DNA of 64,000 nucleotides from a bacterium (GCA_965213685.1 CBDBZY010000031.1:192001-256000), one strand, 5' to 3'. Shown: positions 1-64,000, counted from the first letter of the stretch. A program made the numbers and translations. The notes: generated by a model not told the origin, from the sequence alone.

Positions 1-768
1 CACCCCCCCATACATCATGTCCGCCGCCAGGAAATCCCGGGCCGCGAAAATCCGGAAGCCCAGCCCCGCCTCGAGGGCGACTATCATCTCGCCCGTCACG
101 ACGATGCGCCAGGCGCGGCTGAAGGCAATGCGGTAGCCCGCGATCAGGCTCGGGAGCGCGCCCGGAACCATCACCTGGAAGAAGAGGGTCATTCCCTTCG
201 CGCCCATCGCCCTTCCGGCGCGGATGAGGGAGGCGTCCACGGTCTTGACGCCCGTCCAGGCGTTCACCATGACGGTGATCATGCCCTCGAACCAGAGCAC
301 GGAGATCAGGGTGAAATCGCTCAGCCCGAACCACAGGATGACGATGGGAAACAGCGCGAGGCCCGGCACGGCCAGGAAAAAGTACATCGGCGGCGCGAGA
401 ACCCGCTCCACCGTCTTGTTCATTCCCATGACCAGCCCGACCAGGGTTCCGGAGACGATGGCGAGGGCCGCGCCGATCAGGAGCCGGTAGAGGGAAACGT
501 AGATGTCGAGCCAGAGGATGCCGGACTTCGCCTGCTTCACCATCGTGAACCAGATGGTCTCCAGCGGCGGAAACAGGACGGGGTGCAGCGTCCCGGAGTG
601 CGCAAGCAGCTCCCAGAAGACGAGCAGGCCGATGAGGGGCGCGGCCATCTGCAGGAAGGCCTTGCCGGAGTTTCGCACCACCACGCCCCAGTTTGGCGGC
701 CCGAGCTTTCTCTTCTCGGTCCCCGGCGCTTCTGCGGTCTGATCCTGCGCTCTGTCGGCCGACGCCAC
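1..768 (-). CDS. ABC transporter permease, NitT/TauT/SsuC family (3' end beyond window)
   Basis: Not in ORF track; read manually. GTG at 768 after AAGGGAG, open to position 1; hydrophobic, with VPGALPSLIAGYRIAFSRAWRIVVTGEM typical of SsuC/TauC permeases. Confidence 0.88.
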   Translation of the reverse strand, partial: MASADRAQDQTAEAPGTEKRKLGPPNWGVVVRNSGKAFLQMAAPLIGLLVFWELLAHSGTLHPVLFPPLETIWFTMVKQAKSGILWLDIYVSLYRLLIGAALAIVSGTLVGLVMGMNKTVERVLAPPMYFFLAVPGLALFPIVILWFGLSDFTLISVLWFEGMITVMVNAWTGVKTVDASLIRAGRAMGAKGMTLFFQVMVPGALPSLIAGYRIAFSRAWRIVVTGEMIVALEAGLGFRIFAARDFLAADMMYGGV

Positions 769-790
769 GAAAACTCCCTTCCCTCTCGTC

Positions 791-2119
791 CTAGGTTTGA
801 AGAGCTTCTATTTGTCCGGGGGCGGGCAGGTTCGCGTGCGGGTCTTCGGGAATGATGGCCGGGTCCCTCTCCCGGGAGCAGAGGTCCAGCGCCGCCAGGG
901 CGTAGACCCTGGTCGCGTTCACCAGCGTCTGGACGTTGATGTGCTCGCCCATCTCGGCGTTCCAGCCGTAGCTGGTCGTCGTCGTATGGCCCGCCGGCCC
1001 ATACGTGATGGTCTGGATGCCGTAGCGGTTCATGTGGGCGCCGTCGAGATAGGAGGTCTTCAAGATGATGTTGGGTTTCTCTCCCATCACGTCCTCATGC
1101 GCCCGGATCATCGCCCGAGAGGGCAGGGAGTCGACGGGAATGCCGGAGGGGGGATGCGAGCAGAACACCTCCACCCGGGCCTCGATATCCGGATGCTCCC
1201 GGTTGGCCTGCGCGACGACCCCCTTGAACTCCGCCTGCACGTCCTGAATCTTTTGCCCCGGAACCAGGCGAACGTCCACGTACAGACGGCACTCCACGGG
1301 CGAGCGCGCGCAGCGATACGGCCACCCCCCCTCGATGGCCGCCACGTTGACGTGGGGACGCTCCCCCAGGAACTCGTTGCGCGACCGGTATTCGGGAATC
1401 CACCTGCGGATGGCCGCCTGCACCCTTTCCATCCGCTCGATGGCGCTGGCCGTATAGTCTCCGTAGCACGTATGCCCCATCAGCCCCCGCGTCGTGATCT
1501 TGAACCACACCGTGCCCCCGTGCCAGGGGGCGACCTGCATCCCGGTCGGCTCGCCGAGGATGCAGAAATCCGTCAGGTAGCCGTGCGAGATGAGGTGCCG
1601 GGTGCCGACGCCGTAGCCGTCGTAGAGGACGTCCTGATACTGATCGACGCGATTTTTCTCGATCTCCCCCACGACGGAGGCCAAAACGATGTCGCCCTTG
1701 AGCTCCACGCCGGCGTCCGCCAGCGCCTTCGCCGCGCCCAGGTAGGAGACGTCGGCGCTCTTCATGTTGAAGGCGCCGTTTCCGATGATCCAGTCGCCGT
1801 CGCGAATCGCCTTGTTCTTGTAGCCCGGCTGGGTGAGCTCCGGCTCCTCGCCGGAATAGGAGGTGTCCAGGTGGCCGTTGAACATCAGGGAATAGCCGCC
1901 GCCCGCACCGGGCGATATGCCGACCGCGTTGTAGCGGCCCTCGGCCACCTTCTGCAAATGCGCCTCGAAGCCGGCCTCCTCGTACTTCGCGTGCATGTAG
2001 CGGGCCGCCTCCTCCTCGGAACCGGTGGGACTCGGTATGTCCACAAGCTCCATCGTCGTCTTCACGAGAAAATCCTCGTCCACCGCTTCGACGACCTTTT
2101 TTTGCAACGCATCCATCAT
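791..2119 (-). CDS. M20 family metallohydrolase (ArgE/DapE-like), atypical metal site
   Basis: IPSPTGSE, FNGHLDT, GNGAFNMK, ILGEPT motifs; start may be the second Met (2116). Confidence 0.88.
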   Translation of the reverse strand: MMDALQKKVVEAVDEDFLVKTTMELVDIPSPTGSEEEAARYMHAKYEEAGFEAHLQKVAEGRYNAVGISPGAGGGYSLMFNGHLDTSYSGEEPELTQPGYKNKAIRDGDWIIGNGAFNMKSADVSYLGAAKALADAGVELKGDIVLASVVGEIEKNRVDQYQDVLYDGYGVGTRHLISHGYLTDFCILGEPTGMQVAPWHGGTVWFKITTRGLMGHTCYGDYTASAIERMERVQAAIRRWIPEYRSRNEFLGERPHVNVAAIEGGWPYRCARSPVECRLYVDVRLVPGQKIQDVQAEFKGVVAQANREHPDIEARVEVFCSHPPSGIPVDSLPSRAMIRAHEDVMGEKPNIILKTSYLDGAHMNRYGIQTITYGPAGHTTTTSYGWNAEMGEHINVQTLVNATRVYALAALDLCSRERDPAIIPEDPHANLPAPGQIEALQT

Positions 2120-2256
2120 GATTCCCGATTCTCCCTCTCAGACCGACACGGATTCGCGCGCATGCCCCGCGGCCCCCCTCCGGAGGGGGCAGATTCACAA
2201 CCCTCCGGAGGAGCGGAAAACCCGCGCTCGGGATTATCTAAAATCTCCCGCCTCAC

Positions 2257-3255
2257 TTACTTCATCAGCGCGAAGTAGGCGTTCTCCACCAGGGTGGTGT
2301 CGATGTGCTTCGTCACGTCAATGCGCTTGGGCAGCTTGCCCTTCTTCACGCTCACGTCGACGCCGTCCTGCACCTCCTTGATGTCCCTGTGCGTGATCAT
2401 CGCGCGGTCCCAGCGCATGAACCTGTACAGGTTGTTCTTCACCTTCTTCACGCTGAAGTCAAAGCCCTGGCTCTTCCAGAACTCCTGCACGATCTTCGCG
2501 GACTCATCGCGGCGGCGGTTCAGAAAGCGCATCGCCCGCACGTGGGCGTTCATGAAGCGCTGCGCGCCATCGGGGTTCTTCTCCCGGATGTAGGACCACG
2601 AACTCGTCAGGAAGACCGGGGAGGTGTAGCCCAGCAGGTCATCGTATTCCTTCGGCCCCATGACCATCCGGCCCAGGCCCTTGTCCACGATGATGGAGCC
2701 CCAGGGCTCCCAGGTCAGGCCTGCGTCCAGCGCGCCTCTCTCGAAGGCGGCCGGGAGCGAACCCGTCTTGGTGTTGCGGATCTTGAAGTCCTTGTCCGAG
2801 AGTCCGATGCGCGAGAGATACGTCATCCAGGTGGCCCAGGTTCCCGTGCCCATCTGCGCGCCGACGGTCTTTCCCCTGAGGTCCTTGACCGACTTGGTGG
2901 TCTTGTCCTTCACGGGGACGAGGACCATGTTCTGGTTCCCGTAGCGGTTCAGCGCGATGCCCACGACGTCCAGCCCGCGCGCCGCGATTTGGCCCACGCG
3001 CGAGCCGCGCGTGCTGATGATGTCGGCGGTGCCGCCGATCAGGGCGTCGATCAGGGCGCGGGGGCTCGTGACGCGACGCCGCACCTCCACCCCCTCGGCC
3101 TTGTAGAAACCCTTCTTCTCCGCAATATAGGGGATGGCCGCGTGCGAGGTGTTGTCGTGAATCAGGCGCAAGACGCCCTTCGCGGCCAGTGCGTTTGCGG
3201 TCCAGCCGAACACAGCGATAGTTGCCACCAACAACAACAGACCGAGGTTTTTCAT
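2257..3255 (-). CDS. ABC transporter substrate-binding protein, SsuA/NMT1/TauA family
   Basis: GAGGAGG RBS before MKNLG; Sec signal ending ALA; AEKKGFYKAEG, DLRGKTVG, DAGLTWEP motifs. Confidence 0.9.
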   Translation of the reverse strand: MKNLGLLLLVATIAVFGWTANALAAKGVLRLIHDNTSHAAIPYIAEKKGFYKAEGVEVRRRVTSPRALIDALIGGTADIISTRGSRVGQIAARGLDVVGIALNRYGNQNMVLVPVKDKTTKSVKDLRGKTVGAQMGTGTWATWMTYLSRIGLSDKDFKIRNTKTGSLPAAFERGALDAGLTWEPWGSIIVDKGLGRMVMGPKEYDDLLGYTSPVFLTSSWSYIREKNPDGAQRFMNAHVRAMRFLNRRRDESAKIVQEFWKSQGFDFSVKKVKNNLYRFMRWDRAMITHRDIKEVQDGVDVSVKKGKLPKRIDVTKHIDTTLVENAYFALMK

Positions 3256-3339
3256 CGTATCCTCCTCCACTGATTGAGGCTCCCCCACTCTCTGCACCAC
3301 GCAGAGAAAAAACGACCAAGGCCGGCGAGGAGCGTCCCC

Positions 3340-3684
3340 TCACTCTCGCGCCGGGTGAAATATCGCCAGCAGCCTTACGTCCCTCGTCCCTCCCGTCATG
3401 CTCCGGTGCCGCGTCTTGCGGGGCAGAAAGATGCAGTCTCCGCCCCGAAACTCGATGCTCCGATCCTCCAGCTCGTAGCGGCCTTCTCCCTCAATGACGT
3501 AGATGAATTCGTCCTCTTCGTGATCGTGCCATTCGTGCGTCTCGCCTGGCCGGAAGATCGTCAGCCAACCGTCGACGTTCCAACCGTGGTCTTCTTGGGA
3601 GGTCATCCGCCAGGCCTGCGCTCCGCCCTCGAGCACCTTGTGCTTCCCGGTCCGGGGCCTTATCAGACAAGCCTCTCGCGCCAC
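3340..3684 (-). CDS. Cupin domain protein
   Basis: HEWHDH..DEFIYVIEGEG and GDCIFLP...RH cupin motifs; GTG at 3684 follows GGAGG (alternative ATG 3702). Confidence 0.85.
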   Translation of the reverse strand: MAREACLIRPRTGKHKVLEGGAQAWRMTSQEDHGWNVDGWLTIFRPGETHEWHDHEEDEFIYVIEGEGRYELEDRSIEFRGGDCIFLPRKTRHRSMTGGTRDVRLLAIFHPARE

Positions 3685-3937
3685 CGGTCGCCTCCCCCCC
3701 ATCCGAACAGCCCGAGCCCGACTCCCCCCCCTCTAGAGGTGCTCACGCGCGCCGGCGCATGGGCGCACCGCGTCTGCAGAAAAACCTCCAGAGAAACTTC
3801 GCCGGCACCCATTCCCGGAGTCGAGAGGCGCATCCGCTACACCGAACGAACGGTTCCGACCCCTCCCCCCGGGCAACGAAATTCACGGCGATCTCGGCTA
3901 TCACATAGATATTTATAATATTGAGCGTATGCAGGTG

Positions 3938-3966
3938 CTTCTAGCACTTTCGGCGGGAGATGTCAA
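3938..3966 (-). promoter_or_regulatory. Putative sigma70 promoter for cupin/SBP/M20/permease operon
   Basis: TTGACA-17 nt-TAGAAG on minus strand next to an AT-rich patch. Confidence 0.45.
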
Positions 3967-4004
3967 CGCGGCGATCCCCCGCCGCCCTTATGTTTTCTAT
4001 GTTT

Positions 4005-5487
4005 TCATGTTTTCGCCGCGCGCCCCCGGCGGAAAATGCCATCGTAGAAGGTGAACAGCGAGACGATGAGCAGCAGGGTGCCGACGGGACTGGAAAGGAA
4101 GTGCCAAAACGGCTTGTTCTCGAAGGTGATCAGCGCCCTGCGCAGGTTCTCGTCCGCCAGGGAGCCCAGGATGACGGCCAGCACCATGGGCGCCAGGGGG
4201 AGGCCGAGACACCGGAGAAAGTAGCCGGCAAACCCCGCCGCCAGCATGACGTAGACGTCCACCATGCTCAACCGCACCGCGTACGCCCCCAGGATGCAGA
4301 TGGGGATGATGATGGGCATCAGCAGGGTGCGGGGCAGGCTGTAGAGCTTCACCGCCGGCTTCACCAGCAAGAGTCCGAACACGTACATCAGGAAGTTGGC
4401 CACGATGAGCGCCCCGTAGACGAAGTAGACGAGGCCGGGGTTCTCGATGTTGATGGTGGGGCCCATCACCACGTGCTTCAGCTCGAGGGCGGCCATGAAC
4501 GCCGCAGCCGGCGGGCTGCCCGGAATCCCCAGGGTCAGCGTGGGGAGGATGGTGCCGCCGATGCAAGCGTTGTTGGCCACCTCGCCGCAGACGATGCCCT
4601 CGTAGCTCCCCTTGCCGAACTTCTCGCGCTCCTCGGGCGATGCGCGGCGCTTCCCCACGTCGTAGGCGACGAAGGCGGCGATGTTCCCCCCCGCCCCGGG
4701 GATGGCTCCGATCACCGTGCCGATGATGCCCGAGCGCACCGACGATCGGGCATATCGCCACAGCATGGCGAAGGGGGGCACCACCCGGCCCACCTTCTCC
4801 GGAATCACGGGCGGCGCCTTCTGCGGGAGCACCCAGAGGACCTCGGTGAGTCCAAAAAAAACCGATGATCACCGGGATGTAGCTGATGCCGTCCTCGAGG
4901 AACACGTTGCCGAACGTGAAGCGCGGGACGCCGTACATGTTGTCGAGTCCGACGTAGGCGATGAGCAGCCCCAGCCAGCCGGATATCCAGCCCTTGAGGG
5001 GCGACTCGCCCGAGGTGAGCGTTCCGCAGATGGCGATCCCCCACAGCGCGAGGAGGAACATCTCCCAGGAGCGGAATTGCAGGGCGATCAGGAGAATGAG
5101 GGGGATGAACGCCACCAGCAGCAGGATGCCCACCCAGTTGCCCAGAAACGAGGCCACCAGCGCCGTGCCCAGCGCCAGGCCTCCCTCCCCTCTCTGGGCG
5201 AGGGGATGCCCCTCGATCATGGTGGGAACGGCGGCGGGCGTGCCCGGGATGTTCATCAGGACCGCGGTGATGGAGCCGCCGAAGACGCTCGCCGTGTAGA
5301 CGCCCAGCAGAAACATGATGGCCACGTCCTGGCTCATCTGGGCCGAGAGGCCGATGAGGAGCACCATGGACATGGTCGTCGAGATTCCCGGCATCGACCC
5401 CCAGAGAAGCCCCAGCATGGTGCCCAGGATACAGATGAACACCAGATACGGGTTCAGGGCGTGGATGACCTGCTCCAGGAAGAACAC
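4005..5487 (-). pseudogene. tctA: Tripartite tricarboxylate transporter permease TctA, frameshifted (possible sequencing error)
   Basis: N-half (GGSITAVLMNIPGTPAA) and C-half (GAIPGAGG, EVANNA, LTLGIPGS) are in different frames; removing one base from the A8 run at 4854-4861 restores IGFFGLTEVLW. Confidence 0.88.
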
Positions 5488-5490
5488 GCC

Positions 5491-6168
5491 CTACCCCGAC
5501 CCCGGCAGCGGGATGTGGAAGCCGTAGCGAAACGCGGCGGCGAGAATCATCGTTGAAGCCAGGGAAACGAGGAAACAGCGGAGAAAGGGCTTCGGCCAGA
5601 ACAGGCGGAGCACGACCGCCAGTGCGGGGATGGTGACCGCCTCGAAGCTGCTGAAGCCGAGCCACCATCCCGCAACCCCCAGCGGAACGGCGACCTCGAA
5701 CGTGACCCAGTCGATGAGCAGCACATACAGGACCACCATCCCCATCAGGATGATCGCCCACTGGTTCTCGTAATCGCGCAAGCCATACCGCAACCACGCC
5801 ACGGGGGAGACGCCCGGCCGCCCCGCCCGGCCCTCCCCCCTGACCCACCGGAGGGCGCCCGCCCCGAGGCCGGCGGCCATGGCCAGCAGGCTGAGGCCTG
5901 TCAGAAAGGGCATGAAGCCCGGAGCGGTGAAGACGCTCCCCCCGGGGTTGGGCATGAGGAGGCCGAGGATCATGGCGAGAACGGCGACTGCGCCCACGCA
6001 GAGCGCCGCCGCCAGGTCCTTCCCGCGGGGGATCGCCTCCAGCCCGTCCCGGGAGGCGGGAGCCGGCTCGCGCGATTCTTCCGGCGCATCCGCGGCCTCC
6101 CCGGCGGGCTGCGGGGTCTCCTCCCGTTTGTCATCGTTCCAGGAAACCATACCACTCTCTCCCGGCAT
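5491..6168 (-). CDS. tctB: Tripartite tricarboxylate transporter small membrane subunit TctB
   Basis: Hydrophobic, APGFMP motif, C-terminal F..GFHIPLP; lies between tctC and tctA. Confidence 0.8.
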   Translation of the reverse strand: MPGESGMVSWNDDKREETPQPAGEAADAPEESREPAPASRDGLEAIPRGKDLAAALCVGAVAVLAMILGLLMPNPGGSVFTAPGFMPFLTGLSLLAMAAGLGAGALRWVRGEGRAGRPGVSPVAWLRYGLRDYENQWAIILMGMVVLYVLLIDWVTFEVAVPLGVAGWWLGFSSFEAVTIPALAVVLRLFWPKPFLRCFLVSLASTMILAAAFRYGFHIPLPGSG

Positions 6169-6267
6169 ATCGCGAGGCGGGGGGGAGCGTGGCCTCCCCG
6201 AACGGACCGTCGCTTCTCTCGGGAGTCCGTCCGGGGGGCCGCGCCATGGCGCGGGGGCGCGCTCCCT

Positions 6268-7416
6268 CTAGCTCATGCGGGGCTTGTATCCCTTCGGCGG
6301 CCACCAGGCGTCAAAATCCTTCGGGTCGGGAAGGCCCAGCTCCTTGGGGCCGCGCACCTTCTTGCCGATGTGCTTCTGCAGCCGCAGGAGGGTCTTGGCG
6401 CTCAGGCACTCCAGCAGCGCGGCCCGGCGATCCGCGTCCGCGCCCACGCGAATGTCGCTCTGGAAGTACTTGCGCTTCGCTATCTTCCCGAACGACTCCG
6501 ATTTCGCCGCGGCGATCCACGCCGGCTTGATCTTCTCCAGCACCTCGACCGGCGTCTCCCGCTCGACGCCGATGCTGTAGGTTCCGCCCATGGGCAGCAG
6601 ACCCTGGAGTGCGGGCAGGAAGTTGCCCACGTTGGAGGCCTTCCCGTAGCCCGGAATGTCCAAATCCTTCGGTCCGGTGTGCATGAGGTTGCGGAGCTTG
6701 CCCGCCCGCAGGAACTCGACGTGCTCATGGACGCCGCCGCCGGCGATGTCCACCTCGCCCTGCAGGCCGGCGACCGTGGCGGGCTTTCCGCCCTTGTAGG
6801 GGACGAACCGCAGCTCGATGCCGGCGGCGTCCGCGACGATGGCGCCCACCTCATGCCAGATGCTGCCCACGCCCGAGGTGGAGATGGTGAGCTTGCCGGG
6901 GCGCTTCTTGGCGGCGGCGATCACGTCGCCGAAGCTCTTGAAGGGGGAGTCGGGGCGCACCGACCAGCTCGCCAGCGAGGTGGCCGCGCCGAAGTGCTGC
7001 CAGTCCATCCACGCCGCGGAATCGACATACCCCATGGGCCGGACGAACTTGTTGTAGTTCGCGGCGCCCAGCCAGGTGTAGCCGTCGGCCGCCTTGTTGA
7101 GGACGTAGCGGGTGGCCACTCCGCCGGAGGAGCCGGGACGGTTGATGACGTTCACGCGCCAGCCGGTGGTGCGGGCCATCTCTCCCACCAGGGTGCGAAT
7201 GACGGTGTCGGTGCCGCCGCCCGCCGCGTACATGACCACCGTGGTGATGGGCCGCTCGGGCCAGCCTGCGGCGCCGGCCTTGCGCGAGGTGAGCACCATC
7301 GGCGCCATGGCCGCGGCGCCTGCGGCGCCAAGGGTGCGGATGAAGCCCCTGCGCGTGATATCGGACGCTTCGGGAACGATGATCCCGGGGTGCTCGTGCG
7401 ACTCTTTTCTGGACAT
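6268..7416 (-). CDS. tctC: Tripartite tricarboxylate transporter substrate-binding protein TctC/Bug with Tat signal
   Basis: GGAGGAGG RBS; TRRGFI twin-arginine signal; WPERPIT, AAGGGTD, NRPGSSG, VPYKGG motifs. Confidence 0.9.
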   Translation of the reverse strand: MSRKESHEHPGIIVPEASDITRRGFIRTLGAAGAAAMAPMVLTSRKAGAAGWPERPITTVVMYAAGGGTDTVIRTLVGEMARTTGWRVNVINRPGSSGGVATRYVLNKAADGYTWLGAANYNKFVRPMGYVDSAAWMDWQHFGAATSLASWSVRPDSPFKSFGDVIAAAKKRPGKLTISTSGVGSIWHEVGAIVADAAGIELRFVPYKGGKPATVAGLQGEVDIAGGGVHEHVEFLRAGKLRNLMHTGPKDLDIPGYGKASNVGNFLPALQGLLPMGGTYSIGVERETPVEVLEKIKPAWIAAAKSESFGKIAKRKYFQSDIRVGADADRRAALLECLSAKTLLRLQKHIGKKVRGPKELGLPDPKDFDAWWPPKGYKPRMS

Positions 7417-7654
7417 GACGACCTCCTCCGATTGAGATGAAACGACCGCCCGGGGACAGCGTGGCGGCCGACTACAACCCCACCCGACACACGATTCATG
7501 CGGCGCTTTCCGGCCGGCCTCACTTTCCATCCGGCCGGCCATTACTACGTCGATGCTTTCTCCGCGATGCCCCATCCTAGCGCAAAGAGGAGACGCCGCG
7601 CAACCGGCGGCGCCCGGCACTGGGAGGAGGGAAAGCGCGCCGAAACGGCGGCCG

Positions 7655-8035
7655 CTAGCCGCAGTGTATCGCGCGCACGCGCCCGTCGGCCTCGAGGACG
7701 ACGTTCATCCGCTCGGGCCGATGATCCGCCGTGATCCGGCTGCCAAAGGAGTACACCCGCAGAGGCTGCGGCAGGGCGGCCGTGTCCACCTCCCCTATCG
7801 GCCGTCCGACCATCGCCTGGTATCGCGCGGCGGCGCACGTCCCCTTGCCGGCGGGCGCGGGGCGCGCCCTTTTCTTCGCCGCCTCCTTGCCGGGCGGGCG
7901 GGATTCGGCAACCCTGCCCGCTCCGGGGGCCGCAACGGCCGCGCAGCCCGAGAGCAGCCCTCCCGACAAGAGGAGCGGCATGATCCTGCGGCAGAGCACC
8001 CTCCCGCACCGGCGCATCGTCCCTCTCCTCTCCAT
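7655..8035 (-). CDS. I78 family peptidase inhibitor, lipoprotein
   Basis: Lipobox LLSGC; C-terminal CAAARYQAMVG...RITADHRPERMNV......V....CG signature; start uncertain. Confidence 0.8.
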   Translation of the reverse strand: MERRGTMRRCGRVLCRRIMPLLLSGGLLSGCAAVAAPGAGRVAESRPPGKEAAKKRARPAPAGKGTCAAARYQAMVGRPIGEVDTAALPQPLRVYSFGSRITADHRPERMNVVLEADGRVRAIHCG

Positions 8036-8090
8036 GCGTCCGTCCCCGCGAAAGGCGCGCCGCGCGATTCGCCCGACGCGCGGGCCGTTC

Positions 8091-10466
8091 TCAGAATTCC
8101 TTTCGCAAGCCCACCAGCAGGTTGAGCGCGAGGTCCGATGCCGCGTGCCCCGGATTGTGCGAAACGACCGCCTCCGCCCGCAATTCGCCGTCGAACAGCC
8201 CCCGTCCGACCCAGCGGGCCGTCAAGTCAACCTGCCTGCCGGAGGGAACGAGGCCTGCCGAGAACGATTCGCGCAGGACGGCGCCGTCCCGGGTGCGTCC
8301 GATCGGCAGCGTGATCCGCGCCGACCCGTTTTCTATCCGCGGCGGCTGGGACAGCGCAAACGTGATCTCGTCGCGCCCCCAGAACCGGCTGGCGCGCAGC
8401 GAAAGCGCACTCGTGGTCAGCTGCGAGAAGCCGTCGATGACGCCGCCGGCCGCACCCGGTGCGACCAGGCCGACCTCGGCGTCGAGGACGAGGCGCCACC
8501 CTCCCCATTCGGCGGCCGCCTCGAACCCGGCGAAAACGTTGTCGGCCGAAAGCCTCCCGAAGGCGCCCTCCGCCGTGGAGCCGAGGACGCTTTCCTCCTC
8601 CCGAAGCCACCCGACGCGCACGCCGAACGGAGCGTCCGGCGGTCGCCAGGCCAGGTATGCGCCCACTTCCGACGCCTCGTTCGAGAGCGGGTCGGCGGCG
8701 GCGAACGTCGCCGCCTCGAGGCCGCCCCGCGCCTGGAAGGCGAAGGTCGCGGCGCCCTCCGCGAGGTTGAGCAGACTGCTTTCGGCATTCGCCGGCGACT
8801 CGTGGAGGCCGAACCGCCATGCGCCCAGGCGGACGGCGCGCGCACGCGCGCCCACCGTCATCCGCGTGCCGCGCGCGGCGGGCCAGGCGCCGACCCCCTC
8901 CCGGGGCGATGAGACGGGACGGCCGACCCGCGTCAGGGAAGAGGGGCGGGCGGCGGAGCCGGTGAACTGCGAAGCCTCGAACCAGAACGGCGCGCCCAAG
9001 GCGTCGAACGCCGCTATTTCGCGCCCGGCCAACGAGCGCGAGAGGCCGTCCCCGAAGGCGGCGCCCGTCCTGAAGCGGGTGGCCTGTATGTCGGGACCGC
9101 CGCCGCCGACCCGCCCGCCCATGCTGACCCGCGCCGCCTCCACCGGCGAGACCGCAGCGCCCAGGTCCATCGCGCCCTGCCCGTAGATGGAGGAGGTGCC
9201 GTCATCCCGGTCGGCCGCGTATACGCCGCTCTTGTCGGCGGTCGCGAAAAGCCGCGTGACCAGGTCCCTGTTGGAGAGCTGGCCGCGAAAGAACTGCTTC
9301 ATCAGCGCGAGGCCGCCGGCGACCATGGGCGCGGCGAAAGAGGTGCCATAAGTGATGCCGTATAGGAACTCTCCGGGCTGGGGCGGAGGGGAGCCGAAAA
9401 ACGCGACCGTGACGTCGACGCCGGGGGCGGCGATGCACCAGCGCCCGGCAATCCCGCAGCGGTTGGAAAAATCGGCGATCTCCCCGTCCCGATCCAAAGC
9501 CACCACGACGACGCTATGGCCCCGGAGTTCGGGCAGCCGGGCAACCGCCCCGCCGTCAATGCTGGGCGAGGTCGCCCGGTGGGCATAGCCCGTAGGACTT
9601 GCCGAATCGGAAAAGCAGTTCTCATCAATCCCCGGACTGCAGGGTCTGCCGTGGGTGTTGCCTGCGGCCCAGACAAAAATCGCCGGATCCGCCACGCCCC
9701 TCTGCGCGATCACCTCGAGTTCCCGGCCAAGCGCGGCGCGCAACGCGTCTGCGTCATGGTTCTCGATGAACGCGTCGGGGGTGCCGTAGCTGTTGTTGAC
9801 GATGTCGACGCCGCTTCGCAACACCTCCCGATACGCGTCCGCGTAGTCGAACGAACTCTTGCGCGGATCATCCCCTGGGAGGTGAGGGCCGATAGGTATG
9901 GTGAACACCTTGAAGTGGGCGTCGTGGGCGATGCCGACGAAGCCCGCCCCGTTCGGCTGTGCGGCCATGACGCTCGTGACGGCGGTGCCATGCGAAGACT
10001 CACCCAAACGGAAATCCCCATGCTTCTCGTCCGGCAGCCCCTGGAGGCGGATTTCCGTCAAGCTCGCACCCTCGAGCTCGTAATGGGTGAGGTCGACCCC
10101 CGTATCTATGACGCCGATGGTCACGCCGGTTCCGGGCTTCGTCTCCGCGCCGTGCTTCACGGCGAGTGCCGCATGGGCCTCGTGCGCGTTGACGCTTCGG
10201 AGTCCCCACTGCCCCGGGAATTCGCGCCCCCCGCTGGATCCTCCGCTGAATTCGAAGTCCGCGAGAATATCAGCGGCGCGCGCATCCCGAAGGCGGAGGA
10301 ACGCCTCCTCCGAGATGCATCCATGAGCGGCGGTCTCGACGCAGGGAACGACAGGGGCAGGCGCGGCAGTCCGTGAACCGCCGCCGCCCCCGCCGCCGCA
10401 GCCGGACAGGACAAGGAGGAACGACAGCCCGAGGCAGGAGGCAAAACCGCGAGTGCGAACGAACAT
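8091..10466 (-). CDS. S8 subtilisin-like serine protease, lipidated, with probable C-terminal autotransporter beta-domain
   Basis: AAAGGAG RBS; lipobox LSGC plus poly-Gly; triad VIDTG/HGTAV/GTSFAAP; AAGN; C-terminal Phe (GLRKEF). Confidence 0.9.
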   Translation of the reverse strand: MFVRTRGFASCLGLSFLLVLSGCGGGGGGGSRTAAPAPVVPCVETAAHGCISEEAFLRLRDARAADILADFEFSGGSSGGREFPGQWGLRSVNAHEAHAALAVKHGAETKPGTGVTIGVIDTGVDLTHYELEGASLTEIRLQGLPDEKHGDFRLGESSHGTAVTSVMAAQPNGAGFVGIAHDAHFKVFTIPIGPHLPGDDPRKSSFDYADAYREVLRSGVDIVNNSYGTPDAFIENHDADALRAALGRELEVIAQRGVADPAIFVWAAGNTHGRPCSPGIDENCFSDSASPTGYAHRATSPSIDGGAVARLPELRGHSVVVVALDRDGEIADFSNRCGIAGRWCIAAPGVDVTVAFFGSPPPQPGEFLYGITYGTSFAAPMVAGGLALMKQFFRGQLSNRDLVTRLFATADKSGVYAADRDDGTSSIYGQGAMDLGAAVSPVEAARVSMGGRVGGGGPDIQATRFRTGAAFGDGLSRSLAGREIAAFDALGAPFWFEASQFTGSAARPSSLTRVGRPVSSPREGVGAWPAARGTRMTVGARARAVRLGAWRFGLHESPANAESSLLNLAEGAATFAFQARGGLEAATFAAADPLSNEASEVGAYLAWRPPDAPFGVRVGWLREEESVLGSTAEGAFGRLSADNVFAGFEAAAEWGGWRLVLDAEVGLVAPGAAGGVIDGFSQLTTSALSLRASRFWGRDEITFALSQPPRIENGSARITLPIGRTRDGAVLRESFSAGLVPSGRQVDLTARWVGRGLFDGELRAEAVVSHNPGHAASDLALNLLVGLRKEF

Positions 10467-10637
10467 GGCCGTCTCCTTTCAAAGCGATTGCGCGTGCCCG
10501 ACCCTTGTCGCCTGTGAAATGTGCACCGAATTGTAATCCGGCCCTCATCTCATTGCCAACGTGGGCGTGATAGCATAAAGAGGACGCGGAAATATGAGCG
10601 CCCCCCCTCCTTATCAAGCCAGAAGGAAGCGTGAGAG

Positions 10638-11666
10638 ATGAAGCTGGGAATCCTGACCGGAGGCGGAGACTGCCCCGGACTGAACGCGGTCATCCGCGCG
10701 GTGGCGGCGTCGAATTTTCATCGCGGGAGCGAGACGCTGGGCGTCCGCCGGGGGTGGCGCGGGCTGGTCGAGGGGGATTTCGTCGAAATCACCGGGCCGA
10801 TGATCTCGGGCATCCTCGACAAGGGCGGCACCATTCTGGGCTCCTCCAGGACGAATCCGATGAAGGAGGCGGCCACCTTCGCGCGGTTCCGGGAAAACTG
10901 GCGCGCCTCCGGCATCGACGGCCTCGTCGCCATCGGGGGGGACGACACGCTGAGCGTCGCCGCCTTCCTGAGCAAGCGGGGCTTCCGCGTCATCAGCGTG
11001 CCCAAAACCATCGACAACGACATCGGCCTGACGGACTACTCGTTCGGCTTCCACACCGCCGTCGGCGTCATCACCGACGCCATCGACCGCCTGCGCACCA
11101 CGGCGGAGGCCCACGACCGCGTCATCATTCTCGAGGTCATGGGACGCCAGTCGGGCTGGCTCGCCACCTATGCGGGAATCGCGGGCGGTGCCGACCTCAT
11201 ACTCGTGCCCGAGCGTCCCTTCGAGATCGACGAGGTGGTCAGCGTTCTCCAGGGGCGCTTCGCGCGCGGGCGCAACTTCGCCAACGTCGTCGTGGCCGAG
11301 GGCGCCAAGCCCAGGGGCATGGAGCACTACATCACGCGCAGCCAGGCACAAGATGAGTTCGGCCACGTCCAGCTCGGCGGCGTCGGGGAATACCTCGCCA
11401 AGGAAATCGGGGATCGCATGCGCGTGGACACGCGCGCCGTCATCCTGGGGCACATCCAGCGCGGGGGCGCGCCCGTGCCCTACGACCGGGTGCTGGCGAC
11501 CCGCCTGGGCGTGCGGGCGAGCGAATTCGCGCACGAGGGAACCTGGGGGGTCATGGCCGCACTCCAGGGCCGGGACATCCGCCCCGTTCCCCTGGAGGAG
11601 GTTCTCGGAAAGGTGAACGAGCTGCGCGCGGATTTCTACGACGCAGCGGCACTCTTTTTCGGATGA
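10638..11666 (+). CDS. pfkA: 6-phosphofructokinase (PfkA family, group III), probably PPi-dependent
   Basis: GGDCPGLN, GGTILGSSR, GGDDT, PKTIDND, EVMGR, LGHIQRGG motifs. Confidence 0.93.
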   Translation: MKLGILTGGGDCPGLNAVIRAVAASNFHRGSETLGVRRGWRGLVEGDFVEITGPMISGILDKGGTILGSSRTNPMKEAATFARFRENWRASGIDGLVAIGGDDTLSVAAFLSKRGFRVISVPKTIDNDIGLTDYSFGFHTAVGVITDAIDRLRTTAEAHDRVIILEVMGRQSGWLATYAGIAGGADLILVPERPFEIDEVVSVLQGRFARGRNFANVVVAEGAKPRGMEHYITRSQAQDEFGHVQLGGVGEYLAKEIGDRMRVDTRAVILGHIQRGGAPVPYDRVLATRLGVRASEFAHEGTWGVMAALQGRDIRPVPLEEVLGKVNELRADFYDAAALFFG

Positions 11667-11804
11667 GCGGCCCTCCTCCCCTCCAGTCGCAGAGGGCGGG
11701 GAGGGGGCGCATCTGCGCGGAACCTTCGCGCTGCGGGCGCCTTTTCTTCGGGTGCGGGCCTGTGCGCGGAGACGAGACGCGGCGGGGCGCCTCGCCGCTT
11801 CTCC

Positions 11805-11897
11805 TGGCGGAGAGGGGGGGATTCGAACCCCCGAGGCACCTTGTGGGCGCCTATACGATTTCCAGTCGTACTCCTTCGGCCTCTCGGACACCTCTCC
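11805..11897 (-). tRNA. tRNA-Ser(GGA)
   Basis: GGAGAGG/CCTCTCC acceptor stem plus GCCA, anticodon loop CT-GGA-AA, long variable arm, GGTTCGAATCC T-arm. Confidence 0.97.
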
Positions 11898-11957
11898 TCG
11901 GCGCGAGAGTCTGTATATCACGGACGGCTCCGCCTCGCCAGGGATTGCGGATGCCTG

Positions 11958-11986
11958 TTGACTTTTCCCCTCCTTTCCCCGATGAT
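11958..11986 (+). promoter_or_regulatory. Putative sigma70 promoter for the small RNA/sORF unit
   Basis: TTGACT-17 nt-GATGAT. Confidence 0.4.
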
Positions 11987-12017
11987 TCCCGGTACGTCAG
12001 AAAGGAGGTGATCCTAT

Positions 12018-12056
12018 ATGAAAACAGACTGTAGGGACGAGGTGGCTGGCGCTTAG
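12018..12056 (+). CDS. Putative 12-aa peptide MKTDCRDEVAGA
   Basis: ATG correctly spaced behind a perfect extended Shine-Dalgarno; TAG at 12054-12056. Confidence 0.45.
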   Translation: MKTDCRDEVAGA

Positions 12057-12128
12057 GGGAGAGAACCCTGAGGAGGTTCCCGGGGTCATCTTCGCCCAGG
12101 CGAATCCCCACCAGCCCACCGCAAAGGT

Positions 12129-12158
12129 GAAACCCCGGCCCGGGAGGGCCGGGGTTTT
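12129..12158 (+). terminator. Intrinsic terminator
   Basis: GAAACCCCGGCCC-GGGA(GNRA loop)-GGGCCGGGGTTTT. Confidence 0.8.
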
Positions 12159-12237
12159 CGCAACTTTCGTGCGCGGGGAAAACCGCCAAGGCTTCCTCCC
12201 GCATTTTTCCGAATGCTTAGATAAGGAGCGTGTCCGC

Positions 12238-12699
12238 GTGCCTCCGACAACAAACTGGACGGTGTATCTCTCGGGCGAAGTGCATACGGACTGGCGGGAG
12301 CGCATCCGCGAGGGCGCCCGGAAAGCGGGCCTGCCGGTCACCTTCCTGGGCCCGGTCACCGACCACGACGCCAGCGACGACTGCGGCGCGTCCATCCTGG
12401 GCGAGGAGGAAAACCCGTTCTGGAGAGACCGCAAGGGCGCCGGCGTCAACGCCATCCGAACGCGGACGCTCATCGAGAAGGCGGACGTCGTGGTCGTTCG
12501 ATTCGGAGAGAGATACAGGCAGTGGAACGCCGCTTTCGACGCGGGCTACGCGGCGGCGCTCGGAAAGGCCATCATCACCCTGCACGGGGCGGGACACGCC
12601 CATGCGCTCAAGGAGGTGGACGCCGCCGCCATGGCGGTGGCGGAAGCGCCCGAGCAGGTGGTGAGAATCCTGAACTACGCCATCAACGGCGCCTTGTAG
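12238..12699 (+). CDS. YtoQ family protein (nucleoside 2-deoxyribosyltransferase-like fold)
   Basis: VYLSGEVHTDWR, HDASDDCG, RFGERYRQWNAAFDAGYAAALGK, HALKEVDA; GTG after AAGGAG. Confidence 0.88.
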   Translation: MPPTTNWTVYLSGEVHTDWRERIREGARKAGLPVTFLGPVTDHDASDDCGASILGEEENPFWRDRKGAGVNAIRTRTLIEKADVVVVRFGERYRQWNAAFDAGYAAALGKAIITLHGAGHAHALKEVDAAAMAVAEAPEQVVRILNYAINGAL

Positions 12700-12706
12700 G
12701 GGAAGT

Positions 12707-13711
12707 TCAGCGCCTCCGCTCCGGCCTGTCATACACTTCCGGGTTGACCGCCGCGGGCGGCCGCGCGCCCCGGAAAAAATCCAGGACGCACCTCGTCGCA
12801 TGGCGGAGGGTGTTGCGGATCGCGTCCTCGCCGCGCCCGCCCAGATGCGGTGCCAGCACGGCGTTTTCCAGGGTGAAAATCGGATGCGCGCAATCGGGCG
12901 GCTCCTCGGGGAACACGTCGATCCCCGCCCCGCGAATGGTGCCGTCCTGGAGGGCCTGCGCCACGGCGTCGAGGTCGAACACAGCGCCCCTCGAGGTGTT
13001 GAACACGAAGGCGGCCGGCTTCATGAGGCGCAAAATCTCGCGGTTGACGATGTGCTTCGTAGCCGGCGTCAGGGGGACGTGGCACGTGAGGTAGTCCGAC
13101 TCCCTGGCCAACTCCTCCAGCCCCACGAACCGCACGCCCCACCCCCGCGCCGCCTCCTCGTCGCGCACGATGTCGTGGGCGATCACGCGCATGCCGAAAG
13201 CGACGGCTCTCCTCGCGACCTGCTTGCCGATGTTCCCGAATCCCAGAATCCCCATCGTCATTCCGTTCAGCGGACGCATCGGCGGCTGAATCTCCCGCCA
13301 GAGGCCCTTGCGGACGTTGGCGTCCAGCCAGCCGATGCGCCTGCAGGCCGCGAGCATCAGGCCGAAGAGGTGCTCCGCGACGGATTCGGAATTCTGCCCC
13401 GCCGCATTCGTGACGAGGATGCCCATCTCCGTCGCCGCCGGAATCTCGATGTTGTTCACGCCCACCCCCGCGCGGGCGATGATTCGCAGGCGCGGTGCGC
13501 TCTCCATGACGTTTCTGGTGTAGGGCTCGGCCCCGGCGATGACCGCAGCGACGTCCGGCAGGCAGGCGATCACGTCCTCCTCGGGCATGTGGCCGCGGCA
13601 TTCGTCGAGGCGCACCTCCATCCCCGCGTCCGCCAGCGGCTGAAACATTTCGCCGGGACGCTCCAGGTTCAGTATAAAGGGGGTTCCCACCCATACCACC
13701 GGGTTCGCCAT
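12707..13711 (-). CDS. D-isomer-specific 2-hydroxyacid dehydrogenase (SerA-like)
   Basis: ARAGVGVNNI, GFGNIG, HVPLT, NTSRG, DVFPEEP, PHLGG. Confidence 0.92.
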   Translation of the reverse strand: MANPVVWVGTPFILNLERPGEMFQPLADAGMEVRLDECRGHMPEEDVIACLPDVAAVIAGAEPYTRNVMESAPRLRIIARAGVGVNNIEIPAATEMGILVTNAAGQNSESVAEHLFGLMLAACRRIGWLDANVRKGLWREIQPPMRPLNGMTMGILGFGNIGKQVARRAVAFGMRVIAHDIVRDEEAARGWGVRFVGLEELARESDYLTCHVPLTPATKHIVNREILRLMKPAAFVFNTSRGAVFDLDAVAQALQDGTIRGAGIDVFPEEPPDCAHPIFTLENAVLAPHLGGRGEDAIRNTLRHATRCVLDFFRGARPPAAVNPEVYDRPERRR

Positions 13712-13764
13712 CCGTCCTCCGTCTCCTCTTAGGTGAACGATGCGGGAAAATCCACGACCGCGCG

Positions 13765-14535
13765 CTATCTCCCGCGCCATCGGGGCTTTCTTTTCTCCCG
13801 GAACGCCAGGACGCCCTCTTTGGCGTCTTCCGTGTGCAGCACGCGGTTCGCAACGTCGCGCGCCATGCGCACCCTGTCCCGATAGGCCAAGTCCTCGCCC
13901 CGGCGCGCCGCCTCCTTGATGGCGCGGACCGCCGCGGGCGCCGACTCCAGGATTTCCGCGGCGTAGCGCTCCGCCGTCGGAAGCAGCGCGTCGTGCGCCA
14001 CCACCTCGTTGGCTATCCCCAGGCGGAGGCACTCCCCGGCGGGAATGAACTTCCCGCGCATCAGGTAGCCCATCGCCTGGGGCCAGGGGAGCGCGTGCGC
14101 GCACATGGCGGGCCCGCTGACGGAGGAGATGCCCCGCTTCACCTGGGGCCAGCCCAGGGAGGCGCGCTCCGAGAAGATCAGGATGTCCGCGTTCAGGGCG
14201 AAGCCGGCGCCCTGGGCCAGGCAGGGACCGTTGATCGCGCAGATGACGGGCTTGTAGAGATAGCGCAGATACAGATACAGCGCATCGTTCGACATGACGC
14301 GCGGGTCGCTGTTCTCGGGGGCTTTCTCCAGGATGTCCTTTCCCGAGCAAAACACGTCGCCCGCCGCCGTGATGATGGCCACCCAGACGTCCGGGTTGTG
14401 CTTGATGTCCACATACGCATCCTGCACCTCTTTTCGCATGGCGCGGTTGATCGCGTTTTTCTTCTCCGGGCGATTCAGGGTCAGATACGCGACGTGCCCT
14501 TTCACCTCGTACGTGGTCGCCTCTCGATTCGCCAT
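13765..14535 (-). CDS. Enoyl-CoA hydratase/isomerase family protein
   Basis: LNRPEKKNA, FCSGKD, KPVICAING, EDAKEGVLAFREKRKP; GGGAG RBS. Confidence 0.92.
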   Translation of the reverse strand: MANREATTYEVKGHVAYLTLNRPEKKNAINRAMRKEVQDAYVDIKHNPDVWVAIITAAGDVFCSGKDILEKAPENSDPRVMSNDALYLYLRYLYKPVICAINGPCLAQGAGFALNADILIFSERASLGWPQVKRGISSVSGPAMCAHALPWPQAMGYLMRGKFIPAGECLRLGIANEVVAHDALLPTAERYAAEILESAPAAVRAIKEAARRGEDLAYRDRVRMARDVANRVLHTEDAKEGVLAFREKRKPRWRGR

Positions 14536-14748
14536 GCTCAGACTCCCCTTTTTTCGGAAAAGACGGGGGAGGGCGCGCCCATCGCCCCCATGCGTTTCCC
14601 GCAAGACGGACGCCGCCCATTGTAGCGAAAACCGCGAACGAGCGCCGCTGCCGGCGGCGGAAACTTCCTTCTCACCCCCGACGTGTGCGAAACTGAGGGG
14701 GACGCACCCGAGAGAGAGGATACGTTCGCCCGCCGGAGGAGAAGCCGC

Positions 14749-16407
14749 ATGCGCGTGGTCGACGCCGTCGCCCGAATCCTGAAGCGCGAGGGGGTGGAAT
14801 ATCTCAACTGCTATCCCACCACCGTCCTGATCGAGGCCGCGGCCAAGGTCGGCATCCGGCCCATCGTCTGCCGGCAGGAGCGGGTGGGGGTGGGCATCGC
14901 CGACGGCTTCGCCCGCGTCAGCAACGGCGCCACGCCCTCCGTTTTCGCCATGCAGTACGGCCCGGGGGCGGAGAACGCCTTTCCGGGCATCTCCACCGCC
15001 TTCTCCGACTCCACGCCCCTGTTGCTGCTCCCCCTCGGCCACGCCAGGGAGCGGGACGGCGTGTTCCCGATGTTCAGCTCCGTGCGCACATACGCCTCGG
15101 TCACGAAATCAGCGGAGCTCCTCAACGTGCCCGAGCGCACGGCGGACGCCATGCGTCGCGCCATGAACGCCCTGAAAAACGGACGCCCGGGCCCCGTGCT
15201 CGTGGAGCTGCCGGCGGACGTCGCCAACGCCGAGGTGAGCGCGGACCTGCTCCGCGACTACGCGCCCGTGAAGCGGGTCCGCGCCCAGGCGGACCCGGCA
15301 GACGTCGAGAGCGCAGCCCGCGCGCTGCTGCAGGCGGAGCGTCCGGTGATCCTCGCCGGCGCGGGCGTGCTCTACGCGCAGGCCACCGATGCGCTGAAGA
15401 CGCTGGCGGAGCTTCTGGAGATTCCCGTCATGACCACCATGGAGGGCAAGAGCGCGATCTCCGAACGGCGCCACCCCCTGGCCCTCGGCGTCGGCTCCAG
15501 CGTCATGGCCGGCCCCGCCTACCACTTCCTCAAGGATGCGGACCTCGTGTTCGCCGTCGGCGCGAGCCTCACCGACCATGGGCTCGCCACGCCCATACCC
15601 GCCGGCAAAACGATCGTCCAGGCGACGAACGACCCCGTGGACATCCAGAAGAACCATTTCGTGGCCCACCCCGTCCTCGGGGACGCGGAGCTCGTCCTCC
15701 GCCAGTTCATCGATTGCTGCACCGAGCGCCTCAAAGGATCGGACCGCTCGGAGCGCGGCGGCCGAGTCCGGGAGCGGGTGGCGCGGGCGCGCAGGGCCTG
15801 GCTCGACGCATGGGCGCCCAAGCTCACCTCCGATGAAGTGCCCATCAATCCCTACCGCGTGATCGCGGAGTTGATGCAAAGCGTGCCGCCCTCCGAAGCC
15901 ATCGTCACGCACGACTCCGGAAATCCGCGATACGAGGTGCTGCCCTTCTACCAAGCGGACGGGCCGCGCTCCTATCTGGGCTGGGGAAAATCCCACCAGC
16001 TCGGCACGGGACTCGGCCTCGCCATGGGCGCGAAGCTGGCGGCGCCCGACAAATTCTGCGTGAATTTCATGGGCGACGCCGCGTTCGGCATGACGGGGAT
16101 GGACTTTGAAACCGCCGTGCGCTCGAACCTTCCCATATGCACGGTGGTGCTCAAGAACTCGACCATGGCGGTGGAGGCGAACCACATGGCGCTCTCCCAT
16201 GAAAAGTTCAACACGCGCGACGTCGGGGGCGAATACGCCGACATCGCCAGAGCGCTGGGCGGGTGGTCGAAGCGCGTGGAGAGGCCCGGCGAAATCGGCG
16301 CGGCCTTCCTGGAGGCGAGACAAAAAACGCAGGCGGGGGAGGCCGCCCTCCTCGAATTCATCACGAGCGAGGAGATGGCCTACTCCCACCCCCATCCGTT
16401 CGGGTAG
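14749..16407 (+). CDS. Thiamine diphosphate-dependent enzyme (acetolactate synthase-like)
   Basis: RQERVG, QYGPG, GRPGPVLVELP, GDAAFGM ThDP motif; GGAGG RBS. Confidence 0.92.
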   Translation: MRVVDAVARILKREGVEYLNCYPTTVLIEAAAKVGIRPIVCRQERVGVGIADGFARVSNGATPSVFAMQYGPGAENAFPGISTAFSDSTPLLLLPLGHARERDGVFPMFSSVRTYASVTKSAELLNVPERTADAMRRAMNALKNGRPGPVLVELPADVANAEVSADLLRDYAPVKRVRAQADPADVESAARALLQAERPVILAGAGVLYAQATDALKTLAELLEIPVMTTMEGKSAISERRHPLALGVGSSVMAGPAYHFLKDADLVFAVGASLTDHGLATPIPAGKTIVQATNDPVDIQKNHFVAHPVLGDAELVLRQFIDCCTERLKGSDRSERGGRVRERVARARRAWLDAWAPKLTSDEVPINPYRVIAELMQSVPPSEAIVTHDSGNPRYEVLPFYQADGPRSYLGWGKSHQLGTGLGLAMGAKLAAPDKFCVNFMGDAAFGMTGMDFETAVRSNLPICTVVLKNSTMAVEANHMALSHEKFNTRDVGGEYADIARALGGWSKRVERPGEIGAAFLEARQKTQAGEAALLEFITSEEMAYSHPHPFG

Positions 16408-16424
16408 TCGCGGCGCGCGTCCGG

Positions 16425-17414
16425 TTACGCCTCGACGACGATTTTGCCCATCTGCCGGTTCGACTCCATATGCCGGTGCGCGTCCGCGACGTCCTGGAGC
16501 GGGAACGTCCTGTCGATCACGGGTTCGAGGAAGCCGGCCTCCAGGCCACGATAAACGAACGCCTTCGCCCGCTCTCTTCTCTCCGGGTCCTTGGTGATCT
16601 CCATCAGCGTATACCCCCGGAACGTCAGCCCTTTCGCCAGAGACGGGAACAGGGGGAAAACCGCATCCTCGGACGCCAGAACGCCGTACAAAAAAATCAT
16701 GGCCCCCGGTGCGGCCGCGGCGGCGAGCTGCGGCAGGAAGCGCCCGACGACGGGGTCGAAAATGACGTTCGCCCCGGCGCCTTGCGTGGCGTCCATCACA
16801 GAATCCGCCAGATCCTCTGCATCGGTGACGACGACGCAATCCGCGCCCGCGCCCAGGAGGAACTCTTTTTTCGCCGCCCCCCGCGTCGTGGCGATCACCC
16901 GCGCGCGGCGTGATTTGGCGATTTGAATCGCAGCCAGGCCAACGCTGCTGCTCGCAGCGGTGATCAGCACGGCGTCCGCCTCTTTCAGCCCTCCATACTC
17001 GATGAGCGCCCCATACGCGGTCACGTAGGGCATCCAGATGGCGGCGGCCTGGACGGGCGTCAACCGCTCGGGATAGCGGGCCGCGGCATGGGCCGGCACA
17101 ATCGCCTCCTCCCCGTACACCCCGTACCTTCCCATCGAAAAGGAGGGAATCGTGCTCACGCGCTCCCCGAGCGCCAGCCCCTCCACGCCGGGGCCGAGGG
17201 CGTCTATCGTTCCGGACGCCTCGTAGCCAATGCGGGAGGGAAACTCCGGCTTCTCATGGTAGCGCCCCTCGCGAAACAGCACTTCGGCCCGGTTCATCCC
17301 GATCGCCGCCACGCGGATGCGCACCTCGCCCGCGCCGGGTTCCGCAGAGGGCGCCTCCACGAGGCGGAGCGCGTCGGCGCTTCCCGTTTTCTCCAAAAGA
17401 ACCACTTGCGGCAT
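16425..17414 (-). CDS. NADPH:quinone oxidoreductase-like MDR family protein
   Basis: IGYEASG, TAASSSVG, GKIVV; no Zn-binding cysteines. Confidence 0.9.
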   Translation of the reverse strand: MPQVVLLEKTGSADALRLVEAPSAEPGAGEVRIRVAAIGMNRAEVLFREGRYHEKPEFPSRIGYEASGTIDALGPGVEGLALGERVSTIPSFSMGRYGVYGEEAIVPAHAAARYPERLTPVQAAAIWMPYVTAYGALIEYGGLKEADAVLITAASSSVGLAAIQIAKSRRARVIATTRGAAKKEFLLGAGADCVVVTDAEDLADSVMDATQGAGANVIFDPVVGRFLPQLAAAAAPGAMIFLYGVLASEDAVFPLFPSLAKGLTFRGYTLMEITKDPERRERAKAFVYRGLEAGFLEPVIDRTFPLQDVADAHRHMESNRQMGKIVVEA

Positions 17415-17418
17415 GCCC

Positions 17419-18159
17419 TCACCCTCCCTCCATCCCCGTCCGCTTCAGCTGCTCGTCCAGGAACGCGAGCGTCTTCGCCCAGGAATCCTCGCTTTGCTCC
17501 GCCCGGAAGCGCTCCGGGTTGTCCTCCCACTGAAAGGCGTGGCCCGCGCCATCGTAGCGATGGAAGACATACTCCACGCCCGCGCGCCTGAGCGCCTCCT
17601 CGTAATCGTCCACGTCCTCGGGCGAGGGGTTCTGGTCGTCGTTCCCGAAAACGCCGATGAGTGGACACGAGATGGCCGCGCTCAACGCAATGGCGGGCGG
17701 GTTCCCCTCGCCGCGCACCTCCTTCACGCCGCCGCCGTAGAAAACCGCGCACGCCCGATAACGGGAGTCCGCGCACGCCCCCAGCCAGCTGACGCGCCCG
17801 CCCCAGCAGTGCCCGACGATGCCGATTCTGCGCGCGTCCACGTTCTGCAGCGCCGCCAGGACGTCGAATCCGGCTTTCAGATCGAGAATCGTTCGATCAT
17901 CGCGGAACTCCTCGCGCTTGATTTGCATGCCGTCATCCTTCGACCACCAGTGATACAGGAACGGAACCGACACGGCGTAGCCGTTCTCCGCGTAGCGCTG
18001 CGCCGTCTTCAGCGTGAAGGGGTCCCGCTCGATTCCCTGGTGCCCCGGTATATGCTGGCAGAGCACGATCCCCGGATGGGGGCCCGCTCCTTCCGGCTCA
18101 TACAAGAAAACCTCCATCGCGCTGCCTTCCACTTCCGTCGTCTCGATGCGATAGCCCAT
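17419..18159 (-). CDS. Dienelactone hydrolase family protein
   Basis: GHCWGG nucleophile, D in GNDDQNP, GAGHAF His. Confidence 0.92.
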   Translation of the reverse strand: MGYRIETTEVEGSAMEVFLYEPEGAGPHPGIVLCQHIPGHQGIERDPFTLKTAQRYAENGYAVSVPFLYHWWSKDDGMQIKREEFRDDRTILDLKAGFDVLAALQNVDARRIGIVGHCWGGRVSWLGACADSRYRACAVFYGGGVKEVRGEGNPPAIALSAAISCPLIGVFGNDDQNPSPEDVDDYEEALRRAGVEYVFHRYDGAGHAFQWEDNPERFRAEQSEDSWAKTLAFLDEQLKRTGMEGG

Positions 18160-18299
18160 CTCTCTCCCCTCCTCCTCCTCATCACCGCGCAAAGGATACA
18201 ACCCGTGATCGCGCGTCCCATACGCTCCGACATATTTTCCGTTCCGCGCACCGCCCCGGGAGCCGGAAGCCCCCGCGCCCGCCGCCAAGGAACTCCTCC

Positions 18300-19262
18300 T
18301 TAGGCGTCCTCAAACACCAGGTTTTGCGGATCGCCGCGGAGGTAGGCCTCCACGTTGTCCACGGATATGCGCGCCTCCCGCTCCGTGGCCCCCTCCGTAT
18401 GCGCGCCCACGTGCGGGGTGAGGATCACGTTGTCCAGAGAGCGGAAGGGGGAATCGCCCGGCAAGGGCTCGTCGGGCTCGAACACGTCCAGCCCCGCACC
18501 GGCGATGCGCCGCTCCCGCAAGGCTTCCAGCAGGGCGTCCATGTCCACGAGCGCGGCGCGCGAGGTGTTTATCAAAAACGCCGTCGGCTTCATCCGCGCC
18601 ATCCGCTCCCGGGAGACGATCCCCCGCGTCTCGGGCGTCACGTGCAGCTGGAGCGTCACGAAATCCGCGCGCAGGCATTCCTCCAGCGACGCGGCGCGCG
18701 CACCCTCGGCGGCCGCGCGCCCGGGCGTCATGCTTCGCGACCACGCGAGCACCTCCATCCCGAACCCCCGCGCCATGGGGACCACCTTTTTCCCGATGTG
18801 TCCGAAACCGAGCACGGACAGACTCTTGCCCAGCAACTCCACCCCCCGGACGCGCTCCCACGCCCCCGCCCGCATGGCGGGGGAGTGGGCCGGCAGCCTC
18901 TTCGCCAGCGCCAGGACGAGCATCATCGTATGCTCCGCCACCGAGGGACTCCCTGCCCCCGGCGTGACGGAAACCAGAATGCCGCGCCTCCGCGCGCGCC
19001 GCATGTCCACCATGCGGGGGCGCGTGCCCCACACGGAGATGAAGCGGAGCTTCGGGGCGTTCTCGAGCAGGGCCGTCTGCCGGAAGTCCGTCTGATAGCG
19101 CACGGTGAGGACGACCTCCGCATCGGCCAGGCGCCGCGCCATCTCCTCCCCGTCCTTGGGCCGCCCGGTGAAATGCGACACCTCGCCCAGCCCCAGGAGG
19201 CGCGCAAACTGCGCGGTGTTCCCGAGCATCCCGTCATAATCATCCGGAACAACGATTTTCAT
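18300..19262 (-). CDS. D-2-hydroxyacid dehydrogenase family protein
   Basis: GFGHIG, INTSRA, GAGLDVF, TPHVG. Confidence 0.92.
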   Translation of the reverse strand: MKIVVPDDYDGMLGNTAQFARLLGLGEVSHFTGRPKDGEEMARRLADAEVVLTVRYQTDFRQTALLENAPKLRFISVWGTRPRMVDMRRARRRGILVSVTPGAGSPSVAEHTMMLVLALAKRLPAHSPAMRAGAWERVRGVELLGKSLSVLGFGHIGKKVVPMARGFGMEVLAWSRSMTPGRAAAEGARAASLEECLRADFVTLQLHVTPETRGIVSRERMARMKPTAFLINTSRAALVDMDALLEALRERRIAGAGLDVFEPDEPLPGDSPFRSLDNVILTPHVGAHTEGATEREARISVDNVEAYLRGDPQNLVFEDA

Positions 19263-19337
19263 CGACCGCCCGCTCCGCTTGACGGGGCGCGCCTCCGGCC
19301 CCCCGAACCTCCCGCCCGGTTCGCGATTTCCCCGTCC

Positions 19338-19384
19338 ATGATATACCCGATATCATTGACAGGGCACATCGTCTCCCGTAGTGC
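19338..19384 (+). promoter_or_regulatory. Palindromic operator abutting a putative sigma70 promoter in a divergent intergenic region
   Basis: ATGATAT-ACCCG-ATATCAT (19338-19356) overlaps TTGACA (19356-19361); weak -10 TAGTGC at 17 nt. Confidence 0.55.
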
Positions 19385-19441
19385 TGTCTCATCGGGCAAG
19401 CCATAGCCCCGTCCCGCCTCCGGAGGATGCGTTCAGACGCC

Positions 19442-20620
19442 ATGGAGCCAGACCTGTCCGCCGAGGAAGCCGCGATGGTGCGGCGGGCGCGCGAGATCGC
19501 CCGGGAGGACATTCTCCCCATCGCCGCCGCCCGGGACCGCAACCACGCACCCGGCGAGGCGTATCCGTGGCGGGTCGCCGACAAGCTGGACGCCGCAGGC
19601 CTGAGGACGCTCACCGTCCCCCGGAAGTTCGGCGGATTCGGGGCGCGCCACCTGGTGCAGGCCATGGTGGCGGAGGAGATCGCCTACGGGGATCTGGGCG
19701 TCGCCGTCTCCATGGATCAAACCTATAAATTCACCCAACTCCTGGCGAACGAGACCACGCCGGCACAGCGCGACCTGTACCTGGAGGATTTTCTGAACGA
19801 CCCGCGAGCGCTGCTCGCCCTCGCCACCACGGAGCCGCAAAGCGGAACCGACACCTTCCTCATGCACGATGCGCCGGGTGCCGGCCCGCGCATGACGGCG
19901 CGAAAAGACGGCGACTTCTACGTCCTGAACGGCACGAAGCACTACATCTCGAACGGGGGGCTGGCGAAATACTATTTTATATTCGCGCGGACCGCTCCCG
20001 AGAAGAAGATGAGCGAAGGCCTCACCTGCTTCCTCGTGCCGCGCGGGACGGAGGGCTTCCGGATCGGAGAGGCGCACTCCAAGCTGGGAAGACGCCTCTT
20101 GCAGAACGGCGAGCTCATCCTGCAGAACTGTCGGGTGCCCGCGCACAACCTTTTTGGCGCATGGAACGGCGGCCTCTCCATCCTGCGCCGGATGGTGAGC
20201 GGCGCCCTCATTCCCGTCATGGGGCCATCCCGCCTCGCGTATGATCTCGCCCGCGCCGCCGCGCGGGAGAACGGCGCCCTGCGCGAGCAGTGGGCGCAGA
20301 TGGCGCTCGCCGAGATGTACATGCTGATCGAGGCGGCGCGGACGTATCTGTATTCCGCGGCGTGGCATGCGGAAAGGCCGACGGACGACTCGAAGCGCCG
20401 TTTGATGTCCAAGGTGTTCGCCTCCGAGGCGGGCATCAAGGTCTGCCGCATGGCGATGGACATCTGGGGCAAGGCGGGCGCGACGCATCACGACGACAGG
20501 CCGACGCCCGAGAAATGCTGGCGCGACGTGTTGAGCTACCTGCACGGCTTCGGCACCAACGAGGCGGTGAAACTCAAGGCGGCACCGCTTCTGGCTCCCG
20601 CCGGGGAGAGTGAATGGTAA
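19442..20620 (+). CDS. Acyl-CoA dehydrogenase family protein
   Basis: ATTEPQSG, LNGTKHYISNG, KLG, SKVFASE, GTNE; start 19442 or 19427. Confidence 0.9.
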   Translation: MEPDLSAEEAAMVRRAREIAREDILPIAAARDRNHAPGEAYPWRVADKLDAAGLRTLTVPRKFGGFGARHLVQAMVAEEIAYGDLGVAVSMDQTYKFTQLLANETTPAQRDLYLEDFLNDPRALLALATTEPQSGTDTFLMHDAPGAGPRMTARKDGDFYVLNGTKHYISNGGLAKYYFIFARTAPEKKMSEGLTCFLVPRGTEGFRIGEAHSKLGRRLLQNGELILQNCRVPAHNLFGAWNGGLSILRRMVSGALIPVMGPSRLAYDLARAAARENGALREQWAQMALAEMYMLIEAARTYLYSAAWHAERPTDDSKRRLMSKVFASEAGIKVCRMAMDIWGKAGATHHDDRPTPEKCWRDVLSYLHGFGTNEAVKLKAAPLLAPAGESEW

Positions 20621-20683
20621 AGGGAAATGCAATCGGACAACCGTATGGAATCCACCCCCCCCCAGGAGAAGAAGGAGATTTCA

Positions 20684-21652
20684 ATGCCCCCCTACAAGAA
20701 GGCGGACGCGCGCGCGTATTGCAAGGAGAACATGCAGGGAATCTGGGCCGCCATACCCTATCCGTTTGATGAGAACGACAACGTCGACGAAGCAGGTTTT
20801 CGCGCCGACATCCGGCACTATATTGACAACCTCCACATCCGGGGATTTTTCGTCGGCGGCATGATTGGCGAATTCTGGTGCCTCACGAAAGAAGAGCGCC
20901 TCCGCGGCCAGGCGATCGCCTGCGAGGAGGCCGGTGACGTTCCCGTCATCGCGCACACCGGCCACACCTCGGCCAAGGAGGCGATAGAGCTGACGGAGGC
21001 CGCGATGGAGGCGGGCGCGGCCTACGCGATTCTGGCGAACCCCTATCTGGGCGCGCAGGGGATTCCCGAGCGCGTTCGCGCGTATTTCAAGGAATTTTGC
21101 GGGAACGTGGACATCGGCGTGTCCCTGTTCAACACGGCGGCGACCGGCTATTCGCTCTCGCCGGCCTTGGTCAGGGAGATCGTCGACGAGAACGAGAACA
21201 TCTGCTGCATCAAGAACGCGCAGCCCAAATACCACTGCGACGAGGTGCGCGAAGCCGTGGGGGACGACATCGTCGTGAGCGACCCGATGGAAACCCAGTG
21301 GTTCTTCAACCGGGCGTATCACAAGCAGCAAACCTTCATGAGCGGGCCCGACCCGTTTCTCCTCCAGCGCGCGGGCAACCTGGGCATGGAAAAATATACC
21401 GACCTGATCGACGCGGGAAATCTCGAGGAAGCCTGGACGGCGCGCGAGTCCATGAACCCGATGCGGCGCGTGGCCGAGAAGTGGATTTGGGCACCCTGGG
21501 CGCGGGGGGCGTTCCCCATCGCCGCACTCAAGGACTGGATGAGCCTGATGGGCATGCGTGGCGGCCCCTCCCGCGCGCCGATGATTCCCCTGAGCGCGGA
21601 GGAAAAGGCGGAGTTGGCCTCGGACCTCCAGGGCGTGGGCCTCATCGACTAG
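20684..21652 (+). CDS. DapA/class I aldolase superfamily protein
   Basis: AAGGAG RBS; GIWAAIPYPF, GMIGEF, VPVIAHTG, Schiff-base Lys in CCIKN. Confidence 0.88.
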   Translation: MPPYKKADARAYCKENMQGIWAAIPYPFDENDNVDEAGFRADIRHYIDNLHIRGFFVGGMIGEFWCLTKEERLRGQAIACEEAGDVPVIAHTGHTSAKEAIELTEAAMEAGAAYAILANPYLGAQGIPERVRAYFKEFCGNVDIGVSLFNTAATGYSLSPALVREIVDENENICCIKNAQPKYHCDEVREAVGDDIVVSDPMETQWFFNRAYHKQQTFMSGPDPFLLQRAGNLGMEKYTDLIDAGNLEEAWTARESMNPMRRVAEKWIWAPWARGAFPIAALKDWMSLMGMRGGPSRAPMIPLSAEEKAELASDLQGVGLID

Positions 21653-21719
21653 CCCGGCGGGCCGCCTTTCGCGTGCATGCGGGCGCCATCATCCTCAATA
21701 ATAATAAAGGGTTCGGCGC

Positions 21720-22874
21720 ATGGATTTTGCTCCCGGCGAGGATTGCCTCGCGCTGCAGCGGCTGGCGAGCGATTTCGCGCGGCGGGAGATTCTGCCCGTC
21801 ACGGAGGCCATCGACCGGGAAAGAAGGCCGGAGGCCCGCCTCCCGGCGGACATTCTGGCCAGGGGCAGCCGGCTGGGCCTGCGCACCCTCTCCCTCCCGG
21901 AGAACGGCGGGGGCGGCGGGGCCGACATACTGACCCTGTGCTTCGTAGCAGAGGAGCTCGGCTGGGGAGATTTGGGAGTCGGCGTCATCCACGCGCAGGA
22001 CTGGGCGCTCGCAAACGCCATATCCCGCCTGTGGGACGGGGCGGAATTCCGGGCGTTCGCCAACCGTTTCGCGCGAGACCACGGCTGCCACCTCAGCCAT
22101 GCGCACATGCGCGAAACGCCCGCCCCGGAAGACAAAAGTCCGTATCCGTCCGGGGAGCGGCCAGACGCATCCGTCACGCGGGAAGGAGACGGCTGGCGCC
22201 TCCACGGGGCGGCGGGGCGCGTCCTCAACGGGGCGGCGGCCGGCTTTTTTCTCATCGAGTCGAACCTGCGGGGCGCGGCAGGCAGGCGGGTTTTTCTGGT
22301 GGAGAACGAGGGCGCGCCGGAAATCCGCGTGTTGTGCCATCACGATTCGATGGGGATGCGCTCCTGCCCGGACGTGGACATCCGCTTCGAAGGCGCGAGG
22401 CTCCAACGTCGCCATCAGGTCGATTGCTCCCCGGAGGCGTGGCGCGAGGCGACGCACGCCGCCCGCATACTCCCCGCCGCCGCCGCGATCGGAACAGCCA
22501 GAAAATCCAACGAACACGCACTCCGCCACGCGCGCGAGCGCGTCCAGGGGGGAAAGCCCATCATCGGGCACCAGACGGTGGGCTTCATGCTTTGCGACAA
22601 CCTGGCGGAGCTCGACGCCGCCAGAAGAAGCCTCCAGGCGGCGGCCTGGGCGGCGGATCGGGGCGAGGGCGCCGACCCCTGGCGAAGTTTTCTCGTCCGC
22701 GCCCTCGTCACGGAAACCTGCGAGCGCGTCGCGCGCCGCGCGATGGAGGTCTGGGGAGGCGCGGGCTATATGACGGAGGCGCCCATGGAAAGGCTGCTGC
22801 GCGACCTCGTGCGCTTCTCCCATTCCCTCGAGATGGGCCACGCCCTGCGCGCGGCCGCCATGGGGCTGATCTGA
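21720..22874 (+). CDS. Acyl-CoA dehydrogenase family protein, divergent
   Basis: EELGWGD, RVQGGKPIIGHQ, EVWGGAGYM..APMERLLRD; middle domain degenerate. Confidence 0.85.
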   Translation: MDFAPGEDCLALQRLASDFARREILPVTEAIDRERRPEARLPADILARGSRLGLRTLSLPENGGGGGADILTLCFVAEELGWGDLGVGVIHAQDWALANAISRLWDGAEFRAFANRFARDHGCHLSHAHMRETPAPEDKSPYPSGERPDASVTREGDGWRLHGAAGRVLNGAAAGFFLIESNLRGAAGRRVFLVENEGAPEIRVLCHHDSMGMRSCPDVDIRFEGARLQRRHQVDCSPEAWREATHAARILPAAAAIGTARKSNEHALRHARERVQGGKPIIGHQTVGFMLCDNLAELDAARRSLQAAAWAADRGEGADPWRSFLVRALVTETCERVARRAMEVWGGAGYMTEAPMERLLRDLVRFSHSLEMGHALRAAAMGLI

Positions 22875-22973
22875 GGGGGGCGGGCCGGATTCGCCATCCC
22901 CGCACGGATGATGCGCTTCGGAATGATCCGTGATAGGATGGGGAAAAACGAGGACATGAGGAGAGGGTGCTCC

Positions 22974-23888
22974 ATGAGCGAGAGAATAGCCTACGTCAAG
23001 GGCCGGTTCGTGCCGGAAGCGGAGGCGAACGTGTCCATCCTAGACCGCGGCTTCCTCTATGGCGACAGCGTCTATGACGCATCGCGCACCTTTGGCGGCA
23101 GGCCCTGGCGCCTCCGGTCGCACATCGACCGGCTCTACCTGTCCTGCCGGTACGCGAGGCTCGACCCCGGCATGGGTGCGGACGAGATGGAAGCCCTCAC
23201 CATGGAGCTCGTGGAGCGCAACCGCGCGGCGTACGGGGAGGGGGAGGAGTTCCGCATCAACCACTGGGTCACCCGGGGCGGCGGCGTGAGCTCCGCCGCC
23301 AGCCACACGCATGGTGCGCACACCCTGGTCATCTTCACCCTGCCGATGGACTACACGCGCTACGCCCACGGCTACCGGGAGGGGGTGCGCTCGGTCGTCA
23401 CCGGCGTGCGCCGGACTCCTCCGGAGTGCGTCGAGCCGCGCGCCAAGGTGGGGGGCAAGATGAACCACGTGCAGGCCGAGTTCGAGGCACAGGAGGCGGG
23501 CGCCTGGCCCATCATGCTCGACACGAACGGCTTCGTGGCCGAGGGGTCGAGCTACAACTGTTTTTTCGTGCGAGAGGGCGCGCTCCTCACGCCCACGGAC
23601 CGCAACTGCCTCGCCGGCGTGACGCGCGCCCACGTCATCGACATGGCGCGCGAGCTCGGCATCCCCGTTCGCGAGGCCAACCTCACGCGCTATGATCTGC
23701 TCACAGCCGACGAGGCATTCCACACCGGAAACAGCATCTGCATCCTTCCGGTCTCCTCGGTGGACGGCGCCAGGATGGCCCACGGCGCGCCCGGCCCCAT
23801 CACCAGGCGGCTCATGAGCCTGTGGGCGAGCCAGGTGGACTGCGACTGGGCGGCGAAATCCCTCGCCGCCTTGGAGGGGGGCGCATGA
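22974..23888 (+). CDS. Class IV PLP aminotransferase (IlvE/D-amino acid aminotransferase-like)
   Basis: DRGFLYGDSVYD, HIDRL, PRAK, EGSSYN, LAGVTR, ADEAF. Confidence 0.92.
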   Translation: MSERIAYVKGRFVPEAEANVSILDRGFLYGDSVYDASRTFGGRPWRLRSHIDRLYLSCRYARLDPGMGADEMEALTMELVERNRAAYGEGEEFRINHWVTRGGGVSSAASHTHGAHTLVIFTLPMDYTRYAHGYREGVRSVVTGVRRTPPECVEPRAKVGGKMNHVQAEFEAQEAGAWPIMLDTNGFVAEGSSYNCFFVREGALLTPTDRNCLAGVTRAHVIDMARELGIPVREANLTRYDLLTADEAFHTGNSICILPVSSVDGARMAHGAPGPITRRLMSLWASQVDCDWAAKSLAALEGGA

Positions 23889-24919
23889 AGGCCATGGTGC
23901 TGCGGGGGAGAGGGGCGCCGTTCTCCCTGGAGGACGTGCCGGACCCTGCGGCCGGGGCGGGCGAGGCGGTGGCGCGCGTCATCGCCTGCGGTGCGGGCCT
24001 CACGATTCACCACGCGCGCGCGGGGCGCGTCGCGGTCGACTACCCCGTCATCATCGGCCACGAGGTGGTCGGCGAGATCGTCGAGACGGGCGCCGGGGTC
24101 GCGAACGTGCGGGCGGGCGACGCCGTCACCTTCCATTGCTATCTGACGTGCGGGGACTGCCGCTGGTGCCGGGTGAACCGGGAGCCCCTGTGCGACAACC
24201 TCGCGGGCTTCGTCGGCAGGCACTGCGACGGCGGCTATGCGGAGTACGTCAAGCTGCCCGCCCGGAACTTCATCCCGCTGCCCGAGGGGCTGGACTACGA
24301 GGCACACCCCGCGGAGGCGGCCGTCATCTGCGACGCGGTCGCCACCCCCTACAAGGTGGTGCGCCGGGCGCGGATCGCGCCGATGGAGACCGTCGCCGTC
24401 ATCGGCGCGGGCGGCGGCGTGGGGATTCACATGGTGATGCTCGCCCGCTGGGCGCACGCGCGCGTCATCGCCGTGGACGTCTCGCCGGAGAAGCTGGCGA
24501 AATGCCGGGAAGTCGGGGCGGAGGCCGTCGTCGACGCATCCGGAGGCGACGTCGCCCAGGCGCTGCTGGAGCACACGGACGGGGCGGGCGTGGACGTGGC
24601 CGTCGATTTCGTCTCGCAGGACGCCACCCTCGAGGCCGCCGCCGAATCGCTCGGCAAGGGCGGCCGCCTGGTGACGCTGGGCGGCTTCACGCCGAGGCCG
24701 TTTCGCCTCTCCGCCGGCCGTCTCCTGAACGGGGAGCTGGAGGTCATGGGCAGCCGCTCCTTCACCCGCCAGGAGATCGTCGAGTCCCTGGCGCTTTGCG
24801 CGCGCGGAGAGGTCTGGCCCCTGGTCACGGAAACCTACCGCCTCGAGGAGGCCGAACGCGCCCACGAACGCCTGGAGGCGGGGAGCGTCACCGGGCGGGC
24901 GGCCATCGTGATGGAATAA
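23885..24919 (+). CDS. Zinc-binding alcohol dehydrogenase family protein
   Basis: GHE, CGDCRWC......LC, GAGGGVG; ATGA overlap with upstream gene. Confidence 0.92.
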   Translation: MKAMVLRGRGAPFSLEDVPDPAAGAGEAVARVIACGAGLTIHHARAGRVAVDYPVIIGHEVVGEIVETGAGVANVRAGDAVTFHCYLTCGDCRWCRVNREPLCDNLAGFVGRHCDGGYAEYVKLPARNFIPLPEGLDYEAHPAEAAVICDAVATPYKVVRRARIAPMETVAVIGAGGGVGIHMVMLARWAHARVIAVDVSPEKLAKCREVGAEAVVDASGGDVAQALLEHTDGAGVDVAVDFVSQDATLEAAAESLGKGGRLVTLGGFTPRPFRLSAGRLLNGELEVMGSRSFTRQEIVESLALCARGEVWPLVTETYRLEEAERAHERLEAGSVTGRAAIVME

Positions 24920-24944
24920 CCGCGCTCTCCCCGAAAGGCGCCCC

Positions 24945-26120
24945 ATGGACTTCACCCTCACCGCATCCCAGCGCGAACTCCAGCGGCTGGCCCACGATTA
25001 CGCGAAAAACGAGCTGCGGCCCCATGTGCGCGAGCGCGAGCGGCTCACCGACCCGGGCGCGAGGTTCCCCTGGGAGGCGCTGGAGGCCGGCAGCAGGCTC
25101 GGCCTGCGCACGCTCTCCGTCCCCGAGGAGCGGGGCGGCGGCGGGGCCGACATATTGACCCTGTGCGTCGTGGGCGAGGAGATCGGCTGGGGAGATTTGG
25201 GCGTGGCCGTCACCTTCGACCAGACCTGGAAGGTGATCCACTTTCTGGACACCGTCTGGAACGCGGAGCAGCGCGAGAGGTTCCTGCCGGAATTTCTGGC
25301 CGACCACCGCTTCCACCTCGCCGTCGGGATGACGGAGCCGGAGGTGGGCTCGGAGAATTTCATCCCCGAGGAGGGACCCGACCGGGGCGTCCGGACGCGC
25401 GCCGAGCGAGACGGCAACGAGTGGATCGTCAACGGCCGGAAGCGCTACATCAGCAACGGCGGCATCGCCAGGCTCTACGTGATCGTCTGCCGCACCGACC
25501 CGACCGTCGGCGTCTCCCGAGGCGTCACGTATTTCATGGTGACGCCGGACATGGCGGGCTTCTCCATCGGACGGATTCACGAGAAGATGGGCCAGCGTCT
25601 CTCGCAAAACGCCGAGCTCCTCTTCGAGGACTGCCGCGTCCCGGACGACCACCGCGTAACGCCGGTGGGCGGGGGCGTGGCGGCCCGCTCGGGGCCCTTC
25701 TCGCGCGGCTCCGTCATCGAGTCCGCCGCCACCGCCCTGGGGCCGGCGCGCGCCGCCTACGAGGACGCCCTGGAGTTCGCCAGGACGAGAATCCAGGGCG
25801 GCAGGCCCGTCATCGAGCACCAGGGCGTGGGCTTCCTCCTCGCGGACTGCTTCGTCGAGTACCAGGCCGCGCGCCAGACCCTGCACCACGCCGCCTGGCG
25901 CGCGATGCGGGAGGGATACGACCCGAAGCTCGGCTACATGGCCAAGGTCTTCGCATCCGAGACCGGCTTTCGCATCGCCACGCGCGCCCTGGAGGTCTGG
26001 GGCGGGGCGGGCTACATGACGGACGGGCCGATGGAGAAATACCTGCGCGACGTCGTCAGCTTCCTCCACTCCGCCGGCACCAACCAGGCCCAGCGCATCC
26101 GCACGATGGCGTATCTGTGA
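24945..26120 (+). CDS. Acyl-CoA dehydrogenase family protein
   Basis: MTEPEVGS, NGRKRYISNG, KMGQR, RIQGG, WGGAGY, GTNQ. Confidence 0.92.
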   Translation: MDFTLTASQRELQRLAHDYAKNELRPHVRERERLTDPGARFPWEALEAGSRLGLRTLSVPEERGGGGADILTLCVVGEEIGWGDLGVAVTFDQTWKVIHFLDTVWNAEQRERFLPEFLADHRFHLAVGMTEPEVGSENFIPEEGPDRGVRTRAERDGNEWIVNGRKRYISNGGIARLYVIVCRTDPTVGVSRGVTYFMVTPDMAGFSIGRIHEKMGQRLSQNAELLFEDCRVPDDHRVTPVGGGVAARSGPFSRGSVIESAATALGPARAAYEDALEFARTRIQGGRPVIEHQGVGFLLADCFVEYQAARQTLHHAAWRAMREGYDPKLGYMAKVFASETGFRIATRALEVWGGAGYMTDGPMEKYLRDVVSFLHSAGTNQAQRIRTMAYL

Positions 26121-26252
26121 GGCGCGCCGGATTCGACGCCGCACACCGGGTGCGTCCGCCGGAAGGTTCTCCCCTGACGGGCGCGCGGAGAGGCTTCGCC
26201 GCCTTTTTCTATCGACACACGCTCCGAGCAACGGAAAGACGAGGGTAGAGAA

Positions 26253-27287
26253 ATGAACAAGAAGATTGCCGTCCTGGGCACCGGCGCCATCGGCAGCAGC
26301 GTGGCGGCCGACCTGACGGACGCCGGGCTGGACGTCGCCATCATCGACCAATGGCCGCAGCACGTGGAGGCGATGCGGGAGAGGGGCCTGCGCGTCCAGA
26401 TGCCGGACATGGACCTGCGGCTGCCCGTGCGCGCGCACCACCTGTGCGAGCTGGCCTCGCTCAAGACGCAATTCGACATCGTCTTGCTGGTCGTCAAATC
26501 CTTCGACACCCGATGGATGTGCGAACTCATCGCACCCTATTTCCGGAGCGACGGCGTCTTCGTCGGAATCCAAAACAGCATGAACAACGAGACGATCTCC
26601 TCCATCATCGGGCGCGAGCGCGTGGTGGGTTGTTGCGTGGAGCTGTCGGCGGAGATATTCACGCCCGGCCTCGTCCAGCGCAACACCGCGCGGAAGGGCA
26701 CCTGGTTCGCCGTGGGGGAGCTGGACGGAGCCATCACGCCGCGCGCCGAGGAGATGCGCGCCCTCATCGCCCACGTCGGCGTCACCGAAATCACCCCCAA
26801 CATCGAGGGCACGAAGTGGACGAAGCTGATCGCCAACTGCATGACGATGGGCCCCTTCGGCCTGCTGGGAGTCAGGAACGCGGAGGCCAGGGACTTGCCG
26901 GGCATCGTCGACATTTCGGTCCGGCTCGGAAAAGAGGCGATGGAGGTGGGCACCGCCCTGGGCTACGGGGTGGAGCCCGTGTTCGGCCTGACGGCGGACG
27001 ATTTCGCAGGCTCCGACGACCAGGTGCTGATCACGGCCATGAAAACGTTGCTGGGCCACGTGGGGACCCGCTCCCGCACCGCCCCGATTCACGACCACAT
27101 CAAGGGCCGCAGGAGCGAGATGGACTACATCAACGGCCTCGTGTCGCACAGGGCGCGAGAACTCGGCATACCCACCCCCTGCAACGATGCGGTGGCGGAG
27201 ATCGGAAACATGATCGACGACGGGGAGATGGAGATGGGACTCTCGAACTACGACCTTCTCCGTTCAAAAATCGCCGGCGCCGGCTAG
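26253..27287 (+). CDS. Ketopantoate reductase (ApbA/PanE) family protein
   Basis: GTGAIG, VKS, QN, KWTKLIAN, SEMDYING, GIPTP.N. Confidence 0.88.
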   Translation: MNKKIAVLGTGAIGSSVAADLTDAGLDVAIIDQWPQHVEAMRERGLRVQMPDMDLRLPVRAHHLCELASLKTQFDIVLLVVKSFDTRWMCELIAPYFRSDGVFVGIQNSMNNETISSIIGRERVVGCCVELSAEIFTPGLVQRNTARKGTWFAVGELDGAITPRAEEMRALIAHVGVTEITPNIEGTKWTKLIANCMTMGPFGLLGVRNAEARDLPGIVDISVRLGKEAMEVGTALGYGVEPVFGLTADDFAGSDDQVLITAMKTLLGHVGTRSRTAPIHDHIKGRRSEMDYINGLVSHRARELGIPTPCNDAVAEIGNMIDDGEMEMGLSNYDLLRSKIAGAG

Positions 27288-27355
27288 GGGGCACCCGGAG
27301 GCTTTGCTCCCACGCTCCGGGAGGGTGCGCGGGGGGAGGTCGAAACCAGCCGCTA

Positions 27356-27997
27356 CTAGGCGCCCTCCGTTGACTGGCGGCCCACCCAGCGTTGCGCCTC
27401 CTCCCGGACGCGCCTCGCCCGATCCGTATTCTCGACCACGAGATTCTCCGACGGCGGGCTCCCGCTGAACTTCTCGTTGCGCCAGCAGTGATAGCGAAGC
27501 GCCTTCGGGTAGGGGGCGAGGTCCATCGCCTGAAAATACGACGCCGGCACCTCTCCGGGCTTGTGGGGGTCCATCCTGTCCTTCTCGTATATGATCGTGC
27601 GCTTGATGACGCGCCACCGCCCCTCCCTGTGCTCGTGGAGGTCCACCACGCTGCTCCACGTCGAGAAATCGAAATCATGGCCGTCCATCGTCCTCCTCTG
27701 GTGCAGGATGAGGTAATACTCGCAGACGCCGCGCTCCCCGCGCACCCGGGCGCGCACGTTGCCCGCGATGTGCTTCTGGGTGTCCTCCGCGTGATGGCCG
27801 CTCATCATCGCCCCCGACTCCTCGATGAACGAATGCGCGTTGCCCGAGAACCATGAAGTGGTGATCTCCGCATCCGGATGAAAGCAGTCCAGCAGCCCCT
27901 CCCAGTCGCCCGTGTCGCGGCAAATGTGGGAGAACATGGACGTCTCCATCATCTCCAGCTTGTCCGCCGCCGCGCGCAGCCTCTCCGCATCGCTCAT
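27356..27997 (-). CDS. NTF2/SnoaL-like domain protein
   Basis: RDTGDW..LLDCFHPDA, WRVIKRTIIYEKDR; GGAGGAG RBS before MSDAE. Confidence 0.85.
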   Translation of the reverse strand: MSDAERLRAAADKLEMMETSMFSHICRDTGDWEGLLDCFHPDAEITTSWFSGNAHSFIEESGAMMSGHHAEDTQKHIAGNVRARVRGERGVCEYYLILHQRRTMDGHDFDFSTWSSVVDLHEHREGRWRVIKRTIIYEKDRMDPHKPGEVPASYFQAMDLAPYPKALRYHCWRNEKFSGSPPSENLVVENTDRARRVREEAQRWVGRQSTEGA

Positions 27998-28072
27998 CCC
28001 GCATCTCCTCCCGCGAGCGTCGCTCGCATGCATGTCCCGCTCCCCTCCTCCGGGCGCCGCGCGGAACGAAAC

Positions 28073-28089
28073 GGGGGGGGGGGGGGGGG
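28073..28089. repeat. G17 homopolymer
   Basis: 17 consecutive G, intergenic. Confidence 0.9.
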
Positions 28090-28111
28090 CGTCCACCGCT
28101 CTCCTCGCCCC

Positions 28112-29891
28112 CTACAAAACAGTCCGCGCGCCAATGGCGGGCTCTCCGTGCCCCAGGCCGGGCAACTCCCAGACGCCGGCGCCCATGGGGTTCTCCTCTC
28201 CCCCGACGTTCGCGTCAATCACGTAGGGACGCCCGGCCCGCACCGCCTCGTCCACGGCTTCTCCCAAATCCGCCGCCCTGTTCACCCGCACGCCCGTGAC
28301 GCCCGCTGATTCCGCCATGGCGGCGAAGTCGGGATTGTAGGGGGCGGCGGAGCCGGGACGCTGAAACCCGGTGGCCAGTTCCCGACCGCCCAGATAACCG
28401 CGCTGCAGCCCCCGGATGGAGGCGAAAGCGTAATTGTTCCAGACCACCCAGACGGCGGGAATGTTGTATTCCACCGCCGTGGCGACGGCGCTCAGGTGCA
28501 TGAGGAAAGCGCCGTCCCCGCACACCGATACGCAAGCCCTGTCCGGTGCCGCCAGCTTGGCCCCCAACACCCCCGCCACCCCGAAGCCCATCGCGCCAAA
28601 GCCCATGGAGCCGATGAGCGATTGCGGCCCCTTCGGGCGGCAATACTGGATCAGCCAGTTGTGGTGGACGCCGACGTCGCTGACGAGGATGGCGCCATCG
28701 GGCAAGGCCTTGTCGATTTCATGGGCCGCGCGCTGGGGGTGGATGGGTTCGGTGTCTTCGCGGTAGCCGGGAGCCGTGAACTCCTCCCATTCGTTTCGCC
28801 CAGCCGTCAATCTCGCGAAGCCATCCTTTCCGGGCGACCGGAATCTCCGTTTTCTCCGCGGCGTCCAGGGCTTCGTTCACCTGCTCCAGGAAGACGCCCG
28901 CATCCGCCATGAGGCCCAGGGCCACGGGATAGTTCCGGGCGATCTCCTCCGGATCGATATCCACGTGAATGAGCCTTGTCGGCGGAATGTTGAACGAGTA
29001 TCCGGGCAGCCAGCTGCTCGAGGTGCGATCGTCGAAGCGCACGCCGAGCGCAAGCAGAACGTCGGCCTGCCGCGCGGCGTGGTTCGCCGGATAGGCGCCG
29101 TTTCTGGCGAGCAAGCCCAACGCCAGGGGATGTTCGGAGTCGATTGCCCCCATTCCGCTCGATGAGCACGCCACGGGAATGCGCAGTCTCTCCGCGAGCG
29201 CGACCATCTCCGCCGCCGCCCCGCCGTATTTGACGCCCTGGCCCACCAGCATCACGGGACGCTCTGCGGACAAAAGCATCGCCGCCGCCTTCTTCACCCC
29301 CTCCGGGTCCGCCCCGCAGCGGCAGGAGACGTTCGCGTTCCATGCGGCGGCGCGCGGCATCTCGACGTCGGCTTCCTCCTTGAATATGTCGAAGGGCACG
29401 TCGAGCACGACGGGGCCGGGCCTTCCGGTCACCATCGTCTTCCACGCCTGGCGCGTGAACTGTGGCACCATCTCCGCCCGCGTGGGCTGATACACCCGCT
29501 TGCAATACGCCTGCACTGTCGAGGGGAAGTCCGCCTGGTAGTGTCGATAGGTCTCCTGAAACGCCCCGCGGTTGAACTGGTTGGTGGGGACGTTTCCGGT
29601 CACGGCCAGAAACGGAACCGAATCGAAAAAAGCGTTGGCCAGAGAAATCGGCATGTTGGCCGAACCCGGCCCGCAGGAGGTGAACGTCGCCACCGGCCGG
29701 CCCGCCACCCGGTAGTACACGTCGGCCATGAAGCCGCACAGCGACTCATGGCGCACGGAGAGCGTCCGGATTTCGTCGGCGCGCTCGTAGAGCGCATCCA
29801 GAAAACTGATGTTCCCGTGCCCGCAAAGGCCGAATATATAGGGGACGTCCTCCTGGATGAGATAATCGACGATGATCTGCCCACCGTTCAT
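28112..29891 (-). pseudogene. ThDP-dependent enzyme (acetolactate synthase-like), frameshifted (possible sequencing error)
   Basis: N-part (GLCGHGN, RHE, SCGPG, GRPGPV) and C-part (GDGAF..WNN) in different frames; deleting one C at 28799-28801 gives DGWRNEWEEF. Confidence 0.88.
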
Positions 29892-29945
29892 GCGGGTCAA
29901 TATACGGCTCCTTTCCAATGAAGACGGAGAATTGTATGATGGGCG

Positions 29946-29974
29946 ACTGTAGAAATTCCGGCGGGGCCTGTCAA
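29946..29974 (-). promoter_or_regulatory. Putative sigma70 promoter of ThDP enzyme/SnoaL operon
   Basis: TTGACA-17 nt-TACAGT; AAAGGAG RBS downstream. Confidence 0.6.
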
Positions 29975-30137
29975 TGAACGGAAAACGCCGGGGACGGAGG
30001 GAGGGCGCAACAAGAACCAAACGCCTTGCGTTGCGGGCCGGGCGGGTGCCCCGCCAGCAGGCCCGACATCCGATAAGAACGGCGCCTTCCCGAAAAGTAA
30101 GGTTTCATTCCATTCATTTCCTGAGGAGAGAGAGACG

Positions 30138-31127
30138 ATGAGCACAGCCAGATGGACGTCATCGCTGATCGCGGCGGCGCTCGCGCTCAGCGCCCAGTTC
30201 GGCGCCATGCCCCCGGACGCAGCGGCCCAGCAGCGCATCACGATGAAGGGCGGCCAGATTCGCGGCGCCTACAACCGATGGACCAGCGCATACGCCGTGT
30301 ATCTGACAAAAGAACTCCCGGGAGTTCAGGTCTCCTCCGAGTCCTCCACCGGCTCCTCCGAAAACGTGCGGGCCGTACACTCAGGCTCCGTGGAGGTGGC
30401 GCTGACGTTCTCGAGCGACGCCTTTCTGGGCTACCGGGGCGAGGCGCATTTCAAGAAACCCCAAAAGAACGTCCGAACGATGACATACCTTTTCGGCTCG
30501 GTGGGGCATCTGCTGGTGCCGGCGAAAAGCGCGATCCGGAAAATCGGAGACCTGAAGGGAAAGACCATCTCGATGGGCGGCCCGGGCTCCGGCTCGGCCA
30601 AAAACCTGACGGCACTCCTCAAGCATCTCGGCATCTGGGGCACGTTCAAGCCCGTCTACCTGGGCCGCAAAAGCCCCGAGGCCATGCGCAACGGCAAGAT
30701 CGACGGCTACAACTGGCACCCCGGCCTCGGCAACGCGATGATTCGGGACACGGCCACGATGATGCGGATTCGCTTCATCAACATGGACGCCCCCGCCCGG
30801 CAATCGGAATTCTACAAGAAATTTCCCTATTTCGGACCGACCGTGATTCCGGCGGGCGTCTATCCGAACGTGGACGCCGACACCCCGACCTTCGGCACCG
30901 GCACCGTCATGATCGCGGGGAGCCGGGTTTCCGCCGATCTGGTCTACAACATCATGAAAGCCATCTACTCCGAGAAGGGCCGCAAATACATTCTCTCCGC
31001 CGCCGGCAAGGTGGCACAGGAGATGTCCATCGAGAACGGCCTCAAACTCCTCAACGCGCCACTTCATAAGGGGGCGATCCGGTTCTGGAAAGAAGTGGGG
31101 AAGAAGATTCCCGAAGAGCTCATGTAG
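30138..31127 (+). CDS. TAXI family TRAP transporter solute-binding subunit
   Basis: Signal peptide; STGSSEN, DLKGKTISMGGPGSGS, IPAGVY, PLHKGA. Confidence 0.92.
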   Translation: MSTARWTSSLIAAALALSAQFGAMPPDAAAQQRITMKGGQIRGAYNRWTSAYAVYLTKELPGVQVSSESSTGSSENVRAVHSGSVEVALTFSSDAFLGYRGEAHFKKPQKNVRTMTYLFGSVGHLLVPAKSAIRKIGDLKGKTISMGGPGSGSAKNLTALLKHLGIWGTFKPVYLGRKSPEAMRNGKIDGYNWHPGLGNAMIRDTATMMRIRFINMDAPARQSEFYKKFPYFGPTVIPAGVYPNVDADTPTFGTGTVMIAGSRVSADLVYNIMKAIYSEKGRKYILSAAGKVAQEMSIENGLKLLNAPLHKGAIRFWKEVGKKIPEELM

Positions 31128-31217
31128 CCTCCTCCTCGGCTTCGACACGGCAACACGCGCGAATCTCTCCCGGCGGGCGGAGTGGGCCCGCGCGGGGAGG
31201 TTCTCGGGGGCCGCGCC

Positions 31218-33323
31218 ATGACCTCCAGCGATGAAACCCATATCCCCCGCGCACCGGGCGGAAGCCGCGCCCCGCTCCTGACGGGAGGCTGGAAGCATTT
31301 CCATCGGGCCATCGCCTGCGCCTTCGCCCTCTTCGCCCTTTGGGCGGCGGGGCCCGGCATACCCGAGGACAACCTCCACCTGGGGATATTCACCCTCGTC
31401 ATGTGGAGCATGAGCTTCCTCTTCCACCCCGGCCGCGAAGGGTCGGCCTGGAAGGCGCCCGAAATCTCCGACTGGGGGGTCGCTCTCGCCCTCGTTGCGC
31501 TGCTCGCCGGCGCGATCTACCGGGCGGAAGGCGTCGCCGAGGAAGGCGCGCGGGCGGTGGACCGGGCGACGTGGCTCGGGTGCGTCCTCCTGGGTGCCGT
31601 GGCGCTTTTCCGGCCGCGCGCCCTGAACCTCGCCCTCACGGGCCTGACCTGCCTTTGTCTGGGCTACTTCGTATCCCACTACCTCGAACTCCAGGACAGG
31701 ACGGGGGCCTGGCACCAAACGGACTTCTGGATGGCCTTCGTGGCCATCGCGCTCGCCCTGGAGGCGGCGCGGCGCGGGCTGGGGGCATGGATTCCGGCCA
31801 TCGCGATTCTCGCGCTGCTCTTCGCCCACTTCGGCGCCTACGCCCCCGGGCAACTCTCGCACCGGGGCTCCACGGTCCACCAGATCGTCAACTACGCCTT
31901 CTATTCCCAGGAGGGCATCTTCGGCGTCATGACTTCCGTCATGGCGAATTACGTTTTGATATTCATTTATCTGGGCGCGTTCATGAACCAGTCCGGGATG
32001 GGCAACTTCTTCATCGAAATGCCGATGGCACTCGCCGGCCGGAGGGTGGGCGGACCCGCCAAGGTGGCGGTCATCGCCTCCGCCATTTTCGGCTCGATCT
32101 CGGGCAGTAGCATCGCGAACATCGTCTCGACGGGCACCTTCACCATCCCCCTCATGAAAAAAGTGGGCTTCCGGCCCCACGTGGCCGGCGCGGTGGAAAA
32201 CAGCGCCTCCCTGGGCGGGCAACTCCTGCCGCCCGTCATGGGATCGGGCGCATTCGTGATGGCGGAGATAACAGGGGTGCCCTACGTCCGCATCATGGCC
32301 ATCGCCGCCGTGCCCGCGCTGTTGTATCTGCTCTCGATCATCGCCATCGTCCACTTTGAAGCGAAGCGACACGGCGTTCAGGGAATCCCCGAGGAGGAGC
32401 TCTCCAGTCCCGGGGAGGTCTTCGCAGCCGGCTGGTTCCACCTGCTGCCGCTCGCGATTCTCCTGGCGTTTCTCATCGCGGGCTACTCGCCGGACTGGTG
32501 CGCCGTCATGGCCATCTTCTCCATCCTGGCGATTAACTGGATGCGCATGTTGCTGGCGCGCCTCTTCCCGGCTCGGCATCGTCCCCCGCGTGAACGGATG
32601 GACGCGCGCGGCATCCTCGACGCCATGCTGGAGGGGGCGCGAAACTCTCTGCTCGTCGGCTCGGCCGCCGCCGCGGTGGGGATCATCGTCGGAATGGTGG
32701 CGCTCACGGGCCTCGGCCTCAAGATGAGCTACCTGCTCGTGGCCCTCTCGGGCGGAAGCCTCCTACTCGCCCTGTTCCTGGTGGCGGCGGCCTCTCTCGT
32801 CCTGGGCATGGCGCTGCCCATCACCGCCTCCTATCTCGTCCTGGCCGTCCTCGCGGGGCCCGCTCTCGAGAGCTTCGGCCTTCCCCTCATCGCCGCACAC
32901 ATGATCGTCTTCTGGCTAAGCCAGGACTCGAACATCACGCCGCCGGTATGCCTGGGCGCCTACGTCGCCGCCTCCATCGCCGGGTCCGACCCCTGGAAAA
33001 CGGGCTGGACGAGTTTCCGGTTCGCCAAGATGCTCTACGTCATGCCGCTTCTGTTCGCCTATACGCCCATCCTGCTGGGCGGCTCGGCGCAACGCACGAT
33101 CTGGACGATGGGCGCGGCGCTGTTCGGCACCGTTGCGTTTTCCGCCTGGACGATGGGCTACCTGCGCAGAAAAACCTCTCTCGCCGAATGGCTCCTGCTA
33201 GGCGTCGCCGCCCTGTTCTGCTTTCTGCCGGCGACGCTCGCACTGCCCGGGGGCTTCTCCGCCCATGTCGTCAACGCGGCGGGGGCGGGGCTTCTGGTCT
33301 GGATATACGCCCGGCAAAAATGA
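31218..33323 (+). CDS. TRAP transporter fused 4TM/12TM permease (TAXI type)
   Basis: GGPAKVAV, GSISGSSIAN, GGQLLPPVMG, LGMALP, ITPPV. Confidence 0.93.
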   Translation: MTSSDETHIPRAPGGSRAPLLTGGWKHFHRAIACAFALFALWAAGPGIPEDNLHLGIFTLVMWSMSFLFHPGREGSAWKAPEISDWGVALALVALLAGAIYRAEGVAEEGARAVDRATWLGCVLLGAVALFRPRALNLALTGLTCLCLGYFVSHYLELQDRTGAWHQTDFWMAFVAIALALEAARRGLGAWIPAIAILALLFAHFGAYAPGQLSHRGSTVHQIVNYAFYSQEGIFGVMTSVMANYVLIFIYLGAFMNQSGMGNFFIEMPMALAGRRVGGPAKVAVIASAIFGSISGSSIANIVSTGTFTIPLMKKVGFRPHVAGAVENSASLGGQLLPPVMGSGAFVMAEITGVPYVRIMAIAAVPALLYLLSIIAIVHFEAKRHGVQGIPEEELSSPGEVFAAGWFHLLPLAILLAFLIAGYSPDWCAVMAIFSILAINWMRMLLARLFPARHRPPRERMDARGILDAMLEGARNSLLVGSAAAAVGIIVGMVALTGLGLKMSYLLVALSGGSLLLALFLVAAASLVLGMALPITASYLVLAVLAGPALESFGLPLIAAHMIVFWLSQDSNITPPVCLGAYVAASIAGSDPWKTGWTSFRFAKMLYVMPLLFAYTPILLGGSAQRTIWTMGAALFGTVAFSAWTMGYLRRKTSLAEWLLLGVAALFCFLPATLALPGGFSAHVVNAAGAGLLVWIYARQK

Positions 33324-33358
33324 CGCCGGGCGAAACGCGGGAGCATCCGGCGCCGCCC

Positions 33359-34264
33359 TCACCAGCCGTGCGGCTCATCCTCCAGAATCCCGAGCGCGGC
33401 CAGCGTCCTCTCCGCGTGGGCCCTGGCGGTGGTGCCCAAGGGCGGGATGGGCTTTCGCGTCCCGCCCACCGGACGGCCCATGAGCGCCATCGCGTATTTC
33501 ACGGTCGCCGGGTAGTTCGTCTGCAACAACTCCAGGAGCACGCCCATCTTGTATTGCAGCGGACGCGCCTTCTCGTAATCTCCCGAGGCGCAGGCCTCGA
33601 ACAGGGAGAGAACCAGCCGGGGGGCGACCTCCCCGCAGTTGGAAAACGCACCCGCCCCGCCGACGGGGATCGACGTGAGGAGCCACTCTATTCCGGTGAA
33701 CACGGAAAAATCCGCCCGCGCGCGGGAGGCGATGCGGCACGCGCCCGTAAAATAGTTCATGTCGAAGCTGGCGTCCTTGAGGGCGCACAGGTTCGGCATC
33801 CTTTCCAGCATCTCCTCCAGCATGTCGTGGGCGATGGCCGTCTGCGTCCTCCCGGGGTTGTTGTAGGCTATCACCGCCGCATCCACGCATCCGCCGACCG
33901 TCAGGAAATGATCCAGATGGGCCGCCGGCTCGGGTGCCCAATGGTAGGGCGACAGGACGACGATTCCCTGTGCCCCCACCGCCTCGCCATGCCGCGCGAG
34001 GTCGACGCAGTTGTCCGTCCCCGGGGCGCTCGCGTTCACGAACACGGGGACGCGGCCGGCGGCGGCGTCCACCAGGCACCTCGCCAGCTCCCTGCGCTCG
34101 CGCTCGCTCAGATTGAGAGACTCCCCGATGTGCATGGGATGGGCGATGAAGGGAAACCCCTGCTCGACGAGAAAGTTCACCTGTCGCCCGAAAGCGTCGT
34201 AATCGACGCCGCCGGCCGGCCCGAAGGCCGTGGCGGGCGCACCCATCATCCCCCTGAGTTTCAA
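33359..34264 (-). CDS. DapA/class I aldolase superfamily protein
   Basis: GES, GRVPV, YNNP, ALKD; TTG start after GAGGGGG. Confidence 0.9.
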   Translation of the reverse strand: MKLRGMMGAPATAFGPAGGVDYDAFGRQVNFLVEQGFPFIAHPMHIGESLNLSERERRELARCLVDAAAGRVPVFVNASAPGTDNCVDLARHGEAVGAQGIVVLSPYHWAPEPAAHLDHFLTVGGCVDAAVIAYNNPGRTQTAIAHDMLEEMLERMPNLCALKDASFDMNYFTGACRIASRARADFSVFTGIEWLLTSIPVGGAGAFSNCGEVAPRLVLSLFEACASGDYEKARPLQYKMGVLLELLQTNYPATVKYAMALMGRPVGGTRKPIPPLGTTARAHAERTLAALGILEDEPHGW

Positions 34265-34352
34265 CGGCTCTCCCCCTCATGCCCAGTCGCCGACGCCGCG
34301 CCCGGAACGCCTCCCCTCCCGAAGAGGACTCGCTTTTGTCTAGACCGGCTGT

Positions 34353-36113
34353 CTAGACCGACAGCTTCTCCATGCTTCCGAGTCTTCTGAAAATGATCGT
34401 GCCCACCAGGAGCAGAATCGTCTGAACGAGTGCGAACGCCGCCACGACGCCCAACGCCTCGTTTTCCTGCAAGATGTAGAGTGCCACCGCCATGGGCGCG
34501 CTGTCTTCCGTCGCCAGCAGCACGGACACCGGCAGTTCCCTGATGAACATGATGAACAGCATCAGATAGGCCGCAAAAATACCCGGCTTCAACAGCGGCA
34601 CCGTGATTTTCCGTATCGTCGCAACGAACGAGGAGCCGCAGATTCTCGCGCTCTCCTCGAGCTCGGAGCTCAACGACTGCAGCACCGAGGAGATCGTTCT
34701 GAGGCCATAGGGCAGATAGCGCGTCATATACGCCATCATCAGCAAGAGCATGGGGAATCCGTAGAGCGGCGTTTTGATCCATGTGATAAGAAAGGCCATG
34801 CCCATGATGAGGCCCGGCACGCCGATGGGCAGGGTGCTCAGGTAATCGACCACGCCGCTCAATTTCCTGTTCCTGCCCCGGAGGATCACCATGGACAGGA
34901 ACGTGCAGAGGACCACCGTGAGGAATCCTCCCGCCAGCCCCAGGAGAAGACTGTTCTTGGTCGCTCGAATGGCGTATTCGTATTCGAACAACACGTAGGC
35001 CCAGTTGTAGATGGAAAGCTGGCTCCACCGGAATCCGCCCAGCCAAGCGCGGTTGAACGACGCCAACAGGAGTGCTCCCAGCGGGAGGATGACCGCCAGA
35101 AGGACATATACGACATTGATGCCGAGGGCGAGATATTTCCAGTTTCCCAGGGAGACGCGGCTCGGGCGGTAGCCTTTCCCCGTCACGGTCACGTAGCTTC
35201 TCGGGGCTATGATCTTTCTCTGGACGTAGAGCCCCAGGGCGGTGAACGCCATCAAGACGCTTCCCAGGGCGGCCGCCCCGCCGATGTCCATGGGGTATTC
35301 TTCCATCTTCGTATAAATGATCGTCGAGAGCGTCGATATTCTCGCAATCGGGCCCAGCAGGCTGGGCACCCCGAACACGCCCATGCTCACCACGAAAACG
35401 ATGATCGTTCCGGAGAGCATGGCGGGCGTCGAGAGCGGAATCGTTACCCTCAGGGCGGTGCGCAAGACTCCGGTTCCGCAAACCCGCGCGGATTCCTCGA
35501 GGGCGGGGTCCATGCGATTCAGCGAGCCTATCGTAAAAAGATACATGTAGGGCGTATAGAACAGCGCCAGCACCATGATGATTCCGCCCATCGAATAGAT
35601 GTTGAACGGCGGTGCCGACAACCCGAAGATGTCGATCATCCAGCGATTCAGTATGCCCGTCCTCGGGGCGGCCAACGCCCACCAGGCGACGGCGCCCAAA
35701 AAAGAAGACAGGAAAAAGGGAATCAGGGTCAGCGCCTCCAAAACCCCCCTGAAGGGCATATCGGTGCGCGCATGAAACCAGGCGAGCGAAACGCCCGTCA
35801 GGCAGGAGAAAACAGACGTTCCCAACGCGATGAGCAAGGTGTTCAGCGAAGCGTCGATCACCTCGGCGGTGGTGAACGTATTGGTGAAGTTCGTCAGCGT
35901 GAAGAGGGATTCCCCGGCTTCGGGGTGGGTAACGAACGCGCTGTACAAGAACACGGATACCGGCACGATGGCGAGAATGGTGAGCAGGCCCAGCGAGCTG
36001 AGCTTCAGCGTATTCTCGGAATTGAAAAACCGCCCCAGAGGAGCGGAGGCCGAGGCGGCCAGCTTTCCGCCAGCGTCCCCGGCCTCCCGTTCCGCTTTGG
36101 ATACCCTGCTCAA
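34353..36113 (-). CDS. ABC transporter permease, Fe(III)/thiamine type (two EAA domains)
   Basis: ARTDMP, LEESARVCG and LEESARICG loops; TTG start uncertain. Confidence 0.9.
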   Translation of the reverse strand: MSRVSKAEREAGDAGGKLAASASAPLGRFFNSENTLKLSSLGLLTILAIVPVSVFLYSAFVTHPEAGESLFTLTNFTNTFTTAEVIDASLNTLLIALGTSVFSCLTGVSLAWFHARTDMPFRGVLEALTLIPFFLSSFLGAVAWWALAAPRTGILNRWMIDIFGLSAPPFNIYSMGGIIMVLALFYTPYMYLFTIGSLNRMDPALEESARVCGTGVLRTALRVTIPLSTPAMLSGTIIVFVVSMGVFGVPSLLGPIARISTLSTIIYTKMEEYPMDIGGAAALGSVLMAFTALGLYVQRKIIAPRSYVTVTGKGYRPSRVSLGNWKYLALGINVVYVLLAVILPLGALLLASFNRAWLGGFRWSQLSIYNWAYVLFEYEYAIRATKNSLLLGLAGGFLTVVLCTFLSMVILRGRNRKLSGVVDYLSTLPIGVPGLIMGMAFLITWIKTPLYGFPMLLLMMAYMTRYLPYGLRTISSVLQSLSSELEESARICGSSFVATIRKITVPLLKPGIFAAYLMLFIMFIRELPVSVLLATEDSAPMAVALYILQENEALGVVAAFALVQTILLLVGTIIFRRLGSMEKLSV

Positions 36114-36142
36114 TTCCCGGCACCTCAGGCGCTTCTAGATCG

Positions 36143-37285
36143 TTATCTTTTCGTTCCCGACCCGAACACCTCGATGAATTCCGCTTTCCACTTCTTCACG
36201 TCCGCCGGCGTCACCTTGCTCCAGTCGGTCGGGATGACGTTGATCTTGTCGATGGGAGGCGCGATGCCGTCTTTCGCCAGGATGAGCTTGTTGATCTGCG
36301 GATCCTTGTGCGGCGGAAGCGGCCTGCCGGAATTCAGCGGATTATAATTGAGGAGCATGTGATGCCCGCGCACGCTCCGCCAGTAATCGACGAAAAGTTT
36401 CGCCATGTTGGGATGCTTCGCCTTCGCCATGATCACGGAGCCGATGGGAAGCGCCACCACCCCCTCTTTGGGGTAGATGGGGTCCATCCGCACGCCGGCC
36501 TTCTTCGCAATCCAGTTGTGCCTGGCCATGATCGTCGTTCCGAGCCAGTACTCCCCCGCCATGATGGAGCGCCGCTGTGCCGACCCTCTCGCCATGACGC
36601 CCGCCTTCTCGCTGCTCAGTTTCAGGAAATAACTCTTCGGCAAACGCTCGCGAAGGCCCTTGTACCAAAGCGTATACGTCTCGGACGGCCTCGCGTCGCC
36701 GACCAGCACCTTTCCCCGGAACTCCGGCCTCAGCAAGTCATACCAACTGGTCAGCTTGACGTCGCCCGCCAAGTCCCGATTGACGGCCATGGTGTTGATT
36801 TGCGCATCGGCCACCCAATAGCCGCCGCCGTTCATGTTCGCCTTCTCCGCCAGATTGTAATACTTGTCCTCCGGCGAGACGTATTTCATCAGGTTTCCGC
36901 GACGCTTCATCGAGTGCAGCCAGGAGGCGGCCGCCAGCACGACCACGTCGACGGAGAGCTTGTTGGCCTTGATTTCCTGCTCGAAACGCTTGATGAGCGT
37001 CCCGGAGCGCCTGTTGGCGAAACGGAATCTCACCTTCGGCAGTCCGTAGAGTTTTTTGAAGTCCTTCTCCATCGCCTTGGCCGCTTTTACGGGCGCAAGG
37101 TTCGTGGCCCAGGAAAAGGCCCCCTCTTTTCTGGCGCCCCGAATCAGCTTCTCGACGCGGGCTTTCTCCGCACCCTTCAACCCTTTCAAGATGGGCACCT
37201 CCGCGGCGTGGGCGGCCCCGCCCAGTGCGAACGCGCCTGCCAGCAACCCTGCCGTTACCCACAAGAAACTCGCCCTTTTTTTCAT
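36143..37285 (-). CDS. ABC transporter substrate-binding protein (AfuA/FbpA-like)
   Basis: Signal peptide ending AHA; SWYDLLRPEFRGK, YPKEG, AKHPNMAKLF. Confidence 0.88.
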   Translation of the reverse strand: MKKRASFLWVTAGLLAGAFALGGAAHAAEVPILKGLKGAEKARVEKLIRGARKEGAFSWATNLAPVKAAKAMEKDFKKLYGLPKVRFRFANRRSGTLIKRFEQEIKANKLSVDVVVLAAASWLHSMKRRGNLMKYVSPEDKYYNLAEKANMNGGGYWVADAQINTMAVNRDLAGDVKLTSWYDLLRPEFRGKVLVGDARPSETYTLWYKGLRERLPKSYFLKLSSEKAGVMARGSAQRRSIMAGEYWLGTTIMARHNWIAKKAGVRMDPIYPKEGVVALPIGSVIMAKAKHPNMAKLFVDYWRSVRGHHMLLNYNPLNSGRPLPPHKDPQINKLILAKDGIAPPIDKINVIPTDWSKVTPADVKKWKAEFIEVFGSGTKR

Positions 37286-37362
37286 ACGCCCTTCTCCCCA
37301 TAGAATACGTCTGGAAAAAACCGGCTCCGGCGGGGGAGGCGCATGCGGCGCGCCCCTCCCCT

Positions 37363-38457
37363 CTAATCGCTCAATACCACGCACCTCGAAGGAGATATGG
37401 TCATGGTGACGGGATGACCCATCCGAATCTCCGCATCGCCGCGAACGTGCACCCTCAACTCCAGGCTGCCCGATTGGATCAGGCAATCCCAGGATTGCCC
37501 CAGATAAACGGCGTCGCTCACCCGGCCCCTGAGAACGTTCGTATCGTTCGACCCATCCTCCGCGAATTCGATGTATTCCGGCCGCACGGTGACCAGCAGA
37601 TCGGAACCGACCGGAATCTCGCGCTCGATTCCCTTCGCGCACAGGATTTTCGATTCCAGGGACGGCACCTCCACCCAAAGCCCCTCGCCGCCCTCCCTTT
37701 CGCCGGCCTTGCCTTCGAGGATGTTCGTCACGCCGATGAAATCGGCGACGAAACTGTTGGCCGGCTCGTTGTATGTGGCGTGCGGGTCCCCTTCCTGTTG
37801 TATCCTTCCATCCTTCATGACGATGATCCGGTCGCTCATCACCATGGCTTCGGCCTGATCGTGGGTCACGTAAATCGCCGTCAACTTGAGTTCCTTGATC
37901 AAGCCCGCCAACTCGACCCGCATGCGTTCGCGCAACTTCGCGTCGAGGTTGCTCAGCGGCTCGTCGAAAAGAAGAACGCGGGGGTTGTAGGCCAACGCGC
38001 GGGCAAGGGACACCCTCTGCTGCTGGCCGCCGGAGAGTTTGGTGGCGTTTCTCCCGCCCAGGCCGCTCAGGCCGACGAGTTCGAGGGCCTTGTCGACCTT
38101 TGCGCTCACCTCTGCGCGATTCGCCCCCTGGGCCTGGATGCCATAAGCCACGTTCTCGGAGACCGACATGTGGGGCCATATCGCATACGACTGAAACACC
38201 ATGCCGAGCCGCCGCTTCTCGGGCGGAAGGCAAACGCCCTCGCGGCTCGAAGTGAATACCTCGTTCGCGATGAGAATATCTCCCTCATCAGGCGTCTCGA
38301 GCCCCGCGATGCAGCGCAGCGTCGTCGTCTTCCCGCATCCGCTGGGGCCCAGCAGGGTCACGAACTCCCCCTCGCCCACGGTAAAGCTGACGCGATCCAC
38401 CGCCAGGGTCTCGGAACCGAAGCGTTTCACCAAGTTCTTGACGACCACTTCCGCCAT
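37363..38457 (-). CDS. ABC transporter ATP-binding protein (PotA/FbpC type)
   Basis: GPSGCGKT, LSGGQQQR, DEPLSNLD, YVTHDQ, C-terminal TOBE-like region. Confidence 0.95.
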   Translation of the reverse strand: MAEVVVKNLVKRFGSETLAVDRVSFTVGEGEFVTLLGPSGCGKTTTLRCIAGLETPDEGDILIANEVFTSSREGVCLPPEKRRLGMVFQSYAIWPHMSVSENVAYGIQAQGANRAEVSAKVDKALELVGLSGLGGRNATKLSGGQQQRVSLARALAYNPRVLLFDEPLSNLDAKLRERMRVELAGLIKELKLTAIYVTHDQAEAMVMSDRIIVMKDGRIQQEGDPHATYNEPANSFVADFIGVTNILEGKAGEREGGEGLWVEVPSLESKILCAKGIEREIPVGSDLLVTVRPEYIEFAEDGSNDTNVLRGRVSDAVYLGQSWDCLIQSGSLELRVHVRGDAEIRMGHPVTMTISPSRCVVLSD

Positions 38458-38580
38458 GTCAAAACCCCGCCATGCGCGTGCCGTTCATGTAAGGATACGC
38501 CTCCATGATACCGCCATATACGCCAGGCGGGAAAGCTCCGCCGCCCTCCCATCCGCGGAATGGCCCATCGGCGCGTTCGG

Positions 38581-40257
38581 CTAGGCGCGTTCGTGCGGTG
38601 TGAGATGAAACCCCTCGTATCCCGCCTCGACGATTTCCGCGCACCTTCTCGCATAGACGTCGAAGCCCGCGATGTAGGGCATGAACACCCGGGGCTTGCC
38701 GGGTATGTTCGCCCCCAGATACCACGAGGCGCAGCGGTAGCGCAGCGTTTTCGCGGCCTCCTCGTTGTTGTGCGCCACCCAGGCGTCCTCCGCCTCCGCG
38801 GACGCCTCGATGCCCGCCAGGCCCCGCGCGCGCAAGAAAGCGAGGCACGCGCCGATCCACTCGACGTGATGGTCTATGGAGGTTTGCATGTTCGTCAGCA
38901 CCGAGGGGCTTCCGGGACCCGTGATGGTGAACAGGTTCGGGAACCCCGCCGTCATGAGGCCCAGATAGGTGCGGGGGCCCTCCCTCCATTTGTCCCGCAA
39001 GGTCTGTCCGGCGCGGCCCCGGATGTCCATTTTCAGCAGCGCCCCCGTCATGGCGTCAAACCCCGTGGCCAGGATGAGCACGTCCACCTCGTGCAGCACC
39101 CCCGCCGCCGCCACCCCTCCCGGCGCTATCCGCTCGATGGGGGAGCCGCTCACGTCGATCAGGCGGACGTTCGGGCGGTTGTAGGTTTCGTAATATCCCG
39201 TGTCCACGCAAAGGCGCTTGCATCCCAGCACCGTGTCGGGGCAAAGCAGCTCCGCGGTCTTCGGGTCGTTCACGATTTGCCGAATCTTGTTGCGGACGAA
39301 CTCGCCCGCCGTCCGGTTCGCCTCCGCACTGAAGGGCAAATCCGTGAAGGCGGCGAGGAAGGGCAGTCCCCCGTGTGCCCAGCGTCTTTCATATTCGCGC
39401 TCGCGTTCCGCCTCGTCAACCTCCAGGGCCGCCTTGTCGTTGTACGTCTGGTAGAAGCCCGCGGGCAGCCGCCGGGCCCTCTCGCGCATCTGCGCGTAAT
39501 CCGCCTTCACCTCGCGCAGCCGCCCGGCGTCCAGCGGGCCGTTGTGCGCCGGCACCGCATAGTTCGGCGTCCTCTGGAACACGAGCAGCCGCGCCGCCTG
39601 GCGCGCGATGACCGGGATGGCCTGGATGGCCGACGAACCCGTGCCGATGATCCCCACCCGCCGGCCCGAGAAGTCCACCTCCTCGTGGGGCCAGAGGCCG
39701 GTGTGCAAAACGGGGCCCTCAAAGGCGTCGAGACCCTCGAAGGCGGGCAGGTTGGGGGAGGAGAGGCACCCGGTGGCCATCACGCAGAAGGTCGCCGAAA
39801 CCCGCGCGCCCCCCTCGGTCTCGACGACCCAGTGGCCCGCCTCCTCGTCAAAGACGGCGGAGGCGACGCGCGCGCGGAAAACGATGTCGCGCCGCAAGTC
39901 GAAGCGCTCGGCCACGTGGCGGACGTAGCGCAGAATTTCCGGCTGGCTCGCGTAGCGCTCGCTCCAGTCCCATTCCTGCTGGAGTTCGTCGGAGAACTGG
40001 TAGGAATACTGGACGCTCTCCGTGTCGCAGCGCGCCCCCGGGTAGCGGTTCCAGTACCAGGTGCCGCCCACGTCGCCCCCCGCCTCGTAGATGCGCGCCG
40101 AGAAGCCCAGCGACCGCAGCCGGTAGAGCATGAAAAGACCGGAGAAACCGGCGCCCACGATGAGGACGTCGAGGTCCGCGCGCGCATCGTCCTTCAAGTC
40201 GGGGTTCCTTTCGCGGCGTTCGTTTTTTCGGGTGGCGTTTTTGCTCCGGGGAATCAT
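38581..40257 (-). CDS. Baeyer-Villiger monooxygenase (cyclohexanone monooxygenase family)
   Basis: GAGFSG, GGTWYWNRYPG, fingerprint FEGPVLHTGLWP, GTGSSA, ATGFDA; start may be TTG 40197. Confidence 0.93.
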   Translation of the reverse strand: MIPRSKNATRKNERRERNPDLKDDARADLDVLIVGAGFSGLFMLYRLRSLGFSARIYEAGGDVGGTWYWNRYPGARCDTESVQYSYQFSDELQQEWDWSERYASQPEILRYVRHVAERFDLRRDIVFRARVASAVFDEEAGHWVVETEGGARVSATFCVMATGCLSSPNLPAFEGLDAFEGPVLHTGLWPHEEVDFSGRRVGIIGTGSSAIQAIPVIARQAARLLVFQRTPNYAVPAHNGPLDAGRLREVKADYAQMRERARRLPAGFYQTYNDKAALEVDEAEREREYERRWAHGGLPFLAAFTDLPFSAEANRTAGEFVRNKIRQIVNDPKTAELLCPDTVLGCKRLCVDTGYYETYNRPNVRLIDVSGSPIERIAPGGVAAAGVLHEVDVLILATGFDAMTGALLKMDIRGRAGQTLRDKWREGPRTYLGLMTAGFPNLFTITGPGSPSVLTNMQTSIDHHVEWIGACLAFLRARGLAGIEASAEAEDAWVAHNNEEAAKTLRYRCASWYLGANIPGKPRVFMPYIAGFDVYARRCAEIVEAGYEGFHLTPHERA

Positions 40258-40421
40258 CGCATATTTTCGGGCGTCTTGCGATGGACGCCGCCGCCCCCGC
40301 CCGCTCCCTGCGTTCGCCGTTGCGAAAACGGGACATCCCCCATAGGATGCGGGAGCCGCCCGGACACAGCGGCCCGCCGCCCCGGCGGGCGGAAACAGGA
40401 GCGGAAGCGAAAGGATACGCC

Positions 40422-42740
40422 ATGGGAGACAAGGCCGAGGCATTTCGCCTCGAGGAGGCGACCATCGAGGAGCTGCACGCCGCGATTCGCGCCGGGCGCA
40501 CGACCTGCGTGGAGGTGGTCGAGGGCTACATCGCGCGCGTCCGCGCCTATAACGGCGTCGCCAGCATGCTCGTCACCGAGGACGGCGCGCCGGTTCCCGA
40601 GGCCCGGGGCACCATGCGGGGGGGTTCGCCGCTGCGCTTCCCGACGCGGACCGTCCGGGCCGCCGACGTGCTGCCCGACCTGGACAAGTATCGGGGGCCG
40701 CCCCTGGAGTTCGGGCGCATGGAGGACACCGCCTCGGACCCCGACGTCCAGCAGCAGTACGGCATGATCGTCGGCATCCCCGACGCGGGGCAGGTCAACG
40801 CCCTCGCCACCCTCAACATTCGCGGCGAGCGCTCCGTCACCTGCCGGGGGAGTTTCGACAGGCATCCCGACGAGGGCCCGCTGCCGCCGGGTGCGCCGCC
40901 CGTCTGCGAGGCGTTTCGCCGCCACCCCGACGCACGCGAGCGCGCGGCGGCACTCGACGCGGAATACGGCGCGAACCCGGACGCCGAAAAAATGCCGATG
41001 CACGGCGTGGTCTTCTCCTTCAAGGACCCCTTCGACACCAAGGACATGCGCTCCACGGGCGGCGGCGACGCCCGCTACGACATCGATTTTCCGGCGCGCG
41101 ACCACATCCTCGTCGAGCAGCTCCGCAACAAGGGCGCCATCATCTTCGCCAAGGCCGTCAGCACGGAATACAACGGGCGCGCAGGCGACCCGGGCGGGCG
41201 GCACGCACCGGAGAAGGCGCTGCCCTCCGTGCTGGGCTACCAGCGCAGCTCGTGGGGCGGGAACCCCTCGAACCCCTACGACACGACGCGCGCCGCCTCG
41301 CTCGGCTCCAGCTCCGGCTCCGCCCTCTCGGTGAGCACCAACATGGTGATGGCGAGCCTGGGCGAGGAGACGCGGGCCTCCTGCCGGGGACCCTCCAACC
41401 ACAACGCCGTCGCGCTGATTCTGCCGCACAAGGCGATGCTCGGCTTCGACGGCGGCGCCATCGGGGCGGACATCTACTGCGACAGAAGCGGCGTCATCGC
41501 CAGAACCATCGGCGATTGCGCCAGGATACTCGACGCCCTGAAAGACCCGGAGAACGGCTACTACGACCCGCGCGACCCGTTCACGACCGTGCCGCGCTCC
41601 TCCGTCCTGGAAACGCCCTATGCGACGCACGCGAGGACGGGCGGTGCGGCGGGCGCGCTCCGGGGAGTGCGCATCGGGATCATCCGCGAGTCCATGGTGT
41701 ATCCGCCGGGCTCCAAATCAGAGGAGCCCATCGTCAGGGCGGCGGCGCGCGAGATCAAGACCGTCCTCGGCGGGAAGCTCGGGGCGACGCTCCTCGAATC
41801 CACCGACCCGCTCTGGAGGAGCGACCCTGAAATCGAGACGATGAAGACGGACTTCCGGCGCGCCCTCGCGAGGCTCGTCCCCGTGTTCATGCCCGACATC
41901 ATGTTCCGGCTCACGCCCGGGGGGGCGCCCCTCTTTCCGGAATTCGCGGACGCCGTCGTCCCCACCGAGTTCGCCCCCGGCAAAACCTTCGGCGGCGGGA
42001 GCATGCAGCCCATCGACTACATGCTCGACATGGCGGAGGGCAGAATCGAGCCGCCCGCGGGCCTCGACCTCGCCGCCGTGCAGCAGCAGGAACTCGCCAT
42101 GACGTTTCGCTACCACATCCATCAATACCTCTCGCGCCGCGCCGAGGACTGGAAGGCGCGCGGATTCACCGAGACCATCACCGGGTTCGCCGAGCTGAAC
42201 GCGCGCTCGAAATTCTGGGGCGACGACCAGCGCGCCGCCTTCCGGAACTGGGAGGAGGTGACCGACCCGCGCAACCCGCTCGGGAGCCGGCAGGGGGTGA
42301 ACGAGCGCATCATGCTGCGGGAGCTCCTGCGCCGCGTGGACATGATGGTGCTCCTCGAAAACAGGCTGGACGCCCTCGTGCGGCTGCACACGCCGCTTCC
42401 GCCCGCCATCATCGGCGGCGCGAGCCAGCCGGGGCTGCTGCTGAACTCGCGGCCCGAGTCGCAGAGCGGGCCGAACGCCGGCCTGACCGAGGTGCTCGTG
42501 CCGGCGGGCTACGTCCGCACGACCTACGACCCCGCGTTCGAGCTCAGCGCAGACGGGACCCGGTTCGTGTCCGCTCCCAACGATGAGGCCACCGCCGTAC
42601 CGGAGCCGGGATTGCCGTTTTCCCTGGTCTTTCGCGCCGAACCCGGCAAGGAGGACGTGCTCCTGCGCGTCGCCTCCGCGTATGAGGCGGCGTCGAGGCG
42701 CCGCATCCCGCCGCCTGATTTCGGCCCGCTCCCGGACTAG
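40422..42740 (+). CDS. Amidase signature family protein (large, about 770 aa)
   Basis: FKD, GSSSGS, GEETRASCRGPS (Lys-Ser-Ser triad); AAGGA RBS. Confidence 0.9.
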   Translation: MGDKAEAFRLEEATIEELHAAIRAGRTTCVEVVEGYIARVRAYNGVASMLVTEDGAPVPEARGTMRGGSPLRFPTRTVRAADVLPDLDKYRGPPLEFGRMEDTASDPDVQQQYGMIVGIPDAGQVNALATLNIRGERSVTCRGSFDRHPDEGPLPPGAPPVCEAFRRHPDARERAAALDAEYGANPDAEKMPMHGVVFSFKDPFDTKDMRSTGGGDARYDIDFPARDHILVEQLRNKGAIIFAKAVSTEYNGRAGDPGGRHAPEKALPSVLGYQRSSWGGNPSNPYDTTRAASLGSSSGSALSVSTNMVMASLGEETRASCRGPSNHNAVALILPHKAMLGFDGGAIGADIYCDRSGVIARTIGDCARILDALKDPENGYYDPRDPFTTVPRSSVLETPYATHARTGGAAGALRGVRIGIIRESMVYPPGSKSEEPIVRAAAREIKTVLGGKLGATLLESTDPLWRSDPEIETMKTDFRRALARLVPVFMPDIMFRLTPGGAPLFPEFADAVVPTEFAPGKTFGGGSMQPIDYMLDMAEGRIEPPAGLDLAAVQQQELAMTFRYHIHQYLSRRAEDWKARGFTETITGFAELNARSKFWGDDQRAAFRNWEEVTDPRNPLGSRQGVNERIMLRELLRRVDMMVLLENRLDALVRLHTPLPPAIIGGASQPGLLLNSRPESQSGPNAGLTEVLVPAGYVRTTYDPAFELSADGTRFVSAPNDEATAVPEPGLPFSLVFRAEPGKEDVLLRVASAYEAASRRRIPPPDFGPLPD

Positions 42741-42843
42741 GCGCACCGCGCGCGCTTCCCGGAAGTTGCGGCCGCCCGCAGGGTTCGCCCGCGCGCGCCG
42801 GTTTTTCTGGGGGGAGGGGCCCGCAGCCTCCCTTCGCCGGCGC

Positions 42844-43703
42844 CTAGAATTTTCGCAGGCGCACCGCCTCCCGGCCGAAGAGCGCTTTTCTGGCGAGGCT
42901 CCAGACCGCAAAAGCGGTTTTCCTCAAAATCTCGGGCGAGGCCGCCAGCCAGCGGACCAGCACGCCCGGGCCGGCGAGGAGCGCGCATCCGCCGGCCAGC
43001 CCCGCCCCCCGCGCCAGCAGCGCGTCCACCTCCTCGGCGAGGAGGCGGAGCAGGCCCGCATCCTCGCCGCCGGCCACATAGAAACAACCCAGATACGGGT
43101 GCGGCTCGAACAGTCCCAGGCGCTCAGGGTCCGATTCCTGCGGATTCACGCGCATCGCGTCATGGAGGAGGGGGGCGCCGTCATACTCGATGCGCAGCCC
43201 CAGGGACAGGGAGGAATAATCAAACCGCTCGCCCGAGGCTACCCGTCCATGATACAGCGACTCCCCGTAGAGGAGCTTCGCGCCCGCGGCCATGCGGATT
43301 TCCGTCTCCTGCGCGTAGATGGAGCCCTTGTAGGGAATGATGGGGTCGGGCAAAAACTCGAGGCCGCATCCCCCGCCCATCTCGATATGCGTGGTCGAGA
43401 CCACCGGCTCGCCCAGGCTTCTGTAGATTTTCGTGGCGCCCTGTGTCGTCCACAAAACGCGCGTCCCCGCGCCGAGGGCGACCTCCACCTCCAGGCGGTC
43501 TCCGCCCACATGCCCGCCCGTGGGGTTGACGAGCGTCATGTGGGCCGGCTCCCCCCCCTCGGGATAGAGGGGCCGAATCAGCTGCAGGGGCACGCGGAAG
43601 AAAGAATCCCGGAGGCGCGTCCTGCCCCGCGCGCACTCGAACCGCGCGAAGGCGACGCCGTGCCGCCCCACGTTCGCGGGGACGGGCGCGCCGGGCTGCG
43701 CCA

Positions 43704-43704
<1 letters not shown>
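42844..43704 (-). CDS. ureD: Urease accessory protein UreD
   Basis: NPTGGHVGGD, TTQGATKIYRS, LPDPIIP, GRVASGERF; TGATG coupling to ureG. Confidence 0.92.
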
Positions 43705-44327
<623 letters not shown>

Positions 44328-44336
44328 CCTCCCCCA

Positions 44337-45017
44337 TCAAGAGACGAACAGGCGCGAGTACAGCCTCTGGTGGGCCATGGCGCGAATCTCGTGTCCGGCG
44401 CCCAACGAATGCGCGTCATCGAGCGGAAGCGCCAGGGCGCGCTCCACCGCAGCCTGCGCCTCGCCCTCCAGGTTCGAGACGACGCGCTGGCCCTCCGTCT
44501 GCCCGAGCGGGATCAGGCGCACGGCGGCGGAGACGAAGCCGGAGACCACGCCATAGCAGAGCGACGCCAGCGCCTCGCCGCAACCGACCCCCAGCGATTG
44601 GGCGACGCAGCCCAGCACCAGGGGGTAATGGGCGGAAGCGCGCCCCACCCTCGCCGCACCTTCCAGACCCTCCAGGAAGGGGTCGTCCACGAAGCCGCGC
44701 GCCGTGAACAAGAACTGGCGGCCCACGCTCCGGCTCCCCTCGCGCAGCGACCGGACGGGCCGGGCGGCGGCGTAGGCGCGATCCAGCCCCACCACGCGGT
44801 CGAGCGCGCCCTCCCGCTTCGCCGCAAAGGCTTCTCGCAGATAGACGCCGTCGAGCGTGGCCACGCCGTGGCGCAAAACGGACGCGACGAACTCCTCCAG
44901 CGCCCCGGCCGAGACGACGCGCTCCTGCTGCACATACGTCTCCAGACCACAGGAGTGGGCGAAGGCGCCGCGCGGAAAAGCGGAATCGGATATCTGCAGG
45001 AGCCGATAGACGCTCAT
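44337..45017 (-). CDS. ureF: Urease accessory protein UreF
   Basis: DSAFP.GAFAHS.GLE, AAVRLIPLGQ, HQRLYSRLF.S. Confidence 0.95.
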   Translation of the reverse strand: MSVYRLLQISDSAFPRGAFAHSCGLETYVQQERVVSAGALEEFVASVLRHGVATLDGVYLREAFAAKREGALDRVVGLDRAYAAARPVRSLREGSRSVGRQFLFTARGFVDDPFLEGLEGAARVGRASAHYPLVLGCVAQSLGVGCGEALASLCYGVVSGFVSAAVRLIPLGQTEGQRVVSNLEGEAQAAVERALALPLDDAHSLGAGHEIRAMAHQRLYSRLFVS

Positions 45018-45020
45018 CTC

Positions 45021-45464
45021 CTAGTGGCGGTGCGCGTGGAAAGCGCCGAAATCGTGCGTGAAGGGCGCTCTCGCTTTCTCACACCGAACGCCCAGCTTCG
45101 AGAAATACGCCTCCAGCACATGGTCATACGGGGTGAGGATGCGCCCATCCTCCACGCAAATCGGCGCGTGGCGGTTTCCCACCTGGTAGCAGAGACGGCC
45201 CATCTCGACCTCCGACTCGGGGTAGAGGGCGAGCAGGTCCTCCGCCACGGCGGAGACGACCACCACGCGCGCATCGTCCTCGAAAAGGACGTCGCCGTCC
45301 CGGAGCGGCCGTCCCGTGGGCAGGGCGACGCCGAGCTCCGTGCCCGCGTCGGAGCGCACCCGCTGGCGGCTCCGGAGCCTGTCCTCCCAGCCCAGGGCCA
45401 CGCACTCGACGCGCCTGTGCTCATCGGCGGATAGCCTGCCCCGGAGCTCTTCGACGAGAATCAT
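45021..45464 (-). CDS. ureE: Urease accessory nickel chaperone UreE
   Basis: LRDGD, GNRH, short His tail HAHRH; GGAG-like RBS region, between ureC and ureF. Confidence 0.9.
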   Translation of the reverse strand: MILVEELRGRLSADEHRRVECVALGWEDRLRSRQRVRSDAGTELGVALPTGRPLRDGDVLFEDDARVVVVSAVAEDLLALYPESEVEMGRLCYQVGNRHAPICVEDGRILTPYDHVLEAYFSKLGVRCEKARAPFTHDFGAFHAHRH

Positions 45465-45472
45465 CGCGTCCC

Positions 45473-47185
45473 CTAGAACAGGAAATACCGCTGGGCCATG
45501 GGCAGCTCCTCCGCCGGTGCGCAGGAGAGAACCGCGCCGTCCGCCTTCACCACGTAGGTTTCGGGGTCCACCTCCATCTCGGGCAGCGCGTCGTTGAGGC
45601 GCATGTCCTTCTTGCCGATAGCGCGGCAACGCGACACCGGCGCGACCATCTTGCGCAAGCCCAGCGCCTCCCCGACGCGCGCGTCGGCCGCCGCCCGCGA
45701 GACGAAGGCGCAGGAAGTAGCGCCCGCCGCCCCGCCCATCGCCCCGAACATGGGACGGCCCAGGACGGGCTGCGGCGTGGGGATGGAGGCGTTGGGGTCG
45801 CCCATCGCCGCGTGGGCGATGAAGCCGCCCTTCACCACCACCTCCGGCTTCGCGCCGAAGAACGCCGGCTTCCAGAGAACCATGTCGGCCATCTTCCCCA
45901 CCTCGATGGAGCCGACGTAATCGGCGATCCCGTGGGCGATCGCCGGGTTGATGGTGTATTTGGCGACATAGCGCCGCGCCCGGAAGTTGTCGTTGTCGCC
46001 CGCCTCCTCGGGCAAGGCGCCGCGCTGCCGCTTCATCTTGTCCGCCGTCTGCCAGGTGCGGATGATCACCTCGCCGACGCGGCCCATCGCCTGGGAGTCG
46101 GAGCCCATCATGCTGAACGCGCCCATGTCGTGGAGAATGTCCTCCGCCGCGATGGTCTCCGCCCGGATTCTCGACTCGGCGAAGGCCACGTCCTCCGGAA
46201 TCCTGCTGTCGAGGTGATGGCACACCATGAGCATGTCGAGGTGCTCGTCCACGGTGTTCACCGTGAAGGGGCGCGTGGGGTTCGTCGAGGAGGGAAGCAC
46301 GTTCGCCTCCCCGCACACGCGGATGATGTCGGGCGCATGGCCGCCGCCCGCCCCCTCCGTGTGGTAGGTGTGGATGGTCCGGCCCCGGAACGCGGCGATG
46401 GACGCCTCGACGAAGCCCGATTCGTTGAGCGTATCGGTATGGATGCACACCTGCACGTCCATCTCGTCCGCCACGCCGAGGCAGCAATCAATCGCCGCGG
46501 GCGTGGTTCCCCAATCCTCATGGAGCTTCAGACCGGCGGCGCCCGCGCGAATCTGCTCCTCCAAAGGCTCCGGACGCGAGGCGTTCCCCTTTCCCAGAAA
46601 GCCCAGGTTCATGGGGTAGGCCTCCGCCGCCTGGAGCATTCTGGCGATGTTCCAGGCCCCCGGGGTGCAGGTGGTGGCGTTCGTGCCCGTGGCGGGCCCG
46701 GTGCCCCCGCCGAACATGGTGGTGACGCCCGAGGCGAGCGCCTCGTCTATCTGCTGGGGGCAGATGAAGTGGATGTGGGTGTCCACTCCGCCCGCGGTGA
46801 GGATCATCCCCTCGCCCGCCAGCACCTCGGTGGCGGCGCCGATGGTCATGTCCACCCCTTCCATGAGATGCGGATTCCCCGACTTGCCGACGCCGGCTAT
46901 TTTCCCGTCCCGGACGCCGACGTCCGCCTTCACCACGCCCCAATGGTCGAGAATCAGGGCGTTGGTGATCAGCAGGTCGACCGCTTCCCCCGCGCGCGTC
47001 TCGGTGGGCGATTGCCCCATGCCGTCCCGGATGACCTTGCCGCCGCCGAACTTCGACTCCTCGCCATAGACGGTACGATCCTCCTCCACCTCGATAAAAA
47101 GCGCGGTGTCCGCAAGCCGCACCCTGTCCCCCACCGTGGGGCCGAACATGTCGGCATAGGCGCGTCTGTCCATCCGAAAAGCCAT
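45473..47185 (-). CDS. ureC: Urease subunit alpha
   Basis: [57 protein letters not shown]. Confidence 0.98.
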
Positions 47186-47556
47186 CAGCCCGCCCCCCCA
47201 TAGCCCCCGGCCCGGGCTTTCTCGATGGCCTCCTCCCGCACGACGTCGGAGTCGAGCGCACCCTCCGTCAGCCCGTTCAGCCCCAGGACGGCGCGCGCAC
47301 CGGCGAGAGCGACGAGTCCCACCTCCTTCTCGTCGCCGGGCTCGAAGCGCACGGCCGTTCCCGCCGGTATGTCCAGCCGCATCCCGAAAGCCGCCCTCCT
47401 GTCGAAATCGAGCAGGGGGTTCGCCTCGAAAAAATGAAAGTGCGAGCCGACCTGGATGGGTCGATCCCCCCGGTTCGCCACGAGGAGGGAGGCGGTCTCC
47501 CGCCCCGCGTTCAGAACGATTTCGCCGTCGGCCAACAGATATTCGCCGGGTATCAT
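47185..47556 (-). CDS. ureB: Urease subunit beta
   Basis: [33 protein letters not shown]. Confidence 0.98.
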
Positions 47557-47573
47557 GCGCCTCCCCCTCCCCC

Positions 47574-47879
47574 TCAGTCGCGTATCGGGTCGTGCACCGT
47601 GACGAGCTTGGTGCCATCGGGAAACGTGCCCTCCACCTGCACCTCGTGAATCATCTCGGGCACCCCCTCCATGACGTCCTCCCGCGTGAGGATCGCCGCG
47701 CCGTGACGCATCAGCTCGGCGACGGATTTCCCGTCGCGCGCCCCCTCGAGCACCTCGGCCGTGATGATGCTGACGGCTTCGGGGTAGTTGAGCTTCAATC
47801 CGCGCGCCCGGCGCCTCCGCGCCAACTCCGCCGCCAGGAAAACGAGGAGCTTCTCCCGCTCCCTCGGTGTCAAATACAT
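47574..47879 (-). CDS. ureA: Urease subunit gamma
   Basis: [27 protein letters not shown]. Confidence 0.98.
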
Positions 47880-47934
47880 CGCCTGCCTCCTGGTTGGGCC
47901 TGCCTCCTGGTTGGAAAACCCTCGGGGGGCGGGA

Positions 47935-48630
47935 TCATGCGGTCAAGCGGTCCAGGAGCGCGCCGTCGCACTCGCCCTCCGCCTTTCCGGTGGCCGTGAA
48001 TTCCCCCTTCTCCATCACGTAATACGCATCCGAGAGCCGCCAGGCGAACTCCAGATACTGCTCCACCAGAATGACCCCCACGTCGCCGCGCTCCTTGATC
48101 TTCCAGAGAACGCTCTCGATGTCCAGGATGATGGAGGGCTGGATGCCCTCGGTCGGCTCATCGAGCAACAGGAGCCTGGGTTCGCTCACCAGGGCGCGGG
48201 CGATGGCGAGCTGCTGCTGCTGGCCGCCGCTCAGCACGCCCCCCTTTCGTCCGAGCATCTCCCGCAGCACGGGAAAAAGCGCGAAAACGCTCTCATCATA
48301 GCATTTGGGGCGCGCCGGGTGCGCCTCGAGTCCGAGCAGGAGGTTCTCATGCACGCTCAGCTGCGGAAAAATCTCCCGCCCCTGGGGAACATACGCCATC
48401 CCGAGCCGGGCGCGCGCCTCCGGCCGCGCCGAGGTGACGTCCTGCCCCAGGAATTCGATTTTCCCCGCCTCGGGCCGGAGCAGGCCGACGACGGACTTCA
48501 GGAACGTCGTCTTGCCCATGCCGTTTCTGCCGATGATGCCCGCGATCTCCCCGGCGCCCACCCGGATGTCGAGGCCGCGCAGAACGCGGCTCTCCCCGTA
48601 GCAGGCGTGCAGCCCATCCACCCTAAGCAC
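47935..48630 (-). CDS. urtE: Urea ABC transporter ATP-binding protein UrtE
   Basis: [36 protein letters not shown]; GTG start overlapping urtD stop. Confidence 0.93.
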
Positions 48631-49390
48631 GTTCTTCGCTTCCCCTGCCGAGGTAGAGTTCAATGACCCGCGGGTCTCGATGCACATGATCGATGGAGCC
48701 CTCGCATATGACGGCGCCCTCGTGCAGCACGGTGACGCGCTCGGCGACCTCCCGCACGAATTTCATGTCATGCTCGATGACGAGCACGGATCGCCGCGCG
48801 GCGATCTTGCGCAAAAGCGCGCCCGTCTTCTCCGTCTCCCTGTCCGTCATTCCGGCCACCGGCTCGTCCACGAGCAGCAAATCCGGATCCTGGGCCACCA
48901 CCATGCCGATCTCCAGCCATTGCTTCTCGCCGTGGGCCAGCAAGCCGGCCCGCCAGCCGCCCTTGGAAGCCAGCCCGATGACGTCGAGCGTCTCCTCGAC
49001 TTTCTCCCGGGCCTCCGGAGCGGGCCCGGTGAACAAAAGCGGCATCACCCTCTTGTCCTGCCTGACGGAGAGCTCGAGATTCTCGCGCACCGTCAGGTTC
49101 TCATAAATCGTCGGCGTCTGGAACTTTCTGCCGATGCCCGCGTTCGAGATTTCCTCCGGCCGCATCCGGGCGAGGTTGGTCTTCTCCTTGAAAACCACCC
49201 GGCCCGCATCCGGCTTCACCTTGCCGGTGACGACGTCGAGAAGCGTGGTTTTCCCCGCTCCGTTCGGGCCGATGACGCAGCGCAGCTCCCCCCTGTCCAT
49301 CTCGAAATTCAGCGCGTTCAGCGCGCGGAAGCCGTCGAAGATGACGAACACGTCCTCCATGTAGAGTATGCTTCTCGACGTCAGCGCCAT
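48623..49390 (-). CDS. urtD: Urea ABC transporter ATP-binding protein UrtD
   Basis: FDGFRAL, GPNGAGKT, GRKFQTP, HGEKQWLEIGM, DEPVAGMT. Confidence 0.95.
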   Translation of the reverse strand: MALTSRSILYMEDVFVIFDGFRALNALNFEMDRGELRCVIGPNGAGKTTLLDVVTGKVKPDAGRVVFKEKTNLARMRPEEISNAGIGRKFQTPTIYENLTVRENLELSVRQDKRVMPLLFTGPAPEAREKVEETLDVIGLASKGGWRAGLLAHGEKQWLEIGMVVAQDPDLLLVDEPVAGMTDRETEKTGALLRKIAARRSVLVIEHDMKFVREVAERVTVLHEGAVICEGSIDHVHRDPRVIELYLGRGSEERA

Positions 49391-49399
49391 GACGCTCCC

Positions 49400-50563
49400 C
49401 TAGCCTCCTTCCGGTTGCGCCGCCCGCCGCCCGGGGGCCGCCTCCGCGCGGCGCCCGCGCGTCCACCTGCGCAGATTCCGGGGCGCCCCGCGCGCCAGGC
49501 CGACGACGCCGTCCGGAAAGAACCGCACCACGAGGACGAACACGCCGCCCAGAAAGTAGAGCCAGTAATCCGGATAGGTCGACGTCAGGTAGCTGCGCGC
49601 CCAGTTCACGCCGACCGCGCCGACGACCGCGCCGATGAGGGACCCCCGTCCCCCGACCGCCACCCAGATGACCATCTCGATGGAGGGCAGCACCCCGATG
49701 CGCCCGGGGGTGATGATGCCCACCTGGGGCGCGTAGAGTGCGCCGGCCACCCCCGCCAGCATGGCGGACACGCTGAAGACGAACACCTTGTAGTTCGCGG
49801 GCGTGTACCCCGAGTAGAGCACGCGGTTTTCCGCGTCGCGAATCGCCAGCAGGATTTTTCCGGCCCGGGAGCGCACTATCCACCGGCAAAGGAGGTATGC
49901 GCCGCAGAGGGCGAGGGCGGTGATGACGTACAGCCCCCTCTGCGTGGAAACCTCCGCGAGCCCGTAGCCCAGAATTTTCTTGAAGTTGGTGAGTCCGTTC
50001 GTTCCGCCCAGGTTCACCTCGTTGCGGTTGAACACGAGCCAGGCGGAGAGTGCCAGGGCCTGCGTGATGATGGCGAAATACACGCCGCGAACGCGCGTCC
50101 GGAAAGCCAGGAAGCCGAAGACGGCGGCCAGGGCGCCCGGCACGAGCGCCACGGCGGCCAGCGTGAAGGGAAACGAATGAAACGGCCTCCAGAACAGGGG
50201 CAGCTCCTTCACGCGGTTCCAGACCATGAAGTCGGGCAGCTTGCTCTGGTAGACTCCCTCGCCGCCGATCTCGAGCGTCAGATACATCCCCATGCAATAG
50301 GCTCCGAGGCCGAAAAAAACGCCGTGGCCCATGCTCAGGATGCCCGTGAAGCCCCAGATCAGGTCGAGACCCAGGGCCAGGATGGCGTAGGCCAGAAATT
50401 TCCCGAACAGGTTGAGCGTAAAGTCCGAGACGTGAAAAAACGACCCTGGTGCGGCGAACGCATTCAGGGAGGGCATGGCGACGAGAAACCAAAAGGCCCC
50501 GGCGGCGAGAACGACCCCGCCGATTCTCCTCTCCACCCTGTCCGCCAACGCTTCCTGCGGCAT
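49400..50563 (-). CDS. urtC: Urea ABC transporter permease UrtC
   Basis: LDLIWGFTG, LPDFMVW, GVYFAIITQA, WVAVGGRG. Confidence 0.95.
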   Translation of the reverse strand: MPQEALADRVERRIGGVVLAAGAFWFLVAMPSLNAFAAPGSFFHVSDFTLNLFGKFLAYAILALGLDLIWGFTGILSMGHGVFFGLGAYCMGMYLTLEIGGEGVYQSKLPDFMVWNRVKELPLFWRPFHSFPFTLAAVALVPGALAAVFGFLAFRTRVRGVYFAIITQALALSAWLVFNRNEVNLGGTNGLTNFKKILGYGLAEVSTQRGLYVITALALCGAYLLCRWIVRSRAGKILLAIRDAENRVLYSGYTPANYKVFVFSVSAMLAGVAGALYAPQVGIITPGRIGVLPSIEMVIWVAVGGRGSLIGAVVGAVGVNWARSYLTSTYPDYWLYFLGGVFVLVVRFFPDGVVGLARGAPRNLRRWTRGRRAEAAPGRRAAQPEGG

Positions 50564-50568
50564 CGCGC

Positions 50569-52302
50569 TCAGGCTCCTCTCGTCCGGATGGCGAACAGCC
50601 CCTCCGGCCTTCTTTGCAGGAACAGAATCACCAGAACCAGAATCACCACCTTGCCGAACACCGCGCCCATCGCCGGCTCGAGTATCTTGTTCATGCCGCC
50701 GATGCCAAAGCCCGCCACGATGGTTCCGAGAATCTTGCCGACGCCGCCCGTCACCACCACCATGAAGGAATCCACGATATAGTTTTGCCCCAGGTCAGGC
50801 CCCACGTTTCCGACCTGGCTCAGGGCGGCGCCCGCCATGCCCGCCAGCCCGGCGCCGAACGCGAACGTCCCGGCGTCCACGCGCCGGGAGGGGACGCCCA
50901 GGCAGGTGCTCATGCTCCGGTTCTGGGTCACGGCGCGAATCCGCAACCCCGCCCGGGTGCGGAACAGGAACCCGTATGTGCCCGCCACGCAAAAGGCGGC
51001 CAGCCCGATGATGAACATCCGGTTGTAGGGGAACTGGACGCCCACCATGAGGTGATGCCCCCCGCTCAGCCACTCGGGGGATTTCACGTCCACGTTCTGC
51101 GCGCCGAATACCTGGCGAACCGCCTGCTGCAGAATCAGGCTGATCCCCCAGGTGGTCAGAAGCGTCTCCAGCGGTCGGCCATACAGGTGGCGGATGATGG
51201 AAATCTCCATCAGATAGCCCATGAGGGCGGACGCCGCGAAGGCGGCGGGAAGCGCCAGTATGAAATACCAGCCAAAGTAATGCGGCGGAAGATGGGAGAG
51301 GAACACGCCCTGGATGAGAAAGGTGGCGTAGGCGCCCAGCATCATCAACTCCCCGTGCGCCATGTTGATCACGCCCATGAGCCCGAAAACGATGGCCAGC
51401 CCCAGCGCCATCAGCAACAGGATGGAGCCCAGGCTCAGGCCCCGAAACAAGGTGCCGATGATGGAGGTCCAGGTCAGGTAGGCCTCGATTTCCCGTATGG
51501 CCTCGCCCGCCGCCGCGCGCACGGATGCGGCAGGGTCGCCGCTCGCCAGACGCCTCAGCTGCGAGACGGCGTTCAGCCCGCGAATCTCGCCCAGCCTGGC
51601 GGCCGCGAGGCGCCTCTCCTCGGGCTGGGGCGATTGCAGCAGAATCAGCGCCTTCGCCTCCACGATCGCGTGGCGACCCAGCCAGTGGGTCTCGCCCTCG
51701 AGCGCCCCGTCGAGGAGCGGAATGATGTCCGGCCCCCCCACCCTCGCCATTCGCGTCGCCGCCGCGCGGCGCACGTTCGGGTCGTCGGACCGGAGTTGCG
51801 CAGCACTCTGGAGCCGGTTCAGATGGGGCTTGATCGCCCGGCGGATTCTGCGGCCAGCGCGAATCTCGTCGAGTTGCCCGCCGGGAACGAAAAGAGGGCG
51901 CCCCTCCGGGGAGAGGAGCCGCTTCCTCCCCCGTATCGAGAAGAGCGGAACATATTCCGCGCCGTCGTCGCGGGCGAGGGCGTCTCCGCCGATGACGAGC
52001 CGGGTTTCTCCCGACTCGGATTTCCATTGGTAAAGGCTGCCCTCGCGAAGCGCCAGGAGGAGGGGCAGCAGGTTCGGCTCCAGGCGCTTCGCGAGACGAA
52101 CGGCAGCGCGTCTTCTCTTCTGTCGATCCTTCGATTGCAGTTGCGCGATCTCCGCCCGGACGCCCGGCGAAAACGCTTCCGCCCGCGCCTCGCCCCTCCC
52201 CGCGAGGCCAAAAACAGCCGCCGCGAGCAGGAGGAGGGCGCAAGACCGGAAGGCTCTCGCCAGTTCTCCGCGCGGAATCGCAACCACGCCGGCCCGCTGC
52301 AT
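50569..52302 (-). CDS. urtB: Urea ABC transporter permease UrtB with N-terminal HEAT-like periplasmic domain
   Basis: GLMGVINMAHGE, LYGRPLETLL.TWG, GPDLGQNYIVDSFMVVV.GG. Confidence 0.93.
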   Translation of the reverse strand: MQRAGVVAIPRGELARAFRSCALLLLAAAVFGLAGRGEARAEAFSPGVRAEIAQLQSKDRQKRRRAAVRLAKRLEPNLLPLLLALREGSLYQWKSESGETRLVIGGDALARDDGAEYVPLFSIRGRKRLLSPEGRPLFVPGGQLDEIRAGRRIRRAIKPHLNRLQSAAQLRSDDPNVRRAAATRMARVGGPDIIPLLDGALEGETHWLGRHAIVEAKALILLQSPQPEERRLAAARLGEIRGLNAVSQLRRLASGDPAASVRAAAGEAIREIEAYLTWTSIIGTLFRGLSLGSILLLMALGLAIVFGLMGVINMAHGELMMLGAYATFLIQGVFLSHLPPHYFGWYFILALPAAFAASALMGYLMEISIIRHLYGRPLETLLTTWGISLILQQAVRQVFGAQNVDVKSPEWLSGGHHLMVGVQFPYNRMFIIGLAAFCVAGTYGFLFRTRAGLRIRAVTQNRSMSTCLGVPSRRVDAGTFAFGAGLAGMAGAALSQVGNVGPDLGQNYIVDSFMVVVTGGVGKILGTIVAGFGIGGMNKILEPAMGAVFGKVVILVLVILFLQRRPEGLFAIRTRGA

Positions 52303-52363
52303 ACCCCCTCCTTCGCCGTGTTCGGCGCGTCGCCGGTATTCGTTCGCGATTCCTATGCTGCCA

Positions 52364-53686
52364 CTAGGCTTTCTTCTGGTATGTCCCCTGGTGGTTCACC
52401 CAGTCGCAGCTCTTGTCCGGGCTCGTGTACTGGCTCCAGGGTTCGGGTGCCACGAGGCCCTCCGTTTGCGATACGATGCGGAACTGCCCGTTCCTGAGGA
52501 TTTCGCCGATCAGCACCGGCTTGTGCAGGTGGTGGTTTTTCTCGTCGATCTTCTTGAACCCGCCCGGTGCCTCGAAGCCCATCCCATACGCCGCCTTGCG
52601 GACGGCGTCCACGGCCGTCGTGCCCGCCTTCTCCACCGCCTGCTTCCAGATGTGCACGCCGAGGTAGGCCGCCTCGATGGGGTCGTCCGTCACCCGGCTC
52701 GCCCCGCCCGGCAGCCCTTTTCTCTTGCAATACATCTTGAAGTCCTTCACGAACTTCTTGTTTTGCGGCGTGCTGATCGACTGGTAGTAGTTCCAGGCGG
52801 CGAGGTGCCCGACGAGGGACTTGGAGTCCATGCCGCGCAGCTCGTCCTCCGCCACGCTGAACGCCATGATGGGCACGTCCTCGGAGCGCAGCCCCTGGTT
52901 CGCGAACTCCTTGTAGAACGGGACGTTGCTGTCGCCGTTGATGGTGCTCAGCACGGCGGCGTCGCCGCCGGAGGCGAACGACTTCACCTTGCCCACGATG
53001 GTTTGATAATCTTGGTGATGGAAGGGCGTATACTCTTCCCGGATGTTCGCAGCAGGAACGCCCTTGGCCAGCAGGAAGGCCCGGAGTATCTTGTTCGCCG
53101 TGCGCGGGAAGACGTAGTCCGTGCCGAGCAGATAGAACTTCCGGAAGCCGCCGCCATCCTCGCTCATCATGTATTCCGCCGCCGGTATCAGCTGCTGGTT
53201 CGGCGTCGCGCCCGTGTAGAAGACGTTCCTGGAGCACTCCTCCCCCTCGTATTGCACCGGGTAGAAGAGCAGGCCGTTGTTTTTCTCATACACGGGAAGA
53301 ACGGATTTCCGGCTCACCGACGTCCAGCAGCCGAAGGTCACGTCCACCTTGTCCTTCAGGAGGAGCTGCTTCGCCTTCTCGGCGAACAGGTCCCAGTCGG
53401 ACGCGGGGTCCACGACGACGGGCTGGATGGGCCGCTTCATCACGCCGCCTGCGGCGTTGATCTCCTCCACCGCCATCAGGACGACGTCGCGCAGCGAAAC
53501 CTCGCTGATCGCCATCGTCCCGCTCAGGGAATGCAAAATGCCGATCTTGATGGGCACCGCCGCCCGAAGGACGTTCGGAAACGGGAGCGTGCTCGCCGCC
53601 GCCGCACCGAGGCCCATCGCGCCCGCCTTCTTCAAAAACCCCCGGCGAGACATCTTCTCCGTACCGATCCGTTCCTTGTTCTTCAT
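52364..53686 (-). CDS. urtA: Urea ABC transporter substrate-binding protein UrtA (Tat signal)
   Basis: SRRGFLK, GILHSLSGTMAISE, FGCWTSVSRK, YPVQYEG, DYVFPRT, TINGDSN. Confidence 0.96.
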   Translation of the reverse strand: MKNKERIGTEKMSRRGFLKKAGAMGLGAAAASTLPFPNVLRAAVPIKIGILHSLSGTMAISEVSLRDVVLMAVEEINAAGGVMKRPIQPVVVDPASDWDLFAEKAKQLLLKDKVDVTFGCWTSVSRKSVLPVYEKNNGLLFYPVQYEGEECSRNVFYTGATPNQQLIPAAEYMMSEDGGGFRKFYLLGTDYVFPRTANKILRAFLLAKGVPAANIREEYTPFHHQDYQTIVGKVKSFASGGDAAVLSTINGDSNVPFYKEFANQGLRSEDVPIMAFSVAEDELRGMDSKSLVGHLAAWNYYQSISTPQNKKFVKDFKMYCKRKGLPGGASRVTDDPIEAAYLGVHIWKQAVEKAGTTAVDAVRKAAYGMGFEAPGGFKKIDEKNHHLHKPVLIGEILRNGQFRIVSQTEGLVAPEPWSQYTSPDKSCDWVNHQGTYQKKA

Positions 53687-53995
53687 GTTCCCTCCCTCCC
53701 CTTCTTCTTCCGTCATGTGTCAGAGGGGGCCGTCTTGCGCGACCCGAAAATATGCGTGAAACGCTCCCAATCATTGATGCGCACCTGAGAATGTAGGGGA
53801 GTTTCTTTGCGGGAATCTTGCGATTCGGTTAAATTATCGTTTCTGTTTTGTTTCTCCGAGGTTTCGAGGAGGGGAGGGCATTCTCATGGGCGTCTCCCGC
53901 GCCATCAGGTTCTCGGCGCCGGAAGAACGATCCGGGCGGAGGGGGAGTGCGGCGGAGGCGCGAAGACGCCCCGCGCACCGAGAGAGGCCTTTCCG

Positions 53996-55384
53996 ATGGC
54001 GTCGCTGAGCCGCCGGTTCGCGAGGTGGGCGGCGGGGCTCCGCTATGAAGACCTGCCTCCCGAAGTCATCGACCGCGCCAAGGCCGTGACCCTGCTGGCG
54101 GTCGGCTCGGCTCTTTTGGGTTTCGACACCGAGGAGGGACAAAGGGCGGCGGCGCTCATCGCCGAGGAGGAGGCGGTGCTGCGCGGTGGTGCCACCATCA
54201 TGGTGAACGGGACCAAGGCGACGAAAGGGGGGGCCGCGTTCGCCAACTCCGAGATGACGCTGGCGGGCGGCAAGTGGGACACGTTCCGCATGCTCACCCA
54301 CCCGGGGACGATCATCCTGCCCGCCGCCCTCGCGGCGGCGGAGGCGGAGGGCGCCTCAGGGAAGGAGCTCCTCACTGGAATCGCCGCGGGCTATGAGGTC
54401 ATGGAGCGCCTGGCGTCCGACTTCATCCCCACGGTGATGTCGCGCGGCTTTCATGCGGGGCCGGTTTTCGGGATTTTCGGGGGCGCCGTCGCCGCAGGGA
54501 AGATCATGCGCCTCCCCGAGGAGCAGATGAACAGCGCCATCGCCCTTTGCGCGAGTCTGGCGAGCGGCAACCTCGAGGGACCGCGCAGCGGCGGGCGCGC
54601 GCTCAGGGAGGGGGCGGCGGCGCGGGGCGCCCTCCTCGCGGCGGCCCTCGCCGGGCGGGGGCACGCCGGCGGAGAGACCGTCCTCGAGGGAGACGCCGGC
54701 TTCTACCACGCCTACGCGGGAAACAACGAGGGCCGGCTGGCGTACAGCTTCACGGGCGACGCGCGGGCCAGCCTCGACGAGATCGCGGCGGGGCTCGGGG
54801 ACGAGTGGCTGTTTCTCGAAACGCTTTTTCGCGTTTATTCCACCTCGGGCTATAACCTCGCGCACATCGACGCGACGGCGAAACTCTGCGAGGAGAACGA
54901 CATTCGCCCGGAGGACGTCGCGCGCGTCGAGGCCGTCGTGAACTGGCTGGAGACGCAATACCCGAGTCCCGCCTTCGCAAACCGGCGCGAAGACGGTCCG
55001 CCCCGCCCGGGCGGGACGCATTACTATGCGGCGTTCGGCGTCGTGCGGCGCGGCTATCCGATACTGAACGACCCGCCGGGTGCGGCCGACCCGCCCGAGG
55101 TGCTCGACATGATGCGGCGGGTGCGCATCATCCCCTCCCGCCGGATGGGCCTTTTCGCACCGCGCGTGACCATCCGCACGAAGGACGGAAAATCCTTCAC
55201 CAGACAGGCCACCGGGCGGGAATTCATCTGGACGCTGGATGAATTGGCGAGGCGCTTGCGGGACATCGTCCCCGCCATCCCCGTGCCGGCGGAGCGGTTC
55301 GCGGAAATCATCGACACCTGCCGGGTGCTCGACGCGGAGGGGCGGGCGGAGAAGCTCGTTCGCCTGACGCTGGCGGAAGGATAG
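53996..55384 (+). CDS. MmgE/PrpD family protein
   Basis: YEDLPPEV, AAFAN, HPG..ILPAALA, GYEV, RGFH. Confidence 0.88.
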   Translation: MASLSRRFARWAAGLRYEDLPPEVIDRAKAVTLLAVGSALLGFDTEEGQRAAALIAEEEAVLRGGATIMVNGTKATKGGAAFANSEMTLAGGKWDTFRMLTHPGTIILPAALAAAEAEGASGKELLTGIAAGYEVMERLASDFIPTVMSRGFHAGPVFGIFGGAVAAGKIMRLPEEQMNSAIALCASLASGNLEGPRSGGRALREGAAARGALLAAALAGRGHAGGETVLEGDAGFYHAYAGNNEGRLAYSFTGDARASLDEIAAGLGDEWLFLETLFRVYSTSGYNLAHIDATAKLCEENDIRPEDVARVEAVVNWLETQYPSPAFANRREDGPPRPGGTHYYAAFGVVRRGYPILNDPPGAADPPEVLDMMRRVRIIPSRRMGLFAPRVTIRTKDGKSFTRQATGREFIWTLDELARRLRDIVPAIPVPAERFAEIIDTCRVLDAEGRAEKLVRLTLAEG

Positions 55385-55520
55385 GGAGGCCACCTCCGCC
55401 GCCCCCGGGGCCGGGCAGCGGACGGAGGCGCCAGCACCGCCGCGCCGCCGCGCATGCGGGAGGGGGGCCATGCGGCAGCCCCCGGCGATGCGCGCGCGGG
55501 GACTGGCTTGGCCGTCTCGC

Positions 55521-55937
55521 CTACTGGATCGAAATCTGCTTCGGCTTCGCCGCCTCGGCGATGGGGACGCGCAGGGTGAGGACGCCATCCCTGAGTTCCG
55601 CGGTCGATTCATGATCCTGCACCATGCCGGGCAGGACGACGCGGCGGATCAACGAACCCGCAAAGCGCTCGCGGCGGTAGTATTTCTCCGCCTGCACGTC
55701 CTTTTCCGCCTGCCTCGACGCCCTGATGGAGAGAACCCCCTTCTCGATCCGCAGCTCGATGTCCTCTTTCCGGAACCCCGGAAGCGACGCGCGCACCACA
55801 ACGTCCCTCTCCGTCTGCGCGATGTCGATGGGCAGAAGCTCCTCCTCGGCGTCATGGGAGGACGGCCTGACGAAGGAATCCTCCAACATGCGGTTGAACA
55901 CGTCGTAAACCGAGGCGCGTCTCGCCAAACTGGCCAT
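55521..55937 (-). CDS. Small heat shock protein Hsp20/alpha-crystallin
   Basis: LPG..KEDI, RRERFAG, AELRDGVLTL.VP, C-terminal ISI; GAGGAGG RBS. Confidence 0.95.
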   Translation of the reverse strand: MASLARRASVYDVFNRMLEDSFVRPSSHDAEEELLPIDIAQTERDVVVRASLPGFRKEDIELRIEKGVLSIRASRQAEKDVQAEKYYRRERFAGSLIRRVVLPGMVQDHESTAELRDGVLTLRVPIAEAAKPKQISIQ

Positions 55938-56047
55938 TTCCGAACCCTCCTCTGGTGAAAGTGATTTTTCGGGGACTTCGTCATCCCCGCGTCCAAAGCC
56001 TGTCAGCCAACCGTTTCATCGAGCATCTTTTCCGTCGAGCATTTTTT

Positions 56048-56120
56048 ATATGATTATATTTCACTCATATAATCATATGTCTTACGCATAATATATAGAC
56101 CCCTCTCTCGTTTTTGTCAA
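56048..56120 (-). promoter_or_regulatory. hsp20 sigma70 promoter with downstream 12-bp inverted-repeat operator
   Basis: TTGACA (56120-56115)-17 nt-TATATA; ATATGATTATAT-N7-ATATAATCATAT at 56048-56078. Confidence 0.75.
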
Positions 56121-56377
56121 CAAAAAAACCGGCGGCTCCTCTCACAGGGCACCGGTGCGCACGTCGGCGTGCCGGCGATGACGAAGACGAGAAGCCGGAT
56201 GGGCGCGGAAACGTCAGGGATTTTTCGGGAGAGCGCGCCATGAGAGAGGGGAGGGAGTGGTCGGGCGGGCGCCGATGCGGCGCGAAACGGCGCATCCCGC
56301 GAAAGGCGGCGGCTCGCGCGCACCACCTCCCGCGCGTCTGCGCATGAGCGCCCGCCTGCCGGCGCGCCTCGCTGCGT

Positions 56378-57517
56378 CTACCAGAGCTGCGCGGACGCCA
56401 GCGCCGCGCCCTCGGCGAGTGCGGCCAGCTTCATCCACACGATGCGGCGATCCACCTGCACGCGGCCAGCGAAGGTGCCGAAGCCGCAATCGACGCCGGC
56501 TGTCACGTTCTCGCGGCCAACCGCCCCGGCGTAGCGGACGATGCGATCCGCCACCAGTTCGGGATGCTCCACGAAGTTCGAGGTCGAGTCGATCACGCCG
56601 GGGATGACGCGCTTGCCCTCCGGCAAATCCACCTCCCGCCAGATCTTCCATTCGTGCGCGTGGCGAGGGTTCGCGCCCGGAAACGACACGGCGCAGGGCC
56701 GCCCCCGCAGCACGATGTCGACAATGTCGCGGAGCGGCACGTCCTCATGGTGCGGCCCCAGCGTGCTGCCCCAGCAAACGTGCATCCGCATGCGCTCGGG
56801 CGGAACCTTTCTCACGGCGTGGTTGAGCGCCTCGACGTGCATCGCTATCTCCCTGCGAAAATCCGCGAGGCTCAAATCCCGAAACACGGTGTGGCGGCTC
56901 AGCGCGAGGTCGGGACAGTCGAGCTGGAGGATCAGCCCCGCCTCGACAATCGCCTCGTACTCGCGGCGCATCACGTCCGCGAGGGCGAATACGTACTCCT
57001 CCTCGCTGGGGTAGTAGAGGTTCTTCAGGTAGCGCGAAATCTGCCCCGGCGAGGGGGAGGTCATGAACGCCGCCTCCGCCCCGGCACGGCCGAGGGCGCG
57101 CCTCGCGCGGTCTATGTCGGCTTGCGCTGCGGGCCAGTCCCTCCACGCCACGGGGCCGGTGCAGGCCGGTCGGTTTTGCAGGGGCGAGGCGAAGCGGGAG
57201 AGCATGTCCGCGAGTTCGGGGAAGCGTTCATCGCCCGTGCCGAGCGGGGGGGAGGTCGGGCCGTCATAGCCCGTCAGGCGGTCTTTGACGTGCGTGGTGT
57301 AATCGGGCCGGCCCTGCTCGCCGTCGTTGATGATGTCCAGCCCCGCCGCCGCCTGCCTCTCCACGACGTCGTCTATGGCGCGCGCCACGGCGGCCTCGAG
57401 GCGCCCATCCGCCCGGGGGCCGCCCTCCTCCTGTGCCAGCAGCAAATCGACCACCGCAGGCGGGCGCGGCAAGCTCCCCGTGTGGGTCGTGCGTATCCTC
57501 TGCCCGTTGCGCTTCAT
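56378..57517 (-). CDS. Cobalamin-independent methionine synthase II (MetE C-terminal-like) family protein
   Basis: THTGSLPRP, DGEQ, LQLDCP, HVCWG, PGVID, VDCGFG. Confidence 0.9.
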   Translation of the reverse strand: MKRNGQRIRTTHTGSLPRPPAVVDLLLAQEEGGPRADGRLEAAVARAIDDVVERQAAAGLDIINDGEQGRPDYTTHVKDRLTGYDGPTSPPLGTGDERFPELADMLSRFASPLQNRPACTGPVAWRDWPAAQADIDRARRALGRAGAEAAFMTSPSPGQISRYLKNLYYPSEEEYVFALADVMRREYEAIVEAGLILQLDCPDLALSRHTVFRDLSLADFRREIAMHVEALNHAVRKVPPERMRMHVCWGSTLGPHHEDVPLRDIVDIVLRGRPCAVSFPGANPRHAHEWKIWREVDLPEGKRVIPGVIDSTSNFVEHPELVADRIVRYAGAVGRENVTAGVDCGFGTFAGRVQVDRRIVWMKLAALAEGAALASAQLW

Positions 57518-57651
57518 GGCCTGGCCCCCTCCTCGTTTCCGTCCGCACCCAAAGATGCCCCCTGAAATCCGCTCCGTCTCTCCCCCCCATCCCCCGGCGG
57601 ACCGCTTCGTCGGCGGCTGCGCGCGCGCCCTCTCGGCTCTCGGGCGTCCCC

Positions 57652-59148
57652 TCATGAAATGGCGGCGTCCCGCCTTTTCCACAGGGAGGTTCTCCTCAGA
57701 AAAACGCTGGCGAGGTAGAGCAGCGCCACCGCCAGAAACGCCAGGCTGATCGGCTTGCGCACGAAAATTCCCGGATCGCCGTCCGAGAGGATGAGCGCCA
57801 TCCTCGCGTTCTTCTCGAACACGGGGCCCAGGATGATCGCCAGCAGCAGGGGCATGATCGGATAGTCGAACTTCTGCATGAAAAAACCGAGCAGCCCGAA
57901 GCCGACCATCAGGAAGACGTCGAAAAAGCTGTTCTGAAGCGCGAACGCCCCGATGACGCAGAACACGGCGATGCTCGGAAAGAGCAGCCCCGGCGGCACG
58001 CGCAGCACCTGGACGAACAGGCGGATGCCCAGGAGCGCGATGGCGATTGTCAGGAACAGGGCGATGAAGAAAGAGCCGAACACGGAAAACACGAACCCGC
58101 CGTGGCTCTCGAACAACAGGGGGCCCGGGGCGAGCCCCTGGATGGTGAGCGCGCCGAGCATCACGGCGGTGACGGGGTCGCCGGGAATTCCCAGCGTGAG
58201 CATCGGGATCATCGCGCCGCCGGTCATGGCGCTGTTGGCGGCCTCGGGCGCGGACACGCCCTCCAGGCTTCCCTCCCCGAACGATTCCGGCTCCGCCGAG
58301 CGGCGCTGCGCCGTGTTGTAGCTCAGCACGGCGGCGACGGCGCTTCCCGTCCCGGGCAGCAGCCCGACCGCGGTCCCGATGAGGGAGGAGAGCGCGAGCG
58401 TCTTGCGGAGACCGAACAGGACCGCCGGCGTGGGCAGCAAATCGCGCAGGCGCGTGGAGAAGCGCGGCAAGGAGAGGGCGGAGCCGCGCATCCCCGAGAT
58501 GATCTCGGGCACCGCGAAAAGCCCTATCATCACCGGCAGGAAGGAGACGCCCTGCTGAATCTGGACGACGGAAAACGTGAAGCGCGGTATCGAGTCGATG
58601 GGGTCCATGCCGACGGTGGAGAAGCCGAGGCCCAGCACGCCCGAGATGAGCGCCTTGCGCATCGAGGACTGGGCGAATCCGCAGATGAGGCAAAGCCCCA
58701 GCAGGACGAGTGCGGCCAGCTCCGGCGCGCCGAAGTTCAGGGCGAAATCCGCCAGCTGGGGGGCGATGGTCGCCAGACAGACGAGGCTGAACAGCCCGCC
58801 CAGGAAGCTGGAGAAAAAGGCCACTCCCAGCGCGACCCCGGCCCGCCCCCTCCGGGCGAGCGGGTGTCCGTCCAGGCTCGTGACGATGGCGGCGGGATTC
58901 CCCGGAATGTTGAGCAGGATGGCCGAGATGCTCCCCCCGGTCATTCCGCCGACGAAAACCCCCACCAGAAGGCTCATCGACGTCCCGCTCGCCATGTGAA
59001 AGGTGAAGGGCAGCAGGAGGATGATGCCCATGCTCACCGTGAGGCCGGGGATGGCCGCGAACACGATTCCCAGAAAACTTCCCAGGACGGCGAACAGAAG
59101 GGGCTTGAGCTCCAGGGCGCGGAGGAGGCCATCCGCCAGAAGGTCCAT
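57652..59148 (-). CDS. tctA: Tripartite tricarboxylate transporter permease TctA
   Basis: GGSISAILLNIPG, LPGTG, PEAANSA, LTLGIPG. Confidence 0.93.
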   Translation of the reverse strand: MDLLADGLLRALELKPLLFAVLGSFLGIVFAAIPGLTVSMGIILLLPFTFHMASGTSMSLLVGVFVGGMTGGSISAILLNIPGNPAAIVTSLDGHPLARRGRAGVALGVAFFSSFLGGLFSLVCLATIAPQLADFALNFGAPELAALVLLGLCLICGFAQSSMRKALISGVLGLGFSTVGMDPIDSIPRFTFSVVQIQQGVSFLPVMIGLFAVPEIISGMRGSALSLPRFSTRLRDLLPTPAVLFGLRKTLALSSLIGTAVGLLPGTGSAVAAVLSYNTAQRRSAEPESFGEGSLEGVSAPEAANSAMTGGAMIPMLTLGIPGDPVTAVMLGALTIQGLAPGPLLFESHGGFVFSVFGSFFIALFLTIAIALLGIRLFVQVLRVPPGLLFPSIAVFCVIGAFALQNSFFDVFLMVGFGLLGFFMQKFDYPIMPLLLAIILGPVFEKNARMALILSDGDPGIFVRKPISLAFLAVALLYLASVFLRRTSLWKRRDAAIS

Positions 59149-59150
59149 CT

Positions 59151-59639
59151 TCAGAAGAGCCAGTCCTGGGGCAGGGGCACCCGCAGAACCTGGTGAAAGA
59201 CGTAGTTCATCAAGACGGCGCAGAGGATCGCGTGGGGGAGGATGATTCTCCAGGCGCGGACGCCGCTCCACCGTATGCAGACGGCGAGGAAAATCGCGGT
59301 CGCGGCGGAGAAGCCGACATACTGCATGGAGAGTGCGAAGCCCGCCAGCAGGAGACAGAGCGCGACCGCGTCGAGAACGTCCTTGCGCGCGATGGAAACG
59401 GGCGCGCTATCTCGGGGGGGCCTCCGGCAGTCGGCGCCGACGTCGAGCAGGACGAGAACCCCGAGCAGTGCGGCCCACAGCCAGGGAGCGAAGGCGGGCC
59501 CCAGGGGACCTTCCTCTCCCGGCCCCTGGGGCAGTTCCAGGATCAGCGAACCATACCAGACGCAAAAAACCGCCAACAGGCCCGGAACGAGTAGGCGCCC
59601 AGACCGCCGCCGCCTGATTTTTCCATGCCCCTCCGCCAT
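59151..59639 (-). CDS. tctB: Tripartite tricarboxylate transporter subunit TctB
   Basis: Several TM segments, GPAFAP, F...LRVPLP. Confidence 0.88.
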   Translation of the reverse strand: MAEGHGKIRRRRSGRLLVPGLLAVFCVWYGSLILELPQGPGEEGPLGPAFAPWLWAALLGVLVLLDVGADCRRPPRDSAPVSIARKDVLDAVALCLLLAGFALSMQYVGFSAATAIFLAVCIRWSGVRAWRIILPHAILCAVLMNYVFHQVLRVPLPQDWLF

Positions 59640-59687
59640 GAACGCCAGACCCCTCGCGGCTTGCCGCGCCTCCCGTTGCGCGGCGCG

Positions 59688-60647
59688 TTATTTCTTCTTT
59701 TTCTTCTTGTCCAGACCCAGCGATACGACGATTTTCCGGATCAGCTCGTTTTGCTCCGCCACGAAGGCAGGGAATTTGTCCGGTCCCATGTAGGAGACCA
59801 GGAAGCCCCGCTTCTCTGCGGTGGCCAGGACTTTGGAGTCCCCGGAGGCCGCCTCGAAGGCCTTGTGGAGTTTCTGAACCGCCTCGGCGGGCGTCCCCTT
59901 GGGAACGTGCAGGCCCCGGAACTGATAGAAACCGACATCCCACCCGTGCTCGCTGAACAGGGGAACCTTGGGATACGCGGGATGGCGCTTGGGGAAAGAG
60001 ACGGCCAGCATGCGGACCTTGCCCGCTTTGTGGAGGGCCAGCACCTCGGGCGGATGGACGGAGATCGCGTCCACCTCTCCGCCGAGGAGGCTCGGCACGC
60101 GGCGCTTGCCCAGCGGGACGTGGCGAAACTTGAAGCCCGCCTTCTGGGCGAGGGCGGAGGCCGTCAGCCGCGTGAAGCTGCCGGAGCCGGCGCTTCCGAT
60201 TTTCAGGGTTTTCGACTGCGCCGCCTTCACGAGGTCGGGCAGCGTCTTGTAGGGAGAATCCGCCCGGACGACGATGGCGGTCGCCTCGAACACGACGCGG
60301 GCAACGTAATCCCACGCGCGGTAATCGTAGGGCAGGCGCCCCATGTTCGTTCCGGTGAGAATCGAGGCCGAAAGCCAGCCGATCTTGTATCCGGTGGGCG
60401 GTGCGGTCTTGATGTGGGCGAAGCCGATGGTGCCCCCCGCCCCCGGGCGGTTCACGGCGACTATCGGCTGCCCCAGCACCTTCTCGGCCGCCTTCGCCAC
60501 GGTGCGCCCGGAGATGTCGGCGGCCCCGCCCGCCTTGAAGGTGATGGTCATCTCCACCGGTTTTGTCGGATACGCCGCGTGCGCGGAAGCCGTCCATCCG
60601 GCCACGGCAAAGAATGCGAATGCTGCGGCCACCCAGCCTTTCTTCAT
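59688..60647 (-). CDS. tctC: Tripartite tricarboxylate transporter substrate-binding protein TctC/Bug
   Basis: Signal peptide AHA; YPTKPV, AGGAAD, NRPGAGG; AAGGAGG RBS. Confidence 0.93.
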   Translation of the reverse strand: MKKGWVAAAFAFFAVAGWTASAHAAYPTKPVEMTITFKAGGAADISGRTVAKAAEKVLGQPIVAVNRPGAGGTIGFAHIKTAPPTGYKIGWLSASILTGTNMGRLPYDYRAWDYVARVVFEATAIVVRADSPYKTLPDLVKAAQSKTLKIGSAGSGSFTRLTASALAQKAGFKFRHVPLGKRRVPSLLGGEVDAISVHPPEVLALHKAGKVRMLAVSFPKRHPAYPKVPLFSEHGWDVGFYQFRGLHVPKGTPAEAVQKLHKAFEAASGDSKVLATAEKRGFLVSYMGPDKFPAFVAEQNELIRKIVVSLGLDKKKKKK

Positions 60648-60698
60648 GATGATTCCTCCTTGAAGGCAATGCGTCGAGAAGTCCGTCCGAATCAGTTA

Positions 60699-62207
60699 TT
60701 AATCCCGGTTCCAGGAATGCCACCTCGAAAGTCCGATGCAGACGCTTTTGACCTGGGTATACTCCCGCAGCGCCTCCTCCCCATGCTCTCTGCCGATGCC
60801 GCTCTTCTTCGAACCTCCGAACGGAATTTCGGAACCGTAGCGGTAGGTGTTGATGAACACGTTTCCGCAATCCAGGTCGGCGGCGAGCCGGTGCGCGCGG
60901 CGCAGATCGCTCGTCCAGACGTAGCTCGCCAGCCCGAATTCCGTGGCGTTGGCGTCCCGAACAGCGTCTTCGAGGGCGTGGAACTCCTGCACGGTGAGGA
61001 CGGGGCCGAAAATCTCCTCGCACGCCACCCGCATCCCCTGGTGCACTCCGGTGAGAATCGTGGGCTCCATGAAATTCCCGTCCGGTGCCCCCTCCCGCCG
61101 TGCGCGGCCGCCCCCCGCCGCGACGCGCGCGCCGTCCTCCCGGGCGGATTCGACATAACCGACGACGTCGGCCAGGTGGCCTCGGGAGATGAGCGGCCCC
61201 ATGTCGGTCGCCTCGCTCATGGCGTCGCCGACGCGAATCCTGCGGACGCGCTCCACCAGCCTGTCGACGAACGCATCGTGAATCGAGGCCGGCAGAAACA
61301 GGCGGGTTCCCGCGAAGCAAACCTCGCCCTGGCGGGCGAACACCTGGCTCATCACGCCGTCGGCGGCCTCATCGAGGTCGGCATCCTCGCAGACGATGAT
61401 GGGGCCCTTCCCTCCCAGCTCCGCCAGCACGGGCGTCACGTTCGAGGCGGCGAGGCCCAGCACCTCCAGCCCCCCCTCCGTGCCGCCGGTGAAGACGACC
61501 TTCCTGACGCCCGGGTGGCCGACGAGATGGGCACCCGTCGAGCGGCCCGCACCCGCCACGATGTTGACCACCCCCGGCGGAAAGCCCGCCTCCTCCACCA
61601 GCTTCCCGAAATACAGAACCGAGGCCAGGGCGACGGCGGAGGGCTTGATAACCACCGTATTGCCGCAGGCCAGAGCGGCCGCCAGCCCCCGGGACATGAG
61701 CTTGAGCGGGGTGTTCCAGGGAACGATGATGGCCACGACGCCCAGAGGCTCGCGCAGCGAATACAGGAGGCGGTCGTTCATGAGCGGCTGGGCGTTGCCC
61801 GCGACCTTTCCCGACCAACCGGCGAAATACTCGAAGTGACGCGCGGAGGAGGCGGACTCCAGACGGCTCTCCCGGATGGGAATTCCCGTGTTGATGGCCT
61901 CCAGCCTGGCGAGGGTCTCCGCGTGTGCGCGCATCAGCCCGGCGAGCTTGCCGAGCAGCTTTCCGCGCTCCAGGCCGGGCATCTTCTTCCAGGACGGATC
62001 GCGAAACGCCCGCCAGCAGGATTCGACAGCCGCGTCGACCTGCGCGTCCGACGCCGGGAACAGCTGGAAGATCGTCTCGTTGCTCGAGGGATTCACCACG
62101 TCCATCGGCGCGCCGCGATCGCCGCGGCGCCAGTCTCCGTGGATATGCTGCTGCTCCGCCTCCTGGGAGAGCGGGAACGCGGCCACTTTCACAACGCTGC
62201 TCGACAT
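60699..62207 (-). CDS. Aldehyde dehydrogenase family protein
   Basis: PWN, FTGGT, ELGGK, GEVCFA, EEIFGPV, PFGG. Confidence 0.95.
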   Translation of the reverse strand: MSSSVVKVAAFPLSQEAEQQHIHGDWRRGDRGAPMDVVNPSSNETIFQLFPASDAQVDAAVESCWRAFRDPSWKKMPGLERGKLLGKLAGLMRAHAETLARLEAINTGIPIRESRLESASSARHFEYFAGWSGKVAGNAQPLMNDRLLYSLREPLGVVAIIVPWNTPLKLMSRGLAAALACGNTVVIKPSAVALASVLYFGKLVEEAGFPPGVVNIVAGAGRSTGAHLVGHPGVRKVVFTGGTEGGLEVLGLAASNVTPVLAELGGKGPIIVCEDADLDEAADGVMSQVFARQGEVCFAGTRLFLPASIHDAFVDRLVERVRRIRVGDAMSEATDMGPLISRGHLADVVGYVESAREDGARVAAGGGRARREGAPDGNFMEPTILTGVHQGMRVACEEIFGPVLTVQEFHALEDAVRDANATEFGLASYVWTSDLRRAHRLAADLDCGNVFINTYRYGSEIPFGGSKKSGIGREHGEEALREYTQVKSVCIGLSRWHSWNRD

Positions 62208-62264
62208 CGCAAAACCCCTTTCATCGAATGGGCGCATCGGCCGGACGCATCAGCGCGGCTGCCT

Positions 62265-62963
62265 CTAGCCGTCCTCCAGGTTTCCGGATTGGGGGCCGGC
62301 CCACTCCTGATCGCTGAGAACGTTCTGGTGAACCACGTCGGCGTCCACGGAGGAGACGACCTCCCTGGCGACCTGCTCGTACCAGTCGGCCACGTCCTTC
62401 GGATAGTCCTTGTGGCTGGGGAGATCCTTGATGAGCGGGCCCTCCACGGAGGGGATGTCGTGTGCCCCGTCGAACTCCCGGGAGTATTCCCGTCCCTTTC
62501 GCGCGGCGAACTCCTTGTCGATGGTGGCGTCGAGCTTGAGCCACCTGCCGTCCAGGTACGCCTCTCCGAGGGAGTGCCACGGCAGCTTGCGATCCCCCCA
62601 AATCCTGGCGACCTCCTCGTTCATGAACGGCTTGTCCGGACAATGCAGCTGCTGGAAGCCGATGCGGGAGGGGATACCCGAGGCCCGGCAAAGGGCGGCG
62701 AACATGCTGGCCTTGCCCATGCAAAACGCCTTGCCGTTGTGCAGCACGTCGCTCGCCCGCCTCTTGCCCTCGGCGAGATAGCGAAACGAATCGAGAATGT
62801 CGTAGGGAAAATCGCGGACGAAATAGTAGATTTTGCCCAGCTTCTCCTTCTCGTCCGCGCAACCCTCGGTGAGTGCCGCCGCTTTCGAGACGATGTCCGG
62901 ATTGTCCGAATCGATGAATTCCGTGGGCTTCAGGCAATCGGCGATATCTTGCTTTTCGTTCAT
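62265..62963 (-). CDS. Transglutaminase-like (Cys-His-Asp) protein
   Basis: IYYFVRD, ASDVL, FCMGKA, CRASGIPSR, WHS..EAYLDGRW..LDAT; ATGA overlap with the LLM gene. Confidence 0.88.
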   Translation of the reverse strand: MNEKQDIADCLKPTEFIDSDNPDIVSKAAALTEGCADEKEKLGKIYYFVRDFPYDILDSFRYLAEGKRRASDVLHNGKAFCMGKASMFAALCRASGIPSRIGFQQLHCPDKPFMNEEVARIWGDRKLPWHSLGEAYLDGRWLKLDATIDKEFAARKGREYSREFDGAHDIPSVEGPLIKDLPSHKDYPKDVADWYEQVAREVVSSVDADVVHQNVLSDQEWAGPQSGNLEDG

Positions 62964-64000
62964 GGGGAAACCTCCCTGCTTGACGAGGCGGACTCACCGC
63001 GGCTCGAGAGACTCCTGACCAGGGGGAGAACCTCCTCTCCCGCGAGGCGAAGCATATCCATGTTGGCGACGTCGGGAATCGTGTAGAGGAAATGTCGAAC
63101 GCCCGCGTCGACGTATTCCATCATCCGATCCGCGCATTCCCTGGGTGTGCCGGCGATTATACCCGTTTTCGGAATCGCGGCAAACCGCTTCTTCTCCGCC
63201 TCGATGCGCGCGGGGTCGCGGCCGGGGAGGAGCAGACACATCAAGGAGCGCCTGAGCGTCTCCGGGTCGCGCCCCGCCTCCTCGCAGCTGGCGTCAATCT
63301 CCTCTTTGCGCTCGAGATAGCGCGCGGCGGGCCACCAGCGCACGTTGAAGCCGTCTGCGTGTCTGGCCGCGACGCGAAGCACCTTCTTCCCCTCGCCGCC
63401 GATCCATATGGGGGGCGAGGGCCTTTGCGCCGGCGGGGGGTCGCACACCGCCCCCCGTATCGTGTAGTGCGCGCCCTCGAACGCGGGGTGCGGCTCCGTC
63501 CACATCCTGCGGATCAGCTGGACGGCCTCCTCCATCTGGGCGATGCGAACCGACGCCCTCGGAAAGGGGATGCCGTACGCCTGGTACTCCTCCTGCATCC
63601 AGCCCGCGCCCAGCCCCAGGTCAAGCCGCCCGCCGCTGATGTGGTCCAGCGTCGCGCCCATCTTCGCGAGCACCGAGGGGATGCGATAGGAGTTGCACAG
63701 AACGCTGGTGCCCAGACGAAGTTTTTTCGTCGCCTGCGAGAGGGCGCTGAGCGCCGTCCACGTCTCGAGCAGGGGGATGGAGCCCGAGCCGGCGCCCCCT
63801 GCGGCCTCCTCCTTGTCGAAGCCCGCGTCCCTCGCGTAGGAGTCCGGGTCGAGCGTCAGGAAGTGGTCGCACAGCCACACCGAATCAAAACCCAGCCTCT
63901 CCGCCTCCTGCGCCACCGACTTCATCTCCCCGAAGTTTCCGACGGCGAGTCCGCGGATGGTCAGGGCCATGATCAAACCGAATTCCACGCGGGCGCTCAT
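62960..64000 (-). CDS. LLM class flavin-dependent oxidoreductase (possibly F420-dependent)
   Basis: GFDSVWLCDH, LGTSV, ATLDHISGGRL.LGLGAGW, PPIWIGG; ATG at the window edge. Confidence 0.92.
   Translation of the reverse strand: MSARVEFGLIMALTIRGLAVGNFGEMKSVAQEAERLGFDSVWLCDHFLTLDPDSYARDAGFDKEEAAGGAGSGSIPLLETWTALSALSQATKKLRLGTSVLCNSYRIPSVLAKMGATLDHISGGRLDLGLGAGWMQEEYQAYGIPFPRASVRIAQMEEAVQLIRRMWTEPHPAFEGAHYTIRGAVCDPPPAQRPSPPIWIGGEGKKVLRVAARHADGFNVRWWPAARYLERKEEIDASCEEAGRDPETLRRSLMCLLLPGRDPARIEAEKKRFAAIPKTGIIAGTPRECADRMMEYVDAGVRHFLYTIPDVANMDMLRLAGEEVLPLVRSLSSRGESASSSREVSP

Follow-up and report, generated by a model that had tools for sequence, protein, structure and literature searches.

A predicted small RNA gene with a 16-nt complement of the 16S rRNA 3' tail: a probable divergent Ms_IGR-5 family member in a Nitrospinota-labelled phylum

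Our analysis of a 64,000-nt stretch of bacterial DNA (the window, C31:192001-256000 of assembly G000) points to a small RNA gene of about 168 nt, predicted to form a unit of its own with a promoter, a 12-codon open reading frame (sORF), covarying helices and a terminator. We think it likely that this element is present in one copy, is transcribed independently as an RNA of the Ms_IGR-5 family, and works like the rre-type small mRNAs, which carry an extended Shine-Dalgarno (SD) sequence. The features that enter into this reading are listed below, with positions counted from the first base of the window.

11805-11897, minus strand: tRNA-Ser(GGA), found by ARAGORN; divergent conserved neighbour, outside the RNA
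11958-11963 and 11981-11986, plus strand: candidate sigma-70-type promoter, TTGACT, 17 nt, GATGAT (promoter scan)
11994, plus strand: predicted transcription start, an A
11995-11998, plus strand: P0 5' strand CGTC, transcript nt 2-5; pairs with 12036-12039 and abuts the anti-tail block
11999-12014, plus strand: 16-nt extended SD, AGAAAGGAGGTGATCC, perfect complement of the genome's own 16S tail
12018-12056, plus strand: sORF of 12 codons plus TAG (ATG at 12018, TAG at 12054-12056), predicted peptide MKTDCRDEVAGA; frame open in relatives
12036-12039, plus strand: P0 3' strand GACG, whose last base opens GAGGTG; pairs with 11995-11998
12039-12044, plus strand: invariant SD-like GAGGTG, followed after exactly 9 nt by the stop codon (comparison of copies)
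12041-12049, plus strand: P1 5' strand GGTGGCTGG, within codons 8-11 (covariation)
12051-12057 with 12095-12101, plus strand: P2, stop codon included (covariation)
to 12062/12089, plus strand: P3, a long hairpin continuing P2, with apical stem 12065-12074/12078-12086; P2 and P3 together span 12050-12102 (folds)
12101-12110, plus strand: CGAATCCCCA, conserved and mostly unpaired, separating P2 and P1 on their 3' side
12111-12120, plus strand: P1 3' strand CCAGCCCACC (covariation); in relatives CAGNUCACC, resembling the 16S tail itself
12131-12141 with 12146-12156, plus strand: predicted intrinsic terminator, capped by GGGA; T run at 12155-12158 (fold, covariation)

Assembly G000 (contigs C1-C71) is composite, with one group of contigs at 63-69% GC, which includes the window's contig and the sole 16S gene found, and another at 42-54% GC, which includes C64 (1.64 Mb, 44% GC). 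Its size is 7.97 Mb, compared to 2.9-4.6 Mb in genus relatives.

A single 16S gene was found in the assembly; it lies on the same contig as the element and ends in ...GCGGCTGGATCACCTCCTTTCTAAGGAG. The reverse complement of AGAAAGGAGGTGATCC is identical to this end (16 of 16 nt), so that the tail complement claimed in the original prediction holds for the genome's own 16S rRNA. Outside the rRNA gene, the 16-mer occurs once in the 71 contigs, compared to about 0.004 occurrences expected by chance for one 16-mer (our own arithmetic, taking 16 Mb for both strands). The next longest tail match has 14 nt and comes from the other GC group (a contig at 46% GC); the 13-nt tail matches on the 63-69%-GC contigs have no start codon after them. 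A minus-strand fragment of a 16S gene is ruled out, as the similarity ends after 16 nt.

The predicted duplex between the block and the 16S tail has an energy of -29.9 kcal/mol, compared to a mean of -7.5 and a minimum of -20.6 kcal/mol for ordinary upstream windows of long ORFs (1500 sampled of 4161). By this energy model, the pairing of the block is far stronger than that of ordinary SDs; the mean unpairedness of the block in the predicted ensemble is just 58%. Variation within the 16 nt among relatives is mostly from A to G opposite U, which retains a G-U pair. Two genomes of other phyla with such variants have a 16S tail identical to that of the window genome, and A-to-G variants opposite an unchanged tail fit selection for pairing along the whole tail. 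For G026, G035 and G127, the search for 16S tails gave no match to the 16S motif in the assemblies.

Both ends of the proposed unit agree with what the original prediction had described. The promoter scan finds the TTGACT-17-GATGAT candidate at 11958-11986 (one observed, 0.2 expected), and the spacing of TTGAC and NATNAT is unchanged in relatives, where conservation of the RNA sets in at the predicted start A. At the other end, the GNRA-capped terminator stem folds strongly with its GGGA loop and covaries, with 98.2% of alignment cells paired and changes on both sides at five pairs; the list given for the window by a consensus terminator scanner does not include it (12131-12158). The 8 nt after the stem contain four T residues in the window copy and five in relatives. 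The fold z-score of the RNA at 11990-12165 is -3.44. The tRNA gene that had been placed back-to-back with the unit is the minus-strand tRNA-Ser(GGA). On the same strand as this tRNA, a 791-residue ORF at 8091-10466 resembles, as judged from its translation only, a secreted protease of the subtilisin type that is extended at its C-terminus.

The short frame, likewise found as described from ATG to TAG, is held in a fixed register at its end and a looser one at its start. Exactly one start codon falls 4-15 nt after GGAGG in each of 20 representatives, and in all 20 it is in frame and open to the stop. The window ATG is 3 nt after the tail complement and 9 nt after GGAGG; relatives use ATG or TTG at 7-14 nt after GGAGG, and only L111 has a GTG directly after GATCCT. 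The length of the sORF across lineages ranges from 10 to 14 codons. The arrangement GAGGUG-N9-stop is present in 40 of 40 distinct copies (a regex-based count that left out L015, which has a 1-nt insertion in the block) and in all five further loci, with UAG, UGA or UAA as the stop.

Helix P0 joins the four bases just before the tail complement to the four whose last is the opening G of GAGGTG. Its strands pair in 59 of 60 cells over 15 distinct strand combinations from several phyla, compared to 4-34 of 60 in slid controls. The compensatory combinations include CGUC/GACG, CAUC/GAUG, CGCG/CGCG, CGCA/UGCG, CACG/CGUG, CACA/UGUG and CACU/AGUG. Forcing P0 in the fold of the window copy costs 0.5 kcal/mol relative to the minimum free energy structure.

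The long-range stem P1 had been claimed from the window alone, and it covaries: 98.3% of cells are paired, and AU/GC exchange is seen in six sequences. P2 is also 98.3% paired, with two pairs changed on both sides. Taken together, P1, P2 and the terminator are 98.3% paired with nine pairs changed on both sides, a result matched by none of 500 shuffles, and slid registers pair in 27-57% of cells. This alignment (A1) includes L015; it leaves out L020, which has the same sequence as L019, and L027, which is cut by the contig start. In L027 (G033:C63), only 30 nt of the contig precede the sORF, and the initial ~25 nt are unlike the SD block of relatives, a mismatch that probably reflects the edge of the assembly. 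For P3, where the alignment is too gapped for counting, we relied on folds of single sequences from divergent members.

Two smaller stems of the original prediction fared less well. The GGGGA/TCCCC stem is 71% paired in relatives with no change on both sides, and the stop-codon region pairs as P2 instead. The TTCGC/GCGAA hairpin is kept (94.6% paired) but is incompatible with P2. Because it shares bases with the P2 and P3 3' strands, this hairpin is a candidate alternative fold that could form after a ribosome opens P1 and P2; we also examined it by folding the RNA with the sORF held open. Between the 3' strands of P2 and P1, the segment G/CGAAUCC is near-invariant in this phylum and also appears in the consensus of Rfam family RF02471 and in copies from other phyla. 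A tRNA-like reading of GCGAAUCCCCACCA was dropped, as no tRNA or tmRNA model matched and the distances do not fit a T-arm.

The design of the element matches that of the rre small mRNAs of alpha-proteobacteria, as compared by published description. According to the report on Bradyrhizobium (Hahn et al. 2016, PMC5711450), rreB is a 165-nt small mRNA adjoining a tRNA-Gly gene; 17 nt of it are perfectly complementary to the 16S tail and lead into the GTG start of a 14-codon sORF. It co-sediments with 30S subunits, which requires the 5' extension of the SD, and it is translated weakly, the over-long SD lowering translation. The start-codon mutant has a half-life of 37 min, versus 10 min. Overexpression gave no growth phenotype, and the function was described as 'elusive'. 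The rre genes (rreR and others) are reported there in alpha-proteobacteria only, and the report makes no mention of Rfam or Actinobacteria. Our literature search found no follow-up work on rreB.

The likenesses are a length of ~165 nt and a separate promoter and terminator (all three predicted here), a tRNA neighbour, and a 16-17 nt perfect 16S 3' complement with an sORF after it (14 or 18 codons in rreB and rreR, 12 here). In rreB and rreR the complement takes in the GTG start codon's initial base, whereas the window copy has an ATG separated from the block; this start may allow better translation than in rreB. The rreB complement is also mostly paired inside a predicted hairpin, whereas here it would lie in a loop closed by P0. 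A further RNA of comparable layout is STAB-SD, the 5' mRNA stabiliser of Bacillus cryIIIA, in which a near-perfect SD located near the 5' end holds a 30S subunit. However, STAB-SD sits on a long mRNA with no used start codon after it, whereas the element described here has a conserved frame and appears to be its own unit.

The conserved frame could also belong to an ordinary very small protein gene, in which the 12-residue peptide is the product and the strong SD just secures its expression. Start, frame and stop are indeed kept in every copy, E-V-(A/T/P)-x-x-stop is kept across phyla with a Cys common 1-3 residues before it, and the RreB and RreR peptides are conserved within clades (PMC5711450). 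However, the kept residues E-V-(A/T/P) are encoded by GAGGUG and the P1 strand, and the residues preceding E-V change exactly in step with P0 covariation (GAC, GAU, CGC, UGU, AGU and others). The third positions of TGT, GAG and GTG are fixed in this phylum even though rarer codons are in use on a contig of 65% GC, the length varies between 10 and 14 residues, and no conserved modification or export genes are nearby. In addition, the same source (PMC5711450) reports the lowered translation of rreB noted above, and describes RreB and RreR as mutually dissimilar and unstructured in solution. Helix covariation was weighed against peptide conservation, a check set out with the original prediction: P0, P1, P2 and the terminator covary and the peptide letters fall in paired RNA, so that, as far as the compared copies go, the conserved letters are explained by RNA pairing. 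We therefore regard the small-protein explanation as unlikely. A type I toxin or RiPP precursor is out, given a polar peptide that varies, has a length of 10-14 residues and lacks conserved partner genes.

The original prediction had ranked the element as the best candidate for an undescribed system in the window, which our comparison does not support: orthologues pass the gathering score of RF02471 (Ms_IGR-5), and the class was published in 2016. A match to a characterised Rfam family, named with the prediction as removing its novelty, is largely what we find. The window was scanned against Rfam at a permissive E-value. The window copy gives full-length plus-strand matches to RF02471, an actinobacterial sRNA family (21.8 bits, E 0.002-0.02), and RF01867 (CC2171; 21.6 bits), but both are below the gathering scores of 45 and 75 bits, respectively, and only the tRNA passes its cut-off. 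Pxr, which had been named as a family to check, scores 11.5 bits on the wrong strand. The same element exceeds the RF02471 gathering score in 3 of 51 genomes of the phylum (G031, 55.1 bits; G065, 49.5; G034, 47.5), and further genomes of the phylum reach 42-43.5 bits. Genomes of other families give RF02471 matches in 5 of 100 cases, two of them above the gathering score.

To the sequence likeness we can add a colinear alignment, in which RF02471 model positions 1-184 follow window positions 11994-12166 through the SD block, GAGGUG, GCGAAU.CC and CAG.CACC. Shared features are the 5' ACNC start, the (A/G)GAAGGAGGUG(A/G)UCC block, GAGGUG(G/A)CUG, pairing of the stop-codon region, GCGAAUYCC, CAGNCACC and the terminator. 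The window copy differs in having 2-3 extra codons between the Cys codon and GAGGUG, the Rfam consensus structure as printed is without helices P0 and P1, and the host belongs to a Nitrospinota-labelled phylum rather than to the Actinobacteria.

A covariance model built from 30 copies of this phylum only (R1, with rough E-values) closes the chain from the opposite side. With R1, the loci L077-L081 from other phyla, which RF02471 had picked up, score 34.6-50.9 bits, and there is no match on L042, a chance match (labelled Brachymonas, inside a coding region) that was dropped from all counts. Genome-wide, it finds the element in 37 of 41 family genomes and in five of seven sister-family genomes (59.6-72.8 bits; 59.6-67.2 bits on the sister-family loci), almost always as a single copy. 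The two other sister-family genomes score 26-29 bits, and matches in this range (G039, G040, G060) are outside the inspected set. Other families have R1 matches in 7 of 100 genomes, one of them weak. With RF02471 and R1 combined, inspected copies are present in 7 of 100 other-family genomes (G069, G085, G089, G104, G109, G116 and G127). We therefore place the window copy in the Ms_IGR-5 family as a divergent member, an assignment that goes step by step through its orthologues and does not come from the score of the copy itself. The family so defined spans several phyla, including the Nitrospinota-labelled one.

Earlier work on the family is consistent with ribosome engagement. Ms_IGR-5 is expressed in Streptomyces (PMC8079986, PMC8780764), and ribosome footprints lie on its homologues in M. 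abscessus and M. smegmatis (PMC4974804). The accessible portion of the literature naming Ms_IGR-5 or RF02471 yielded no mention of an extended SD. By analogy with the 30S co-sedimentation and weak translation of rreB, and given the footprints on Ms_IGR-5 homologues, the original suggestion of a ribosome-binding RNA with a small ORF fits the element.

CC2171, a Caulobacter sRNA, may be a further relative in design. Its consensus opens with GAAAGGAGGUGAUCCAG-UG, a 17-nt tail complement running into GUG, and has a long-range helix and a terminator; the match to the window copy is confined to the SD block and the terminator, and the GAGGUG/CGAAUCC core is not visible. From these features, CC2171 is probably the Caulobacter analogue of rre. 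Our literature search found no statement of its consensus as a 16S-tail complement running into GUG. The RNA is expressed in Methylorubrum, as shown by Northern blot (bioRxiv 10.1101/2022.01.24.477521).

A different role for the RNA would be base pairing with target mRNAs through the unpaired CGAAUCCC or the A-rich 5' loop, possibly as a dual-function sRNA, with ribosome binding being secondary. We hold this to be very unlikely. The unpaired CGAAUCC is kept across phyla and the gene stands alone with its own terminator, as would suit such an sRNA, and the RF02471 family was reportedly first recovered in a study with heterologous Hfq. However, the strongest conservation is in the 16S-tail complement and the register of the frame, which a seed model leaves unexplained.

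DNA search finds the element in 34 of 61 genomes: 22 of 22 in the genus, 33 of 36 in the GTDB family and none of 24 outside the family, and identity of 81-88% within the genus runs from the -35 box to the T run. A pattern scan of a species collection returned 25 loci, of which 24 are true copies; their MAGs, where labelled, carry the names Nitrospinota or Nitrospinaceae. Nothing relevant was found in a plasmid collection by blastn with a 132-nt query (five records, none with query coverage above 25% or with E below 1).

The element is head-to-head with a tRNA gene in every family copy that has upstream sequence. Among 32 distinct true copies the partner is tRNA-Ser(GGA) in 27 and tRNA-Cys(GCA) in 4, and one copy is cut by a contig end. 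The partner switches among genera, being tRNA-Ser(GGA) in most and tRNA-Cys(GCA) in g2/g7, and in L026 and L047 the tRNA has an integrase-like ORF on its far side. At the sister-family loci L066, L073 and L113-L115, a conserved CTTGACTTTCGT lies right after the terminator T run and probably serves the following transcription unit as its -35 region.

Downstream of the element, in the window and most of the genus, ytoQ follows on the same strand, and the original prediction had raised the possibility that the sORF and terminator form a leader peptide or attenuator controlling it. A comparison of 88 scanned ORFs at loci of this phylum gives a different picture. The next gene encodes YtoQ in the window and L009, but HemE in L026, L029, L030 and L047 and an HTH-cupin protein in L025, these being other genera, and it is convergent in L022 (2-hydroxyacid dehydrogenase), L024 (amino-acid kinase) and L028 (PNPOx). 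Since the downstream genes vary and some are convergent, the element stands alone and is no ytoQ leader; moreover, no conserved antiterminator was found among the copies, and the terminator is strong and constant. We give the attenuator explanation almost no credence.

We propose the following course of events for an rre-type RNA of this family. By sequence and comparison, P0, a helix of 4 bp, closes a loop that displays the 16-nt tail complement together with one start codon, and the frame of 10-14 codons crosses P0, P1 and P2 before its stop exactly 9 nt past GAGGUG. A 30S subunit could dock on the displayed block through a duplex of ~16 bp (-30 kcal/mol), and a docking duplex of this size would keep the RNA mostly ribosome-bound. 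Initiation at the AUG would be possible without melting P0, whose 3' strand begins 18 nt after the A of the AUG in the window. Departure from the start would be slow, because of the ~16-bp anchor and because three GC-rich helices (P0, P1 and P2) must melt. The reading ribosome would unfold the RNA, and the alternative UUCGC/GCGAA hairpin could then form. At the stop codon, the anti-SD could re-pair with GAGGUG at an initiation-like spacing, and translation would probably trigger decay of the RNA, as measured for rreB. In our view it is the act of engaging a ribosome, and not the peptide, that is conserved. By analogy with rreB, whose overexpression gave no growth phenotype, sequestration of ribosomes is unlikely to be the purpose.

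The position of P0 suggests a more specific and much more speculative model. Because P0 abuts the first base of the complement, the 3' terminus of 16S rRNA would stack on P0; a precursor still bearing its 3' trailer could not be accommodated. Ms_IGR-5 and rre RNAs might then be one multi-phylum class that docks on the complete mature 16S 3' end, with the short frame and its fixed GAGGUG-N9-stop register serving as one built-in 'test run' that ends with the ribosome expelled and the RNA destroyed. Such RNAs would act as a checkpoint or protective cap for idle or new 30S subunits and would carry no peptide message. We offer this model as an idea that is quite improbable as it stands.

For the window itself, the outcome is an ordinary one, a known kind of small RNA gene and no new system. 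For the class, which includes rreB/rreR, CC2171 and Ms_IGR-5 and has been present in transcriptomes and Rfam for more than a decade without a function, the window copy and its relatives link the actinobacterial Rfam family to the extended-SD idea and carry that idea into a Nitrospinota-labelled phylum as well as into other families, with copies in at least 7 of 100 genomes sampled there. In addition, they set constraints for any mechanism: a helix, P0, beside the anti-tail block; a frame of variable length with a fixed GAGGUG-N9-stop; and peptide letters that pairing explains.
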